A stretch of DNA of 64,000 nucleotides from positions 1 to 64,000 of IMG/VR virus record IMGVR_UViG_3300035208_005087; one strand, 5' to 3'. Under the pieces are notes generated by a model. The model was not told the origin of the DNA. It saw nothing but the letters and a program-made list of their open reading frames with translations, and searched no databases. The translations under genes and the position numbers were made by a program. Source of the DNA: a virus. Lineage: Duplodnaviria > Caudoviricetes. This document shows positions 1 through 64,000 of this stretch, in pieces; within the stretch, counting starts at the first letter, position 1; each line of letters starts with the position of its first letter.

Positions 1-1026
1 ATCAGGAGACACACACAATTTTACATTGATAGACCCAAGGTTACAAGACTCATAAGGTAACAAAGGTTGCTCTCCGCATGGATTGCTTGCTTCAATATCC
101 CCAAGGTGCGGAGTAGGGTTAGCTGCGTTTACAGCATCAATGAAAAACAACCCTGGTTCCCCAGTGTTCCACGCACAACTTTTAATAATTTGAAAGACAT
201 CCCCCATAGTCCAGTAATCAGACATCTTACCCGAACCCAGAGCCTCCTTTAAGGGCACTAAATCCTGTATAGCGTAGTCCTTTATTTTCTCCCCAGTAAT
301 GCTCTTGGGGATTGCATACTCCTCTTTGGTTCTGAAATTCGTTACGATATGTAATGAGTTTGGAGTTTCTGTGTACTGTTTCATCCAAGCATCAGGGATT
401 TTAACCGAGATGTTATAATTTGTGAACAAAGACAGATCTTGCTTTGCTGTTAAAAACTTCAAAATGTCAGGGTGATTGATAGACATCATCCCCATGTTGG
501 CCCCTCTTCGAAACGCTCCCTGCTGGATAGCATTTGTCGCTTCGGATAACACCTTCCAAAAACTCAGTGGCCCACTGGTAGTCCCTCCTGAAGACTTGAT
601 ATAATCACCCGTGGGGCGTAGTCTGTCAAAAGAAAATCCCGTACCCCCTCCAGCTTTCTGTACCAGGGCCGTGTTTTTTACAGTGTCAAAAATACCGTCG
701 ATAGAGTCTTCGATAGGCAATACAAAACAGGCACTATACGCCCCTTCTTCGTTTCTCCCTGCATTCATTAAACAAGGGCTATTGGGCATGAACTCACCGT
801 TGGCCATAATTTCGTAAAAGGTCTTGGTCCACTTGTTTACAGCTTCCTCCCCACCGTAGGGATCTTCCACGCGAGCCACCGCCTTGGCCACTCTAAAAAA
901 CATTTCTTTAGGGGTCTCGGTCACCTCCCCTTTTTCATTCTTGCTTAAGTACCGTTCGCGTAACACAACGATGGCGTTCTCGGTCAGGTTAGGTGCCGGT
1001 AATTTATCCAAATCTAAAGGTTTCAT
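1..1026 (-). CDS. nrdJ: Class II (adenosylcobalamin-dependent) ribonucleotide reductase, N-terminal part, runs off window start
   Basis: Not in the ORF track. Manual translation from ATG at 1026 (SD TAGGAG upstream) gives MKPLDLDKLPAPNLTENAIVVLRERYL...FMPNSPCLMNAG...SACFVLPIEDS...GGGTGFSF...RRGANMG...TGEPG...ASNPCGEQPLLPYESCNLGSIN, containing the RNR NPCxE catalytic motif. Confidence 0.9.
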   Translation of the reverse strand, partial: MKPLDLDKLPAPNLTENAIVVLRERYLSKNEKGEVTETPKEMFFRVAKAVARVEDPYGGEEAVNKWTKTFYEIMANGEFMPNSPCLMNAGRNEEGAYSACFVLPIEDSIDGIFDTVKNTALVQKAGGGTGFSFDRLRPTGDYIKSSGGTTSGPLSFWKVLSEATNAIQQGAFRRGANMGMMSINHPDILKFLTAKQDLSLFTNYNISVKIPDAWMKQYTETPNSLHIVTNFRTKEEYAIPKSITGEKIKDYAIQDLVPLKEALGSGKMSDYWTMGDVFQIIKSCAWNTGEPGLFFIDAVNAANPTPHLGDIEASNPCGEQPLLPYESCNLGSINVKLCVSPD

Positions 1027-1043
1027 CTGCTAATCTCCTATAC

Positions 1044-1113
1044 TACAGATATGTTTACTACTTGTCCAATCAAAAATCTTTTATACAGTATTTGGTATGT
1101 TAATGCCAATCAA
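1044..1113 (-). promoter_or_regulatory. Tandem bipartite motif TTGATTGG-N17-CTGTA (x2, 40-nt period) upstream of nrdJ
   Basis: Plus strand TACAG 1044-1048 with CCAATCAA 1066-1073, and TACAG 1084-1088 with CCAATCAA 1106-1113; function inferred. Confidence 0.45.
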
Positions 1114-1241
1114 GATACTAGGTATGGGGTCCTCAGACCACCTTTACTTAATTTTACCGAAAACGCAGCATTTCTTTCATGTACCACTCTCTTTCTAAAT
1201 TTTTAAGTGGAAAAGAGAACATTTTTTCTAACTACCTGAAG

Positions 1242-1277
1242 AAAAAGCGTCCCCGCTAAATACAAGCGGGGACGCTT
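1242..1277 (-). terminator. Rho-independent terminator
   Basis: Perfect 13-bp stem AAGCGTCCCCGCT/AGCGGGGACGCTT (1245-1277) with a T-run on the minus strand, just downstream of the CYTH gene. Confidence 0.85.
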
Positions 1278-1302
1278 CACAACTGTAGAGTGAATTTGGG
1301 TG

Positions 1303-1773
1303 CTAAACGTTCTTAATCACAGTAGGGGGCAAAGCCTCCTCAACCTGGAAAATAAGGGGTATCTTGACTGAGTTGGATCCGCTTGGAAGTTCATACTCTG
1401 CGACCACCTTCCCGTCTTCCATAACATCGATATCCCACCCTTTCCACTTGTACCGTGTCTTTGTTTGGTTGGAAAAAGAAACGGTTTTAAAGAGCTTTTC
1501 AAAAAGCTGCTCTGAGATAGTTATGTTATCCTCAGAGAAGTCCTTAAAAACTTTTTTTGTAAAGGTACACCCTCCTGGGGTCTCCCTGCGCACTCTTGTA
1601 TATGTACCGGGTTCCTCGTCCAGTTTACCCTGTTCTATAACTATCTTCTCCCCTTCTTGCTTGACTGCTTCGGGGAGTTCTTTTAATGCACAGCGTACTT
1701 CGCGCTCTTCCGTAGTCGCAGCTACTTTAGAACTATAGGACAGACCATCCACTACTTCATCTAATAATCTCAT
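1303..1773 (-). CDS. CYTH (triphosphate tunnel metalloenzyme) domain protein
   Basis: EREVR (ExExK/R) motif, IEQG, TRVRR, KTRY..WDIDV..VVAEYEL pattern typical of CYTH. Confidence 0.75.
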   Translation of the reverse strand: MRLLDEVVDGLSYSSKVAATTEEREVRCALKELPEAVKQEGEKIVIEQGKLDEEPGTYTRVRRETPGGCTFTKKVFKDFSEDNITISEQLFEKLFKTVSFSNQTKTRYKWKGWDIDVMEDGKVVAEYELPSGSNSVKIPLIFQVEEALPPTVIKNV

Positions 1774-1782
1774 TACGCCTCC

Positions 1783-2745
1783 TTAAAGGTACTTTTTATA
1801 ATAGGTTATAGTTTCATCCATAATATCTATAAATAAATCATACAACAAATGATCCTCTTTCACGGGTGGAGACAAATTTTCTAAAAACCGTCTTTGGAAG
1901 TTTAATAATGCTATGGTTACTTGTACATCTTCTTTTGCTGTATGCGCCCCTTCCTCAGTCCCTAAACCGAATACCTGTCTGAGAGTCTGCAATGAAGATA
2001 AAAACTTTTTACCATGCACATGCAGACCGTTATACCATCCAGTTATTTTATCTCCTACAGGTAGGGATCTTTTAATAGTCACTAACAGAGGTATAATAAG
2101 AAGCCTGTTCAACCACAGTGTGTCTATCAGAGGTACCTCGGCATAGGATAGCCCGTATAAATTACCCCTGTTTCGTATGAAGGGTACGTCAAAAGTCAAC
2201 ACATTGTGCCCAAAAACACAAACATCGTTTTTTCTGCTGTCCCACCATTCAGCCAAGGACCTTAGTGCCTGCTCTTCCGTTAAGTACTCTGCCTGCCTCT
2301 CCAGTAGCCTGCCTAATTCTTCTTCTGTCAATTTTTGGGGAATGTGGAATTCCCTGTAAAGATCTTCTCCGTCCTGATCCTCCCCTATCAACACCGCCCC
2401 CTTGGTTTCCTCTTCTGGGATACCGGGGATGTCCTTTTTAAACTTAAATTCGGGGCTATGTTGATTAAAGGCAAGTACCCAGTGCAGGGATGTGTCGTCC
2501 AAGGGTTCCTCCCGTGCTATCTCTTCCTTCAATCTTTCCACGTTTGCTGCTAATAGCTTGATAGGAGATAGATGCACCTCTTCTCCCCCTACCTCCTGTA
2601 CAAATATCTGAGTAATCTGTTCTAGGGGCTTGCTGCCATCCAAGCCCGTAGTCTCCAGATCTAAACAAGCAAGAGACTTGTCTTGGAAGAGGTCTAAGTA
2701 CCTCTCCCTATGTTTCTGTATAGCTTTAATCATTTCCAGCGCCAT
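1783..2745 (-). CDS. DEDDh 3'-5' exonuclease (DnaQ-like)
   Basis: ExoI LDLETTG, ExoII GHNVLTFD, ExoIII HTAKED. Confidence 0.88.
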   Translation of the reverse strand: MALEMIKAIQKHRERYLDLFQDKSLACLDLETTGLDGSKPLEQITQIFVQEVGGEEVHLSPIKLLAANVERLKEEIAREEPLDDTSLHWVLAFNQHSPEFKFKKDIPGIPEEETKGAVLIGEDQDGEDLYREFHIPQKLTEEELGRLLERQAEYLTEEQALRSLAEWWDSRKNDVCVFGHNVLTFDVPFIRNRGNLYGLSYAEVPLIDTLWLNRLLIIPLLVTIKRSLPVGDKITGWYNGLHVHGKKFLSSLQTLRQVFGLGTEEGAHTAKEDVQVTIALLNFQRRFLENLSPPVKEDHLLYDLFIDIMDETITYYKKYL

Positions 2746-2758
2746 TTGGCACCTCCCA

Positions 2759-3616
2759 TTATGTTTTATGTTTTATCTGCAGGGCGTCTACTAGTTTCCT
2801 AATATACAGACCCATATTGTGATCCTTTATCCCTTTTACCAGATAAGGTATGGGACAGTTCCTGCGGAAAGGGGATTTTATACGTAACGCTCCCGACATT
2901 AAATAGAAGGCTTTGCCTATGTGCCGGTAGAAAAGGACCACCGGTGGGAGTACTGTAACTACGTCCCACCCATGTACTATCCGTACTATTTTGTGTCGGC
3001 TCTCTACCCATTCCTTAAATTGTCTGTTCCCCATCCTCGGAGCTCCTGTAAAAATGCAAGGTCCTACCTTGTACCCATTTTCTGTCAAGAACTCTGCAGC
3101 TAATACCCCTAACGGGGCCCCTAAAGAATGCCCTGCTATGTAAAAAGTCTTTGTTTTTTTAGGGTCCATCATCTGTACCCTTTTATGGAACCTTTTCTCT
3201 ATGGCCTTCCATAGTATATAGAACCCCGCATGAATTTTACCCCGTACCTTTTCTCTGGATACATAAGGAACCTTAGGAATAAGGGCGTTGAACACAAAGT
3301 CTAGTATATCGTTAGACTGCTGCATTATAACCAAATTCTTGTCCTCGGTGATTTCTACTATGCACCCTGATACGTTCCCTCGACGCAAACCGTAAGCCAC
3401 CTTGTGTCCCTGGAGTACGAAAGTTTCTTGTTCTCCCACAGTTAGAGGACGAAACTCCTCCGCCAGTTTGCAGTAGCTTATCATTTCCGATAAGGGTAGA
3501 TGCTCCCCTAGCTGCTTAATAATATCTTTTTGGGCTATCATAGGGTACCTCCTGTTGATCCTTGCCTCTACCCACCGGGGGTATAAAAGGATTAATAGCA
3601 AGCGGGAGAATAGCAT
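2759..3616 (-). CDS. Class 3 lipase (alpha/beta hydrolase); true start possibly 3541
   Basis: HAGFY, nucleophile elbow GHSLG, GAPRMGN, RIVHGWDVVTVLP, YRHIG, DHNM. Confidence 0.88.
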   Translation of the reverse strand: MLFSRLLLILLYPRWVEARINRRYPMIAQKDIIKQLGEHLPLSEMISYCKLAEEFRPLTVGEQETFVLQGHKVAYGLRRGNVSGCIVEITEDKNLVIMQQSNDILDFVFNALIPKVPYVSREKVRGKIHAGFYILWKAIEKRFHKRVQMMDPKKTKTFYIAGHSLGAPLGVLAAEFLTENGYKVGPCIFTGAPRMGNRQFKEWVESRHKIVRIVHGWDVVTVLPPVVLFYRHIGKAFYLMSGALRIKSPFRRNCPIPYLVKGIKDHNMGLYIRKLVDALQIKHKT

Positions 3617-3618
3617 GT

Positions 3619-4212
3619 TTATAACATCCCTGCTGACCTGAGCAAGATAGAAACAGTATCCCCCAATCCCTTCTCTTTGTAATATTGCTTCTTATTTAGA
3701 AGCCACTTACCCAGGCGCCCTTCTTCCCCCCTTACTTTACTGGAGGGAACCCTTTTATGCCGTAAAACCCACGACACTACCTCTTGTACGTCGTACAGGG
3801 CTTTCTCCTCCCTGGACAGGGGTTTATCCCCTACATTTGGTAGCATGCTTAGTACAGGGACTTTTCTGTGAAATCCTGTGTGCCTTTTTCTGTACATCCA
3901 CCGGTAAAGCCGGTGTTCTTCTGCATCCGCCTGGTTAGCTTTTGGTTCCTCCCCTTTAGAAAGGATCCACTGAAAATACTTACGGGAGGTCTCCTCCTCC
4001 AAAATAGTGTAGGCCGATCTGCTGTACAACCAAGGGATTTGAAAATCCATCAGGACCTTCATCTCTTCCTCAGGGATAACCCACCCGGCACGTACCTTAC
4101 GCCTCCGGTAGTACCACCACTCCTTTAATTCTTTAGACAGACCGTCTTCCTTACCTGTTGAAGAAAGCACCTTACATAAAGCCTTTGTCTTTTTCACAGA
4201 GGGGGAGTTCAC
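3619..4212 (-). CDS. Protein with repeated helicase-associated (HA)-like helical motifs
   Basis: Three similar segments: ELKEWWYYRRRK, EHRLYRWMYRKRH, EGRLGKWLLNKKQ. Confidence 0.5.
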   Translation of the reverse strand: MNSPSVKKTKALCKVLSSTGKEDGLSKELKEWWYYRRRKVRAGWVIPEEEMKVLMDFQIPWLYSRSAYTILEEETSRKYFQWILSKGEEPKANQADAEEHRLYRWMYRKRHTGFHRKVPVLSMLPNVGDKPLSREEKALYDVQEVVSWVLRHKRVPSSKVRGEEGRLGKWLLNKKQYYKEKGLGDTVSILLRSAGML

Positions 4213-4613
4213 GGTATCAAACCCCCTAGGTATAGTAAGATAGCTACCGTCATGGCAGTAATTACATTATGTAGTGTCTGAAACATAAAGAAGGAAGACA
4301 TATCCTTCTTTATTCGGGCGATTTTGACAACCTCTTCTTTAAGCCTTTCTACGACCCCAGTTTTTCCTCTCGCCTGTGCCTCTCCTTCAAGGGCTACAAG
4401 ATTTGCCTGTAGCTTAGACACGGTTAGCACCGTTTTGAAAAGGGCAAAACCCATGGTAGCCCTGAAGGTAAATACGATACTTATTAATATCGACATATAC
4501 CACAAGAACCACACAGGGGGGTTGCCTAAAACAGTGAAAATAATTACTAGGCCGTTTGTTGCAAATAAGGTCCATTCCGCTTTTTCTGTTTTTTTAAAGT
4601 AGATGTTTTCCAT
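4209..4613 (-). CDS. Hypothetical membrane protein
   Basis: Two N-terminal and one C-terminal hydrophobic segment; 4-nt overlap with the next gene. Confidence 0.65.
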   Translation of the reverse strand: MENIYFKKTEKAEWTLFATNGLVIIFTVLGNPPVWFLWYMSILISIVFTFRATMGFALFKTVLTVSKLQANLVALEGEAQARGKTGVVERLKEEVVKIARIKKDMSSFFMFQTLHNVITAMTVAILLYLGGLIP

Positions 4614-4676
4614 AGTAATAGGATACCCACCTTTTTCTGCCTTTTTAACTACCAGCTTTGTTTTTTTTAAAAAGGA

Positions 4677-5159
4677 TTAGTAATCTCCGTCTAATCTATC
4701 TGCTAGTTTGTCTAAGGCCAGTGCGTATTTGTGGAGACCTTTCTGTTCTAAAACACTGGCCACCTTATCTACCGCATAGGAAGCCTTCTTGTCTACCGCC
4801 TGCATCTGTCTCATAAGTTTCCTAGCCCACGCTGCCCCGGGGTCGCCTCCCCATAGCAACCACGCTTGATACCCTTTATCCGTAAGGGGTGTCTTACCTT
4901 TGTCTATTTTTTTGTTCTTTTCGTGCCTAGAGAAAAAGCCGTGCATCTTCTTTATAGTTTCAGGTGAAAGGGTGTTTCGGTTTTTCAAGTTTACCGCCCG
5001 TTGGACACCAGACCCTACTCCTTCTTTTTTAGCCTGGGAAACGGACAGCCCCCCTTTATTAGAGGAAGTCGCCTGCTCTCTCAAACGGAGGCCTCTTTCA
5101 GCCTGTTCCGCTGCACCCTTTGGGGGCTTGAAATCGATGTGGTCATATTTTTTAGGCAT
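4677..5159 (-). CDS. Conserved phage protein (FKPP...FFSRH...AWLLWGGD domain often linked to head morphogenesis genes)
   Basis: Recognisable motifs FKPPKG, LSPETIKKMHGFFSRHE, AWLLWGGDPG; preceded by the candidate late-promoter motif. Confidence 0.6.
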   Translation of the reverse strand: MPKKYDHIDFKPPKGAAEQAERGLRLREQATSSNKGGLSVSQAKKEGVGSGVQRAVNLKNRNTLSPETIKKMHGFFSRHEKNKKIDKGKTPLTDKGYQAWLLWGGDPGAAWARKLMRQMQAVDKKASYAVDKVASVLEQKGLHKYALALDKLADRLDGDY

Positions 5160-5200
5160 GGAAGGTGCTCCAGTTCAAAACTTTCTACACTCTTCCTGCC

Positions 5201-5215
5201 TAAATAAAAGATTAT
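5201..5215 (-). promoter_or_regulatory. Candidate phage late promoter motif (ATAATCTTTTATTTA)
   Basis: Degenerate copy of the motif at 23411, 36978 and 62924; intergenic, about 42 nt upstream of ATG. Confidence 0.4.
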
Positions 5216-5227
5216 GGAGCGGTCTTA

Positions 5228-6025
5228 TTAAGCCACACCGTAGAGGGAGGTGCTGTCCTCGGTCTTACACCATAGGTGTTTCTGACTTAGAGGGCTTTCA
5301 CCTGGTCCACCCCAGTTAGTACCGTACAGATCCACCGAAGTTTGGCAGACAGATAAGGGGTATAGCTTCCCGATGCCCATCCCTACCCAAAACTCGGCCC
5401 CTAACCTACCATGCTCCTGTATAGGGAAGGGAGGCAAGGATCTTATGTATTTATGAGAAGACCACCAGAAGTTCCCCGAAAAGTGCCGAGGGATATTGGA
5501 TCCCTCAGGATACCTTTCTGGTCCTGATATATACAGAGGGCCGGCAGCCACATAACCCTCGTGGAGGATCGCCTGTATCGCTCTTTTATAGTTTGTGAAT
5601 ACATCATGACAAAGAACATTACGCCACAGCGTAGAGTTCCTTTGTATGCGATCAGGTACCTTGGGGTTGTAAGATGAGACACCTTTGGTGTGGGCGTACC
5701 ACACCAAGCCATTAGCTTTTCTGGAATCCTCTTGCATCAGCCCTAGAGTCGGGTACTCCCACTCTAATAAGTTTGGAGAGAAGAATCGGACATGGTACTT
5801 AGGGTATTGTTTAAACACTGTGCTGTACATCTCCTCTGCTTGTGTCGGGCACCCTACTATCCCTACCGATATACTATCCGAGCAGGAGTACACCCCCGAC
5901 TCTAGCAATCGACCATTCATTTCGGATAGGACTGCCAGACACTCGGGAGTGCCCATGGCCGCTACGTGTAAGTATCCATTTACTTTACGCACCCACCGTT
6001 TCTCCTTGTTCGCAGTACCCTTCAA
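5228..6025 (-). CDS. Putative glycosyltransferase-like protein
   Basis: EYPTL, YAHTKG, HFSGNFWW, AEFW motifs of a family seen in large viruses; enzymatic function inferred. Confidence 0.5.
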   Translation of the reverse strand: MKGTANKEKRWVRKVNGYLHVAAMGTPECLAVLSEMNGRLLESGVYSCSDSISVGIVGCPTQAEEMYSTVFKQYPKYHVRFFSPNLLEWEYPTLGLMQEDSRKANGLVWYAHTKGVSSYNPKVPDRIQRNSTLWRNVLCHDVFTNYKRAIQAILHEGYVAAGPLYISGPERYPEGSNIPRHFSGNFWWSSHKYIRSLPPFPIQEHGRLGAEFWVGMGIGKLYPLSVCQTSVDLYGTNWGGPGESPLSQKHLWCKTEDSTSLYGVA

Positions 6026-6326
6026 TGATATCCTGCAGCTTCTTTGGTGGTAGGGCTCCTTCTACTTCTTGTAGCATCATACCCTTTCTATAAATACGAA
6101 AACGCGGGATAGAAGAAATGCTTAGGCGACCGGCTAACGCGCCTTCCTCGTCTATGTCTACCTTACCAAATGTTGCCTTACCCTTTAACGCTAAGGAAAG
6201 TTTTTCCACTACGGGAAGCATAACTTTACACGGGTTGCACCAAGGTGCCCAGAAATCTACAACAGTGACTTCCTCTTGTTGAATAAATTGCTCAAAATTC
6301 TTGCCGTCCAATTCTGCAATCTGCAT
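5985..6326 (-). CDS. trxA: Thioredoxin
   Basis: VVDFWAPWCNPCK active site, KVDIDE, SIP cis-proline loop. Confidence 0.92.
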   Translation of the reverse strand: MQIAELDGKNFEQFIQQEEVTVVDFWAPWCNPCKVMLPVVEKLSLALKGKATFGKVDIDEEGALAGRLSISSIPRFRIYRKGMMLQEVEGALPPKKLQDIIEGYCEQGETVGA

Positions 6327-6422
6327 ACTGTTCTCCTTTCACTGTTTATGATAAATTATTAGGGAGGGTGGTCGCCCTCCTATTGCTGCGGTTGATTTCG
6401 TTCCTAAGAACAATTACTGAGG

Positions 6423-6584
6423 TCATCTTTTTCTATCCTCTAGCCCACATTTGGGGCACTTATATGTTCGTATTAGGGGTATCATCTTCACTCCGCACTT
6501 ACCGCAACGGGGTATTAGTCTAGTATTAGAGACTTTGCTGGATCCCCAATTTGTAGGGACGTATCCGCCACAATTACACCCCAT
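6423..6584 (-). CDS. Small Cys-rich zinc-ribbon protein (53 aa, starts MGCNCGG)
   Basis: CxC, CGKCG and CPKCG motifs; ATG at 6584 is coupled to the upstream TGA (TGATG), so the start is revised from 6704. Confidence 0.7.
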   Translation of the reverse strand: MGCNCGGYVPTNWGSSKVSNTRLIPRCGKCGVKMIPLIRTYKCPKCGLEDRKR

Positions 6585-6829
6585 CAGGAATCTCCCTCTA
6601 AAAAATTTAGTACTGAAATGAACAATGCGGAGACCCCCGAGGTCAAGCACGCCCCGCTCATCTGTCCTTGAAAAATAGCTAACCCTACCCAAAACCCTAA
6701 GCAAAAAGGGCAGTTTACTAGGTACGCTAGTAGGGGTACCCCCTCTAACCTTTTTTTAACAAAAAAGAGAAGAGGAGTAGTTACCACGAAACTAGTAACC
6801 CACACACCTATGATTAGCTTCTCTAACAT
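6584..6829 (-). CDS. Small membrane protein, DUF1360-like
   Basis: Hydrophobic, with LVNCPFCLGFWVG motif. Confidence 0.6.
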   Translation of the reverse strand: MLEKLIIGVWVTSFVVTTPLLFFVKKRLEGVPLLAYLVNCPFCLGFWVGLAIFQGQMSGACLTSGVSALFISVLNFLEGDS

Positions 6830-6837
6830 GATAAAGC

Positions 6838-7722
6838 CTACTCTAAGGTCTTGATAGTTACTTTTGCTTCTACAAACACCTGGAATTTATCTTTTTCTAG
6901 TACAAAGGGGTGGTAATACCCTAGGTCTACCTTACGGGCTTCCCTGTTCTCATTAACAAGTAAGTCTCCTTCCTCATTGTACATTAGCTGCCCTTTAAAC
7001 TTATCTACCATAGCAGGGTCCGCTTCAGGCTCTTTTGGTTCTGGGTCGGGTTCCCCTACATCATCAGGCTCTTCCATACGGAGATACCTGTCTATCACAT
7101 TGGAAGCACGGGAGGCGGGCACCTCGTTGGTTATGATGGTATCGCATATTTCTTTTACATGCTCTTCGCTTAAGTCAAATGCCCCCTTCTTACGCATAAC
7201 GTCCATGTGCATGTCTGTGAAAGGTGGGTCATTTTCATCAGCCATAGAAAGGGACTCAACCGCTTCTCGGGAAATGACTTCCAGATACTCTGCTTCTATC
7301 CCTTGTAACCTTTTCACTCTTGCCTCGGATGTCCACAATAGCTTAGCGATGTCTTTGCTTTTTATTGAGGGGTCCTCTTCTTTCAGCATATGCACAGCAT
7401 CCGCTAGGTCCAGTGTAGAGAAGTTCACACGCTGTACGTTTTCTACCAATGAAACGCGAAGGGCGTCTTTATTTGTGACATCCCTTATAAGGTAATTCTC
7501 CGCAGGTAATTCATAATCCCCTCCATAAAGGGACTCCAGGGCTAGCTTTCTTCGCCAGCCTCCTAGCACCTCCCAGGTGCCTTCTTCCGTCCCTTTGCGA
7601 AGTACTAACTTGCTTAATAGACCTACTTCTTTAATGGATTCAGCCAGGTCTTCTATCATCTCAGGGAGGTACTCCCTTCTGCAGTTATATTTACTTTTAA
7701 CTAAATTTTTTAACGTTACCAT
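6838..7722 (-). CDS. ParB/Spo0J-like protein
   Basis: DLAESIKEVGLL, EVLGGWRR (GxRR), SLVENVQR, then HTH-like SKDIAKLLWTSEARVKR. Confidence 0.85.
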   Translation of the reverse strand: MVTLKNLVKSKYNCRREYLPEMIEDLAESIKEVGLLSKLVLRKGTEEGTWEVLGGWRRKLALESLYGGDYELPAENYLIRDVTNKDALRVSLVENVQRVNFSTLDLADAVHMLKEEDPSIKSKDIAKLLWTSEARVKRLQGIEAEYLEVISREAVESLSMADENDPPFTDMHMDVMRKKGAFDLSEEHVKEICDTIITNEVPASRASNVIDRYLRMEEPDDVGEPDPEPKEPEADPAMVDKFKGQLMYNEEGDLLVNENREARKVDLGYYHPFVLEKDKFQVFVEAKVTIKTLE

Positions 7723-7750
7723 CTTCCTTCTCCTATGCTAGGGTTGCTTC

Positions 7751-8782
7751 CTAAGCCTTTTTGTATGAAAGCCCTGAGAACTCCCCAGCGGCTCTTTCTA
7801 TTTTTAATCTATCTGTACAACTGAAACTCTTGGCCACACTACCAACATGCCAAAGAAAAGAGTCTAGGGTATCCATATCCTCATGGCATTCTTGAGCCTC
7901 CAGGTGTATGGCCCTTTTGAATTTTTTAGGTACTCCATTTTTCTCAGATAATAGTACACACGCCCTTTCTACCCCTGGGTACCCCTCACGTGCAGCCTCC
8001 AAGGACTCCAGAAACACAGGCATCTCTTGCTGCACCCTAGCTGGGACCGATTCCAATATCTCAAAGACTTCTGCGGGCTGCACCGTGGTAAGCCTTATCT
8101 TGGCAAAGGGTTGCTTCCCATAGAGGGCTGCTACACAAGACTTAGACTCTTGGTGCATAATTAGGATGTCTACTATAAGTTCAGATGCACCTAGGTCGGA
8201 TGCTGTTATAGATACTGCGGGGTAGAACATTTCCCCAAAAGACTCATTGTAAAAAACTCGTACCTGCAAAAGAAGATCGTCTCTATCCGACCCGGACACG
8301 GAGTCTAAATCCATCTCTACCGGGGCAGGGTACTTAGTTAAAGATTTTAGTATGTCTGCGTAAGGTATGGTAGTGTATTCTACCGGAAGTACCGCCCTGA
8401 TAACATCGATATTCACACCCTTACGGATTTTTAGTAGGAGTAGCACCTCATCCCCTTCCTTAGGAGCCAATGATGCTAACCAGTTATCTACGATTCTTTT
8501 CCGGGCCACCGGTCTATTGTCCTTAAAGAAAGGGTAAGGCACCCCTATACTTTTGCACCATTGTTTCAGGGCGTGCGAGGATTTAGCATCTCCTATATCC
8601 AACTTAAAGAAATATTTAGTTTTTTCTACAGTGTCATACAAAAACTGTTCTTCATCGTCAGCATGGTATTCTATATACCTTAGATCCACTACTATGTCTT
8701 TACATTTTTTAGTGTGGCCTTCTAGATCTTCTACCAATTCATCAAAGGCCTTAGACTTCTGAACGTCATTAATATTCTCCAT
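7751..8782 (-). CDS. DUF932-like phage protein
   Basis: ALKQWCKSIGVP, IRAVLPVEY, SITASDLGAS pattern resembles DUF932. Confidence 0.5.
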   Translation of the reverse strand: MENINDVQKSKAFDELVEDLEGHTKKCKDIVVDLRYIEYHADDEEQFLYDTVEKTKYFFKLDIGDAKSSHALKQWCKSIGVPYPFFKDNRPVARKRIVDNWLASLAPKEGDEVLLLLKIRKGVNIDVIRAVLPVEYTTIPYADILKSLTKYPAPVEMDLDSVSGSDRDDLLLQVRVFYNESFGEMFYPAVSITASDLGASELIVDILIMHQESKSCVAALYGKQPFAKIRLTTVQPAEVFEILESVPARVQQEMPVFLESLEAAREGYPGVERACVLLSEKNGVPKKFKRAIHLEAQECHEDMDTLDSFLWHVGSVAKSFSCTDRLKIERAAGEFSGLSYKKA

Positions 8783-8939
8783 CCCCTTTTTCCTTTTTAA
8801 CTTTGTGTTCTTTAAACTTACAGAGATTTCTTTTTAGTCTCATTAACTCTCTGGTATTTGCCAACCTCTCTGGTCCTGCATCAGTTTTAAGGGATTCCCT
8901 TAAAACTGATAAACGGTTTAGGGTCTCCTGGTAATTCAT
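8769..8939 (-). CDS. Small basic hypothetical protein (56 aa, MNYQETLNRL...KGDGEY)
   Basis: Below the track cut-off; ATGA overlap with the upstream sigma-like gene; fills the gap and overlaps the next start. Confidence 0.55.
   Translation of the reverse strand: MNYQETLNRLSVLRESLKTDAGPERLANTRELMRLKRNLCKFKEHKVKKEKGDGEY
8880..8910. repeat. 31-bp palindrome (15-bp perfect arms, 1-nt centre)
   Basis: ATCAGTTTTAAGGGA-T-TCCCTTAAAACTGAT. Confidence 0.9.
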
Positions 8940-9631
8940 AGGGGGGAAACTTCTGAGGGGTGGTAGCCAACGGATTCTTTAAATCGTTGAAAACGTGTAC
9001 GGAGTGAGCCCTTCACCTGGGTTAAGTAGGCAGAGGTTACTTGGCTTATCTCTGCTATAGTGGAGGTTTGGACACCTTGTGCTGATAGTTGTATGAATCT
9101 TAGATATAAGTCCCTGGTGTTATCGGATAGTGCCGTATCGTGCTTTATCTCTAGTTCAAAGTCTTGAAGTCTCTTGAAGAATGTATCTTCTTCGTCTCCT
9201 ATGAAGCAGGATGACTCGAAAGCTGCAGACACTGTGAAATGTGACATCTCCAACGAGACTCCTGTCCTTTTCTTTGTGGGTAACTTGTCCACTCCTATAT
9301 ACATAACTTCAAACACATCCTCCATCCCCGATATATCACAACCTACCTCAGAAATACGCTCCCCCTTCTTGTGCCTTTTTTCTGCCCTACAGGCGCTGTA
9401 GAGGGTGTGCTTTAGAGCGGTGTACACATATGACGAAAAACTTTTCTTTGTGTCAGGAAGAGACCAATCAAAAGATTCTAGCAAACCTTTCCGCAAAGCA
9501 GCCAGATAAAATGTCTGAGCGTGGTCACAAATGATGTCATAGTCGCTTGTTCTTAGAAGGTACGCCAGTATTTTATGCACTTCCTTTTCATTAAATTTCA
9601 CAAACTCGGTCATAGTTTTACAAGGGGTCAT
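8936..9631 (-). CDS. Phage sigma-70/ECF-like factor
   Basis: Region-2-like DHAQTFYL...SFSSYVYTALKH and C-terminal region-4-like HTH TSTIAEISQVTSAYLTQ. Confidence 0.65.
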   Translation of the reverse strand: MTPCKTMTEFVKFNEKEVHKILAYLLRTSDYDIICDHAQTFYLAALRKGLLESFDWSLPDTKKSFSSYVYTALKHTLYSACRAEKRHKKGERISEVGCDISGMEDVFEVMYIGVDKLPTKKRTGVSLEMSHFTVSAAFESSCFIGDEEDTFFKRLQDFELEIKHDTALSDNTRDLYLRFIQLSAQGVQTSTIAEISQVTSAYLTQVKGSLRTRFQRFKESVGYHPSEVSPL

Positions 9632-9655
9632 AAAAATATCCTTTTTTAAATGTGT

Positions 9656-12169
9656 TTAAATTGTGTAATTAAATGCCAAGGCCAGGAACCCGTCTATAGA
9701 GTATTTCTTGTTAGTAGTGTGTATGATTTTTTTATCACGAGATAGCCTGATACGCTTTCTCGGGCCTGTACACATACTATCGATGCCGTCTAAAACGGCC
9801 CAAATTGCATCTGCGTGAGCCTTAGCTAACGTGTCTGTTTTGGAAACCTCAAAGGTAAAAAACTCAGAAGAACTATTCACTAGATCTACTTTTTCGGAAG
9901 ACTCCCCAGTAGCTGAGGTTTCTTTCTCAATTTTCTTTAAACTTGAATTTTGGTTTGACATTGGATCATAAGATAGATTTTCTTCTTCATTTTGCGGAGA
10001 ACTTTTTTCACTTTTTTCTATCAACAAAGGTAACACCTGTTGATAGATTTCATCAGCCTTCTCTATCCCCTTTTCGATAATCATATCAGTGATCTCTTTG
10101 TACTGCTCGGGGGAGAGCCCTAGCCTTACAGATGTAGGCATATTATATTTGTGAATATCCTCAAAGTAATTGTTGGGAACCATAAAGGAATCGCCATACT
10201 CGGCGTCTACCTCGAGAGGTACCTTCCACCCTATCTTATTCGTAAGATCTCTAATCTTCATTACATTTGCGACTGCAGGTATGAGCGTGTCTAACATAGA
10301 TGTACGCATCTCAAACACTAACTCATCATGGACTGGCAGTAACATCCGCAAATCCTCGCTGAGGTTATTGTTTCTTATGTATTGCCACGTCCTGACCATG
10401 GCCAGTTTGATAATGTCGGCGCCGGTGCCTTGTATAGCAGCATTACATGCCAGACGGTCCGCCTTGGCCATTAAGCCCCTATCGCCTGAATTATATAGAT
10501 CCATTAGGGGTCTTCGTCTACCAAAAGCGGTCAACGAATACCCTCTCCTTCTAGCCCTGATCTTTTCTGTCTTTAACCAGTCGTTTAACTTTGGTAGGGC
10601 GTTAAAGAAATTGGCTAGTCTTTCCTTTGCGTCTGAGATGGATATACCCGCACTAACCGCTAACTTGCCGGCGCCCCCACCATACAAAATAAGAAAGTTA
10701 ATAGTCTTACCTATACCCCGAAGCTCTTTGTTCTTAGGTAGGGCCATTTCCTCTGGGGTACTGCCGAAAAGAAGTGCAGCGGTAATCGAATGCAAATCAC
10801 CCGTGCCCTCGTTGAACTCCGTTATCCATGTCTCTTCCTTAGAGAAATTCGTGGCTATACGTAGCTCCTCACCAGAGTAGTCAATAGCAACTATTGAAAA
10901 CCCCTCCCTAGCCACGATGCCCTTACGCAATTGCCAAGGATCCCCTTTCTTCACCCTAGGGAGGTTCTGACAGTTCACCCCCGAGTAGCCGTCAACGTCT
11001 AAACCCTTACCCCCAGACCCAGAGAAACGACCCGAGTCAGCAGCGGTCTGATTCAACTGAAATTTAACGCAGGAGTTGTCATCTATATTTTTCAGGAGGT
11101 TATCTAGGTATGTCCCCTTTATCTTATCCATTTCCCGGTACTCTTGGATAAGCCTAGGTAGGGGGTGCTTTTTTGCTATAGCCTCAAAAATTTCGTCGTT
11201 AACCAAAAAGTCCCCATTCTTGGCCATTTCTTTTACCGGGTAGGGTATCTTCAGTTTACGGAATAACATATCCCCTAGTTGCTTATTACTAGTGTAGTTA
11301 AACACCTGACCTGCAGATGCATAAATCTCATCTTCTAACGTTTTTGTCCGGGTCTCTATTTTTGTCACCAGACCCAAGTAATGAGCGGGGTTAACTTTCA
11401 CCAAGTTTCTTTCCATCTCAAGAACAGGCATTAGGCAAGCGTGTTCCAGATTGTAAATAAAGAATGTCCCGTTATTTTTGCCTGGGTCCATTTTTTGAAG
11501 AAGGGCCTGTTGATAGTGATAAAGCTCTAAAGTGCACACCGCATCAGAAGCTGCATAGAAAACAGCCACTTTGGGGTGTATAGTACGGAAATCTATATGT
11601 TTTCTCCCAGGCACGATATCTTTTAGTTCTATCATTTCTTTACCGAGGAAATCTTTTGTAAGACTTTTAAGCCCTTTTGTTTTCCTGTCCGCCCACAACA
11701 CCGCAGCACCTAAGATGGTGTCCCTGTACATACTTGGGTCTTCTATGATGATACCATAGTTCCGTAGCACCTCTAAATCATATTTGGCATTATGGTAAAT
11801 AGTCAAACAGGATGATACAAGCCTCTTCATCCTGGCCACTACGGCATTCACAGGCAAATTTCTACCTTCAAAATGCCCTACGGGGATGTATATCCCATAA
11901 TCTATCTGGTAAGCTAAACAGATACCAGCTAGTTCTGCTGTACCCTCTTTCGAGGCCCTTCGCCCCTTTGGCCCTGTGTTCAGGCTACTAGTCTCTGTAT
12001 CCACCGCACATATACCGGCTTCACAAGCCTCATCTATAAATGCATCCAGTTTTTCCAGCGTGTCCACTAAGACCAGCTTTTTAAACTGCATCCAAGGACG
12101 TAATTCTACGAGGGATTGTACACTTTCTGAACTTACGGTTTCATCTAAAAATTGTTGGGTCAGGGCCAT
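9656..12169 (-). CDS. polA: Family A DNA polymerase with 3'-5' exonuclease
   Basis: AVDTET, HNAKYD, YAASD exonuclease motifs; motif A DYSGEELR, motif B KTINFLILYG, motif C PVHDEL. Confidence 0.95.
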   Translation of the reverse strand: MALTQQFLDETVSSESVQSLVELRPWMQFKKLVLVDTLEKLDAFIDEACEAGICAVDTETSSLNTGPKGRRASKEGTAELAGICLAYQIDYGIYIPVGHFEGRNLPVNAVVARMKRLVSSCLTIYHNAKYDLEVLRNYGIIIEDPSMYRDTILGAAVLWADRKTKGLKSLTKDFLGKEMIELKDIVPGRKHIDFRTIHPKVAVFYAASDAVCTLELYHYQQALLQKMDPGKNNGTFFIYNLEHACLMPVLEMERNLVKVNPAHYLGLVTKIETRTKTLEDEIYASAGQVFNYTSNKQLGDMLFRKLKIPYPVKEMAKNGDFLVNDEIFEAIAKKHPLPRLIQEYREMDKIKGTYLDNLLKNIDDNSCVKFQLNQTAADSGRFSGSGGKGLDVDGYSGVNCQNLPRVKKGDPWQLRKGIVAREGFSIVAIDYSGEELRIATNFSKEETWITEFNEGTGDLHSITAALLFGSTPEEMALPKNKELRGIGKTINFLILYGGGAGKLAVSAGISISDAKERLANFFNALPKLNDWLKTEKIRARRRGYSLTAFGRRRPLMDLYNSGDRGLMAKADRLACNAAIQGTGADIIKLAMVRTWQYIRNNNLSEDLRMLLPVHDELVFEMRTSMLDTLIPAVANVMKIRDLTNKIGWKVPLEVDAEYGDSFMVPNNYFEDIHKYNMPTSVRLGLSPEQYKEITDMIIEKGIEKADEIYQQVLPLLIEKSEKSSPQNEEENLSYDPMSNQNSSLKKIEKETSATGESSEKVDLVNSSSEFFTFEVSKTDTLAKAHADAIWAVLDGIDSMCTGPRKRIRLSRDKKIIHTTNKKYSIDGFLALAFNYTI

Positions 12170-12182
12170 GATCTCTTCCTTT

Positions 12183-12725
12183 TTATTTTAATATATGATT
12201 TAATCTTTTTGCTAGTGGCGTCGTGATCTTTGCAAACTGCGCTGGGTCCTCTATATGCCTAGCTGAGGATAGTATATACAACAACTTCGCTGCTACCTCA
12301 GGGTCTTCAATGGGAAGGACCGCCTTAACTCTTTGTTCCAGTACATATAGTGCCATTTTTCTTTTATCTAACTTATGCCCTTCCTGTCCAGATAGGGAAA
12401 GTTTAGATGCTCCTTGTATATCCTGGATACTGGAGAAGTCCAAATGGTACATAGCGGACAGTTGCCTTGCCGCCTCCATGAACCTCACACTCTGGGACTC
12501 CATCCAAAAGGATAAGGGGTCCCATGCTTTCTTACAGGTGAAACAATACATAGTATTGGTTTGAGGGTAATGCCTAGCACTTTTCTTCACATCCTTCCCA
12601 TGAAAAGGACAACTAATCTGCTCTTCATATTGATTCTGAGATATTTCTGTCCCATGATCCAATAACAGATCGAATAAGGACACCTCTTCCATAATGAATT
12701 TCTTTATCGCCCTAGGGTCTTTCAT
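12183..12725 (-). CDS. Stand-alone CHC2 zinc-finger (primase Zn-binding domain) protein
   Basis: CPFH...YCFTC; 180 aa, no TOPRIM domain. Confidence 0.85.
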   Translation of the reverse strand: MKDPRAIKKFIMEEVSLFDLLLDHGTEISQNQYEEQISCPFHGKDVKKSARHYPQTNTMYCFTCKKAWDPLSFWMESQSVRFMEAARQLSAMYHLDFSSIQDIQGASKLSLSGQEGHKLDKRKMALYVLEQRVKAVLPIEDPEVAAKLLYILSSARHIEDPAQFAKITTPLAKRLNHILK

Positions 12726-12727
12726 TC

Positions 12728-14224
12728 TTAGTCTTCCTCTAGGGTCAGGTCTATGCTCTTAGTCTCTAGAAGGAGATCACTGTTAGACACCTCCACCTTA
12801 GAATATATCCTTTTATTTGCAAGGTTGGCACTAGCCTCAAAAGGGTGGAACAATGTGTTACGACGAGCTTTCAAATGGCAAATCTTAAAAATACCCGATT
12901 TCCGCATGAGGTCATCCATAAACAAGGTGATGACCACATCCCCCGACTTTTCAATTTCCGAAGAGTCCGATAAATCGGATAGGAGATACATGCCACCGTT
13001 TGATAGAGCTCTTACGTAGCCTTCTCGTTTGATCTGATGAGGTGATACACCCCTAAGACCCTGGCCATTATTGAAAGTTAAAAACAACCTTTTTATGCCC
13101 AGTATCTTGTTGTTGAGGTCCTCTCGTTCCCCTTGGGACCTGCCGGGCACGCCTAATAGTCGAAGATAATCTATCGCTATGAACTCTAACTTCCTCCCCT
13201 TTGTCTTCAGGTCGGAGTTAATCTCTAAGCACTTGATGTTTATGTCGTCTACCGTAAAAGTGGAGTTTTCCGGTTGTACGATGTGTAACCTCCCGTAGTC
13301 CTCGTTAGCTTCTAGGTCATCTAATGCTGCATAGTAAAACCTTTTTAGCTCTGGGGTTAATTTCCCTTCCCGTATATCATTATACTCTATTTTCCCTATA
13401 TACCTCTCGAATTCAGTACCTTGCCATACACTATAGTTAGAGGTGTGCAGACAATAAACCATGTCTTGCATTTCTTCTAAGCTCATCTCCAGTGTAAACA
13501 GCGCTGAATCCCAACCGCTGTAAATGGCATTGTATACCACATTCAAACTAAAAGTCGTCTTACCCTGGGCCGTGTACGCCCCTACTATCATAAGTTCTGT
13601 AGGCTTTAGGCCACCTAAAACCTCATCAATCTTTTGTAGCCCTGTATACACTCCTAACGCATCCAGTTGATTTTCTTCCCTATGCTGGTACCGGTCTTTT
13701 GTGCTCTGCACTTCTTTTTGGTCCAAAACTTGGGCCTCTGTTTTAAAGTCTTGGTTCTGAGACCTTATCTCCTTGGACTTCATTGCAAAATAGTCCAGAG
13801 CAGCCTCCACTCCCTTCATATGAGCTTTTCCGACTTTTCTACCCACCTGGGCTATCTCGTTGGCTTCAGATAACGAATCTCTCAACGCCTCTAGATCCTG
13901 CGCTGCTTTCACCTCTCTCAGGACATCCTTATAGTTCCCCCCTATGAAAGGCTTCTCTTTTTTGATTTCATCAAGGGCGACTATTACTCCCTCACACCCC
14001 GTCTCGTTCATGAAGTGATCAACTAACCGGGAATGTGCCGGCATCTCGATATATCTCTTGAAGTGGTCTAGGATCTTGTAGTATAGCTTTTTGTAGGATT
14101 CCATCTCACAGGAAATTCGGGACTTCTGAAAGGCCCGAAAATTTTCTAAGAGCTCTTCTTTGTCTATGGACATTCTCCCGTCTTTAGGGATATCTATGAT
14201 GGATCTAAAAACTTTTTCTAGCAC
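12728..14224 (-). CDS. dnaB: Replicative DnaB-like helicase
   Basis: TGLQKID, Walker A GAYTAQGKTT, FTLEMS, Walker B IAIDYL, SSEIEKSGD, LKARR. Confidence 0.9.
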   Translation of the reverse strand: MLEKVFRSIIDIPKDGRMSIDKEELLENFRAFQKSRISCEMESYKKLYYKILDHFKRYIEMPAHSRLVDHFMNETGCEGVIVALDEIKKEKPFIGGNYKDVLREVKAAQDLEALRDSLSEANEIAQVGRKVGKAHMKGVEAALDYFAMKSKEIRSQNQDFKTEAQVLDQKEVQSTKDRYQHREENQLDALGVYTGLQKIDEVLGGLKPTELMIVGAYTAQGKTTFSLNVVYNAIYSGWDSALFTLEMSLEEMQDMVYCLHTSNYSVWQGTEFERYIGKIEYNDIREGKLTPELKRFYYAALDDLEANEDYGRLHIVQPENSTFTVDDINIKCLEINSDLKTKGRKLEFIAIDYLRLLGVPGRSQGEREDLNNKILGIKRLFLTFNNGQGLRGVSPHQIKREGYVRALSNGGMYLLSDLSDSSEIEKSGDVVITLFMDDLMRKSGIFKICHLKARRNTLFHPFEASANLANKRIYSKVEVSNSDLLLETKSIDLTLEED

Positions 14225-14934
14225 AAATCACTCCCTTTCGCTGGCGCCGCCACTGGTTTCACAGAGCTAACAGCCTTACCCTTAACCGTTAAGTCTACAT
14301 ATGTCCATGCCCCTATAATCTTCGCTAACCCCTCCGAGTATTCTGTCCGAGCCTGGAAGTCATCAGGAGTGTACACCCAGGTACCCTTCCCCGCCAGTTC
14401 TCTACTCTGGACTATCTGTAACACAGTATTCGATAAGGCCTTATTGGAGACACTTGTGACACATAAAATTACTAACAAGTCTCGTCCATTAATGAGGTCG
14501 TTTAGCGTTCTAGACGCCCCGTCTGTCTGCTCTACATAATAATTTTGTAGTAGCTCTAAGCCGTTCGCTATGTGGAAAACCAAAGAAGGGTTTTTTCTGT
14601 GATGGACGAACACTGCCTTACATATATTCATAAAGGTTTTTGAAGGCCCAGTGAACCAAAGATTCTTTTCATATGAATACTTCTTGGCAAAACCCTCGGC
14701 CACCTTGTCCGCTATCTGTGTTGTTGTTTTTGGGTTAAAGTAAGAGGAACTATTCTCCACTAACTCATTAACCCGGCAAATGCATATCCTTGCCTGTGTA
14801 AAACCTATTTTTCTATTAGGGTTTTTAGTAGGGATGTTATTCTCCCCTTTGACTAAAATAGTACCCCTGCCCTTACATATGGGGCACTTTTGTACCGTGT
14901 CATTTTTATCTATGTCTGCTTGAGTAAGTTGCAC
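14218..14934 (-). CDS. Putative helicase loader (DnaC/DnaI-like) with zinc motif and degenerate P-loop
   Basis: CPICKGRG...CICR N-terminal zinc motif; NLWFTGPSKT at the Walker A position; immediately upstream of dnaB. Confidence 0.55.
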   Translation of the reverse strand: MQLTQADIDKNDTVQKCPICKGRGTILVKGENNIPTKNPNRKIGFTQARICICRVNELVENSSSYFNPKTTTQIADKVAEGFAKKYSYEKNLWFTGPSKTFMNICKAVFVHHRKNPSLVFHIANGLELLQNYYVEQTDGASRTLNDLINGRDLLVILCVTSVSNKALSNTVLQIVQSRELAGKGTWVYTPDDFQARTEYSEGLAKIIGAWTYVDLTVKGKAVSSVKPVAAPAKGSDLC

Positions 14935-14995
14935 AGGGATACCTCCGTTTCAGTAGTTACTACTCGAAGTCCATTTTTTAAAGCCACTTTTTTGT

Positions 14996-16756
14996 CTACA
15001 AATTAAAGACTTCTTCAAACAGTATATCGACTTCACTTCGGAGGTCTTCTTTCACTATCTGAGGTTTGTTGCTGTCCTTATCCCCGAACTCTAGGATACC
15101 CTGCGCTTGCTTACCCACAGCCTTGTTTATCAATGCCTTTTTGCCCTCAAGCACCACCAAGACTCTTTCGTCTATCGTGTCCTTGGAGATCATATGGTAC
15201 ACCCTCACAGTGGCGTGCTCGCTATTTAATCGTCGGGCTCTCCCTATAACCTGTACCAGATCCCCCCATGTCCAAGGTGTATCGTACAATACCAAGATAC
15301 CAGAAACCTGTAGGTTAATTGCAGCTGATCCGGCATCTGTAATAAAGATAATATCGACCCCACTTTCCTTATCCTGAAACACCCGCATAGCCTCGGTCCG
15401 CTCCTTATCGTTCTCGGACCCCGTGACTCTAGTGCATCTAACCCCTAACCTTTTACAAATAGCCTCTAATCTAGGTATCCCTGATTTAAAGCGAGAATAC
15501 ACAATAACCTTCTGCCCAGAAAGATCTCCCTCCATCATCTCTTCAAAGGTGTCTTCTTTTGCTGAAGAACCTGCCTCATCCGCGCCCAACCACTGGGGGC
15601 CGTTGGCCACCAACTGACAAAAAGCCAATGATGCATTTTTATTATTTTTTAAAAAGGTACCCTTCAGTATCTCTTGGTATTTCTCATCTAAGCTCCCATA
15701 AGTACTAAGGAGCTTTTGGGGGGCTTCTTTCCCTTCCAGTTCTAATTGCTCAACAGCCTCTTTAGCCTCGAAGTATTTCTGCTTGACTCTTTTTTGGTAC
15801 ACTAATCCCGCCACTGTTTGTCTATACAGAGTCTTCTGCGCAGGGCTCATTTCAAAAATAACCCTCTTGGAAATAATTGAGGGTAACTCCCCTCCTACCT
15901 CATCGGCGGATCTTCTGAAAAAATAGGGAGAAATTACCGCGCTGAATTCCTCTAGATTTTTATACCCCACTACCTCTTTTACTTTTCTAGTCCCACCTCT
16001 TATAGTAAGGTCCTTAAGAACTTCTATACAAAACTGTTCTTTAAAGTGGGTGATCTTGGGCATTAGTTTAGGCATCACGATTCTGTATATGTAATAGAAC
16101 TCTGTCAGCCTATTTTTAATAGGGGTAGCTGTTAGCCCGTAAATGTTTGTGGCATTCTCGATAAACAGCTCTGCCCCTACATGTGTCTTAGATTTTTGGT
16201 TTTTCAACATTTGACACTCATCGAACACCACTTGTAGATCCTCTCCACGAGAGGATCTTAAAAGCCTTGGTTCTGTTTTTAAAGGATAATACCCTGAAAC
16301 AATTATATCTGTGTCTTTGTGATCTTCGTACTGGGCTTTTCTAGCCTCTAGGCCGGTTAAGGTTTTGCCCCCGGATTTGGGTTTATAAGACATAGTTAAT
16401 ACGTGGCAGGTTACTCCTTGTAGGAACTTTTCTACTTCTGAAGCCCACTGGTTCTTAGCCGACTTGATTGTGAATACAATCATCTGCAGCTTGGGGTTGT
16501 ACTGTTTAGCTATGGCATAAGCAACCAATGCCTGTACCGTTTTACCTAACCCTGGATCATCCCCTAGAATAAAATACTTCAGTAGTAAAAAGTTTAAAGC
16601 CCCCACTGTCTGGTAAGGGCGAAGTACTGTTGTTTCTTTTACGAAAGGGGAAGGTTTTAATGTGACTTCTTTGGATTTTCGTATTTTTTCTATATCTTGT
16701 AAATTAGTGGGTTTTGGATAAACATGTTTCTTTACGGCCATTTGCATATACCTCAA
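14996..16756 (-). CDS. SNF2-family helicase
   Basis: LRPYQ, DDPGLGKT, DECQ, LTATP, QVIGRARR. Confidence 0.92.
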   Translation of the reverse strand: MRYMQMAVKKHVYPKPTNLQDIEKIRKSKEVTLKPSPFVKETTVLRPYQTVGALNFLLLKYFILGDDPGLGKTVQALVAYAIAKQYNPKLQMIVFTIKSAKNQWASEVEKFLQGVTCHVLTMSYKPKSGGKTLTGLEARKAQYEDHKDTDIIVSGYYPLKTEPRLLRSSRGEDLQVVFDECQMLKNQKSKTHVGAELFIENATNIYGLTATPIKNRLTEFYYIYRIVMPKLMPKITHFKEQFCIEVLKDLTIRGGTRKVKEVVGYKNLEEFSAVISPYFFRRSADEVGGELPSIISKRVIFEMSPAQKTLYRQTVAGLVYQKRVKQKYFEAKEAVEQLELEGKEAPQKLLSTYGSLDEKYQEILKGTFLKNNKNASLAFCQLVANGPQWLGADEAGSSAKEDTFEEMMEGDLSGQKVIVYSRFKSGIPRLEAICKRLGVRCTRVTGSENDKERTEAMRVFQDKESGVDIIFITDAGSAAINLQVSGILVLYDTPWTWGDLVQVIGRARRLNSEHATVRVYHMISKDTIDERVLVVLEGKKALINKAVGKQAQGILEFGDKDSNKPQIVKEDLRSEVDILFEEVFNL

Positions 16757-16784
16757 AAATGAATAGGGGGGCTTCGATGCCCCC
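16755..16784 (-). terminator. Possible terminator hairpin between the structural and replication blocks
   Basis: GGGGGC-N6-GCCCCC stem (16767-16784) followed on the minus strand by CTATTCATTTTT. Confidence 0.4.
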
Positions 16785-16825
16785 GATAGTCTACAGTACC
16801 ATTGTTACTCTAGAAAATTAAGTGC

Positions 16826-17716
16826 TTAATTTCTGTTTAGATGCCTCATCACCACATTGTGGACAGATGCGTTTTTCCCAAAGGTACTTTTTGCTTTTGT
16901 AGAGACTTCCGATAGTATCCTGTTCGTCTCTGACAAGGCCTTATTGGTTTCCCGTAGCTTTCCCTCTTCCAAGTTAGAAAACCTTTTGTTCTTATCTTCC
17001 TCGGGTTCTTCTTTAGGGTTAAACACAGATTCCTGCTTAGGACCCTCTGGAGCCTTTTTTAACATATCCTCTACCCTTCTAGTGGCCCCAAGGTCTTTAA
17101 GCCCTGCGGGGCTTCTTAGATCTCCCGCCGGACCCAAATACCGTAGAGTTTTTAACTCACCGAATTCCGCCCCGTAAGACCCCGTGAAGTTTACACTCCC
17201 TGTGGATTTTAAATGGCTTACTATGGTGCCAACTTTCCCGGACTCTTCTACCCCGTCTTTATCCCCTACATCTACAAAGGACAACTTTCCGTCCCTAGCT
17301 AACTCTTTAAAATCGCGGAGTTCTCCCATATCAGAGAAAGGGTAGCTCGGGAAGTTCTTTACATATTCTGGGTTTAGTGTTGTACCGTCTGGCAGGGGTA
17401 GCCCGCCTCCTTTGGGGGTTAGAAATACTGCTGTGCCCGCTTTTCTCGTAACGCTGTTGATCTGTACCTGCATAAGGCACACATTACCGCTAACTGAAAA
17501 GCGCCAAAGCACGCTGGACCACTGCATGTTATCACCCTTACCATTAAAAGAGCGCTTCCTTAGTTCATCCGAGTTCGTCTCGAAATTGTCCTGATAATAA
17601 TCCCAGGAGACTTCGTTTTTACCTTCCCCGTGCTTTATTGTCTTATAGAGGACTACAAAGGTGTCGTCCCCATCTGTTGCCTTAGGCATCGTCTCTATAG
17701 CTGTATTATCGTTCAT
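16826..17716 (-). CDS. Hypothetical protein
   Basis: 296-aa ORF in an operon; ends KNASVHNVVMRHLNRN. Confidence 0.7.
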   Translation of the reverse strand: MNDNTAIETMPKATDGDDTFVVLYKTIKHGEGKNEVSWDYYQDNFETNSDELRKRSFNGKGDNMQWSSVLWRFSVSGNVCLMQVQINSVTRKAGTAVFLTPKGGGLPLPDGTTLNPEYVKNFPSYPFSDMGELRDFKELARDGKLSFVDVGDKDGVEESGKVGTIVSHLKSTGSVNFTGSYGAEFGELKTLRYLGPAGDLRSPAGLKDLGATRRVEDMLKKAPEGPKQESVFNPKEEPEEDKNKRFSNLEEGKLRETNKALSETNRILSEVSTKAKSTFGKNASVHNVVMRHLNRN

Positions 17717-18533
17717 AGGAAGGCTCTCCCCCTTTTAGTATCGTTGAAAACACATTTAACCCTTTGTCATCTAAATCCACACCGTACGATTCTTTAACCT
17801 TTTCACGAAGACCTGCTTCTAGTTCGTTAATCTGCTCATGCCTCTTAACGGTTATTCTTGCAGCCCTTTTAAAAATCACAGAAAGGTACTCTTCAATTTC
17901 CGACCGAATGGAGGCTATGGCGTCCTCTACCTCATTAAAGGGTACCGCCATCTTCTCTTGTGGATACAGTTCTCGTAGGAAGTCTACCATCTTAGTAACT
18001 AACCAGAAGTTCTTTTCTGTCATATACACAGACATTTCCTTTTCATCATACTGAGAAAAATGATTGCGGAGGAATAAAACACGGATGTTGCTCTTTACGT
18101 CCTCTTTCATGAGCTCAACAAGACTTTTAAAAAAGAGATACTCTTTGGCTGCCTCTGAACTCAAGGGGGCGCCTTTTTCTATTTCGGACCTCTTCGCCCT
18201 GTATGCTTCCAGTATGGAGTTCTTTATGAATATTAGGCGTTCCTCCAGATATGTCATTTGATCGTGTAGTATCAATTTGGTCTTTATCTGGGTCATCATG
18301 GCCACTGTTTCCAGGGTCAGGAAAAAGATACCTGTCGAAACGTTTTGCACGTAAGAGGCATCTTTGTCAGTATCTTTAGAGTAGGATAACTGCCCTTTTG
18401 GTAAACTAAAGCTGATCTTCTTGTTGCTCATTATTTTCCCAAACATGTACACTAGGCCTATGAGCCCCACAAAAACTTGTGCTGTGTATATTTGTATTTG
18501 GGGAAAGGTCAACCCTTCTAAAAAACTAGACAT
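17706..18533 (-). CDS. Hypothetical protein with N-terminal transmembrane helix
   Basis: AQVFVGLIGLVYMFG hydrophobic segment followed by a helical domain. Confidence 0.7.
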   Translation of the reverse strand: MSSFLEGLTFPQIQIYTAQVFVGLIGLVYMFGKIMSNKKISFSLPKGQLSYSKDTDKDASYVQNVSTGIFFLTLETVAMMTQIKTKLILHDQMTYLEERLIFIKNSILEAYRAKRSEIEKGAPLSSEAAKEYLFFKSLVELMKEDVKSNIRVLFLRNHFSQYDEKEMSVYMTEKNFWLVTKMVDFLRELYPQEKMAVPFNEVEDAIASIRSEIEEYLSVIFKRAARITVKRHEQINELEAGLREKVKESYGVDLDDKGLNVFSTILKGGEPSYER

Positions 18534-21500
18534 AATCCGCTCCTGTTAAAGGTCTGCCTTTTAGCTCAAACAGGTCAACAACATCTTGACCTTCATAAGG
18601 GCTGGTACTGGCGGCGCTTTCTCCAGAGGTATAGGAAGAGCTCAATACCCCTAAGTACAGTCTTCCTGTCCCCTTTTCTTTAAAAACAAAAGATTGCAGT
18701 ATCTTATATGCTGGCAGACCGGTCTCTCCCAGTAAGTCGAAGTACTTCAGGAACCACTCTGTTTTTGTTGTGTCCAAAGGAGACACTCCTGCCTCCTTCA
18801 ATACCTGTACATTATACTGTCCCTTGTAACCAGTAGGGACAGTACCTATTTTGACGCCCCGGATATTACTGGATAAGTTACTTGCCTTTGTCTTTAAGAA
18901 ATTCTCTGCGCCCTTCAGGTTACCCTCCCCGTCATATAGGTGGTCATTCATCGTGCTAGAGGGCATTCGTCCTATGGGGTTATAGAAACCTTCTAAGGAG
19001 CTTCCCGGTCTTATAAAAGACCCGCTAACAGATGCTCCTACCTCGGTAGCGTCCAAAGTGTACATAAATGTCACCTGAAGACCTTCATTGTTTAAGGGTG
19101 TCACAGACACTACAGGATTCCCTCCTAATAATAGTGTCTTCCATTTAGGGGAAGAGGCCACCCGGAGATAATCCCCTGGTAATATCTGTCCTTCGGGTAT
19201 CGTTTTTCCTATTATAAAATTGTAAGTCTTGTCAGAAACCTCTTCTATCGTTGCATTTAAAAAGGGGTACCCTTCTTGAAGCGGTTGGTAGCTTCCCCTT
19301 GTGGTAATGATAGCCGGCCCTTGCACTACTATGTCCCCTTCCTTTTCACCACCCCCGAGGATCCCCTGGTAGCCCCTAGTGTTGTATGTAAAAGTCACAG
19401 ACTCCAGCGCATCTGACCTATACCAAGAGTACATGTGTACACCCACTTTGATAGGGCGGCCCGACACAGAAGATGGTATATCTGTGAGGCGTACCTGTGA
19501 TGGCAAGGTATCTCTACCTGCCTCAGAATCCATGTAAGGAAACTTCTGCCCCACCGTAACAGTATCGCTTTCCCACGCATCTTCTCCAGGAGCTTTGCTC
19601 AATACATAATGCTCCTCTGTTGGGGAAGACACCGACCCTTTTAACATGGTACAAAGGTTAGCGATGGTGGGTACGTGTTTATTCAATATAAAAGAAGTTT
19701 GTATAGACCCAGTGTATTCTCCCCCACTTTCCGTTACGTCTATGAGGGCAGTCTCATAGGTACCCAGAACCCCTCTTGCCTCCCTGCTGCACACCGAGAA
19801 CTTGGTTCCAAGATGTAAAGTAATTTCTACTAAGTCTTCTGTGGCGGTGGGGGCTTCTGAAGCAGTGACAGTTAGTACATGGGTAACTTCATTTATAGTA
19901 AAGGAATCAGTGGTGTACTCCTCATAGAAATCCCCCCCAACTGTCCTAAACCTGATAGAGCGTAGCCCTATTACCTTTTGACCCGAACCAGGTAAGCAAT
20001 CCTCTTCATCTAGTTCAATGACATAGTTAATTTCTCCTGCTGTAGCCGTTCTATACAAAGTGGCTACCTGCCCGAACTGGACGGAGTTTGTAACATTCCC
20101 TGTTTTTAGTTCTATCCTGTCTTCAGCTGAATAGTACTCAGTGTCATCTGGGTGTCTTCCTTGCAGCAACACCTCTGACCCTATCACCGCATTTATGTGC
20201 CGTGCGTCGCCCTTGTAAAAATCTTGTTGTAGTATCTCATCAGGGATATCTAGAAAACCCGTAGAGCCGTCGCCGTCCCAAGATAGGTCGTATTTTAGAT
20301 ATAAAGTTTCCGAAGGCTGTGTTCCTATAAAAACCTCTAAATAACCATCTTCGTCTATAGAAAAGCTGTAATCACCGTACCCTCCAGAGTCCTCTGGTAG
20401 CTCTTCCCCTGTTGCTTTAAAGAGTAGTATATTTTCCCGCGCTTCTCCTATAAGGGAATAGTTGCTTCCTCCTAGAAAAGAAAGAGCTATTTTAGCCCGA
20501 AAACCAAATAACGCCCCAGCTGCCCAATCTCCCGGTTCTATCTTCCATAGGTTGTTATACTGGGTATTTCTTCCAGGAACATACGAACCCCTTGGGCCGG
20601 TAGATAGAGCAGACATTCTTTCAGGGGTGTCGACCCCACCAAGCCTGTCCGCTTTTACTATAACAGCTCCCCCAAAACCCGTTTCCCCTAAGGAACTGCC
20701 AAGTCTACCTCTTGTTGTAGAAAGATGCCCGGCTAGTATACCATCAAAGGTCTCCTCTGCTTTTCTCTCTAAGGAAGTACTACCTGTAAGAACCTGATGT
20801 CTCAAGTCAACAATATCTGTAGCGTATATTTTGTTGGCGAATTTTCTAGAAGGATGTGTACTAACTTTCCCTTCTTCTTTTCCGGGGGCCGAGTTCCATG
20901 TGTTGGGATCGTTAGGGACAAAATCCCCCTCCTCTCTTTTATATACAAGAAGCAGGGGTACAGCATAACAATACCCATCCACAGTACCTAAAAGAGATGC
21001 GTCCGACCCTCCGTTTCCTGCACGAAATAATCCCGGCTCACCCTCGACTGGTGTGAAACTCTTTTCCGTCTCATTACTCGAGGCCGCTCTGGCTTTTACG
21101 CTGTTTGCAAAGGCATCTAGATGGTCATGCACCGAGGTTGTTACGGGAGCTACCCTAATATGATACTGTACCTGAACTCTCCGTGCCGTTTCTACCCCTA
21201 GGGAGCCCAAAAGATCATTAGTTATATTTAAAAGGGTATCCTGATTCCCATATTTTTTTACAGTGTCCTCGTGATCTATAGCTTTTCGCCAAACTTCCAA
21301 GAATACGAGGTTCGTTCCTAGATACATTACCTCGTTCAGGTCAATTTTATTATGTACGTCTAAAGTACCTGTGCCGGAGAGATTTAGTAAGTTACCTGCA
21401 ACATTGACCCAGTAACCCTGAGGGCCCGACGCTAAATAAAAGGTGTTGTTGGAGAAGTCTTCAGAAGTAACCACTTCTCCAGATCTGGCTCCACCGCTTA

Positions 21501-21726
21501 ATTCCGACCAGGAGCCATCTTTTTGCAGGATATCTCCCACACTAAAAAATCCCGAGGCCCCTAAGTTGCTAGAGATAGCCCTTTTGTCTTGCGAAGATGC
21601 TAGTCTGCCCAAGAAGGACAACTCCTCCCCTGGTAGGGGTCTGCCAGGTATAAATAAGGGGGTCTCCCACCCACAATCCTGTATAGCCCTGTTGGCCCCC
21701 ATATCTTCTCCGTAATTGTCTGCCAT
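18526..21726 (-). CDS. Large virion (baseplate/tail fibre-associated) protein, paralog of 28747..32871
   Basis: Shares FLEVWR, VETxxRxQxQYxIRV, TVDGYxYAxP, DxxDxR and C-terminal LxxxxGxPL motifs with the 1374-aa protein. Confidence 0.7.
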   Translation of the reverse strand: MADNYGEDMGANRAIQDCGWETPLFIPGRPLPGEELSFLGRLASSQDKRAISSNLGASGFFSVGDILQKDGSWSELSGGARSGEVVTSEDFSNNTFYLASGPQGYWVNVAGNLLNLSGTGTLDVHNKIDLNEVMYLGTNLVFLEVWRKAIDHEDTVKKYGNQDTLLNITNDLLGSLGVETARRVQVQYHIRVAPVTTSVHDHLDAFANSVKARAASSNETEKSFTPVEGEPGLFRAGNGGSDASLLGTVDGYCYAVPLLLVYKREEGDFVPNDPNTWNSAPGKEEGKVSTHPSRKFANKIYATDIVDLRHQVLTGSTSLERKAEETFDGILAGHLSTTRGRLGSSLGETGFGGAVIVKADRLGGVDTPERMSALSTGPRGSYVPGRNTQYNNLWKIEPGDWAAGALFGFRAKIALSFLGGSNYSLIGEARENILLFKATGEELPEDSGGYGDYSFSIDEDGYLEVFIGTQPSETLYLKYDLSWDGDGSTGFLDIPDEILQQDFYKGDARHINAVIGSEVLLQGRHPDDTEYYSAEDRIELKTGNVTNSVQFGQVATLYRTATAGEINYVIELDEEDCLPGSGQKVIGLRSIRFRTVGGDFYEEYTTDSFTINEVTHVLTVTASEAPTATEDLVEITLHLGTKFSVCSREARGVLGTYETALIDVTESGGEYTGSIQTSFILNKHVPTIANLCTMLKGSVSSPTEEHYVLSKAPGEDAWESDTVTVGQKFPYMDSEAGRDTLPSQVRLTDIPSSVSGRPIKVGVHMYSWYRSDALESVTFTYNTRGYQGILGGGEKEGDIVVQGPAIITTRGSYQPLQEGYPFLNATIEEVSDKTYNFIIGKTIPEGQILPGDYLRVASSPKWKTLLLGGNPVVSVTPLNNEGLQVTFMYTLDATEVGASVSGSFIRPGSSLEGFYNPIGRMPSSTMNDHLYDGEGNLKGAENFLKTKASNLSSNIRGVKIGTVPTGYKGQYNVQVLKEAGVSPLDTTKTEWFLKYFDLLGETGLPAYKILQSFVFKEKGTGRLYLGVLSSSYTSGESAASTSPYEGQDVVDLFELKGRPLTGADYV

Positions 21727-21734
21727 GGAAACTC

Positions 21735-22748
21735 CTAAACTGCTGAAAAGTTAAGAAAGCGTGAACGCACATTTTCTATAGGTGTCATCACGCTGACGTC
21801 CGCAACGGGTACGTCTGCTAAAAAATCTAGCAAAACGGTAAAAGATTCTTTAAAGTTATGTATAATGTTCCCCGGGATAGACCATGTAAGGGGATTCCCA
21901 GTGGCCTCTTTAAAGTTTTCTTCTAACACATATAGGGGGTATACTGTTTTTAACACCCTTGTGACTATACCTCGGATATCCTCAAAGGACTTTAGTATGT
22001 CTGGTATTAACACGATACTTATAAATTTCTTGTCGTCTTTAGAAAGGGGGCGACTGGGGTCCATTCTATAAACAAGCCTACCTACTGCTTTATTCGCCAA
22101 GCTAACTTTTTGTCCTAGGGAGAAAAAGAGCTCCTCCAGTATACTGGAACCATTAGCCCTTAGAGGCTGCAATACCTTTTGTATCTCGGACACGCCCCAC
22201 ATACTATCCACAAATTTAACCCGTAGTAGTGCTTCACTTTCCTCTAACATCCTTTCCGTAGATAAAAGCACTTTTTGTATTTGGTTGCCGTAGTTTATTA
22301 GGGCTTTGCTTATATCTGTAAATTCTTTTGGGACACGAAGTTCTTTTTTTGGGAAAAGATCTGTCTCCTCTGTGTCCTGCCCCTCTTTAAACGCTAGGCA
22401 GTTCTCCCCTAAGGTTAGGGAGAGTTCTCGTACTAATTTATCCTTAAACACTTCCGAAGGGTATTTCCCTTCTGAATCCCAGTCTTTTTTATTAAAGGTT
22501 ATCTTTAACCCTTCATACCAGTGCTCCCGAAAATCCTTTGTTATGATACTTGCTAGCACCGGTATAATTTCATCCACGGGGTTTTCGTATAGATTGGCAT
22601 CTACTACTCTATACCCGTTGATAAGACCTAAGGCAAGGTTCCCGTCCGCAGCTATTGTGTAGGTGTTTCCAGCTAATTCTAGGCTACCTATAAGTTCTGC
22701 TTTTTTACCTGAAGATTTTTTAGTCAAACTGTCCAAGGTGTACCTCAA
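21735..22748 (-). CDS. Hypothetical protein
   Basis: 337-aa ORF co-transcribed with structural genes. Confidence 0.7.
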   Translation of the reverse strand: MRYTLDSLTKKSSGKKAELIGSLELAGNTYTIAADGNLALGLINGYRVVDANLYENPVDEIIPVLASIITKDFREHWYEGLKITFNKKDWDSEGKYPSEVFKDKLVRELSLTLGENCLAFKEGQDTEETDLFPKKELRVPKEFTDISKALINYGNQIQKVLLSTERMLEESEALLRVKFVDSMWGVSEIQKVLQPLRANGSSILEELFFSLGQKVSLANKAVGRLVYRMDPSRPLSKDDKKFISIVLIPDILKSFEDIRGIVTRVLKTVYPLYVLEENFKEATGNPLTWSIPGNIIHNFKESFTVLLDFLADVPVADVSVMTPIENVRSRFLNFSAV

Positions 22749-22753
22749 AAGAC

Positions 22754-23335
22754 TTAGGTTGTTATACGTACCACGATAACGAAAGACATCGCGCTGGTTT
22801 TGTTTATTACAGGGAATGTTCTGTAGTTAACCATCAGCCCTGACCCCGACTCTTCTGTAGCCTCTCCGCCAAAGAGGCCTAGTTCTACGATGGCACCAAC
22901 GGCTTCGGCCTCAGTGAACTCAAAGCTATAGTCCACTACGTTTGTCGGGATTTCCGACACTTCACCCGATGTAGGGTCTATAAACGCCGTGGAGGTTACC
23001 CGCTTTCTTATGAGCTCGGAGGCTAGAGTTGTTTGGTTAGTTGTAGGTGCAGGTGGGTTTTGTAGGTCCCACCCGGGTTCACCGACCCCCACAGCTAAGT
23101 GGGTTATCCCCCCCGAAACTTGATTGGGGTCCTTTAATAAACTAGCAACTAATACCGAGGCAGTGTTTACGATAACATTAGGACTCTCGTAAGAGAAGAT
23201 TTCTACACCTTGCTCGAAAGCTTTTATAAAAATATCCCCTTTCATCTTATTCGTTTTCTCTAAAAAGCGATATAAGAAGTTAAAGGCCATCCCAGCTCTT
23301 TTAACTTTATTTAATGCCTCTCTAAACGTTGCCAT
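22754..23335 (-). CDS. Tail-collar/fibre-attachment-like baseplate protein
   Basis: NVIVN, ITHLAVGVG, TTLASELIRK, EAVGAIVELGLF, FPVINKT pattern of tail-collar fibre-type domains. Confidence 0.7.
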   Translation of the reverse strand: MATFREALNKVKRAGMAFNFLYRFLEKTNKMKGDIFIKAFEQGVEIFSYESPNVIVNTASVLVASLLKDPNQVSGGITHLAVGVGEPGWDLQNPPAPTTNQTTLASELIRKRVTSTAFIDPTSGEVSEIPTNVVDYSFEFTEAEAVGAIVELGLFGGEATEESGSGLMVNYRTFPVINKTSAMSFVIVVRITT

Positions 23336-23406
23336 ACGGTTTTCCTTATTTATTATGTTTTCTATAAAAAGAATACGAGGCTTTAGTACCTCGATATATG
23401 TATGTC

Positions 23407-23428
23407 TTTTGGATTAGAAGATTATCCT
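23407..23428 (-). promoter_or_regulatory. Candidate phage late promoter motif (AGGATAATCTTCTAATCCAAAA)
   Basis: 21/22 identical to 36974-36995; intergenic, upstream of a structural gene. Confidence 0.6.
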
Positions 23429-23506
23429 GTGGGCACTGTGCCTTCCCCTTAGAAGGCGTGCGCAGCAGGGTCCTCTAAATAGGCCAACGCATTGATGAAG
23501 TGAACC

Positions 23507-23625
23507 GTTCAAATGAAACTACAAATAATTACAAATTGAGTAAATGATACTCAGGGTGTTTATTTGCGAACATTTGTTTGAACTCGGCACCGTAAGGTCC
23601 GAGGGCAAACCGAGCCAGTGAGTTC
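23507..23625 (-). ncRNA. Predicted TnpB omegaRNA scaffold overlapping the tnpB 3' end
   Basis: Only ~22 nt between the tnpB stop and the element end; hairpins CTCGG-ACC-TTAC-GGT-G-CCGAG and TGAGTA-N5-TACTCA; internal GTTCAAA can pair with terminal TTTGAAC. 5' boundary is a guess. Confidence 0.55.
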
Positions 23626-24674
23626 ATTGCACCGACTTTGTCGGCATTGTGGTAGCAGCCACAGCTAACACAAATGAACTCTTCCTGTGATACTCGGTTG
23701 GCCTTCTCACTGTGACCACAATCAGGACATGTAATAGAATTGAAAAATGCAGAGACTCTGCGAAGAGACACACCGTGCTCTTCGCAAAGTCTTTCGATTC
23801 TGTCATTGATTCTACCTATGCCCCAACCAGTGAGAACTGATCGCATGTTTTTACTCAAGCGACCGTTGAGTTTGGATTTGCTCTTGATTCTTCTATTGTC
23901 CTCAAGAACTAAAAGTTTTAACACATGAAATGGAACCTGTTTACAGGTTCTATCAATATACTCAATGATCTCTTCTCGACATCTATGCCATGCTTTACTC
24001 AAACGCTTTTTGCGTTTGAGTTTTGCAAGCAACGTCCACATATTAGATCCATAATGATTTCCATCGTCATCAGTGAGAAGGTGCTTCGCACCCGGATCAA
24101 TACCTATCATCGACCCAACTTCTTTCTTTGAAGTTTCCATCTCGAATGTAAATTGAACATATTTCTCCGTCAGGAGGACACTTTTCGCCAATTTTCCCTT
24201 CTGAAACCATTTCAAAAAATGTTTGTGCTTCTTCAAAGGTATAGCGGTTTGTACCGCCCTTTCTCTTGAATCATAACATCGCAGATCAATCAATAAATCA
24301 AATTCATTCAACTCTGGATTGAGGTTGATCTCTACATTCGTCTCCGAAAGCATGATGCGGGACGCATCATGTGTAGGTCGTGAATATGGTTTCTTGAGTG
24401 CATCTGCACTGCGTTTGGTGCCCAACACCAACGCATATGCTTCGGCAAAAGCATTCTTCTTAGCTCTTGCAGTTAACCAACTATCACATTGATTTAGGTT
24501 ATCAGCAAGAAGAAGCTGGGGCTTCTTCTTGCCTTTAATGATATCATTTTCATGGTGGGCAATAGCCCACTCAACAACACGGTGCATCTCCATAAGAAAT
24601 TCACGAACAGAAGCGAGCTTCTGTTCTGTGAGCCACTTACCAAAATGACATTGTGCTGATCTACTAAACTTCAT
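23529..24674 (-). CDS. tnpB: TnpB RNA-guided endonuclease
   Basis: RuvC-I GIDPG, RuvC-II LVLED, zinc ribbon CPDCG...CVSCG, RuvC-III HNADKVGAMN; all three acidic residues present. Confidence 0.92.
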   Translation of the reverse strand: MKFSRSAQCHFGKWLTEQKLASVREFLMEMHRVVEWAIAHHENDIIKGKKKPQLLLADNLNQCDSWLTARAKKNAFAEAYALVLGTKRSADALKKPYSRPTHDASRIMLSETNVEINLNPELNEFDLLIDLRCYDSRERAVQTAIPLKKHKHFLKWFQKGKLAKSVLLTEKYVQFTFEMETSKKEVGSMIGIDPGAKHLLTDDDGNHYGSNMWTLLAKLKRKKRLSKAWHRCREEIIEYIDRTCKQVPFHVLKLLVLEDNRRIKSKSKLNGRLSKNMRSVLTGWGIGRINDRIERLCEEHGVSLRRVSAFFNSITCPDCGHSEKANRVSQEEFICVSCGCYHNADKVGAMNSLARFALGPYGAEFKQMFANKHPEYHLLNL

Positions 24675-24837
24675 TTACGTCCACGTTAAAAGTTGCGTTC
24701 AATGCAACCACTCTAATATAATCACTAAGATTACTAAATCCATATTTAGAGGCATTCGCCTCGATTTTAGTTTTGTCTTCTCCACTCATCCTAAACAGAA
24801 TTGATGAAACTTTATCTTTAGTATATCCTTTTTTCAT
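24664..24837 (-). CDS. Ribbon-helix-helix (CopG/MobC-like) DNA-binding protein, 57 aa
   Basis: Not in the track. MKKGYTKDKVSSILFRMSGEDKTKIEANASKYGFSNLSDYIRVVALNATFNVDVNEV: beta-strand ILFRM plus helix-G-S-helix (NLSDYIR); overlaps the tnpB start. Confidence 0.75.
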   Translation of the reverse strand: MKKGYTKDKVSSILFRMSGEDKTKIEANASKYGFSNLSDYIRVVALNATFNVDVNEV

Positions 24838-24843
24838 ATAAAT

Positions 24844-24872
24844 AATATATACTAATTCAATAACAAAAACAA
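24844..24872 (-). promoter_or_regulatory. Sigma70-type promoter for the RHH-tnpB operon (probably leaderless)
   Basis: TTGTTT-N17-TATATT with the ATG 6 nt downstream and no SD. Confidence 0.55.
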
Positions 24873-24873
24873 T

Positions 24874-24909
24874 AAAAAAATGAAAGCGAGCAATAAATTG
24901 TTCGCTTTC
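24874..24909 (-). terminator. Rho-independent terminator inside the element's left end
   Basis: GAAAGCGAACAAT-TT-ATTGCTCGCTTTC stem (one mismatch) followed by A and T7. Confidence 0.75.
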
Positions 24910-25196
24910 CTATATGTTACTATATTTCATAGGTAATTATTTGTAGTTAGTTGCAGTTATTTGTAATCTCATGCTAACTGCTTTGAACCCTAGTCCCTGA
25001 CTGTACCAGAGACATAGAGGGATTATCTAGCCTGTCGGTGAAGTTATGTACGTAGAACCGGTACTGGTCGTTGTTGTACCGATATATATCTGTTGAAAAC
25101 GCTCCCCTGCCATCCGGAATAGTGTAGCCTCCCCAGCTTCTTCAGGATTGTCATGGTACACAAGAAAATGAGGACCCCCTCCTAAAACAGGCCCTG

Positions 25197-28100
25197 TCAG
25201 GTTTCTCCAGGAACGAGGGGAGGTTCTGGTGGGATCCTAACCAACTCATCAAAAGCCAGCATATCCACAGAGTTGTCGTCCAAAACTTGACGCACTACCA
25301 CCCGTACTAGAGTCATTGTCGTGTCGGAAAGCCCCTGGGTATCCTCATCATTTTTTAGAGCAACTACCGCATGCGGGTAATCCGCAGCACTAACCTCCCC
25401 GACCTCTTCTCTTGTCATTAGTACTAACCCCCGAAAGGTATACTCTACGAAGTCCGCATCCCCTATACTCCAATATAGGTACACCGACCCCTCGGATGTG
25501 TCATCCATGGGGTCCTGGAACTCTTCCTCAATTATACCGGGGTTGATAACTATCAAACTTTGGTCCCAGTTTCTAAACTTTACCATTTTATCGGCGGTGT
25601 CCTCATCCAATAAAAACTGAGCTTCCCCGCCTTCATCGGATATATCGGAAGTAAGAAGCGGAGAGGCCGGTATAGGGAGATTAGGGTTGTTTTTATTACG
25701 TGGGTAGGGGTCTGGATCTGGGTCTGGAAAAGCCGTGACCAGATAGTCCTGCTGCAGAGGAAATCCTGTAGGGAATAGCCCTCCTATAGGTACTACACAC
25801 CTCCTCACCACCGCGTTGAGTAGAACATCTATCTTCTCTACTTTTAAAGGTGTGATGATAAAATCATAGTCACCCTTTTCGGAGAGAAAAGGTCTACTAA
25901 TTACTAGGGACTCCCTGTCTCGTACATTACTAATAGTGTACTCTATCCCATCGATTTGTATTAAAGAACCCTTTTGAATATACCGCCAGTCCACCCCTAC
26001 GCCCGCCTTAAGTAGGGGGCTTCCTTGAATGGCTTTCAGGGACCCTTCTAAGGCATCTCCTGCTATTCTTTCTATGTAGTCCTTATAGTCATTTAGCCGA
26101 ACTTCCCTATTAGGGTAGTACTCTTCTTCTACTTTAAACCCTAATTCAAAACCCCTATCATCACAGAGGGAGGATAGCTGTACGTCGTACCCTTCTGAAG
26201 TTAGTGCTTCTTTTAAGCCCGTGAAAATTTTTGCTCGACCCTTTTCTATATACTTATTGGTAGAGACATATTCAATCAAACCACTAGGGCGGTTCTCTAC
26301 CGTGACCCCCGCAGGCACATTAAACCCAAATGCCTCATCTACACTTGCCCCGTTTTCTACCATATTCCTAAAAGCATAGCTGGCCGTACTGGTAAAGCTC
26401 CTGTAAAAAGGAGGAATCCCCTTCCTTAGTACTAAAAGGGCCTTTAAGTTGTTGAAAAGGTAATCATCATTCAGCTCTATATACTTGTTGGTGTCATATA
26501 GGTACTCTCCACTAAAGTGGACATTATACCTGTTCAGGTTATTCATGCTGCCCGCCCAGCTACCCTTCTTGCCCGGTATCTCAAAGGCATTCAGTACCCC
26601 CGTGTCTTTCGAAGACACTACAGAACTCTGAGTGGAGTCGAAGGCTCTAAACCGGTAACTTATTTCAAGAGGCTTCCTGTATTGGTCTAAGTTTGCATTA
26701 GGGTTAAATTCTTTGCCCTCGGGAACGTCCGGGTTAGTCTCTAGAGTAAAAGGTGACCTGCTCCCGTAAACAGTATTAGTGAAGTGCTGATCACTGTTTG
26801 TTATAAAAGGGTATGTCCTTTTTTTGTCTTGATAATAGTAGACAATTTCTAAAGGCATCCCTAGCGGTGGAGTAAAGGTCAGCTGTACGTGACCTAGAAG
26901 AGGCCTTATAAATTCTATAGCGCCTGTTAGTTCCACCCCGTTCAAGTACACTTTTATATCCTCTACACTCGCTAAGTTACCTTCTTTCCCTAAGAGAGGG
27001 TACTTTGCTATTTGATACGAGGCGGCATTCCCATACAAGGTTTTGTCCACTAACGGAAACGGCCATTGAAACCGGATAACATGCCCCTCTCCACTAATAG
27101 AGGACACCTTGGCCTTTAGATCCAAAAAGGGACCCTCTTCTGAAGGAGGGAGGTACTCTACATATTCTTGAGACACTTGTACGGGGTATGCTCCCTGAGT
27201 GTAGTACTGTATTTCTATTCGTGAACCGGCTGGAGGTATAAAGGATAGGAGAATAACCCCTTCCCAGGGTTCTACGCTTAGTACCGCTCCCTCAACAAGC
27301 TGACCGTCTAAGTACACGACTATGTCTTCCTTGACTGCAACTTCTCCTTCCTTGTTTACAATCGGCACCCCTTCTACAATAATAGGGTCTTCCGTGCTAC
27401 CTATAGTCACTCCTGCTGGGATAGTCACTACCCCGTCCCCCTCTTCGTACCCTTCCAGCCTTGGCACTACTATTTCTAATTTTCGTAGTTTAGGGGTGGG
27501 GTAATCGCAGTTATCCCTCATATCCTCATACATAGGGAGAAGTACATTCCTCTTGTCCTGCGCCATTATGTTTTGACCACAAGCCTTGATAGCTACCCTA
27601 TCCCCATGCTCGTCACGTTCTTTTACCACGTTAGCTTGAAAAACGGGGCTCTCTATTACAAGTGGGTTGAACTGGGCGTACCAGTTATCCTGTATCTCCT
27701 GAGGGGTAGCTCCTTCATGGAAAATAAAAGACCCTTGCGCCTCGCGGCCCAAGAAAAGCACCTGCTGTCCAGGGGCTAGCTCCTCTATTTCCGTTCTGTA
27801 AACCCCATCCACATCTGATGTGTATACGAGCGTCAACGGGTTTATGACAAGTTCTGTCCCGCCCTGTAATGTAATAACCCCTGCGTATGTGTCTACATCA
27901 AGGATTACCCCTTCTACCCACTCATCAGACACTAGCCCTTGAAGGGAGTCTATGTCCCCTATACCTATTTGGTATAAGGCAAAAACTCTGTTAGGGAGGT
28001 CTGTGTATACATAGCCTTCTCTGTTCCCATTGGCATCCTCCGTAAGTACGCCTCCTGGACAACCCCCTATAGCGTATGACTCTTCCCAAATGAGATGAGT

Positions 28101-28730
28101 CTCAAAGATACTTGTGGCCGGTTTAATCAAGTCTATGAAGTAGTACATATCTTGTATATATGTTCCTACATTTGCCAATGTACCGGTGCCCCCTTCTTTC
28201 ATAAAGATCTCAGCTATTAGACGATGTACATCTTTTATTGAAGCTCGTACCCCTTTTTTTCGGGCATCAAGGTACATCTCTTTTACTACTACGGGCACAC
28301 CTAAAATATCCGACAGGGATCCATTTATATTCGATAAGGTGCTCCCGCCAAAATACGCTTTTTTCACTTTCAATAAGAAAGCCCTGTATGTTTCGTCGGT
28401 GTATTGCGCCCCTCCCGCCTTCTCATCAACAAAGAGTAGGTCCCCTAAAATCTGAAAAAGGAATTCTGGGCGGGTTTTTGTGTAGAACTGGTCGTCTGCG
28501 ATAAGCTGCGCAGATTTAAGGGCCTTTTCTCTCTCAGTACAGAAAGCTGAATAGAGCTGAGCTATCTTAGTCGTAGGTACCTCAGGGTAGTTGTCTGCTA
28601 GGTTTCCTAGCATACGTCTTACCGCCTCGGGGACCTTTCCTTGTATTTCTTTTTCAAACTCAGCACCTGTGGGGAACCTAAGTTCCCCCAGTTCTGCTAA
28701 CTTCTTTTTATAGCCGTTATCTTGCGCCAC
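25197..28730 (-). CDS. Baseplate wedge-like protein with repeated Ig-like modules
   Basis: TDETYRAFL...GGST wedge-type motif, DLIKPA; duplicated EDIxVYLxG...GxxxLxFxPPxGxxxEIxYY modules. Confidence 0.7.
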   Translation of the reverse strand: MAQDNGYKKKLAELGELRFPTGAEFEKEIQGKVPEAVRRMLGNLADNYPEVPTTKIAQLYSAFCTEREKALKSAQLIADDQFYTKTRPEFLFQILGDLLFVDEKAGGAQYTDETYRAFLLKVKKAYFGGSTLSNINGSLSDILGVPVVVKEMYLDARKKGVRASIKDVHRLIAEIFMKEGGTGTLANVGTYIQDMYYFIDLIKPATSIFETHLIWEESYAIGGCPGGVLTEDANGNREGYVYTDLPNRVFALYQIGIGDIDSLQGLVSDEWVEGVILDVDTYAGVITLQGGTELVINPLTLVYTSDVDGVYRTEIEELAPGQQVLFLGREAQGSFIFHEGATPQEIQDNWYAQFNPLVIESPVFQANVVKERDEHGDRVAIKACGQNIMAQDKRNVLLPMYEDMRDNCDYPTPKLRKLEIVVPRLEGYEEGDGVVTIPAGVTIGSTEDPIIVEGVPIVNKEGEVAVKEDIVVYLDGQLVEGAVLSVEPWEGVILLSFIPPAGSRIEIQYYTQGAYPVQVSQEYVEYLPPSEEGPFLDLKAKVSSISGEGHVIRFQWPFPLVDKTLYGNAASYQIAKYPLLGKEGNLASVEDIKVYLNGVELTGAIEFIRPLLGHVQLTFTPPLGMPLEIVYYYQDKKRTYPFITNSDQHFTNTVYGSRSPFTLETNPDVPEGKEFNPNANLDQYRKPLEISYRFRAFDSTQSSVVSSKDTGVLNAFEIPGKKGSWAGSMNNLNRYNVHFSGEYLYDTNKYIELNDDYLFNNLKALLVLRKGIPPFYRSFTSTASYAFRNMVENGASVDEAFGFNVPAGVTVENRPSGLIEYVSTNKYIEKGRAKIFTGLKEALTSEGYDVQLSSLCDDRGFELGFKVEEEYYPNREVRLNDYKDYIERIAGDALEGSLKAIQGSPLLKAGVGVDWRYIQKGSLIQIDGIEYTISNVRDRESLVISRPFLSEKGDYDFIITPLKVEKIDVLLNAVVRRCVVPIGGLFPTGFPLQQDYLVTAFPDPDPDPYPRNKNNPNLPIPASPLLTSDISDEGGEAQFLLDEDTADKMVKFRNWDQSLIVINPGIIEEEFQDPMDDTSEGSVYLYWSIGDADFVEYTFRGLVLMTREEVGEVSAADYPHAVVALKNDEDTQGLSDTTMTLVRVVVRQVLDDNSVDMLAFDELVRIPPEPPLVPGET

Positions 28731-28746
28731 TGCTGTCTTCTCCCCT

Positions 28747-31700
28747 CTATTTGATTAAAGGCATGCCGGGAACTTTATATAAAGAAATTACGGAGCCTTC
28801 AGGGGCTGTTCCTATTCTAAGGTCATTCTCTAATCTTTCGTTTTTAACGGTAGTGGCCATTGCCAATAACACCTCCCCTGTAAGGACGGGGTTGGTCGAT
28901 ATGGATGACACCCTTACCAAAAAAGGAACCATTAGCTTTCTAGGGTTACCTATGAGCATTTCCTCAGCTTTAAACACCAGGGCTTCTGAAGATGTGCGAT
29001 AGAAAGACCTACCAAAGTTGTCTAGCCCAGGGTTTGCCAGTTGTATCTCTTGTCCAGGGTGTCTTGTCACTCTTAGCGGTAAAGACACAAAGCCTTCCTC
29101 TTCCGAGAAGCTATTAAAGTCTAACCCAAAGAGATTATAGAAGTACGCCTGGTTCACAATACTGTTGTCTGGGTTGGGGATATCTGCTAGAGGGCTCTTA
29201 TAGAAGGTATTTCTAAAACCCCCTCCATTACCCACCGAGGATATAAACATATTCTTTGGTCCCTCTACTACCTCCACGGATAGCCAAGAAGGTAGCGGGT
29301 TGATAGTTTGAGGTGCGGGGGTTTTATACGAGATTCGCACACCCGTACTCCCTCCATCCACTTTACTATTTTCCTCTACTAATAAGCACACCAACAACTC
29401 CGCATCCGCATCAGATTCTGTAGGGGTTAGCGCGGTTATATACCCATTACTGTCCACAGTTATTGAAACCGCTACAGTTTCCCCAGGGGTATCGCCATCA
29501 GTTATCTTCCAAGCATACGGAACCCTGCCTTCTAACCGGGGCATTGAAGAAATTCCTACCACGGATAAGGTTCCTGGTATTAGGTATTCCCCGTCCACAA
29601 GGTCCACCGTGGTTAGCATGCTCTTATATAAAGCCTCCACGCTCTTTACCCCGCTATCAAATACAGCCACATTCCCATTCCTTACAGCTTCAATAGATTC
29701 CCCGTTATTCTGCGTAGTATTACCTACGTCAACCCCCGATAGCCCTGTATCGGTAGTCACCTCGGCAATGATCTCTATAACAGACCCCTCTACTACCGTG
29801 TAGGTGGAAGCAAGGAAAACTTTTAGTTCGCTCTCCTCCGTTCCATCTATTTTAAGCATCCTATAAATCCCACCGTCCTTAACGTTTCGTATTTCTCGGA
29901 CAGCCAGCACAAAGTACCCCTCTATGTTTCGAGGTATAATCACTTCCGTTGAGTTTGAGGCAATTTCTTGGTATAAGTGCACACGTACCTTAGAAGCACA
30001 GTGTTCCTGGGTATCCCCAAAGGTTTCTGCCGAGACCTCTACGTAGTCGGTTAATCCTTGTACACCGGAAGACAATCTTCTGACTATTTGGCTAGTCACC
30101 CCCGTATCTACAGCTAAGTAATTTACAGAGCTGTTAGGCGATCCTAGTACAAAGTTTTTCACCTGTAAGGGTTGCGTAGGGTTGTTTACTAGGGCCTTCT
30201 TGCTGTAGTCTATATATGCTCCCTTAATTACGTAGTAAACCCCACTCCCTTGTGCCACTTCTTCACCAAAGGAGAATGTTACTTGAGAGGTACCTAGACC
30301 ACTAAACACTCCAGGGATTTCCGTCCCATCTACGAGAGGGTCTTCAGACGCATATGTTGCTGAAAAATAAGAAATATCATTATGGTACATCCCCTCTACT
30401 AGAACCTCGAAAGTTAATGATACTAAGGGCTCCTCCCCTTCTTCTGGGGCAGCTATGCCTTCTTGCGACCCTCCTATATACACAGGGTCCGCTAAAACCG
30501 CCTCAGTGTTGTACGACCCATCAAATATGGTGTCCATCACAGAATCTTCCAATTCCTCTGAGTATGTCAGCAAAGACCCCACTTGGCCCCCTTTTGCAGA
30601 GGATTTCCCAAGGGAAGTTCTTAGTTTCCCTTTAAACAGGTCATCTACGGTTCTCCCTAATACCTCAGTAGCAACAAAGTTTGAGATGTTTTTCCGGATA
30701 TCCAGGAGATCGTCAAGAATGATATCCTCATACACTAAGCCATCTGGTCTTATTGCGTTTACGGCTTCAACAGAAGAACCGTTTATGTTAGTATTGGGGT
30801 TGTATGGCTGCTGATTTCTGCGAGACACAATAAACATCGGAATAGCATAAGAGTACCCGTCCACAGTATTCCTACAAGGAGCCCTCCATAATCCGTAGTC
30901 CCCGTTCACACTTCCCATGTTTTGGAAAGAATAACTGCCTGCACCCAGCACAGAGGTATTAGGTCCCCTACTGAATACATACGAGGCTCCAAGGCCCGCA
31001 TCTCTGTTTGCCGTGGGATCTATCCCCTCCACCACTCTTATTCGGTACTGTATTTGAGTACGTGCGGAGGTCTCTACCTTAATATCTGGGTGTACCGCAT
31101 TATTTATTAAGTTCAAAGAGGAGGGCGAGGATAAGTTACCGTGGGCGTACACTTTCCTTTGTATCACTTTCACTAAATTCGTGTCTTGGGCGACCCATGG
31201 GTCGGGTAGTAACGCACTGTCATACTTAGATATCTCTCCCTGGGCGCCTACTATCCACCCTATGGAGCTTCCTCTAAAGGCAACCCCTAGCACATTAAAG
31301 GACACCTTAGCGTCCGCTCTGGCCCAGCGGGCACCACCATTTTGGGATGTTAGCACGGTGCCTCCATCTCCCACTATCCATACCACATCCCCCATGGAGA
31401 ATCTTATCTCTGCAGATTCACCCGCAGAGATACTCTCGGACTCATCATGAGACAAGTATGCTGTATCGGAATAGGCCAAGCTTGCCTGAAATATTCGAGA
31501 ACCTCCATCCTCTAAAGCATTTATGGCATTAACTAGGTCTACATCTTTTTCATACTCTGCCAAATTTAACCGGACACGGATATCCATCTCCCCCGTCCCA
31601 ACCTTTCTATAGTACAGGTCAAGAGACGTCGGATTGATAGTATAGGACGCACTCGAGAAATTGTTAGTATCGTACAACGATAGTGATATACGGAGAGGGT

Positions 31701-32871
31701 ACGACTTAATTACCTCGATGTCATTAAGATTCTGGGTTGTTTTTGTGTACACCCCTGCTTCCTCGTCATATATAGTCTCAGACACATTGGCCCACCGACT
31801 ACCTCCATCTGTTGTCCTTAGTATAAGGCCTCCATCTCCTACCACCCAGCCATCACTTAGATTCACGAACCGGACGCCATTTAATTTTGTCGAGACCTTC
31901 TTCTCTTTTGTAGGATTGGCTTCATCTGGAATGTTTATAGCATACCTCTTCCACGACTTGCCACCATCTAAGGTTCTTAAGTACAAGCCGTTTTTACCAC
32001 ACGCCCAGCCTATGGACCTGTCATAAAAATGTACGGACAGTAAATCATCTGCAGCCTGCTCCGTTCCTGTGATAAGCTCAAAATTGAACATATCCTGAGA
32101 GCGCAATACAGTACCACGACTTCCTACAACGACCACCAACCCCTGGTCTACGATAGCTATACTATGCAAGTCATCAGCCACCGGTAGCCCGATTTTAGCC
32201 CAAGAGACCCCTTCGTTATCCGTTTTGTACAAGGACCCCCCGTCTCCTACTAAAAGTCCAGTTTTTTGTGTAAGAAACTGGATATCCCTAATAGTGTAGG
32301 ATGTCGGTGCCGGTTGGGTTAGCCAGGTCACCCCACCATTGGTAGTCTTCAACAAGATACCGTTTTCCCCTACCGCCCACGCTTTGTTTTCGTCTACCAC
32401 CCACACACTTCGTAGCGTACCTACTATGCTCGTATCGGTGGGTGTGGTGACTCCTGCCATCTGGTCATCTACTAAACCTCTCCACACCTCTAAAAATACT
32501 CCATCCGCCCTTGATCCTGCGACCAAAGGAAACTCGGATAAGTCTATCTTATTAGAGTGCTCTTCCGTTGTGTTGGTGTTCGCAACATACACCGGCCATC
32601 CGTTTACCATCGCCATTTCGGGTTCTGCCGTTTTCGGGTTTTGGGTATAAAACACTTCACCAAGGCCTGGCTCCGCATAAGGTTTTTTCATAGACACCCA
32701 ACCAGAGCCTCGAAAAGACGCTGTCTTCTTGGTCAAGTCCTGCTGCAGTTGTTGTCCCAAGTTTAACTCGGAATCCAGTATGGGTCGCCCAGCCTGAAAC
32801 ACCACCGAGTCAAAATTATAGTTCTCACTATTAAAAGTATGGGAAACGTCTTGTCCTAAATTCTTTGTCAT
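28747..32871 (-). CDS. Baseplate/tail fibre-associated protein with YCF48/BNR-type beta-propeller
   Basis: N-terminal VFQAGRPILDSELN; repeated GWxVGxxGxILxTxDGGxxW blades. Confidence 0.8.
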   Translation of the reverse strand: MTKNLGQDVSHTFNSENYNFDSVVFQAGRPILDSELNLGQQLQQDLTKKTASFRGSGWVSMKKPYAEPGLGEVFYTQNPKTAEPEMAMVNGWPVYVANTNTTEEHSNKIDLSEFPLVAGSRADGVFLEVWRGLVDDQMAGVTTPTDTSIVGTLRSVWVVDENKAWAVGENGILLKTTNGGVTWLTQPAPTSYTIRDIQFLTQKTGLLVGDGGSLYKTDNEGVSWAKIGLPVADDLHSIAIVDQGLVVVVGSRGTVLRSQDMFNFELITGTEQAADDLLSVHFYDRSIGWACGKNGLYLRTLDGGKSWKRYAINIPDEANPTKEKKVSTKLNGVRFVNLSDGWVVGDGGLILRTTDGGSRWANVSETIYDEEAGVYTKTTQNLNDIEVIKSYPLRISLSLYDTNNFSSASYTINPTSLDLYYRKVGTGEMDIRVRLNLAEYEKDVDLVNAINALEDGGSRIFQASLAYSDTAYLSHDESESISAGESAEIRFSMGDVVWIVGDGGTVLTSQNGGARWARADAKVSFNVLGVAFRGSSIGWIVGAQGEISKYDSALLPDPWVAQDTNLVKVIQRKVYAHGNLSSPSSLNLINNAVHPDIKVETSARTQIQYRIRVVEGIDPTANRDAGLGASYVFSRGPNTSVLGAGSYSFQNMGSVNGDYGLWRAPCRNTVDGYSYAIPMFIVSRRNQQPYNPNTNINGSSVEAVNAIRPDGLVYEDIILDDLLDIRKNISNFVATEVLGRTVDDLFKGKLRTSLGKSSAKGGQVGSLLTYSEELEDSVMDTIFDGSYNTEAVLADPVYIGGSQEGIAAPEEGEEPLVSLTFEVLVEGMYHNDISYFSATYASEDPLVDGTEIPGVFSGLGTSQVTFSFGEEVAQGSGVYYVIKGAYIDYSKKALVNNPTQPLQVKNFVLGSPNSSVNYLAVDTGVTSQIVRRLSSGVQGLTDYVEVSAETFGDTQEHCASKVRVHLYQEIASNSTEVIIPRNIEGYFVLAVREIRNVKDGGIYRMLKIDGTEESELKVFLASTYTVVEGSVIEIIAEVTTDTGLSGVDVGNTTQNNGESIEAVRNGNVAVFDSGVKSVEALYKSMLTTVDLVDGEYLIPGTLSVVGISSMPRLEGRVPYAWKITDGDTPGETVAVSITVDSNGYITALTPTESDADAELLVCLLVEENSKVDGGSTGVRISYKTPAPQTINPLPSWLSVEVVEGPKNMFISSVGNGGGFRNTFYKSPLADIPNPDNSIVNQAYFYNLFGLDFNSFSEEEGFVSLPLRVTRHPGQEIQLANPGLDNFGRSFYRTSSEALVFKAEEMLIGNPRKLMVPFLVRVSSISTNPVLTGEVLLAMATTVKNERLENDLRIGTAPEGSVISLYKVPGMPLIK

Positions 32872-32886
32872 TTTTTATACCCGTAT

Positions 32887-35800
32887 TCAATTTGTTTCTG
32901 CTGAAGCATCTACTAAAATGCTGTTACTACCTACCACCAAACTCTCAGTAACCCCTGCCTTTATATCCGCAGCATAGTCTTCCCCAGGCTCTAAAAAGGT
33001 ATAATATGTCGCAGAATACTCCTTGGTCTGAGGAGGTGTCCCATCCGTTGTGCTTACGATTATTCTACCATCTGCTAGGATATATGACCGACCAAGTGCT
33101 GTGGAAACGTCCAAAGGGCTCCCCGCTGTTACTAAGGCCCTCTCGTTCTCATACACAGCCCTAAATAAATTAACATCACCCCCGCCATCTACCGTACCAT
33201 AATTTAGCACAGGACGCAAAGACACATAGGAGGTCACTCCACGATTAGCATTGGTGTTGTAAACCACAAAGTCGGCAAAGCCTAAGTAATCCATTTGGAT
33301 CAAAGAACCGTTTTGTTTCATCATCCTTGGGATCGGTAAGTGTACCGTTCGTACTCCTGGCACATCCTTTACCATCTTTATCATGTCATCTAGGTTTATG
33401 CCCTCACCCACCTTTAATGAACTTATGTGGTTAGCGAGTATTGTCTGTATTTTACTTTTAACAACATCCTCGGAAAATCCTCGTTCTCTTATCACCTGTA
33501 TAGCAATGTCTACGAAATTCTGGATACACCCCTTCACCGCGATGTCTGCTGTACTATTGCGGGCACTTTCTAAAGCCTCTTGTACCCTCTGTAAGGCCTC
33601 ATTTACTGTGTAGGTCACTGTGAGATTTTGAGAGTGACTGTAAGACAGATACACCTGTGAACCTGCCCTGATTTTGCTGAAAGGCTGTAAGTACAAATAT
33701 GTGTACCCCTGAAGTCCACCCTTCCCTATAGTATAATCCACGTCTCTCTGGTACACATAAAAACCTTCACTATCCGCAGACACCACTAAAGAGTCCGCAT
33801 CTACCCCTTTCTTGACAATGCGTATAGGCTGCGTACTTAAGAATAAATAGGCCTCCGCCGTTACTTGCCTTGTGGACTCCGAGGGAAACCCATTATAAAA
33901 CTCTATGGCTACGCCATCCCTAGCCTTAGTGGAATTCCCTAAAAGCAACGGGTCCTCTAATTTGACAAGGCTATAGCTTTCCGTGGGTAACTCCCCATCT
34001 ATATCCCCCACTACAGAGACAATAGCATTCACAGGCTGGTTCTCCAGCACATAAGTATTAGACCCCCTAAACCGGTAGTCCACTTCTATAACATCTAAGG
34101 TAGCCATGCCTATAGACAAGTTTTTAGAGTTTTGAGCAAGCTGAATGCTATCCCCGCTGCCCGTGCCCACTAAAGCCCCTGCTGTATCGTACGCCGCCCC
34201 CCTTGTCACATTAACTACTTTCACTACCTCAAAGATAGGAGTAGAGGGTGTCACAAGAGAGTTATTCGTCCGGACCCTGAATAGATTTGCATCTTCTACA
34301 AAGAATTTTTCGCCAGCATTAGTCCCTGCCGGCCCGTCATAACTAAAGGCTATAATATCCTGTCTTTCTCCCAATATGGAGCTTTCCACATACACATCGA
34401 CTGTGCCACCTAGGTGCCTCCCCGTGTCGGGGTCCTTATCCCTCAGCATGTCCTCATCCCCTGACTGGACTACCCTAGCAGAACGCACCCCTGGAACACT
34501 TAAAGCTCTTAGCAGTATGCCTGTCTTAGTACCTGTGTCCAGCCCTGCAATTGCAAGCTGCGCTCTGTTTGCTAAGGAAAGGTTTGACTCTCGGTTCGTC
34601 CCTCCAAAAGTAGGACTGACATTCGTCACTCTGTAGCGAGAATCCGCCCCTGATACGATTTGGTTTATGGCACCCACGGGCACATTCCCTAAAGACCCAG
34701 CAGCATAGGATACTATCTCTACTTCGATCTCGTATCGCTGTTCTACTGGATTAAAGTAATTCTGTTTATTAGACTCATAAATCTTTTTAGTCCCTAATAC
34801 TATGAATCGTATAGCGGACCCATTAGTCCCGAACCCTGGACCCGTGGATAGCACCGCCCCATCGTTTATCACTAACCCCTCTGGAGGGACATCGGATGCG
34901 TACAGTAACGCCCTGCCTCTAGAGGGTTGGGCCTTTAAGCGGGTTATCTCATGGTTGGCAGCCTTCTTGTCGAAAAAAGAATCTATAAGCGCCTGTACCG
35001 CATTAGAGTCGGGCATCTTAAGAGCGCTCTTTAGTCTAGATTTCTTAATGGAAGTGTCTACAGGGTCCGACACTCCGTCCCCGTTTTCATCATCGAATTG
35101 GGCTAGGGTCTTAATGGAGGCTGTCTGTGCATAGAAGTCTTGTATGACGTAGTAGCTAGCAAACTCCTCACTAACAGGGTCTAAAATATCCCGATACACT
35201 GAAGATGGGATTAAGTTGGCGTCTTTGTTTTTGCCTCCTAGAATGCGTTGGATCATAGAACTAATTATCTGTTCTCTTGACCTCTCGGGCACATTACTGG
35301 GAGTTGCCGCAAAAGTTATAAATTTACCACTCACCTCTGTTGAATAGGGACTCTCGACTAGGTACCCCAACGTAGGCTCGTACACAATGGATGTAACTGT
35401 AAAGTAGAACACGGATTGATTGTCGTACGTAGAACTAGCTAGTAACCCTGTGGCTACCAACTCATCAAGCAGGCTTTTGTCTAAACGAAAGGTAAACTCC
35501 TCTCCTTTTAGCAACCCGCTCACCTTCGTCTCTACCACTAGTCCGTCCACTTCTGAAGACACCGACCGGATAGGGGCGGATATCTGTCTCGTCCCTGTGG
35601 GGAACTCTACATAGGAAGAGTTCATCAGACTATAACCACCAGCACCCCCGCCTGGAGTGTTAGACACATAGAAATTATACCCTATCAGATCCCCCGTATA
35701 GTTCTCAACAGAAACCCCTGCGCAGGCTACTTCTAAGTATTGGTTGTTTCTGCGTACTAATACACCCGTTGGTACTGGAGCTGATAGTATCCTGTCCGCT

Positions 35801-36174
35801 ATGGTAGTTAACGTCATCTTTATGTAAGTAGGTAGGCTTATCTCACCTGTCTCTGCGTCCATCGCAATAAACTCTACACATAAAGTATTACCTGGGGTCC
35901 ATGGCGCCCCTAGTACAGATGCCTTAAACGACCACGGGTATGGTGCCCCTGTGTCGAGTAAATCACCATCCTTGACCACTGTTATGGCTTCTTGTAAGTA
36001 CTCTCCCGTATAATTAGGGATCTCTCCTGTTCTCTCGTCTATGATGTCATATCTATAGCGGACATCGTTAGCCTCCGAGGATACTATTGTCCCCGAGACT
36101 ATTTGAGACTTTGAGGTAGTACGGAAGTTGTCGGTACTAGTGGGTATTAAAATTTGAGGAGCACTGATCGCCAT
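32887..36174 (-). CDS. Baseplate J-like (wedge) protein
   Basis: GSLGNVPVGAI, NVSPTFGGTNRES, VPGVRSARVV, GGTVDVYV, DVPGV motifs. Confidence 0.85.
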   Translation of the reverse strand: MAISAPQILIPTSTDNFRTTSKSQIVSGTIVSSEANDVRYRYDIIDERTGEIPNYTGEYLQEAITVVKDGDLLDTGAPYPWSFKASVLGAPWTPGNTLCVEFIAMDAETGEISLPTYIKMTLTTIADRILSAPVPTGVLVRRNNQYLEVACAGVSVENYTGDLIGYNFYVSNTPGGGAGGYSLMNSSYVEFPTGTRQISAPIRSVSSEVDGLVVETKVSGLLKGEEFTFRLDKSLLDELVATGLLASSTYDNQSVFYFTVTSIVYEPTLGYLVESPYSTEVSGKFITFAATPSNVPERSREQIISSMIQRILGGKNKDANLIPSSVYRDILDPVSEEFASYYVIQDFYAQTASIKTLAQFDDENGDGVSDPVDTSIKKSRLKSALKMPDSNAVQALIDSFFDKKAANHEITRLKAQPSRGRALLYASDVPPEGLVINDGAVLSTGPGFGTNGSAIRFIVLGTKKIYESNKQNYFNPVEQRYEIEVEIVSYAAGSLGNVPVGAINQIVSGADSRYRVTNVSPTFGGTNRESNLSLANRAQLAIAGLDTGTKTGILLRALSVPGVRSARVVQSGDEDMLRDKDPDTGRHLGGTVDVYVESSILGERQDIIAFSYDGPAGTNAGEKFFVEDANLFRVRTNNSLVTPSTPIFEVVKVVNVTRGAAYDTAGALVGTGSGDSIQLAQNSKNLSIGMATLDVIEVDYRFRGSNTYVLENQPVNAIVSVVGDIDGELPTESYSLVKLEDPLLLGNSTKARDGVAIEFYNGFPSESTRQVTAEAYLFLSTQPIRIVKKGVDADSLVVSADSEGFYVYQRDVDYTIGKGGLQGYTYLYLQPFSKIRAGSQVYLSYSHSQNLTVTYTVNEALQRVQEALESARNSTADIAVKGCIQNFVDIAIQVIRERGFSEDVVKSKIQTILANHISSLKVGEGINLDDMIKMVKDVPGVRTVHLPIPRMMKQNGSLIQMDYLGFADFVVYNTNANRGVTSYVSLRPVLNYGTVDGGGDVNLFRAVYENERALVTAGSPLDVSTALGRSYILADGRIIVSTTDGTPPQTKEYSATYYTFLEPGEDYAADIKAGVTESLVVGSNSILVDASAETN

Positions 36175-36176
36175 AA

Positions 36177-36917
36177 TTATCTAGCCCTATATTGTGTAAG
36201 TTCAAGTATCTGCTCATAGTCCAAACTCGCCCCGCTTTGGCTGGTGTACTGAACATACAAGTTAATCACCGAGGGGTCTTTCCCATCCTGTGTGGCCCTC
36301 ACTACTTCTATTGCATCGAGCACCTCATCGCCACTCACTTCAGGGTTTGCTTCCTGATGCTTTATCTGTACCCTTTTTAAGTTGCCCAAAGCGTTCTGGG
36401 CTCTAAATTCTATTTCTCTAAGAAGCACCGACACGTCCGTAATCTTGGACCCCAATAGTGTGGATATACCGCTACCCACCCAGGAATAATACTTGTTAGT
36501 GCCTACAGTCGTGATAATGGCCTTTTCCACACTTTGTGACAAGAGAGCTGTACCGCTTAATGTACGAACCACTCCAGGGGCGTCCTCTGCCAAGTCGTCC
36601 ACAAAACCTACACCCAGACACTTAGGACAAAAATTTATGTAAGTATAGTAATCCACGGTGTATAGGGCTCCGTCATATAGCTCTGGTTCGTTCAATAATA
36701 TCTTGTGGTATTTGTTTTCAAAAAGGAGCTGCTTGTCTTGTCTTAGCGTGTAACGAGTGGGAGAAACTTCCTCTCCAAACCGGTACAGAGAGACGGAAGC
36801 CTTTATGGATATGGGTAATTCTGGAGACAAAGTTATTCCATCTGGCCCCAAAACCAGGATCTCTCCTAGCAGTCTGTGGTCACATGTGTTTTGTATTCTG
36901 ATGTCTCGTGTTGCCAT
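36177..36917 (-). CDS. Baseplate wedge protein, gp25/GPW-like C-terminus
   Basis: LSQSVEKAIIT..GTNKYYSWVGS pattern; CPKC motif; position before baseplate J. Confidence 0.6.
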   Translation of the reverse strand: MATRDIRIQNTCDHRLLGEILVLGPDGITLSPELPISIKASVSLYRFGEEVSPTRYTLRQDKQLLFENKYHKILLNEPELYDGALYTVDYYTYINFCPKCLGVGFVDDLAEDAPGVVRTLSGTALLSQSVEKAIITTVGTNKYYSWVGSGISTLLGSKITDVSVLLREIEFRAQNALGNLKRVQIKHQEANPEVSGDEVLDAIEVVRATQDGKDPSVINLYVQYTSQSGASLDYEQILELTQYRAR

Positions 36918-36973
36918 ATAAAATGTAGGTTCTACCCAAGGGACATTCCTGGAGTTTTTATCTTTTTCTTCTG

Positions 36974-36995
36974 TTTTGGATTAGGAGATTATCCT
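36974..36995 (-). promoter_or_regulatory. Candidate phage late promoter motif (AGGATAATCTCCTAATCCAAAA)
   Basis: 21/22 identical to 23407-23428; upstream of the baseplate wedge operon. Confidence 0.6.
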
Positions 36996-38121
36996 ACGAG
37001 GACTGGTCTTCTGCTGCCAAGGACTTAAGGTCTGTTATCACTTTTTCCATATCCTTGAGATACCTTTTTACACCCTCTGATGTTTCACACCCTGACAAGG
37101 ATCTTTTTAGAGATGCGAACTTATTCTCTAAAAACACTACTTTTCTCTTTTTCTCTTCATCGTCATATTGCCTAATAGACTTCTTGAACCGGTTCTCTAG
37201 CATCTTATACTCGTATGAGGCTAGCACTTCAAGACCCTTTCCTTTTTGAAATACCTTTGTCTCTGCTGCAGCCCTTTCCAACTTCCCTGCCTCTTCTGCA
37301 CCTTGCACGCGCGCCCTTGTTAGTTGGTCATTGGTGAGGGCGGTTCTTCGCCTATTACAGAAATTGGACGAGTACGGCGCCTGCTTAGCTAGTAGCCAGT
37401 TATTGAAATCGGAAACTTTTTTAGACACAGCATCTACGGGTGCCGGAGTCAACCCCATTACTACGGCGTTTAACCCTATGGGAGTGCTTGAGCGGTCTCC
37501 TGTCATAACCGTATAGGCATATCTAGCCATTTCTTTCTTTTCCTTCTGTAACTCCTGAAGCTGTTGTAACTCCGCATCTCTAAGTATTTGTTCTTCTTTC
37601 GATATGGAGTCTATTATCCGTGCATTCTCTAATGAATACAAGGCCCCTTGTGCTCTATTGTTTGCAGAACTAGCCGTTCCCATATTACTCACCTGCCAAA
37701 CTTTCTTCATTATTTCCTGGTACCTCTTCAGCATAGCCTCCTGCGCTTTATGCACACTGTCCACTACATCGGGATTGTTCAGCAAACCTATCGCAGGTAG
37801 GCACTCAAACTTATCTAATTTATTTTGACTAAGGTATACCAATTCTTCTGGAAAGGTATTGAGGTATCGGTCCCTTATCTTCTTTATTTTAGCTTTTATG
37901 GTATATACCGCCTGCCCTATAGGTAATTCCCCCGCGGGTAAATCTTGATCCCTATCTCCCCACTCTAACTTTACCCCTAGCACTTTAGTCCAATCCCATT
38001 TGGATAAACCTGTCAGGTTATACTGAGCCAACATTTCGGAGACATCACTAAGGGCTTCCAATACCTTGAAAGCCTCCTTACTCAATATATCCAGTCTTTC
38101 TAATGGATCTATCTTAGCCAC
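36994..38121 (-). CDS. Hypothetical helical/coiled-coil protein
   Basis: 375-aa ORF within the structural cluster. Confidence 0.7.
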   Translation of the reverse strand: MAKIDPLERLDILSKEAFKVLEALSDVSEMLAQYNLTGLSKWDWTKVLGVKLEWGDRDQDLPAGELPIGQAVYTIKAKIKKIRDRYLNTFPEELVYLSQNKLDKFECLPAIGLLNNPDVVDSVHKAQEAMLKRYQEIMKKVWQVSNMGTASSANNRAQGALYSLENARIIDSISKEEQILRDAELQQLQELQKEKKEMARYAYTVMTGDRSSTPIGLNAVVMGLTPAPVDAVSKKVSDFNNWLLAKQAPYSSNFCNRRRTALTNDQLTRARVQGAEEAGKLERAAAETKVFQKGKGLEVLASYEYKMLENRFKKSIRQYDDEEKKRKVVFLENKFASLKRSLSGCETSEGVKRYLKDMEKVITDLKSLAAEDQSS

Positions 38122-38123
38122 TA

Positions 38124-38645
38124 CTATCTCCCCGTCTCTGTTGTCTCATTGTCTTTGCGTACTGCGGTTCTTTCCTCTTTTAACTTCCGTAGCTGTTCCA
38201 ACATTTGATTCGCTTTCAACCTGGAACACAGTATCTTGTAGTTTATTCTTCTAAGAAAAGAATCCTCATTTTTAAGCTGCTTTAGTAACTCACCATACCC
38301 TATGTTAACATCTTGATCCCCCACTGCCACCAAGGACTGCTTACCCGTCTTAGTGTTTTCCGTGTAGTCCAAAGTACCCAGCTTTGCCGGCGCCGCTAAT
38401 CTGTTTGCAGCCGAAAATCCTGGCAGGGTACGAAAGGCATCTGACTTTGGCCCCAAGAAACCGAGCTTAGTCAAATATCTGTCCTCCACCTTTTTTAGTT
38501 TGGCTATTAGATCTAGTTGTGTCTGTATATCTCCCTCTAGCGTTTCCACCGCCCGCATTCTTTCACTATAAGACGTACGGGCCATACGTAGGAGCCACTC
38601 ATACCTTTGAGCCTGATAGGTGTCTGTTAGCTTACCATAGAGCAT
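38124..38645 (-). CDS. Hypothetical protein
   Basis: 173-aa ORF with 1-nt overlap to the upstream stop. Confidence 0.7.
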   Translation of the reverse strand: MLYGKLTDTYQAQRYEWLLRMARTSYSERMRAVETLEGDIQTQLDLIAKLKKVEDRYLTKLGFLGPKSDAFRTLPGFSAANRLAAPAKLGTLDYTENTKTGKQSLVAVGDQDVNIGYGELLKQLKNEDSFLRRINYKILCSRLKANQMLEQLRKLKEERTAVRKDNETTETGR

Positions 38646-40489
38646 TAGGATCCTCCGGAAACGAGACTTGTTAAGAACTCCAAAGTTTTTTGGGCGTACT
38701 TTGTGGAAGTTTCTAATGTATCCCCTATAAGACCATTATCTAACTCTTTTCTCCGGGCCACATCATAAGCTTTTTTCGCCCGCTCAAATTGTCCTGCCCT
38801 TTTTATTTTGGAAACCTCGTCTTTAGAGGCACCCCCTAATCTGTCTAAGGATTCCAAAGTGATTGCTCCTGTAAGTAGTACCGCTCCGGCACACACCGAG
38901 CACAGGTTTCCTTGAAAAGGGTTAGGGGCCTCCTCATCGAATGCCCCACTTGCTGCAGCTCCCCCACCCAAGGAAACCGCACTAGGCAATCTTGCTGCAT
39001 TAAATCTTCTCCTAAACCCCTCTACTCCTCCCCTTTCCACGGGTATCGTTAGCACCATGGCTGAACCACTCAACTGCAAAGCTCTTAACGAGTCTAAAAT
39101 AGCTTTTAGTTTCTCAAGAAATTCCGCTATCTTTTTTACCCACCTTTCTAGAGCATCCAGAAAGGTGCTGTAGTGTTGTGAGTTTGAGACGGCCACGGCC
39201 TCAAAGCGTAAAGATATATCACTCAGCCCATTCAGTATAGCGTCTAGGCTTTCCCCTATTAACCCCCTTAATGAGATGTTACTCCAATAGGGCGGGTCTC
39301 CCGTGGCCACACCTTGTAATAACCCATCGGGAGTTTCGTAGCTACTTTCAGCATAACTCTCGGGTACACAAGAAGTCGCCCGAGCTGATGTAAAACCCCC
39401 TATAGTCTCATCCTCTACATACTCCCCGTTTTTATCCTTCAGCAGAGGCGCTACCTTATAAAAGTACATTTCCCCGTTGATTACCTCAAAGTCAGTATAG
39501 GACATGTTCTCCTTAGACCCTTTTATTAATATGGGGTTACCATTGTTGAACGCAAAGTCTCTATACACCCTTAAAGGCTTATTTGCATTTACCCAACTAT
39601 CCGCAGATACTTTTTTGTCCTCTTCAGGGTATTCCCCCTCTAAAGTCTTACTCCGGTATACGCGGTACCCCTCTATGGGGATCCCCTTAGGAGACGACCA
39701 AGTTATTTTTATAGCAGGTTCTTTTACCCCAAAAATAGAGGAAGTTAGAAAACCCCCTACAGACCCCCCAAAACTGGGCATTTCCGATTTATAAAATAAA
39801 CCTGGCGTTGCTGTCAAATTCGCTACAGGGGACAACTTTTGAGATTCATTTTTAAAAAATTTAGCTAAGACCTGCAAGTCTTTTAATAAGTCCCCAATGT
39901 TGCTGGCCCCTACTAAAGCTATTACAACGCCCCCTATGTAGTCCCCCTCATAAAAAACAGGACGATTAGGGTCCGATTTATTTGTTAAGGCGTGATCGAC
40001 TTTGGCCTTAAACTCCGGAAAACCCCCTGATGGAGAATCTGGTGAAAATGGAGAAATACTCGGGGTCACCAAAAGGCCGTACACACCTGTCGAGGATAAG
40101 CTCACGGCGATTTCCTCGAGTGACTTTAAAATAGCTTTTATCGCTACATTCAGGGCTGTGAATAAACTGTTTACATCTGACTGGAAAGCGTTAATGATTG
40201 TTCCTATGGTTTTTACTATCTCTAGGGACAGTTCCACAGTACTTATGATATTGGACAACCCTGTTAAAGTCTTTCCTACTATAGACCCTGCTGCAGAGTC
40301 CGGGTCTAGGGGCATCCCTAACGATACTCCTCCTGAATACCCCCTCCACCTGTCCTCTGTGCCAGCACCTTGCCCCCCAGAGGGTGTTGGAACACTGCGG
40401 GCTTCGGCCCTTTCTTTTCCTTCCAATGAGCCTATGGGCACCACGACGGCTGATGGGGCATTCTTATCGTATTCAAAGTTACCCTGCAT
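38645..40489 (-). CDS. Virion-associated protein with FN3-like domain (start revised from 40555)
   Basis: ITWSSP...GYRVYRS...YTD...YFYKVAP FN3 pattern; SD-like GAAGGGGGG before ATG 40489. Confidence 0.65.
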   Translation of the reverse strand: MQGNFEYDKNAPSAVVVPIGSLEGKERAEARSVPTPSGGQGAGTEDRWRGYSGGVSLGMPLDPDSAAGSIVGKTLTGLSNIISTVELSLEIVKTIGTIINAFQSDVNSLFTALNVAIKAILKSLEEIAVSLSSTGVYGLLVTPSISPFSPDSPSGGFPEFKAKVDHALTNKSDPNRPVFYEGDYIGGVVIALVGASNIGDLLKDLQVLAKFFKNESQKLSPVANLTATPGLFYKSEMPSFGGSVGGFLTSSIFGVKEPAIKITWSSPKGIPIEGYRVYRSKTLEGEYPEEDKKVSADSWVNANKPLRVYRDFAFNNGNPILIKGSKENMSYTDFEVINGEMYFYKVAPLLKDKNGEYVEDETIGGFTSARATSCVPESYAESSYETPDGLLQGVATGDPPYWSNISLRGLIGESLDAILNGLSDISLRFEAVAVSNSQHYSTFLDALERWVKKIAEFLEKLKAILDSLRALQLSGSAMVLTIPVERGGVEGFRRRFNAARLPSAVSLGGGAAASGAFDEEAPNPFQGNLCSVCAGAVLLTGAITLESLDRLGGASKDEVSKIKRAGQFERAKKAYDVARRKELDNGLIGDTLETSTKYAQKTLEFLTSLVSGGS

Positions 40490-40793
40490 GTGCCCCCCTT
40501 CGTAGGTGCCGTATGTTCTCTTTTTTTTCTTCACTGATCTTCGAGACCAATGCAATAAGATGCTGAATAAGGTTTATTACAGGTGATGGTGGTGCTTCTG
40601 TGGCCCGGAACCACCGAGCCCCACATTCGCCTTCCACGCCTTCAGCACCCGTTTCGCCTCGGACACCTGTTGCTCCCACAGCCCCTACATCCCCTTGCAC
40701 GCCTTGAGCACCTGGAGTAACACCTTGGATCCCTTTCACGCCTTGAGCACCTAGAGCTACACCTTGAATTCCTTTTAAATTGTTACTCATCAC
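40479..40793 (-). CDS. Short collagen-like (G-X-Y) protein, possibly truncated
   Basis: GAQGVQGDVGAVGATGVRGETGAEGVEGECG; 13-codon internal duplication. Confidence 0.6.
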   Translation of the reverse strand: MMSNNLKGIQGVALGAQGVKGIQGVTPGAQGVQGDVGAVGATGVRGETGAEGVEGECGARWFRATEAPPSPVINLIQHLIALVSKISEEKKENIRHLRRGAHAG

Positions 40794-43700
40794 CGGTCGC
40801 CTCCCTAATCATCTTTTTTAATGGCACAATAGAAGACAGTACTCCTAAAGTCTTGTGCAAAAGGCGGTTCATCCACACCTTTCTATTGTAAGACAACCTT
40901 TCTCCACCCTCCCCAAACTGAGTCCTAAGCTGTCCTTCCCTTGTCACTAACCAACCTTTTTCCGCACCCAATACATTGGCCCTGCTCTGTTGTCTATCCC
41001 TCTCTTGCATTAACTCATAATCAGAAATCACATAGTATACCATATCCCCCTTTACACCAAAAGGTACAATATAGGGGGACCCAACTGTCAAGTTTTTATT
41101 AACAGTTAACAAAGCCCCGTAGGGGGTATCCAGTGGGAAGGTAGTACTAAACTGCACAGCACTATTAAAGCTGTTTAGCGCTGCTATAAGGTTCCCTAGT
41201 GTGCTGTACAGCCCGTATGAGTACGTTTGAGATGTAGACGGCCCCGTTATAGTCATACTGAAGATATTTGAGGAAAGACTATACCCAGGGGCTGTCACAA
41301 CCACTGTAAGTGCATCCTCCATACGAAAACCCTCCGTAGTAGACGAGGAGTACCCTTCTCCTACCAAGGTGTTATCCCACACACCATAAGGGTGCGGTAC
41401 ATAAGACCCTATGATGTTGCCGTTGTTTAAATACCCAGGGAAAACCACTAGGTTACTCCCGCCCGCTCCTAACGGTACCGAGGGGTCCTTTGTTTTATCC
41501 CCAAAGAGTACCCTAGGGTCGTATCCCTCTGTCTTTTGATTTAGCGCATCGAATAGAACCACCGCCTGCCCCGTTGCATCGTAAGCCTGACTTATCACGT
41601 CCTGTACATCGTCCCTAGCGAGAACCCCTTCTTCAAAAGCACAGATGTATTTCCCCTCGTCCGCCTCCAGATCCTCTAGTGTATCTTCGTCTCCCTCGGT
41701 AACTGTTTCTGTCCCCTCTAGCCTGGTAGTATATTCATCCTCGGCTAATACAGCCTGGGCGTGAGTAATACCTATAGCCGATGAAGCGTCCGTTTCCTCT
41801 GAAAGTTCTTCAGCACCCTCCTTCGCCTCTCCCAGTTTAATGTATAACCTGTTCGCAAGAGCTTGCGCTTCTTCTACCTTCGTCGTAAGAACGTCCTTGT
41901 TCGCTTGAGTACCCCTTTGTATTTTATTCGATATGGCTAATAGACCTTCGATGGTGTCCTTAACACTCAATCTTTTAGACCGCTCCATGTCATACAAAGA
42001 GATGCATGAGTAACTGTTCTGAGAACCTTTGTATATAACACCTTTGACAAAGCCTAGGTCTAGGGCCTCCCAGCTTGGTACCCGCACCCACGCTAAGGGA
42101 TTCCGGGACCTCAATACAAGTGTCCTTCTATACCCTGGTGTAGTCCCTGTGTCTGGAACCTCTAGGGGCCATAGCACCGACACCGCCTTATTTACTTCTG
42201 AAGCTAAACCATCCCACTTATACACCTCTTCTACGGTTACGATAAAGTGCGGGGCCATCTCCTCATTCAATTTACTGGCTATTTCCTCTAACGACCAATA
42301 TCTACTTAACAGGGGCGGTACTATACCCATTACCTCGTTTTCAAAAGAGACCTCGTGTACTTCCCATGTGCCTCCGTCATCTGTAGATTGTTGGATATAA
42401 AATTTTGTAGCAGGGTCTGTGCTCTGTATGAGCACTCTCTGGCCCAAAGAGCTTATGAGCATAGCTCCTATATTTCCTTTGTCGTCTGCAAAGCCTATAT
42501 TCCAGGGGTCTTGTCGGATCACTTCGTACGGGATACCCTCAAAGATGTCTAAGTCGGGAGGCGGGGTACTTCCCGCCCCTGGTATCTCTGTGCTAACCCT
42601 AACCGTTGTTGAAGATAATATTTCCTCTATTTCAAATAGCTCTGTCACGCCCTGTATTTTTATCTTATCCCCTACAGAAACACCCTTAGTGTCCTTATCA
42701 AAATTAGCATACAGGCTGTACACCCTGCCGGACCCACCCTCATTGTACACAGCACAGGTATCAAAAGGCGTGTAACTCTCCGCAAACCGCCCATCCCCTA
42801 ACGGGGCGTCCTTAGCATAGTTCAATGGAAAAAATTTAGACACCCCAAAAGTGCTTTGATGATTTACATCGTACCATGTATATATATCACCCCCTCGGGT
42901 GTTGCCAATAACAAAACCCTTCAGTGCTTCAAACTCTTTGGAAAAGGATTGCATCCTCGTTCTATAATACTCAGCGATTTTCCACAGTAAAGTGGCAGTA
43001 AGATATAAGTCTCGTACCAAAGAAAAATTATCCTCCTGCACCCCTTTCAATAAACCAGTACTACTGTCTGCGGACATCCCGGCACTCCCCTGTGTCTGGG
43101 GTCCCCTTAGTGCTTCTTTTTTCTTTTCCAGATAAGGAAGCACCCATGCGCCTAAGTAGTCCCACTCTTCTTTTGTCTCTATGATGAACTGGTCTCGTGC
43201 TAGGTAATCGGTCGTGACTCTGAGCTGTGTGCCTTGTGATATGCCTACAAACCGTTTTCCTTTTACCTCTATAGCACCGGTTACCTGGCGGGGGCACGCA
43301 TAGGACAAGAAGTAGCGGGCACCTTCTTCATGCCCTTCGTTGAGCACTATTACGCCACCCTCAGCTAAGACATAATCGGTTTCGTTCTTCAAAAATTCTC
43401 GGGTACTGTCCTGCTGCCTTATTATGGTAGGTAGGACCCTCAGGGTATAGGGCAACTGTTTAGGGTTAAAACCTTGTTCTATAGGAAAGATACTCTCCGC
43501 TGAGATGTCTCCTATATCAGCCCCTTGGAGATATTCAAAGACCACCCCTGGTACCCCTGTCTCTATATCCTCTAGGACTTCTTCTAAACTTCTACCTACT
43601 AGGGTGTAAGGGCCATATGTTACATCCGCAACACCCTCCTCCCTTTTGGTTAAGATTAATCCCTCCTGATTTTGGGATATGGAGAATCGGGTCGGAGGTG

Positions 43701-46107
43701 AATTCTCTTCCAGGGTGTACCCTATAATAACCGCTGGTACCGGTGTGTTTAGCAAGGGAAAAGCCGGTATCAGAATGTTGTCACCCTCTTCATAAAGGGG
43801 CTTTTCTGATATGAGGACACCCACCCCTTGCTTCACTTCTTTGGCCAAAGGGGGTGTTACCCCCAATAAGGTGTTTCCCCCTACAGAGGTTTTTGAGGTA
43901 ACATAATATACCCCGGCGTTTTCTACATCTACTAGGCACCCTGGGCGGCAAGGTGCTTCCCCTACTAAGGTGATTTCACTAGCTCCCCCAGGGGAACCTT
44001 CTGCATTATACACCGAGGTTAAAAAGACTAAGGGTTCGTCGGATACCATATATGCCAAGGTGCCTACGGTATTCCCTACTTCTTGATAAAAGGTAACCCT
44101 AGTGTTTAAACCATCCATATCTTCTTTTTGGGCAACTCTTACATACTCTTTTATAGCAGGGTTCGTCCTGCTATAAAACTTTATGATGCTCCCCGTCTCT
44201 ACTGGCACATCCGCTGGGGAGGCACTCTCCCATACCTTACTAGAGACCCCCGCTGTAAGCGTGTTTGAGTAGCGAACTAAAGGGGCGAATGGGAGGGATC
44301 CTGTCTCTATAGAAAAGGAAACAAAAGCATGCCCCCATTGGGCTAACCTTGGTAGACCTTCTTCTATAAAAAGTATTTGTGCATCCTTGTGTTGTTTAAC
44401 TTTATCTCGGTAATTAAAGGTGCTCCCTCCGGGTAAAACTACCCCCAATATATCAGCATCCTCCCGAATTGGGAAAGTAATGGTGTTTTTATCAATAGCA
44501 GCTAAAGGTAGCCCCACTACGCGGATGGCAAAAGAGCTCTGAGAGAACGCCTTGACGTATGCCTCTACAGCTAATGCAGGAGAATACGTTACCTGTATTT
44601 TATCTATTTGGGATACGAGTTCCTCCTTAAGAGATATCACCCCGTTTGTGTGCATCACCTGATAATCCCTACCCTCTTGTAGTATTTCCCTTTTGGACCC
44701 TTTCCCCTTATGGACTTCCACGAATACTGTTCCGGGTATGATGGGAAAGGCCTTCGTCCGTAGGGTAGGCGCCCTTTCCACCAACACGGATTCTTCCAAG
44801 GATGCCCCTTGTACTAAATAGGATATCCTAAGGGTTTCATTTTCTTGTATACCATTGATCAGGTAGAGGGCACCATTTTCTGTATTTACCGAAAAGTCCT
44901 CCCCCTCTCTTAGGTCTTTTTCCCCTTCAAAATCTTCTGCGATAGCGTCTTCCCACGATACTACCGCTTTCTTTACAGATAACCCCGAGTAAAACAACCC
45001 CTTGTCAGTTAGCACCGCCCCTACCAAAGGTTCTGCACTTTTTCTATCAAACACAGCGACACTCCCAGATAACCCGTCCCCGAAAAAGTCAACATTTGGG
45101 ACCAACTCGGTACTCCCTTCCGTTACTGTCAGAGATTCTGCCCATACATTGGTTATAGCACCATCACTATCCGTAGGGGCTATGATCCCCTTAAAGTCTT
45201 GAACACTCTCCTCATACTCGTAGTCCTCTAACAGATGTATGTTAGCTACAGAGGCCTCCTCAGGTAAAGGCAAGTACCCATCAAAGATAGGGTTAGGAGT
45301 GTACGATAACAGATAGTCCTCCCCAAAGACCAATTCTCCCCCTTGCAACCCTATGGTTAATTTAGAGAGATCCTGAGGTCTTGTTAAATTTGAGGGATAA
45401 GGTACCGGGGTAAAAGTCTCTATGAGCTTGTCGGCACTAGCCGGCGGAAGAAGTTTAGAAACAATCCCTACTATGTTAATATCTGCCTGACCCTCTTCGT
45501 TGCTCCCTGGTATATTGTAATAAGAAACACCGTTCCGGAAGGAGACTAAGGACTCATCCCCCTTTGTGTCGTGCGGGCCGCTCCGTGTCGCTCCCGATTC
45601 TAGCACATACGCCCCTGTTTTGTCGTCAAAAGAAAAAGAGGTTACAGCTTCTGTGTTCCTATAACTATACAGTTTCGCCCTGCCAAACTTCAACTTAAAA
45701 GACTGGGCTTCTCCCGTTGTGGTCTCCCCTTCAAATGCGCTTTTTAAAAGCAACTCTGTATTTGATACCTTTACCTGTATAACATAAACGATCCCCCCCG
45801 TAGCGGGTCTTATAAAATCCCCAGCCTCTATCCCAGAGAACCCGTTGGCAACAGTGGTGGACACTGTCTGGGTCCCTTCAGTAAAGGTAACAGTAGCTAC
45901 CACACTAGATGTATCTAAAGTTATCTCCGATTGTATGAGGTATGTTCCTGGAGTTTCTGTATCTGACCCCTCCGGGGTATTAGTAAACAGAAGACCTGAT
46001 TGTGGATTGTTTAGTCGATTACGAAGAGCGTTCCTAACGACCCTGTTCTCCAGTTTATTCAATCCATTTATTTTCCTTAAATCATCCACGGTCATTCTCC
46101 TTGACAA
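40783..46107 (-). CDS. Very large virion structural protein (baseplate/tail), 1774 aa
   Basis: Repeated LxEGxDY/F..G.i.L beta modules; lies in the baseplate cluster. Confidence 0.7.
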   Translation of the reverse strand: MSRRMTVDDLRKINGLNKLENRVVRNALRNRLNNPQSGLLFTNTPEGSDTETPGTYLIQSEITLDTSSVVATVTFTEGTQTVSTTVANGFSGIEAGDFIRPATGGIVYVIQVKVSNTELLLKSAFEGETTTGEAQSFKLKFGRAKLYSYRNTEAVTSFSFDDKTGAYVLESGATRSGPHDTKGDESLVSFRNGVSYYNIPGSNEEGQADINIVGIVSKLLPPASADKLIETFTPVPYPSNLTRPQDLSKLTIGLQGGELVFGEDYLLSYTPNPIFDGYLPLPEEASVANIHLLEDYEYEESVQDFKGIIAPTDSDGAITNVWAESLTVTEGSTELVPNVDFFGDGLSGSVAVFDRKSAEPLVGAVLTDKGLFYSGLSVKKAVVSWEDAIAEDFEGEKDLREGEDFSVNTENGALYLINGIQENETLRISYLVQGASLEESVLVERAPTLRTKAFPIIPGTVFVEVHKGKGSKREILQEGRDYQVMHTNGVISLKEELVSQIDKIQVTYSPALAVEAYVKAFSQSSFAIRVVGLPLAAIDKNTITFPIREDADILGVVLPGGSTFNYRDKVKQHKDAQILFIEEGLPRLAQWGHAFVSFSIETGSLPFAPLVRYSNTLTAGVSSKVWESASPADVPVETGSIIKFYSRTNPAIKEYVRVAQKEDMDGLNTRVTFYQEVGNTVGTLAYMVSDEPLVFLTSVYNAEGSPGGASEITLVGEAPCRPGCLVDVENAGVYYVTSKTSVGGNTLLGVTPPLAKEVKQGVGVLISEKPLYEEGDNILIPAFPLLNTPVPAVIIGYTLEENSPPTRFSISQNQEGLILTKREEGVADVTYGPYTLVGRSLEEVLEDIETGVPGVVFEYLQGADIGDISAESIFPIEQGFNPKQLPYTLRVLPTIIRQQDSTREFLKNETDYVLAEGGVIVLNEGHEEGARYFLSYACPRQVTGAIEVKGKRFVGISQGTQLRVTTDYLARDQFIIETKEEWDYLGAWVLPYLEKKKEALRGPQTQGSAGMSADSSTGLLKGVQEDNFSLVRDLYLTATLLWKIAEYYRTRMQSFSKEFEALKGFVIGNTRGGDIYTWYDVNHQSTFGVSKFFPLNYAKDAPLGDGRFAESYTPFDTCAVYNEGGSGRVYSLYANFDKDTKGVSVGDKIKIQGVTELFEIEEILSSTTVRVSTEIPGAGSTPPPDLDIFEGIPYEVIRQDPWNIGFADDKGNIGAMLISSLGQRVLIQSTDPATKFYIQQSTDDGGTWEVHEVSFENEVMGIVPPLLSRYWSLEEIASKLNEEMAPHFIVTVEEVYKWDGLASEVNKAVSVLWPLEVPDTGTTPGYRRTLVLRSRNPLAWVRVPSWEALDLGFVKGVIYKGSQNSYSCISLYDMERSKRLSVKDTIEGLLAISNKIQRGTQANKDVLTTKVEEAQALANRLYIKLGEAKEGAEELSEETDASSAIGITHAQAVLAEDEYTTRLEGTETVTEGDEDTLEDLEADEGKYICAFEEGVLARDDVQDVISQAYDATGQAVVLFDALNQKTEGYDPRVLFGDKTKDPSVPLGAGGSNLVVFPGYLNNGNIIGSYVPHPYGVWDNTLVGEGYSSSTTEGFRMEDALTVVVTAPGYSLSSNIFSMTITGPSTSQTYSYGLYSTLGNLIAALNSFNSAVQFSTTFPLDTPYGALLTVNKNLTVGSPYIVPFGVKGDMVYYVISDYELMQERDRQQSRANVLGAEKGWLVTREGQLRTQFGEGGERLSYNRKVWMNRLLHKTLGVLSSIVPLKKMIREATGDE

Positions 46108-46112
46108 AGCTA

Positions 46113-46709
46113 CTACATAAAACTAGCTAAAAAACCTGTGGCTGCGGGAGCAACACTAGGTGTTCCAATTATAGTAAAACCCGGTACTACTAAAGATAAA
46201 TTTAGGGTATTACACACACCCTCCGCTATGGCCAGAGACCATCTATCCCTATCCTGCCCTAATGCTCCATATGTTGCCATGGTAGATGTTAACTGAGCAT
46301 AAAATGTTGCTGCATTAAATAATGTAGCTTTCCCTGAGCCAGCACCTACTCCTACCCCAGGGGATATCCCCGTCAATACTAGAAGGGGCAAACTACTAAC
46401 AATCCCGGTACTTATCGCCACACACTTCCTGGCCACCCCTGTACCTACTAGCCCTTTACTGGCTGCAGCCAGTGTTATGGCATTAGACATCGCCTGAGGT
46501 ACCACTCCTGTCGGGGGTGTTGACACCCCTATAGCACCTGCACCCGCCGTACCAGTGGCCATTACCTGGACAGTACCTGGTAACAAGAATTGGGTGCTGC
46601 AAGTCATAGCTATGGCGCCTGCCACCTTAGTGAGGTCAGCCCCTACTAACCCCAAAGAGGCCCCTGTGGCCACGATAGTGTTGCTCACGACTGCTGCAGG
46701 AAAAGGCAT
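46113..46709 (-). CDS. Gly/Ala-rich protein next to the spike gene
   Basis: 198 aa with internal repeats; directly follows the gp5-like gene. Confidence 0.55.
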   Translation of the reverse strand: MPFPAAVVSNTIVATGASLGLVGADLTKVAGAIAMTCSTQFLLPGTVQVMATGTAGAGAIGVSTPPTGVVPQAMSNAITLAAASKGLVGTGVARKCVAISTGIVSSLPLLVLTGISPGVGVGAGSGKATLFNAATFYAQLTSTMATYGALGQDRDRWSLAIAEGVCNTLNLSLVVPGFTIIGTPSVAPAATGFLASFM

Positions 46710-46710
46710 T

Positions 46711-48753
46711 CTATAACCCCGCCTTCACTTTAAAAGAGGGTATTAAAGGTGCCCCTGTCATATAATCTTTATGTGATAAAAAAGTGATCACCCCTGACCT
46801 TGTCGCTACATCTCCTAAACCCACTAAAGGTGCATTTATATCTGCCGACACTAGAGCTTTAATAGAAACTTGGGTGCCTCCCAATGTCACTGTGCCCGCC
46901 TTGGTCTGCATGGCTATATTACCCGCCCCCACAGATACTCCATAGTTACCTGCCGAGATATTGACATCATAGCTACCGGCTGTAACCTTATCCTCTATCT
47001 TCCCCGCGACTACCGACCTTTCTATATTACCGGCCAGTACCACAGTAGTGTGGTTACCCTTTAAAATCTCAGTAGAATCATCTCCTAGTAGTATCTTCTT
47101 CTCGTCACTGCCTTTTACAATTTTCTCTGTTCTTTTTGCAGTCTGGATTTTTATCTCATTTAGGGCGTTCACGGCGAATGACCCAGCGGTATTTATAGAC
47201 TTATCGCCTATGATAGCCTCTTCTGAGGATCCTCCTACACTCACTTTTCGGGACGCTCCTATCTGTTCTACGAGATTCCCCCCTATGTCCTTTTCCACAT
47301 TACTCGAGACTTCTTCTCGTGTGTGGCCCGCCACCCTGTCTATCTTTTTGTATTTACTTCGGGCACTAAAATTTAAAGGAGACCCGTCTAGAGCCACAAG
47401 AACATTCTCATCCCAGGAACTGTCAAAACCATACTCTGTGTATGAACCGTTCTGTAAACGAAGGAACATGCTTCGGGATACCGTATTTTTTGAGGGGTTC
47501 TCCAAGGAACCTCCGATGTCCCAGCGTACTGCTCCCTTACAGTAAGTGTCCCAAGATAAGCCTTTATCCAGGGACGCACCCCATTCCTCTCGTTTCCCTC
47601 CCCTAGCTACTAGAAAGTGAGAAAGCCCTGGAGTCCCGCTGCGAGAGACCCCTAGGTATGTGTGAAGGGCGCCTTCTTTATCTTGCCCAAAGAAACCTTT
47701 GTCTGGGATATGAAACGCCCACGCTACCCCCCTTCTACCTAGGGTGTCCTCATCCCCAGAAGGCGTTAACGCGTCAAACTGTAGGCTACCCGTCCCTTTT
47801 ATGTCTTTCAAAAAAGCTGGAGCTAAGAATTTACCGTAAGTCTTGATATCGTTGGGATTGTTCCCTACCATATTCGCGAGCAGAAAGATTGTGCTGGGGG
47901 TCCTTACCGATGTCTCGATACCCTCGTTTACATCATTAACTATCTTATCCAAGATATTTGAATCTTCTACCTCTAGCCTATACTCATTGTATACCCGGCC
48001 CTTGTATGCATATTTCCCGCCGATGTACACACTGGAGGTACCATCCGCATGCATCACCCTTGTGGCTTCGAGGCTGGGATCTCTTTCTCCAAAAGTCTCG
48101 AAGTCTAAGCTATTTCTTTGTATAGGTCCCGCCGATCTCCATATCCCGTTAGCAAACACATAGTTTTGCTGAGATGTACTAATGGCACTCCCATCCGGGC
48201 GTAGCCTTATTGAGTTACCCATAGAGTCAGAGAGTTCTGCCCCTTCATCCAAAAACAATTCCGACCCTTGCGCCGATGCCCACCGGCCTTCTCCCGGACG
48301 TAACCTTCTTAATTTCGCCGGCTGTATTCTATTTGTCTCTAGGATGTCATCAGAAACTTCCTTGGGGTATAAGGAAAGCAGTTCGCACCCATAGGCGAAT
48401 TCAGGTTGGGGGACAAAAAAGTACAAGGGAATAGGCCCCATCTCGGACCTTATAAGAACCACGAGAGCCCCTATCTCAGGACATATACCGGCAAACCCCG
48501 CTGGGCCCACATACCCCGTCCACATACTAATATCCGTCAATATCTGAGTAGACCCTTGTACCTTCACGTCCATGGTGCCCATCTCTGAGTTGACACGGGC
48601 CACCTCTGCCATAAAGAGTTCTTTACCCCACTCCTTCCTCGCAGCCTTAGAGGCCTTCTCTCCTTTAAAATAGTGGGCACCTTCCCCTTCCGGGAGGCTC
48701 TTATTGTTTACAATATTCTTGACATTGGTATTAACTGGTATCTGCTTTTTCAT
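46711..48753 (-). CDS. Baseplate central spike (gp5/VgrG-like)
   Basis: N-terminal OB-fold-like ..PEIGALVVL; C-terminal ~8-residue beta-helix repeats (IVKGSDEKKILLGDDSTEILKGNHTTVVLAGN). Confidence 0.75.
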   Translation of the reverse strand: MKKQIPVNTNVKNIVNNKSLPEGEGAHYFKGEKASKAARKEWGKELFMAEVARVNSEMGTMDVKVQGSTQILTDISMWTGYVGPAGFAGICPEIGALVVLIRSEMGPIPLYFFVPQPEFAYGCELLSLYPKEVSDDILETNRIQPAKLRRLRPGEGRWASAQGSELFLDEGAELSDSMGNSIRLRPDGSAISTSQQNYVFANGIWRSAGPIQRNSLDFETFGERDPSLEATRVMHADGTSSVYIGGKYAYKGRVYNEYRLEVEDSNILDKIVNDVNEGIETSVRTPSTIFLLANMVGNNPNDIKTYGKFLAPAFLKDIKGTGSLQFDALTPSGDEDTLGRRGVAWAFHIPDKGFFGQDKEGALHTYLGVSRSGTPGLSHFLVARGGKREEWGASLDKGLSWDTYCKGAVRWDIGGSLENPSKNTVSRSMFLRLQNGSYTEYGFDSSWDENVLVALDGSPLNFSARSKYKKIDRVAGHTREEVSSNVEKDIGGNLVEQIGASRKVSVGGSSEEAIIGDKSINTAGSFAVNALNEIKIQTAKRTEKIVKGSDEKKILLGDDSTEILKGNHTTVVLAGNIERSVVAGKIEDKVTAGSYDVNISAGNYGVSVGAGNIAMQTKAGTVTLGGTQVSIKALVSADINAPLVGLGDVATRSGVITFLSHKDYMTGAPLIPSFKVKAGL

Positions 48754-48763
48754 CTTATGGTAC

Positions 48764-51121
48764 CTATTCTATCTCGGAAACCTTTGTGGCTACTGTGTCT
48801 TCCCTGTTATCTACGGACCCTGTCGTGATTTCTGATCTTTCTTCTTCCCCAGTAATATTAGCAATTCTTTCTGCCAAGGTGCTTTGGCCGCTTTTAGAAT
48901 CCTTGATAGTGGTGTCTTCTCCTAGGATTAATGTCGCCCCGTACGGGAAACCCCCTATATGTTGGAACCCATTCACATCCGTAAACGGATGGGTATCATC
49001 AGTATATCTCACCAGTTCGGTAAGGGTGCCGTTTGCATATTGTTGTGTAAATGTTTCTTTTGTGGCATCTGCCGCCGCAGACTCGACCAACTGTGTGTAG
49101 GCCGCCGAGCGAACTACATTCCAAAAACCGGGATTTGGAGAGGATATAAGGTTATTAGTCTTAGCAAATTTCTCTAACGCCGAGGACTCCCTGCTGTACA
49201 CATCGTTTGGTGATGCCTCTTTTCTTGTACCCTTCTCCACCTCTGATATGGCCTCCGCCTCTAAATTTTTTTGGGTGTCTTTGGCTTTATACCTTCGGTC
49301 CACATCCTTAGCCTGTTCCTTCGCATCTCTCGCTTCTGTCTCCGCCTTGTATATATACCCCTTGAGCAAGCGGCCCTGGTCGTCATATACTCTCTCCCTT
49401 TTAGCGGACAATGTCAGGGTCGTAGAGGCCTTGGACCCGAAGGATATACTGTGCTGTATCCCTTTTATATAATAGTAAACATCCATGTGCTCGATATATA
49501 CGGGATACCCCAGACGAAGTTCCGGCCTGCAAGCTATAGTTATAGTTGCTGAGAAAACATTAGAATTGGCCTTGGCCATCTCTGAACACGCCATCGCCCT
49601 TAATGACTTAGGGTTACTACCGAATGTAAGGTTTACTGTTTTTTCCCGTATACCAAATCTCTCCATTAGAGCAAAGTCCACGTGGTACGCAACGTACGGA
49701 GTGATTTTTCCTGTTTGAATGATGGGGCCCGTCACTTCTAAATATGTGACGACATTAGTGCTATCCTCCGCGATATCCATGCTTTCTATGTCTTCCGCCT
49801 TTATTGTGTATATCGTGTTCCTAGATACATCCATATTATAAAAAGGAGGCTTAAACACAAACATACCATTAGGGTCTTGGTAGAACTCAAAATTTATACT
49901 ACCCGCTACGTATGAAGCCATCTCTAACTTAGTCATTCGGACCGGTTCATTGCCTACTTGGTATTCTTCGAAATTCGCAAAAGGTAAGGCCTCACCTATT
50001 AAATCGAACTGCACACTGAGCCCCACTCCCGGTTGTTGCAGATGCTTAGCCATATACACCAAGTCTCCTTGGTTGGCGGGGTCTGTGTTCTTACTTGAGA
50101 CTGTTTCCGCCTCTAGAACATCCTGTTGACTATTTTCCGCTGTATTATTGGACCCCTCCTGCCCAGGGTCTTGCCCCGTTACAGATACACCAGACGTACG
50201 GGCGTTAGCAGCCAATTTCTCCGCAATCTTGTTAGCCTCTACCAAATCAAAGTCTTGGGAGCTTTTGCTGATGTCTAGGGCGCCACTTACCCCGTACATC
50301 TCCAAATTAGACGTGAACCTTGGGTCAGCCCCGTTATTCGTATCTGTCTTTGTTGCAGAACCGAAACCATACCTATCATTCCAATCCTTAATTATCCCTC
50401 CAGCAATTAACTCGTAGGCTCCTGTATCTGTGCCATTATCATTAACTTGATAGGGCAGGGACAGAGGTGGTATCCCGTTTTCCGAGAAAGACGGAAACAC
50501 AAAATTCTCAAAAGAAGTTCTTTTGAATAAATTCAAAATTATTTCCCAGGGATTCATGAATCTATATATTGACCCAGCATGCCCCACTGCCGGTGCGCCA
50601 AAGCGTTGCTGTACCGGTGACGCCACCACATTCACTATCTGGTCCTCCCACCAACTGAGGGTATCCCGGCAGGATAAAGTTATCTGTGCCTCATTACCAT
50701 TAAAGGACTCATTGATAGTTCTCACAACCCCCCAAAAGGTGGGGTAATATATAGGGGTTCCATCTTTTCCTAGGTAGCGACCCTTCGTGTAGACCCTCAC
50801 CTCCATCATGGTTTGGAAGAACCCTATTTTAACCCCATTAGGCTGCGTTAAATAATAACTTTCATTCAAACTATCATACATAGGGCACACGAAGGAAATA
50901 GAACACGTGCCCGCCCCTGGTTGGGTTGCTGCAGAAGAGGTTATACCTGTTAGCCCCGATTTAAAGTCTAACTCTTTGGTGCGCGTTTCTACCGAGTTTA
51001 CTCTCGAGAGAAGCACCCTCGCACGGTCTTTGCCCATAACAAGAACGAAAGAGTCTGGACCAAGTTTAAGAACTTCCTTACTTTTGAATTCGTTTAGAGA
51101 GTAAATTCCTTTATTTGCCAC
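48764..51121 (-). CDS. Baseplate hub protein (gp27/late control D-like)
   Basis: FWGVV, ITLSCRD, FEFYQDPNG.FVFKPPFYN, RPELRLGYPV, YYIKGIQHS motifs. Confidence 0.75.
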   Translation of the reverse strand: MANKGIYSLNEFKSKEVLKLGPDSFVLVMGKDRARVLLSRVNSVETRTKELDFKSGLTGITSSAATQPGAGTCSISFVCPMYDSLNESYYLTQPNGVKIGFFQTMMEVRVYTKGRYLGKDGTPIYYPTFWGVVRTINESFNGNEAQITLSCRDTLSWWEDQIVNVVASPVQQRFGAPAVGHAGSIYRFMNPWEIILNLFKRTSFENFVFPSFSENGIPPLSLPYQVNDNGTDTGAYELIAGGIIKDWNDRYGFGSATKTDTNNGADPRFTSNLEMYGVSGALDISKSSQDFDLVEANKIAEKLAANARTSGVSVTGQDPGQEGSNNTAENSQQDVLEAETVSSKNTDPANQGDLVYMAKHLQQPGVGLSVQFDLIGEALPFANFEEYQVGNEPVRMTKLEMASYVAGSINFEFYQDPNGMFVFKPPFYNMDVSRNTIYTIKAEDIESMDIAEDSTNVVTYLEVTGPIIQTGKITPYVAYHVDFALMERFGIREKTVNLTFGSNPKSLRAMACSEMAKANSNVFSATITIACRPELRLGYPVYIEHMDVYYYIKGIQHSISFGSKASTTLTLSAKRERVYDDQGRLLKGYIYKAETEARDAKEQAKDVDRRYKAKDTQKNLEAEAISEVEKGTRKEASPNDVYSRESSALEKFAKTNNLISSPNPGFWNVVRSAAYTQLVESAAADATKETFTQQYANGTLTELVRYTDDTHPFTDVNGFQHIGGFPYGATLILGEDTTIKDSKSGQSTLAERIANITGEEERSEITTGSVDNREDTVATKVSEIE

Positions 51122-51129
51122 GCTGTCCT

Positions 51130-52512
51130 CTATGCCCCCTTAGCTTTCCCTGCGTAGCTTCTGCTTAGGCTAGGGTTGTATTCCATGTGTATATGTTCTG
51201 TGTCCTTTCCTCTAGGATGCCAGTACACCCATATCTCCCCTTCCGTTACCTGAGCTATTTGACGTACTATTATCTCCCGAAGATAATAAGGATATACCTG
51301 GTTTATTCGGATGTCTATAGCCAAGCCTTCATAATGTTTGGACCCTTGGACGTGTTCGCTGTCTAATGCGCTGGTTAGCACAGGAGGAAACCATCCACTA
51401 GTATCCTGCCCCGCTGCTTGAGCTATTTCGGCAGCCTCCTGAAACGCCCCATATACATTAGGGATCACTGAAGATATTTCTGTACGCAACCCACCGTAAT
51501 TAACTGTGCTATCTTTTATTCGGAGTTTACCCTCCTTTATAAAACCCTCAATGTAGCCCCCTACGGACCCAAGGGTAGCTCCGCTGTAACCTCTTCCCGG
51601 GACTTTTTCAATCTTAGCTAGAAGCTCCTTGTCTATCCCCAAAGTGTAGACAAAAGATGTGCCTTGTTTCCCTATACGTATCCCTGTATTGTTATTCGTA
51701 TCGGAATGCATGTGCCCTGTTATTCTATCCCCTTTCAATCCCGAGATAATAAACTCAAAAGAGTAATTAAATTTAAAGGGACTCTCAGCACTACTCTCTA
51801 ATGTAAAAGCCTGAAAAGACCCTAGGTACCCCGTACCATCGTATGTCACCAGGACATTATCCATTACATGCACTACTCTGTTCTTATCCACCCCTGTCAG
51901 AAGGTTTAGGTGGGAGGGTGTCACCCTTCTTTGGGAGGATGCGGGGTTTTCTCCACTACTAGTGATTTCCTTTTCCTCCACCGGTGCCGTAGTGTCCCCC
52001 TTTTGCTCTTGCTTAGGGTCGGTGCTAGAGGGCGCCTTAGGGCTCACCGTGTAATAACCGTTATGCCTTATCATGGCCAGGAAAGACATTAGGTTAGCAA
52101 AAGCCAATGTGTCCTTCCTAGCATTAATAGGGGTCGTACCAGCTAACCCTCCCTTTGCAGTGAAAAAAGCAGCGGAAGACCCGTTGCCCGTTATAGTACC
52201 CTGAGCAGGCCCCCATAACGTCACTATGTGGGAGTCTCTACCATATGAGCTGCTTTGCATCTGAGTAGAACCGAAATTTACATCCGAGGGGTTTATTAAT
52301 AACCTCAAGGTGCCACCGACTATATTCCCGTCCCCATCTTGCATCGCAATTTGAAAGGGTAACACCCCCTTACTCGTTGTTATTTTCGTCGCGGAGGAGA
52401 CATTGTTAGGCACTCCGTTTACTGACGGACTAAAGGACCCTTGCAACCCCTCTAATTGAGGATTGTTTGCTAGCCACTTAGCTACTAATTTATCTACGTT
52501 CACGTCCGCCAT
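51130..52512 (-). CDS. Tube-initiator-like baseplate protein fused to a C-terminal M15-type Zn peptidase
   Basis: LLINPS...YLGSFQAFT..SPFKFNYSFEF; C-terminal SKHYEGLAID (HX6D) and HIH (HxH). Confidence 0.7.
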   Translation of the reverse strand: MADVNVDKLVAKWLANNPQLEGLQGSFSPSVNGVPNNVSSATKITTSKGVLPFQIAMQDGDGNIVGGTLRLLINPSDVNFGSTQMQSSSYGRDSHIVTLWGPAQGTITGNGSSAAFFTAKGGLAGTTPINARKDTLAFANLMSFLAMIRHNGYYTVSPKAPSSTDPKQEQKGDTTAPVEEKEITSSGENPASSQRRVTPSHLNLLTGVDKNRVVHVMDNVLVTYDGTGYLGSFQAFTLESSAESPFKFNYSFEFIISGLKGDRITGHMHSDTNNNTGIRIGKQGTSFVYTLGIDKELLAKIEKVPGRGYSGATLGSVGGYIEGFIKEGKLRIKDSTVNYGGLRTEISSVIPNVYGAFQEAAEIAQAAGQDTSGWFPPVLTSALDSEHVQGSKHYEGLAIDIRINQVYPYYLREIIVRQIAQVTEGEIWVYWHPRGKDTEHIHMEYNPSLSRSYAGKAKGA

Positions 52513-53721
52513 CTATAGCCACCTTGTGTACTCTGACTTAAAAGATACATTATAATTCAAGGCATAAGGAGAAGATGCATCCTCTGTTACATCAAAGGAC
52601 TCAAAGAACCCGATAAATTCCGCGAAGTCACATCTTATTCGTATGTAGAGCCGTTGCTTTATGAAACCTACCCTTGGGTGCCTCCTTACAATCTGTGGCT
52701 GGGAGGGGTTTGCGTAATTAAAAAACTCCCTAGGTACCTCATTCTTATCATCTATTCTTTCCTGCTGGTAAACAGCTCCATTCATCTTGTATATATTAAC
52801 AAGATGTTGCAGTTCCTTAAAAGGTTCTGTCATACCCCTGCTTTCTACACAGAGACCTCCCCCTACCCTTTCCCCCTCTCCTGGGAACCTTATAAAAGCA
52901 AAGGTGCTTCCATTGAAGTTGACCATATCCATCTCATCACCCCAGTGCTCCTCTACCCACCTCGTTAGGGTTTGAGTCCTACTGATGATTTTAGACCCGT
53001 TTATGACTAGGGAGGCTGGAGACATGTTTAGTTTTAAGGAACTGATCTTAACCCCTTCTGGCCCCTCTATGTCTACTCTTTCCGGACGCCCCATAACACC
53101 CGTAGGGGCTACCATTTCTACTAGGAAATAATCCCCCTCTGGTCTTCTTCGTGCCATGCTGTCCGCCTTGTACCATGTAAGAGGGGTTTCAGAGGGAGTG
53201 TCACCCTCGTCCTCGGAGGCTTCGCTGGTATCGTTTAAATCTCTTACAATACCCTCTTGTATATTGTTGGAGGGGCTGAATGTGGCGATGATGAACTCTT
53301 GATCCTTTACAGGGATGGCCCTAACTAGAGCATTGAAGTCTTCTTTAAACAGATACGCAGGGGTTTCATTAAGAATGTCCTGTAAAGCTGTTTGATAGTA
53401 TTCAGGGTACCAAGGGGACTCAATTGCTATACCCCCCTCGACAAATCTACCATTATCTATTTCCGGTAACTCTAGCATCTGAGTGCCATACACATAAGGT
53501 ACTCCCTCACCTCTCCCTGTTACGTACATTTCTAAGCCCTGCGCATCTACTCCAAGGTCAGATAAACCCGACAGCGTTCTCACATCGAATACAAGTCTGC
53601 GGAGGTATGTCTCATATGTCCTGTAGTTAAAACCCGGAACTCTTTCCTTTAGGTAATCATTTACCACATCAAAGGGATAGAGAGGGTTGTCTGGGGTTAC
53701 TTGTTGTGTACGATAACCCAT
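52513..53721 (-). CDS. Tube-initiator-like baseplate protein
   Basis: LNMSPAS, EEHWGD, FIGFFESFDV..SPYALNYNVSF; similar to the adjacent gene. Confidence 0.6.
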   Translation of the reverse strand: MGYRTQQVTPDNPLYPFDVVNDYLKERVPGFNYRTYETYLRRLVFDVRTLSGLSDLGVDAQGLEMYVTGRGEGVPYVYGTQMLELPEIDNGRFVEGGIAIESPWYPEYYQTALQDILNETPAYLFKEDFNALVRAIPVKDQEFIIATFSPSNNIQEGIVRDLNDTSEASEDEGDTPSETPLTWYKADSMARRRPEGDYFLVEMVAPTGVMGRPERVDIEGPEGVKISSLKLNMSPASLVINGSKIISRTQTLTRWVEEHWGDEMDMVNFNGSTFAFIRFPGEGERVGGGLCVESRGMTEPFKELQHLVNIYKMNGAVYQQERIDDKNEVPREFFNYANPSQPQIVRRHPRVGFIKQRLYIRIRCDFAEFIGFFESFDVTEDASSPYALNYNVSFKSEYTRWL

Positions 53722-56633
53722 TAGTGCGTACCCTCCCTACTATTCTTACCTTCTAGTGTGGCTTTAGACTTGACGGTACTGCTCCCATTAGAATTTATCG
53801 TGGAGTCTATTTTAACATCTAACTTCTGTTGAGCGGAAGACCCAACAGGACCCCTTGATATTATTTCCTTCAGCTTACTTAGCTCCTCCTGTTTTGTAAA
53901 GAGCAGCTCTTGCCTACCTTGTTGTATGCCCGTCTGTTGATCCGCTCTTAGAGAGCCTCCTTCCAGTATCTCATTGGTATGCTTGGTTTCCTCCCCAACC
54001 TTAGTGAAAAGAGCTTTCTCCACCTTTCCCCCTAGAAGTTTATTGAAGTTTTCTAAGGCTTTCTTGTCACTCCCCTTGTCCCAGTTTCCGAGCATTAGTG
54101 ACCCCGTGATATCCTCTTTGGTCTCCTCACCCAAGGAACTCCCCTCTACCATCTTTACATATTTATCCCGTATGTTATATATCTCATCCCTGGTTACGCC
54201 CTCCTTGGTCTTTGCCTTGTCAGTAAGGTCTGTAAGCTCCTTTCTTAAGGCCCCTGCGTCTTTAAGATCTTTTGTGGTGCCTCTCATCTCTTCTAAATGC
54301 TCTTGGACAGGATCCCCTCCAAAAAATTCTTTTGTTAATACACCTAGGATGTCCGTTACGCCCGTTCGGATTGCTGCAGAAATACCCACCATCGTTTGCA
54401 TGGCTTTACTGTCCGATAAACTATAAACTATAGAGTCCTTGGCTATTTGTGTCATCTTCTCAAGGGGCGTTAATGCCTCTATCATTTTATCTTGACCCTC
54501 GACGGTGAGCTCCTCTCCTTCGAAACCCCTTCCAGCTTTAGCGGACTGTCCGATAACCTTCTCTGCAAAAAGGTCTATGCTGCCTAAGCCTCCTTTTTTC
54601 CCTTCCTGTATATTTTTTATCGCGGAAGAAAGACGGTCTCCCACGGCTACCGCATCTGTTTTTAGCAGCCCTGCTAAATCCTCGGAGTCCACCCCGTAGT
54701 AAGCTAAGTCTTCCCTTGCCTTCTGTATTTCCTCTTCGGTGGCTTTTGATCCTTTCTGCAAGATTTCTGCTATGTCTTGTAAGTAGCCCAACTGTTCCTG
54801 TTTTTCTTCCCCTTCTTCTAGTCCCTGTACCTCTGCCAAAGCCCTGTTCATTTGGTCAAACGGTTCTTTTGCTTTGGACGCTACAGACAGCAATGCCCTA
54901 TTCATTTGATCCATCATCTCATTCGAGATACCTAACCCTGTATAATCTTGGTATAACCCACTACCTTTTGTAGTCGCATCCAGTAGGCTCCCTTGCCCCC
55001 CTGTTAACATCCGTAACGTTTCTAGAAGCATTTCTGGGGAATCCTCCGCTCCCTTTATCTTTAACATCTGAGCCATGCCCGATGCTTGGTCGGTGATACC
55101 CGCTAATTTTTCTAATTGTAGTATATTAACTTGATACCTATCCCTCTCTTCCTCGGTAGTAGCTCCTTTTAACTTTTCTTTCTGTGAGGCCAGCATCTGC
55201 CCTCTAAAGTCTTCGTAGTTTACCCCTTTATTCAGCATCTGAGACCCTAGTGTGACCCCTTGGATATGAGACATATTTGCTGTCCAAGAAGCCATATCCG
55301 CCCCTAACTTCGCACCCCCTTCCTGTGTCATGCCCGCATTTTTGCTCATCTTCTTCACAGCGTTGGCCGCCTCCCCCGTAAAGTTACCATATGTAGCCAT
55401 TGCCATGGTAGACTGCAAAACATACTGATAAAATTTATTTGTCTCTATTCCCGCTACTTTTGCCCCTTTGGCTACCTCTAGCATACCCTCTTGTACAGTC
55501 TGTAACCCTGAACGCATTTCCTGAGACTGTTCCGCAAATATTTCTCCGGTGATATCCATAGTCATCCCTAGGGTAAGGCTAGACCTGCGAACTGTTTCCA
55601 TAACATCGCCCATGTAACCCAACTTACTCCCAGTCGCCTCCAAGGTCATACCTGCATTAGCCATACTGCTGAACATGGCATTCCACTCATTATGGTCCAC
55701 CCCTAGTGAAACATTCCTAGCAATGTCCCGTATCTCTACATTATATTCCTTGGATAACCGGGAAAATTCTCCCCCCGCGAACTGTGCTCCTGCTATCTTT
55801 TGATAGTCCGCACGGGCTCCTTTCACTAAGCGGTCAGCAGAGTTTACCATGTCATTCAACTTGCTTAACCCCGCTACGACCCCCGATACAACTGGTACTA
55901 GTTTACTGGCTCCAGCTATAAGTGCCCCAGCCCCTTTCATAGCCCCACCCATCTTCACTTTACCCGCATCTTGGAGAAGGCCTCCCTTCTGCTTCAGCAT
56001 CTCCCCTTGGACACGCCAACCTTTGCCTGTACCATCCTGCCACCCCTCTTTAATATCAGAGAGACCAGCCTTCGACGCTTTCATCTTTGCTAAAAGACCT
56101 TTACCTACCACCCTGTCATCTATTTTATCTATCTCCGCAGCAATTTCTTTGACCCTTTTCGCAGTATCCTTTTTGTCCTTTTCTGAAAACAACGATATGG
56201 GGTTAATATCCCCTCCGTTCCGTTGTATCACATTGATGGCCTTAGTGGCCTCCGCCGCCTGCCTCTCGAACTCGTTTACCACCTTACGACTAGTCACAGA
56301 AATTAAACCCTGTAACTCTTTAAAGGTCTCGGGTATCTCCTCTAGCTGGTCTTCCCAGGATCTCTGTAAGTCTCGGACTTCTTTTTTTAACTTTCTTGTG
56401 GTGCTTAATTGTTCTTTAAGATCTTTTGTTAAAGACTCTTCGACCCCGTAGAGGTCCTCCGTCCTGCCTACCCTTTCCTCTTCCTCGCTATTAATAGCCT
56501 TTAGCAAATCCTTCTGCTGTAAAAGGGTCCGAACATCTTTTTCCCGTACCCCCGATGCTTTACTTAACTTCTCAACGGTTTTGTCAAGTTCCTCGTTGGT
56601 TCTCTTAATGTTCTCAGGATTTAACTCAGCCAC
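53721..56633 (-). CDS. Tail tape measure protein
   Basis: 970-aa helical Ala/Gly/Lys/Glu-rich protein in the canonical position after tube and chaperones. Confidence 0.8.
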   Translation of the reverse strand: MAELNPENIKRTNEELDKTVEKLSKASGVREKDVRTLLQQKDLLKAINSEEEERVGRTEDLYGVEESLTKDLKEQLSTTRKLKKEVRDLQRSWEDQLEEIPETFKELQGLISVTSRKVVNEFERQAAEATKAINVIQRNGGDINPISLFSEKDKKDTAKRVKEIAAEIDKIDDRVVGKGLLAKMKASKAGLSDIKEGWQDGTGKGWRVQGEMLKQKGGLLQDAGKVKMGGAMKGAGALIAGASKLVPVVSGVVAGLSKLNDMVNSADRLVKGARADYQKIAGAQFAGGEFSRLSKEYNVEIRDIARNVSLGVDHNEWNAMFSSMANAGMTLEATGSKLGYMGDVMETVRRSSLTLGMTMDITGEIFAEQSQEMRSGLQTVQEGMLEVAKGAKVAGIETNKFYQYVLQSTMAMATYGNFTGEAANAVKKMSKNAGMTQEGGAKLGADMASWTANMSHIQGVTLGSQMLNKGVNYEDFRGQMLASQKEKLKGATTEEERDRYQVNILQLEKLAGITDQASGMAQMLKIKGAEDSPEMLLETLRMLTGGQGSLLDATTKGSGLYQDYTGLGISNEMMDQMNRALLSVASKAKEPFDQMNRALAEVQGLEEGEEKQEQLGYLQDIAEILQKGSKATEEEIQKAREDLAYYGVDSEDLAGLLKTDAVAVGDRLSSAIKNIQEGKKGGLGSIDLFAEKVIGQSAKAGRGFEGEELTVEGQDKMIEALTPLEKMTQIAKDSIVYSLSDSKAMQTMVGISAAIRTGVTDILGVLTKEFFGGDPVQEHLEEMRGTTKDLKDAGALRKELTDLTDKAKTKEGVTRDEIYNIRDKYVKMVEGSSLGEETKEDITGSLMLGNWDKGSDKKALENFNKLLGGKVEKALFTKVGEETKHTNEILEGGSLRADQQTGIQQGRQELLFTKQEELSKLKEIISRGPVGSSAQQKLDVKIDSTINSNGSSTVKSKATLEGKNSREGTH

Positions 56634-56648
56634 CTTTGTCTCCTTAAC

Positions 56649-57704
56649 CTACCCGCGAGGTCTTAATACTCTCTTTCCCACATTAGAAGCCTTCCCTTCT
56701 TCCGAGGGAGAAGTCTCAAATCTCTTTGCTGCTAAAGAGTAAAGGTCCGTCTCACCCTTCTCCAAGGATTCCAGCTCTTCTTTTGTCAAATCAAAACTTC
56801 CTGAGAAATTAGGACTTTCTACACGACGGGCCCTTATCTCGGCAAGCTCCTCTTCTTCTTTTCTCTTTCTCTCTAGCATGTCTTTTCTTAACTTACCTAA
56901 GTACTCGTCCATAAAAAGATCATGCTTATCTTTTTTCCCAGTCATCTGCCTGTTTAACTCCTCCACCAAATCCTTTGTAGTGGATAAGCTAGCTGCCCAA
57001 GTGTCCTTCTTCTCTGTAGAGTTCCCCTCTATTAAGTCTTTATGCGCTAGGCTCCCAAACTCCACTAGGATGGCGCGCTCTTCCTCCCGCATCTTTTTGC
57101 GGGACTCTACTTTTTGTTGAGTTTTCTGAACACCCTTGGGGTTCGTTGCAGATGCAACATACATAGCGTCCGACAGGTTCTCCTCATATGCCTCTTCCTC
57201 ATCCAAGGACATATTAGTTAATGCCCACGCATCCACATATTCACTTACACCTACATAGGAGGCTCCCCATATACCGGTGCTTTCATCCGTAATATCAGCT
57301 TTTCTCCCCTTCAATCTCCACAGTATCCTAGACCTTTGGGATAAAACAAAACCGTCTATGAGACGGTAATACCTCTTATACCTGTGCTGCAACTTTATTG
57401 CCACCTCTTCTATGTGGGTGAGCATCTCTAAAGGTAGGGCCTTATACATAGCCACTATCTCCTCTAGACGCTTCGTCCTCTCCCCTAGTATGGACACCCC
57501 TTTGACCATGTAGGTGGCATAGGCCAATCTGTATAATCTAAAGTCCCAGAGGGTCTTACCGAAAGAATGCTGTCGCACTAAGGACATCTCTAAAGGAGAC
57601 AAAGTCTTAACAATAAAAGGAGTACCCTCCACAGATACACCAGCTATGTCAAAGCCCCTCTCGATGACCCCCTCGATTACCCGATAGGCCGCACCTACAT
57701 CCAT
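56649..57704 (-). CDS. Putative tail assembly chaperone
   Basis: Position between tube and tape measure; charged helical C-terminus. Confidence 0.55.
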   Translation of the reverse strand: MDVGAAYRVIEGVIERGFDIAGVSVEGTPFIVKTLSPLEMSLVRQHSFGKTLWDFRLYRLAYATYMVKGVSILGERTKRLEEIVAMYKALPLEMLTHIEEVAIKLQHRYKRYYRLIDGFVLSQRSRILWRLKGRKADITDESTGIWGASYVGVSEYVDAWALTNMSLDEEEAYEENLSDAMYVASATNPKGVQKTQQKVESRKKMREEERAILVEFGSLAHKDLIEGNSTEKKDTWAASLSTTKDLVEELNRQMTGKKDKHDLFMDEYLGKLRKDMLERKRKEEEELAEIRARRVESPNFSGSFDLTKEELESLEKGETDLYSLAAKRFETSPSEEGKASNVGKRVLRPRG

Positions 57705-57712
57705 AGCCCTAC

Positions 57713-58285
57713 CTAACTTTCTTTAGGAGTGGTAAAGGACCCCTCCTCGGCATGCTCCGGAGTCTCCTGCACCTTTTCTAGTACTTTCTTTCGGCGCTCT
57801 TTCTCTAAGGTTTCCATTGCTTTGAGCTCCTCTTCTTCTTCCTTCTCTTTAGCTAAGAGATCTTCCCCGAACCACTCATAGGTCACAGAATCTCGTACAG
57901 TTTCCCGGAAACGTCTTTTAAGGTCAGTCGCAAGAGTGTATAATACATCCAAAATGCTTCTAGGCCATGTGACTATATCTTCCATGAGATACACAACCTT
58001 TTCGTACTCGGTGCCATCCTCTCCCTTAATAATATCTGGGATAACTTCCCCGTCTATAGCATAAAGCATAGACGCAACAGTCCTAGCCCGTATGTTTTGT
58101 AGGGCGCTAAAGACTTCAGACGTGTCTTGTTTGTCTTGTGCTTTGGTAGAGTACTCTGCTATAATGTACTCGTCTTTTGTGCTAGAAGGGGTGAAGGTAT
58201 ATTTGGTACCAAAAACCTCTGCGTCGATTATATTCTTTTTGGCCTTTAGATTTTCTTGAATCAAAGCCAGATACTTGCTACCCAT
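57713..58285 (-). CDS. Putative tail assembly chaperone
   Basis: Position immediately after the tube gene. Confidence 0.55.
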   Translation of the reverse strand: MGSKYLALIQENLKAKKNIIDAEVFGTKYTFTPSSTKDEYIIAEYSTKAQDKQDTSEVFSALQNIRARTVASMLYAIDGEVIPDIIKGEDGTEYEKVVYLMEDIVTWPRSILDVLYTLATDLKRRFRETVRDSVTYEWFGEDLLAKEKEEEEELKAMETLEKERRKKVLEKVQETPEHAEEGSFTTPKES

Positions 58286-58437
58286 GTTTTATCTCCTATG
58301 CTTATGTTTCTTTGCAACTACGATAATAGCGATAGGACGGTAGCCTAAATGTATGTTCTGTTTGTTATATACATGACTCCTGTTTTCCTGGAGTCTATAG
58401 CGCTTACACGCCTTATCTTATTTCGTATTTTTTATTT

Positions 58438-58471
58438 AAAATAAACCCCTCCAAGATCGTTCTCGGAGGGG
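58438..58471 (-). terminator. Rho-independent terminator after the tail tube gene
   Basis: CCCCTCCGAGA-ACGA-TCTTGGAGGGG followed by TTTATTTT. Confidence 0.8.
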
Positions 58472-58491
58472 GCTACCTTTCTATCTCCGTC

Positions 58492-59172
58492 TTACCCGCC
58501 AATGGCTGGTTCGGAAAACCTTACTGAAGTAAGCTTGTTACCTGTGTCGATAACTTCGTCAGTGATAACCTGGTTAGTGCCGTCATACACATCTGAAACC
58601 ATCATAGAGCAGTTTTCTTGCACTAAAGCTGAGTCAGAGGAGTAGCTGGTGCTCCAATCTTGAAACCAACAACCTTCCATAAAGGTTACTAACGCACTTA
58701 ATTCACTAACACCAGTTGCCTCACTAGTAATCAAATCAGACGACATGTGGTCTGAAACTACTTCAGAGAAAACTGTTTCTTTTTTAATATCAAAAGGCCA
58801 ACGGTGGTGCTTCAACGACCGTACAAGACCAGCAACCCCACCCTTGTACCCAAACACTTGATAAATGTTTGAGAGGTATTGAGCTGTTCTGGTGATGCTA
58901 ATAGTCATTGGCTCCGTAAGGCCTGGGATTACTTCTGCGATTTGGTCGCCATAGCCTATACCTCGTATAGGTTCCATAGACCGTGATTCGCTTGGGTCGT
59001 AAGACGCGATTACCCCTACCTGTACAAGACCCTCAGAAGCAGAGCTATCCGCATCATCACCAATTACAGTGGGCCGTGCAAAAATCTTGGTCTTAGAAGA
59101 TATTTCCGAAACCGTATTAGGGGATACACCCTTTCGAACTACATAGGTGTCCTGTTCACTAGATAAAGCCAT
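58492..59172 (-). CDS. Tail tube protein
   Basis: ESRSMEPIRGIGYGD, ISITRT, WPFDI, EGCWF motifs; follows the sheath gene. Confidence 0.8.
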   Translation of the reverse strand: MALSSEQDTYVVRKGVSPNTVSEISSKTKIFARPTVIGDDADSSASEGLVQVGVIASYDPSESRSMEPIRGIGYGDQIAEVIPGLTEPMTISITRTAQYLSNIYQVFGYKGGVAGLVRSLKHHRWPFDIKKETVFSEVVSDHMSSDLITSEATGVSELSALVTFMEGCWFQDWSTSYSSDSALVQENCSMMVSDVYDGTNQVITDEVIDTGNKLTSVRFSEPAIGG

Positions 59173-59200
59173 CTGTCTTTCCCTCGCTTAAAAAATGTAC

Positions 59201-59959
59201 TTACTCAAAAAGACTGCTTAGCTCGTCTTTGTCAGACGCCTCTAAAGCGATCCCATCAATTCCTGTATCAAAAGACATTTCCACGCCGGCCACCTTAATG
59301 GTACCCCCAGAAGTGCTCTTCTGGCTGGCTGTTTTTACCACAGGGGCATCACTCTTTGCTACCATATCAGAATCCAAAGATTCCGCTTGATTAGGAGTTT
59401 GCTCGGGGGTTAATTTAGCGCCTGTCGCTTTTTCTACATCTTTCGTATCTGTGCCCTTGTTATGACTACCATCGGGAGTTTGTTCCTTTGGTAGAGCTGC
59501 AGCAGCTACCGCATCGGGACGACTTGCATCCAAACTAGCTTCCTTCTCCTGCGTGTCTTTCTTAGCCTTGTCGTCACAAGCAGCTTCTTTGCTTTCTTCT
59601 TCTTTCTTTTCAGAAGCGTACATAGAGGCTAGTTTTTGACGAACACTGTCAGCTGCTTTTTCTGACCAGAAAAAGGGCTTCTTTTCCCATTGGCTTTTTT
59701 CCTTGGACACTTCCTGGTAAGGGTGTTCAAAAGGAATAGAGGTATCCCCTTCCACAATGGCTTTTTCTTCAAACATCTTTTTAAGACCTTCAGGATCCAA
59801 AAAAGCTGCTAATTTTTCTTGGGGCATATTCTCTAAAGCATATGCAGCAGTAGCCAGATCTGAGGCCATTTCCTCGCTACCTGTCACCACCTCAGAGGCT
59901 TTTTTTAGAATGCTCGCTAATTGTTTACTGTACTGCATTATGATTCTCCTTTTGTCCAA
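59201..59959 (-). CDS. Low-complexity acidic protein rich in K-x-A-[S/A/G] motifs
   Basis: KKAS, KLAA, KLAS, KEAA, KEAS, KTAS, KVAG; LxxEQTP repeat. Confidence 0.65.
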   Translation of the reverse strand: MDKRRIIMQYSKQLASILKKASEVVTGSEEMASDLATAAYALENMPQEKLAAFLDPEGLKKMFEEKAIVEGDTSIPFEHPYQEVSKEKSQWEKKPFFWSEKAADSVRQKLASMYASEKKEEESKEAACDDKAKKDTQEKEASLDASRPDAVAAAALPKEQTPDGSHNKGTDTKDVEKATGAKLTPEQTPNQAESLDSDMVAKSDAPVVKTASQKSTSGGTIKVAGVEMSFDTGIDGIALEASDKDELSSLFE

Positions 59960-59961
59960 TA

Positions 59962-62796
59962 CTACAGAGTACTTCGTAAGTAATGTGTTGCTACGATCCA
60001 GTCTACACCAAAGATAGGCACATACCGTACGGCTACGTTGATTACAGAGGGATCCTTATCATCTTGACGGACAACAAAGTTGTTGCTGAAGTCCGCAATA
60101 AGATTAAGACTCTTAAGAGAGGTAAAGTAAGATGCCAAGGCTGTTTTGATTTCATTAGAAACCCCACCCAGACCCTTACGTCCGATAAATCGGTCACCCA
60201 CTCTACGAACACCTTTCTGCACTTCATGCTTTGTTTCCACGATACGTGGGTTCCTAGTAAGCACTGAGGTCATGTCGGTGGTCAAACCCATCAACACTTT
60301 GATATTGTTGTTCTTATTTTCTAATACGGTCACCCCTTTTTGAGCAACTAAGGCTGCTGTAGCTTTTGTCAAACTTCTTCCTAACCTTTGGAAACCTACT
60401 AGGGATATGTTTGTCAAAGGTGTAGCTACATCATACACAGGAGAAACGTCGGCGCCAGTCATGGCCACTGCAACATACTCCCCGCCTACCAAGATGTCTT
60501 GGTCGACACCGTTAGAGTCTGGGATAGTTATCACAGCGCTATCTGGGTACACCAAAGTGATCAATTCAGATTTTAAAGCCTTTGCATAGTTTAATGCATC
60601 CTCAGGAGTAGACCCTGCTGCCAAACCAATAAAGGATGTCCTTTCATTTTGCATACGAATGCTCGATTGTTGGGCATTAGATGTACGCAAGTAGTTAAGC
60701 ACTTGTCTGTTCGCTGTCAACACACTTAATAATGCAGGACGAGTCCCGTTACTTAGCGGTTCGTTGAAAGAGTCGATTGCTTCCACATAAGATGCAACAG
60801 AGGCGTCATTACTGTTAGGCGCTTTACGTACCTGCTTTACAGCCAAGGCTTGGCCACCATTCAAAAAGTACAGATTAGCTGCCATTACCAAAGGATTGTT
60901 TTGTGCTAATGGACCAAACAGATTTTGTACTTCAGGAAAGGATGTAACATATTTCACTGAGTAATCTGTTTTTTCCTTATCAAAGGTCACATAGTACACA
61001 TCACCTACTCGAGGTTCTTCGTCTTGTACCATGTTAAAAGTTTGGATAATGGCGGTATCTTCAAGGCCCACATTAATGGTGTCTTCTACGCGGAAACGGA
61101 CACCTGGGATACCTAGCTCTACGTTAGTTGATACGGTAAACCGTTTACTCACATTAAACACCAGTGTTCCTGCTGTCGCGGCTTCTAATGCAAAAGTGAA
61201 ACCAGTTACAGAATCCTTATAGGTCTTCCCAACCATGCCAGTGTTTACTGCACCAGAACCTGTAGCGTTTGGCACACTAGAGGTAACTGTGAACTCACCA
61301 GAGGCATCTACAGTTACTGTCACTACTTCGTCCCCGTATACACGGGAAGGGGTCACGTATGCATTACTGGTTCCTCCTACTCCGTCCCAGGTAACAGTTC
61401 CTGTATCCAGGAAAGTCGCAGTGGAAGTACTAGAAGGGTCTAAAATAACTTGACGAGCGCTGCCGTATGCGTCACCGATTACGGTGTATTCGCCAACACC
61501 CTCACCGCCCGATACCTTGTTCCGTACTGTCCAGGTGTCATCTGCCAAAGTGTTTACAAAGAAACTAGCAAAAACCTTGTCCCCTGGTGCAGGTGCACTT
61601 TGAAGAGTAATGTTCCTTCCTTCTACCTTTGTTACCACTACTTGACTAGCGCTTGCCTCATCTGCACCTACATACACAACTAAATCGTCATGAGGGTTAG
61701 CCGTGCCGTTGGAAACAGAAGTCAGTGGAGTACCTTTACCGTCCCCCTTTACAGGCTGATAAGGTAAGGTGTATATTTTAGTGACGGCGGTAGTCGTAGC
61801 CTGTGCTTCTACCATGTAGTAACGGTAGTCCACCATACTAGCATCGACTTTGTTGTCGTTAAAGGCATCCGCGCCCACTTCATTGATCCCAGCAGAAACA
61901 GCTATAGAGCTGCCCCAATGGATCTCATTGCCACGGGCTAAAACGTAATCTTTGTTTTTAAAGAAATCCGTGCGGCCTGGGTCAAAACCCACTCTTGCGA
62001 TATTGGAAACGATAGCAGCGGGCAAGATATCTGCAGTGTCTTGGAAATTGTTAGTAAAATAGCTAACAAGCACCTCTGCACCATCTGCAGGGGCATTAAC
62101 TAGCGTGAATGTCCCAAAACCCCCAGAGATACTATCAATATCAACAAGGGTGCCATCTACTTGAGCTTGGATAACAGGTACCTGTATCATTACTCCATTT
62201 ACTTCGTTGGTAACCACAGCTCCGATACTGGTACTAGTGGCGTTATTTCCGCCATTGTCCCCTGCCACGATACGTGCAGAGTCCACTTTAAACACTCGGT
62301 TACTCCCGTCCGCTTGTAGAGAAAGATCTTCATTCTCTACATAGGTGTCACGTCTTTTGAAGTAGTAATTTAGTTCAACAATGTCCCCTTGCGCGGGAGG
62401 GTTCACTAAGGTAATCAAACCTGTGGCCGCGTCTATAGACTGCACAGGCACGCCCTCTCCATTTACCACTACTACCACATCGTTAGGGTTAGTAGCATAA
62501 GTGCCTTCACCATCGTTCAGCACTAGCGGGTACTGTCGTGTATAGAAGTCCACATTTACACTGTCTTGTACATTCCCACGTCCATTGCTTGACGCAATTT
62601 CCCCTAGGATGATGTTTGCCGCACTAGAGGACGACCCTCGCACCATTTCAAAAGCTTCAATCCTTTCTTCTTCTTGGCCTACAGCTATTAAAGCAGCATA
62701 CCTTGCCTGACCTGCAGCAGTAGGGCTGGGAGCTTGAACAAATGTTCTAGTGTATGTCCCCGGAAACGCAAATTGTTCTAGTGGTCCGATTGCCAT
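59962..62796 (-). CDS. Contractile tail sheath protein with inserted Ig-like modules
   Basis: FPGTYT N-terminus, FPEVQNLFG, YFLNGG, C-terminal VRQDDKDPSVINVAVRYVPIF. Confidence 0.9.
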   Translation of the reverse strand: MAIGPLEQFAFPGTYTRTFVQAPSPTAAGQARYAALIAVGQEEERIEAFEMVRGSSSSAANIILGEIASSNGRGNVQDSVNVDFYTRQYPLVLNDGEGTYATNPNDVVVVVNGEGVPVQSIDAATGLITLVNPPAQGDIVELNYYFKRRDTYVENEDLSLQADGSNRVFKVDSARIVAGDNGGNNATSTSIGAVVTNEVNGVMIQVPVIQAQVDGTLVDIDSISGGFGTFTLVNAPADGAEVLVSYFTNNFQDTADILPAAIVSNIARVGFDPGRTDFFKNKDYVLARGNEIHWGSSIAVSAGINEVGADAFNDNKVDASMVDYRYYMVEAQATTTAVTKIYTLPYQPVKGDGKGTPLTSVSNGTANPHDDLVVYVGADEASASQVVVTKVEGRNITLQSAPAPGDKVFASFFVNTLADDTWTVRNKVSGGEGVGEYTVIGDAYGSARQVILDPSSTSTATFLDTGTVTWDGVGGTSNAYVTPSRVYGDEVVTVTVDASGEFTVTSSVPNATGSGAVNTGMVGKTYKDSVTGFTFALEAATAGTLVFNVSKRFTVSTNVELGIPGVRFRVEDTINVGLEDTAIIQTFNMVQDEEPRVGDVYYVTFDKEKTDYSVKYVTSFPEVQNLFGPLAQNNPLVMAANLYFLNGGQALAVKQVRKAPNSNDASVASYVEAIDSFNEPLSNGTRPALLSVLTANRQVLNYLRTSNAQQSSIRMQNERTSFIGLAAGSTPEDALNYAKALKSELITLVYPDSAVITIPDSNGVDQDILVGGEYVAVAMTGADVSPVYDVATPLTNISLVGFQRLGRSLTKATAALVAQKGVTVLENKNNNIKVLMGLTTDMTSVLTRNPRIVETKHEVQKGVRRVGDRFIGRKGLGGVSNEIKTALASYFTSLKSLNLIADFSNNFVVRQDDKDPSVINVAVRYVPIFGVDWIVATHYLRSTL

Positions 62797-62923
62797 TGCT
62801 TTTTCTCCTCATTTCTGCCTACGCTCTTTTCCAGTTGCTAGAGGTTTCACTCTTACTGACACCCCTGTAACGGGCATAAAAAACACTACAGGGCATTAAA
62901 AAATCTATAATGCACTACAAGGG

Positions 62924-62939
62924 AATTAGAAGATTATCC
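62924..62939 (-). promoter_or_regulatory. Candidate phage late promoter motif (GGATAATCTTCTAATT)
   Basis: 15-nt identity with the 23411 copy; intergenic, upstream of the sheath gene. Confidence 0.6.
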
Positions 62940-62959
62940 AACAGAGTCTCGGGGAAAGT

Positions 62960-63391
62960 CTAAACGGCTAGTTTCCGGAAACCTTTTTTATCCCAGGTTT
63001 CCTTACCCTTTGCCTGGGACACAGCTTCCGAATACTCTTTAGCCCGTGCCTTGCGTTTCTGATCACCAAGTAATGCTTCAGGGTTGAATGTTTGTCCTGG
63101 TTTTATACCAAGGTCTACTACATTAGCCCCCGCTAGCCTCTTTTCTTTTTTCTTAGTAAGGTCTTCCCACTTCTTGTGAGCTGAGGCCCCTACTACTTTA
63201 TCGATTTCGGATTCCGTGTAGGCATCCTTCTTCGTAGTATCCAAAGGAGTGCTGACAGCAAAGGTGTCTGCTCCTAGTCTGCGAGTCTCACTTCCGCAGC
63301 GAGGGCAAATCTGATCATCTTTGTCCGCCACCTTAGCGAGCTTTTCTGATACCAGATTACATCCGGGGCATTTGTATCTATAAATTGGCAT
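62960..63391 (-). CDS. FmdB-like zinc-ribbon protein
   Basis: MPIYRYKCPGC...CPRCGS. Confidence 0.8.
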   Translation of the reverse strand: MPIYRYKCPGCNLVSEKLAKVADKDDQICPRCGSETRRLGADTFAVSTPLDTTKKDAYTESEIDKVVGASAHKKWEDLTKKKEKRLAGANVVDLGIKPGQTFNPEALLGDQKRKARAKEYSEAVSQAKGKETWDKKGFRKLAV

Positions 63392-63421
63392 GTGAGTCTC
63401 CTATTTGTTTTGTTTTATTTT

Positions 63422-64000
63422 TTAGAAAAGATACGGATACGTTGTAATGGGGTACTCCACTAAAAACTCAGGAGTATCTTGGGCGTCATAGAGGCTCACC
63501 TCTTGGACCCTTCCCCTCTTGATTCTTTCTACCGCCTCTACATCGTACGTGTACTTTTTCAATTTTATTACGTATGGTATAAACTTCTTCCACTCGGTCA
63601 TTACCTCTATATTGAGGCTACTTTCAAAATACATTGCTTGCGTGGCATCATCATACACAGATTCGGATTCATTTGACGGTGTGCAGTCCTCTATGGTGAT
63701 TCCTTCGTTTTTTAATAGCTCCCTTCTATTCACCCAAATGTCCGAAGACAAATGATCAGCTATTTCCGAAGTCGTCAAAGGATCTCTTGAAAATACCTTC
63801 CACCCTAAGGTCATGTTATAATGACCACCTTTAACATGTGCGGCTTTTTCTCTTCTAGCGGTCAGTACCACACACATCTTATCACCCTTCTGTCTCCTAG
63901 AACCAAAGGCTAGTACCACCCCTTTAATGGCCTTGTCATTATAGGAATACTCCGTAGGTATATTGAAAGGTCCTAGAGTGTCCCCCTGCCACCTATAAGA
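63422..64000 (-). CDS. Tail completion/neck-like protein, 5'-truncated by the window
   Basis: Frame stays open from 64000 (SYRWQGDTLGPF...); position upstream of the sheath gene. Confidence 0.55.
   Translation of the reverse strand, partial: SYRWQGDTLGPFNIPTEYSYNDKAIKGVVLAFGSRRQKGDKMCVVLTARREKAAHVKGGHYNMTLGWKVFSRDPLTTSEIADHLSSDIWVNRRELLKNEGITIEDCTPSNESESVYDDATQAMYFESSLNIEVMTEWKKFIPYVIKLKKYTYDVEAVERIKRGRVQEVSLYDAQDTPEFLVEYPITTYPYLF

Follow-up and report, generated by a model that had tools for sequence, protein, structure and literature searches.

A probable non-autonomous IS607-type element pairing a ribbon-helix-helix gene with tnpB in a very large phage

TnpB elements include the ancestors of Cas12 and serve as compact genome editors; their regulation and their persistence without a transposase are only now being worked out. 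The window analyzed here, a stretch of 64,000 nucleotides from a Caudoviricetes virus record, raises both questions at a single locus, where a small ribbon-helix-helix (RHH) gene directly precedes tnpB and no transposase gene accompanies them. What kind of unit is this, how could it spread and what might the RHH protein do? We consider it probable that this is a non-autonomous transposon of 1.48 kb, belonging to an IS607-type family that circulates in very large phages and composed of the RHH gene, tnpB and an omegaRNA, with RHH repressing the left-end (LE) promoter. The element exemplifies a recently described kind, and no new class of system emerges from it. The value of the locus lies in its defined ends, a guide RNA supported by covariation, a repressor-type gene under selection and the existence of a related phage with an uninterrupted target.

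Read along the minus strand, the element proceeds from LE through a hairpin with a T-run, a near-leaderless promoter, the RHH gene, tnpB and the omegaRNA to the right end (RE) (Table 1). Its junctions read ACTA/GG/GTTCAAA ... TTTGAAC/GG/TTCAC, with a terminal inverted repeat of 7 bp and with the GG core and subterminal repeats present at both ends. IS607 inserts at GG, and the features typical of IS607-type ends, namely a GG core, short repeats and no fixed target duplication, are all found here, with identical tips in at least 10 relatives. On the left side, the similarity to an independent copy (L039) begins exactly at the LE tip, the left flanks being unlike, and an element-free allele (L042) diverges from the window at the same point; the TA/GGGTT tip is common to L008, L009, L032 and the autonomous relatives L014, L064, L067, L070 and L077. 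On the right side, similarity stops at TGAACGG(T) in 10 relatives, each of which continues into a different downstream flank. The limits first proposed, 23507-24989, agree within 1-2 nt with the ends deduced from the other copies and from the element-free allele. The TACAAATAA repeats are probable binding sites for the cognate IS607 TnpA; in L032 and L047, TGTATGCAA replaces the TACAAATAA-type motif at both ends. The right flank of L005 had been taken by eye for a tRNA gene, a candidate that was abandoned when ARAGORN found none.

Table 1. Coordinates of the element, its components and its immediate surroundings in the window
Feature	Position	Strand	Details
Left flank, defunct remainder of the C-terminal extension of a 1177-aa structural gene	24991..25201	-	in frame within the gene in L042
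LE tip	24982..24990	-	GG core 24990-24989, then terminal inverted repeat GTTCAAA 24988..24982
LE subterminal repeats, two TACAAATAA-type motifs	24933..24966	-	16-nt perfect inverted repeat with the right end
Hairpin (24909..24882) then T-run, terminator-like, facing incoming transcription	24872..24909	-	fold -12.2 kcal/mol, z -3.9
Promoter-like region	24838..24872	-	TTGTTT 24872..24867, 17 nt, TATATT 24849..24844, 6 nt, ATG
RHH (Arc/NikA-like) gene, 57 aa	24664..24837 (ATG side 24837)	-	Pfam PF21983 and homologues adjoining tnpB
tnpB, 381 aa	23529..24674 (ATG at 24674)	-	RuvC D193/E258/D345, CxxC...CxxC zinc finger
Predicted omegaRNA scaffold	23507..23703	-	covers the last ~58 tnpB codons to the right end; fold z -5.6
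RE	23505..23532	-	inverted subterminal repeat 23532..23517, TTTGAAC 23513..23507, GG core 23506-23505
Predicted guide, TTCACTTCATCAATGCGTTG...	23485..23504	-	RE flank; TnpB position rule
Phage motif ATAATCTTCTAAT, candidate late promoter, outside the element	23413..23425	-	downstream of the element, ahead of a 193-aa gene

The family is mobile. The RHH-tnpB unit occupies at least three different loci, and pairs with the same ends, which the initial annotation proposed to look for elsewhere, were indeed found as units 83-90% identical in nucleotide sequence at other loci (L035-37 and L039). More distant family members (~50-70% TnpB identity) reach 2-6 copies per single phage contig, and in those multi-copy contigs the copies that have only tnpB differ from a tnpA-bearing copy by a clean loss of tnpA. 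Together with the element-free allele (L042/L043), these distributions match the mobility of IS607 elements. A blastn search of 50,697 phage records with the element gave no match, and tblastn retrieved only distant TnpBs with 25-40% identity. Sister elements with the same termini (L015, L019, L070 and others) encode the MerR-resolvase transposase TnpA of IS607, recognized by NCBIfam at 184 bits for a cut-off of 110 and by its MerR and Resolvase matches. The description of the window unit as transposase-less holds, neither the element nor the 128-kb record (28% complete) containing a serine recombinase or TnpA. Since TnpA is missing from this copy and present in sister elements, the window copy is a non-autonomous derivative; its absence from the 128-kb record leaves mobilization in trans putative there.

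The insertion site is documented by a phage contig ~97% identical to the window, which connects position 23506 to 24987 through 99 bases of different sequence, the element being absent. In this element-free allele the 99 bases are coding, so that the element interrupts the 3' coding part of a structural gene and is not intergenic. The element is in the structural region, as initially annotated, where it sits within the decayed 3' coding part of a gene for a structural protein of 1177 aa; it does not occupy a true intergenic spacer. As judged by comparing the two alleles, 99 bases of coding sequence in a dispensable C-terminal extension of the structural protein gave way to the element. Relative to L042, 109 bp are deleted from the window at about 25201, which makes the stop, and there is a 4-bp indel near 25081. 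The additional flanking sequence had also been considered part of a 1.8-kb inserted block bordered by AGGAT; this candidate was dropped, the extra flanks being the decayed C-terminal extension that is found in L042. Viral contigs searched for the exact junction of left flank, GG and right flank contained no such clean empty site, and the element-free allele differs by 99 bp, so that a simple insertion at GG needs an extra deletion step. Nothing in the 128-kb record corresponds to the flanks of L039 and L035, and no reciprocal empty site is therefore demonstrable.

The TnpB protein matches the profiles of Cas12f1-like TNB (2e-13) and of a PHROG transposase (1e-22) and scores lower than NCBIfam requires for guided_TnpB and IS607_TnpB, with 24 bits on the latter model. 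Its AF2 model (pLDDT 91) retrieves AsCas12f, OsCas12f, ISFba1 TnpB and ISDra2 TnpB as top Foldseek matches, with E values of 1e-12 to 1e-16. All three RuvC residues were initially annotated as kept, and D193, E258 and D345 are in fact invariant among 40 TnpB homologues, as are the zinc finger cysteines C316/C319/C335/C338. D193 and D345 align with the RuvC-I (G-I/V-D-x-G) and RuvC-III (N-A-D) motifs of solved Cas12f proteins, at the residues that are the catalytic aspartates of that family. The gene is under purifying selection (dN/dS ~0.15) and, with triad, zinc finger and Cas12f/TnpB fold all in place, the enzyme looks active.

A predicted structured RNA of ~200 nt overlaps the 3' end of tnpB, terminates at RE and is followed by a putative guide in the flank. 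Its consensus structure comprises 45 pairs; 92% of the cells are paired versus 34-41% when the partners are slid, and compensatory changes affect 18 pairs versus 3-6 in controls. The scaffold is conserved across relatives and the flank beyond RE is variable, all of which is consistent with an omegaRNA. An Rfam scan of positions 22500-26000 produced chance-level matches only, with no RAGATH-18 or other family. The element-free allele L042 contains the predicted guide sequence identically, preceded by GGGTGGG. The G-rich T(A/G)GG motif found both next to LE and in the element-free allele would be TAM-like, and G-rich TAMs have been reported for IS607 TnpBs.

The guide and the ends bear on the question of whether the unit is still selfish or has been domesticated, an option raised by the initial annotation. 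An immobile unit in which RHH-controlled TnpB is a weapon or regulator directed at host or competitor DNA, the ends being relics, would accord with a 128-kb record that holds no transposase and a single copy of the element, and TldR offers a precedent for the exaptation of phage TnpB relatives. The window element has, however, an intact catalytic triad and intact, family-typical termini; near-identical units exist at other loci, the element is absent from a 97% identical phage, and the guide simply corresponds to the adjoining flank, as in selfish elements. With such transposon ends and with multi-copy relatives at ~50-70% TnpB identity, nothing points to domestication, which we regard as very unlikely. 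Spread through a transposase acting in trans, through homing or both, as initially put forward, fits the intact ends, the varied insertion sites and an element-free allele whose guide target is intact.

For the selfish, non-autonomous element that we favor, the following pathway can be proposed. TnpB and its omegaRNA would cut the element-free allele at the flank-derived target beside a G-rich TAM conforming to T(A/G)GG, and repair from an element-bearing genome would restore or spread the element, which in a phage would amount to homing during co-infection. Transposition to new sites would require the MerR-resolvase TnpA of an autonomous relative, acting in trans on the conserved termini. In functional terms only, the analogy is with the homing endonuclease genes of T4-like phages: both are selfish phage nucleases targeting the element-free allele of a related phage, and both would be expected to spread in co-infection. 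The window element differs by a recognition that would be RNA-guided and by its recombinase-type transposon ends, and homing is in its case a prediction.

Among transposons, the closest comparison is with IS607 of Helicobacter pylori and with ISFba1-type IS607 TnpB elements, which share the GG ends, short terminal and subterminal repeats without visible target duplication, a 3' tnpB, a right-end guide RNA, a G-rich flank beside LE and, in the sisters of the window copy, TnpA. The window copy differs in having no tnpA and no RAGATH-18 RNA and in residing in very large phages, and its TnpB is distant from characterized IS607 TnpBs (24 bits), that of ISFba1 being recovered mainly by fold. IS1341-type elements, which carry tnpB only, are alike in combining tnpB, omegaRNA and ends without a transposase, with mobilization in trans and retention through TnpB presumed; the window element adds a putative regulatory gene and a putative insulating hairpin.

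What, then, is the small gene? The initial annotation reported a 57-aa RHH gene overlapping the tnpB start. The ORF 24837..24664 is matched by the Pfam NikA-like RHH family PF21983 (29.6 bits, cut-off 27), as are the corresponding proteins of L006 and L034, and its final 11 nt overlap the tnpB ATG in the same direction. The monomer model shows two helices, in agreement with a ribbon-helix-helix fold; Foldseek returned no significant match for it, its weak list being composed mostly of RHH proteins, and a phmmer search of PDB sequences gave no match. The dN/dS ratio is 0.048 against L035 (with saturated dS) and 0.165 against L034, in an overall range of 0.05-0.2. RHH is under purifying selection and is, as initially supposed, a real gene in place upstream of tnpB. 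Decay of a tnpA, or chance alone, could have produced such an ORF, and it does occupy the position of tnpA in L015 and L019; its fold is nevertheless not that of a MerR-resolvase, and its low dN/dS and its conservation in 14 loci leave this reading refuted and next to no probability attached to it.

Conservation has its limits. Of the ~60 related loci that include sequence upstream of tnpB, 14 have RHH beside it, and a quick TnpB tree places these in a single clade; none of the ~18 TnpA-bearing relatives has an RHH gene. Within the clade of the window, it is kept beside tnpB in seven of nine rows, with one additional pseudogene. Decay of a tnpA, one of the two findings that were to count against the initial annotation, does not apply; the other, want of conservation beside homologous tnpB genes, applies in part, RHH being conserved in one clade and not universal, and lost even within that clade. 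In L005 and L032, RHH is lost or pseudogenized next to an intact tnpB and is therefore dispensable. The gene stands inside the transposon boundaries, between LE (24990) and tnpB and beside the promoter, and moves with the unit. As a separate observation, runs X1 and X2 show a joint 24678-24835, which may correspond either to an RHH-less copy or to a copy with a divergent RHH allele.

Small RHH genes directly upstream of tnpB have also been described in archaea, where RHH/MazE-TnpB modules are non-mobile, carry a D to H change in RuvC-III and were read as toxin-antitoxin pairs (PNAS 2023, PMC10691335). Transposed to the window, this published hypothesis would have RHH bind TnpB or its ribonucleoprotein and block cleavage, in a phage addiction or exclusion module, and the overlapping, co-directional arrangement typical of type II toxin-antitoxin operons as well as the patchy distribution of RHH speak in its favor. 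The window element, unlike the archaeal clade, retains D345 and intact ends, and tnpB genes that remain intact without RHH in L005 and L032 are unexpected if an antitoxin is needed; such a pair is accordingly an unlikely explanation. A complex prediction for TnpB and RHH, run without controls, gave a score of 0.00 and no verdict either way.

RHH could alternatively be a transposition accessory factor of the NikA/MobC type or a directionality factor, helping or restraining a TnpA in trans at the element ends. Its best Pfam and NCBIfam matches are the mobilization accessory RHH proteins NikA and MbpA, and its gene lies just inside LE beside the repeat motifs. Yet RHH allele and type of subterminal repeat do not co-vary (the RHHs of L048 and L085 are alike and their repeats differ, whereas those of the window and L034 differ and their repeats are alike), and the TnpA-bearing relatives have no RHH. 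We give this role little credence.

Repression of the LE promoter by RHH, the function that we prefer, has precedents. Arc-like RHH genes within TnpB transposons were reported in 2023 (bioRxiv 10.1101/2023.11.20.567912), and a 2026 preprint describes Arc binding to and repressing the promoter of an IS605/TnpB transposon (10.64898/2026.09.24.754181). The initial suggestion of an undescribed system is overtaken by these two reports. As compared by description, the Arc of IS605/IS607 IStrons and of IS605 is likewise a small RHH protein whose gene lies within a TnpB transposon, beside the promoter; published arc genes are often <60 aa and missed by annotation, and repression of tnpB was proposed or shown for them. 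They usually occur with tnpA and often diverge from tnpB at a bidirectional promoter, whereas the window RHH is co-directional with tnpB, overlaps its start and is confined to units lacking tnpA, in a phage-borne clade of IS607 type.

A more ambitious proposal, which we advance tentatively as a possibility, is that this transposase-free megaphage clade constitutes a two-gene RNA-guided homing cassette spreading between co-infecting phages, with fast-swapping RHH alleles acting as element-specific switches of expression or immunity. If true, the cassette would parallel the homing endonuclease genes of phages but work by RNA guidance, and a natural pair of filled and empty alleles is available for it. 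Phage-to-phage RNA-guided homing and control of TnpB by RHH are both directly testable with synthetic constructs.

In the regulatory region, an RHH dimer would bind around the LE promoter and repress transcription of both RHH and tnpB, as reported for the Arc of IS605, keeping nuclease levels low, and translation of tnpB would be coupled to that of RHH. The promoter-like leaderless site initially noticed before RHH is present, with a -10 element 6 nt from the ATG, a weak -35 and no Shine-Dalgarno sequence before the start codon; a consensus promoter scan does not list it because of the weak -35. TATATT is unchanged across the aligned window element, L039, L035, L034 and L038, and a -10-like hexamer lies 6-8 nt before the ATG in relatives with two promoter types, the second represented by L047, L052 and L063. 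Comparison with relatives carrying other RHH alleles yielded no conserved operator, and TTAGTATAT/ATATACTAA, an inverted repeat that spans the start codon, was rejected as an operator, not being kept with those alleles. One RNA run, X18, contains a single low-depth 245-nt contig within tnpB, to which no weight is given as evidence of expression. The hairpin with its T-run conforms to the terminator-like element initially placed upstream of RHH and would shield the cassette from read-through of the upstream late gene. L039 retains the hairpin (-14.0), as does L034 (-16.2, where a single compensatory change turns G-C into C-G); in L035 it is degenerate.

With an estimated completeness of 28% at a length of 128.5 kb, the IMG/VR virus record comes from a very large phage; the window covers its first 64 kb. 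Between a structural and a baseplate-like gene, a short ribbon-helix-helix (RHH) ORF is followed by tnpB; the tnpB ATG falls within the RHH ORF, 11 nt from its end, an overlap that the initial annotation had described. That annotation had also placed a terminator and a leaderless promoter ahead of the RHH gene, and both can be predicted from the sequence. The hairpin and T-run are retained in the related loci L039 and L034, with one compensatory change in the latter, and are degenerate in a third, L035. The region between TATATT and the ATG contains no Shine-Dalgarno sequence. The -10 is invariant across five relatives and, because its spacing to the ATG recurs in a second, unrelated promoter type (L047, L052, L063), a leaderless layout of the cassette with its predicted promoter is supported.

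Features of the RHH-tnpB locus, of its relatives and of the surrounding phage genome
Feature	Position	Strand	Details
Structural gene, 1177 aa	28730..25197	minus	upstream neighbour of RHH-tnpB pair
Hairpin and T-run	24909..24872	minus	fold -12.2 kcal/mol
Promoter-like site	between hairpin/T-run and RHH ATG	minus	TTGTTT, 17 nt, TATATT, 6 nt, ATG
RHH ORF, 57 aa	24837..24664	minus	Pfam NikA-like ribbon-helix-helix, above cut-off
tnpB ORF, 381 aa	24674..23529	minus	Cas12f1-like TNB domain and PHROG transposase families
Baseplate-like gene, 193 aa	23335..22754	minus	downstream neighbour of RHH-tnpB pair
C-terminal extension region	window 24991-25201 and 23426-23504; L042:2570-3070
Motif ATAATCT(T/C)CTAAT	window 23413-23425, 36980-36992, 62925-62937	minus	first copy just downstream of transposon
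Same motif, other copies	G000:C1:125396-125421; L030:3404-3420; L031:3443-3460
Second TnpB, 411 aa	L041:1342-2577	minus	Pfam HTH_OrfB_IS605, OrfB_IS605, TNB
Small LE-tnpA ORF	L064:333-623, L067:540-719, L070:555-725		autonomous relatives
Remnants of small LE-tnpA ORF	L008:2822-2932; L009
Slot ORFs upstream of tnpB	L064:1235-1504, L069:885-1142, L070:1289-1504, L077:1148-1504, L080:736-1179, L091:546-764, L014:2465-3001

TnpB genes are well known in phages. We found 90 homologues of this one (41-91% identity), many of them on contigs of 100-365 kb. The three RuvC residues, which had been read as intact, are invariant in an alignment of 40 homologues (D193, E258, D345), as are four zinc-finger cysteines, and in Cas12f proteins of solved structure the RuvC-I and RuvC-III motifs align with D193 and D345. 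Along its entire length, the AlphaFold model (pLDDT 91) matches AsCas12f, OsCas12f, ISFba1 TnpB and ISDra2 TnpB, and tnpB evolves with a dN/dS of ~0.15. Since its score falls below the NCBIfam cut-offs for both guided_TnpB and IS607_TnpB, the protein is divergent in sequence. A second, unrelated and canonical TnpB of 411 aa is encoded outside the window in the same phage record (G000:C1 ~105720-106955).

A guide RNA (omegaRNA) is predicted in the ~200 nt leading to the right end (RE), which fold far better than shuffled sequences (z -5.6). A 45-pair consensus from ten relatives is 92% paired, versus 34-41% with partners slid, and 18 pairs show compensatory changes, versus 3-6 in the slid controls, despite the coding region. 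Rfam gave no match in the element region of the window. Other viral contigs carry solo right-end relics of this element family (the final ~115 bp of tnpB plus RE): L003:3975-4114, the same stretch in L004, and L023, L026 and L028. In L003 and L004 nothing but these final ~115 bp is left of the element, and the relics are devoid of the 5' half of the predicted structure.

The earliest hint of the element ends was a perfect 16-nt inverted repeat (23517-23532 / 24933-24948). Among W (the window's copy), L034, L005, L033, L032, L006, L008, L009, L016 and L017, similarity stops on the right at TTTGAACGG(T), past which each copy differs; in L039, an independent copy of 90% nucleotide identity, it begins on the left at GGGTTCAA, preceded by an unrelated flank. 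From these comparisons the element spans GG-GTTCAAA (24990..24982) to TTTGAAC-GG (23513..23505), ~1.48 kb, within 1-2 nt of the limits first proposed (23507-24989). Its tips are those of autonomous relatives (TA|GGGTT ... GGAACGG|T). The subterminal repeat motif varies by element, TACAAATAA in the window and TGTATGCAA in L032, both ends switching together as expected of candidate recombinase binding sites.

One 152-kb phage contig harbors six family copies; in one of them a resolvase-type gene of 185 aa overlaps the start of tnpB, and the others are identical but for its clean deletion. In metagenome loci, the gene upstream of tnpB encodes a MerR-resolvase protein that matches the NCBIfam model for IS607 transposase with 184 bits (cut-off 110). 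Because relatives carry such genes at this place, the family is assigned by sequence to the IS607 type, the window's copy being a non-autonomous member. The 128.5-kb phage record, estimated 28% complete, contains no serine recombinase, and the tnpA-less element would be mobilised in trans. Autonomous relatives have a conserved small ORF of 56-96 aa between the left end (LE) and tnpA, starting MK..MKVVRVT.TEFEL.DGR and matching no Pfam family. Directly upstream of tnpB, each autonomous element has a different, unrelated ORF (59-178 aa) whose stop overlaps the tnpB start, and RHH may be one among many passengers of this slot.

Among contigs of public runs compared with the region, a lake-water contig, L042, joins 23506 to 24987 with 99 other bases between. 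It was retrieved through the cluster of the 193-aa protein together with L043, from a second run, and both represent a ~97% identical phage devoid of the element. In L042 the large structural gene is ~165 residues longer, leaving 113 bp to its downstream neighbour. Three differences set the window apart: the element, which takes the place of 99 coding bases, a 4-bp indel, and a 109-bp deletion to which the window's gene owes its stop codon. These differences place the element in the decayed 3' end of the structural gene's coding sequence rather than in a spacer. The ~165-aa C-terminal extension of the 1177-aa protein, lost in the window and intact in L042/L043, has no Pfam match and is wholly absent in the more distant relatives L030 and L031. 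L042 keeps the predicted guide target intact, preceded by GGGTGGG; the window's left flank ends in CTAGG, and AGGAG and GAGGG are reported TAMs of IS607 TnpB. TnpB would cut this empty allele in an RNA-guided manner. As a candidate late-promoter motif lies 80 bp past RE, the next operon may have a promoter of its own; the motif, ATAATCT(T/C)CTAAT, is also found at other gene boundaries, ahead of structural genes.

The RHH-tnpB unit was also found at different loci: in L035-37 within an unrelated neighbourhood and on the strand opposite to its neighbours, and in L039 after a 445-aa gene. In two metagenomes, run depth over tnpB is several-fold that of the flanks, as would be expected if those communities contained many related copies.

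The possibility that the small ORF is a decayed tnpA is refuted by its different fold and by purifying selection (dN/dS 0.048 against L035, with dS ~1.1, and 0.165 against L034). Conservation beside tnpB holds locally: in a quick tree, the window's TnpB subclade has RHH in 7 of 9 rows, a pseudogene in one and a loss in one, and every RHH-bearing row falls inside one 22-row clade. It does not hold overall, since among ~60 loci with enough sequence upstream of tnpB, RHH directly precedes it in 14 (L005 adding an internally deleted RHH pseudogene), IS607 TnpA in ~18 and neither in ~30. Arc-like RHH ORFs of TnpB elements, IS605/IS607 IStrons among them, were reported in 2023 (bioRxiv 10.1101/2023.11.20.567912), Arc binds and represses IS605 promoters according to a 2026 preprint (10.64898/2026.09.24.754181), and in archaea an RHH/MazE-TnpB pair whose active site is rearranged was interpreted as a toxin-antitoxin module (PMC10691335). 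The initial annotation is thus confirmed in its observation and partly supported in its interpretation, the proposal of an undescribed system being superseded by these reports; what sets this locus apart is that RHH and tnpB overlap and share their direction in IS607-type units that lack tnpA and form a clade in megaphages. The RHH protein would act as an autorepressor. Its alleles are mosaic, W and L034 sharing 91% identity in TnpB and only 45% in RHH, and RHH allele type does not track subterminal repeat type, which argues against RHH binding to those repeats. In two public sequencing runs (X1, X2), contigs at ~2x the depth of the flanks bypass the RHH ORF by a joint from 24678 to 24835; they represent a copy from the same communities that either is RHH-less or has a divergent RHH allele.
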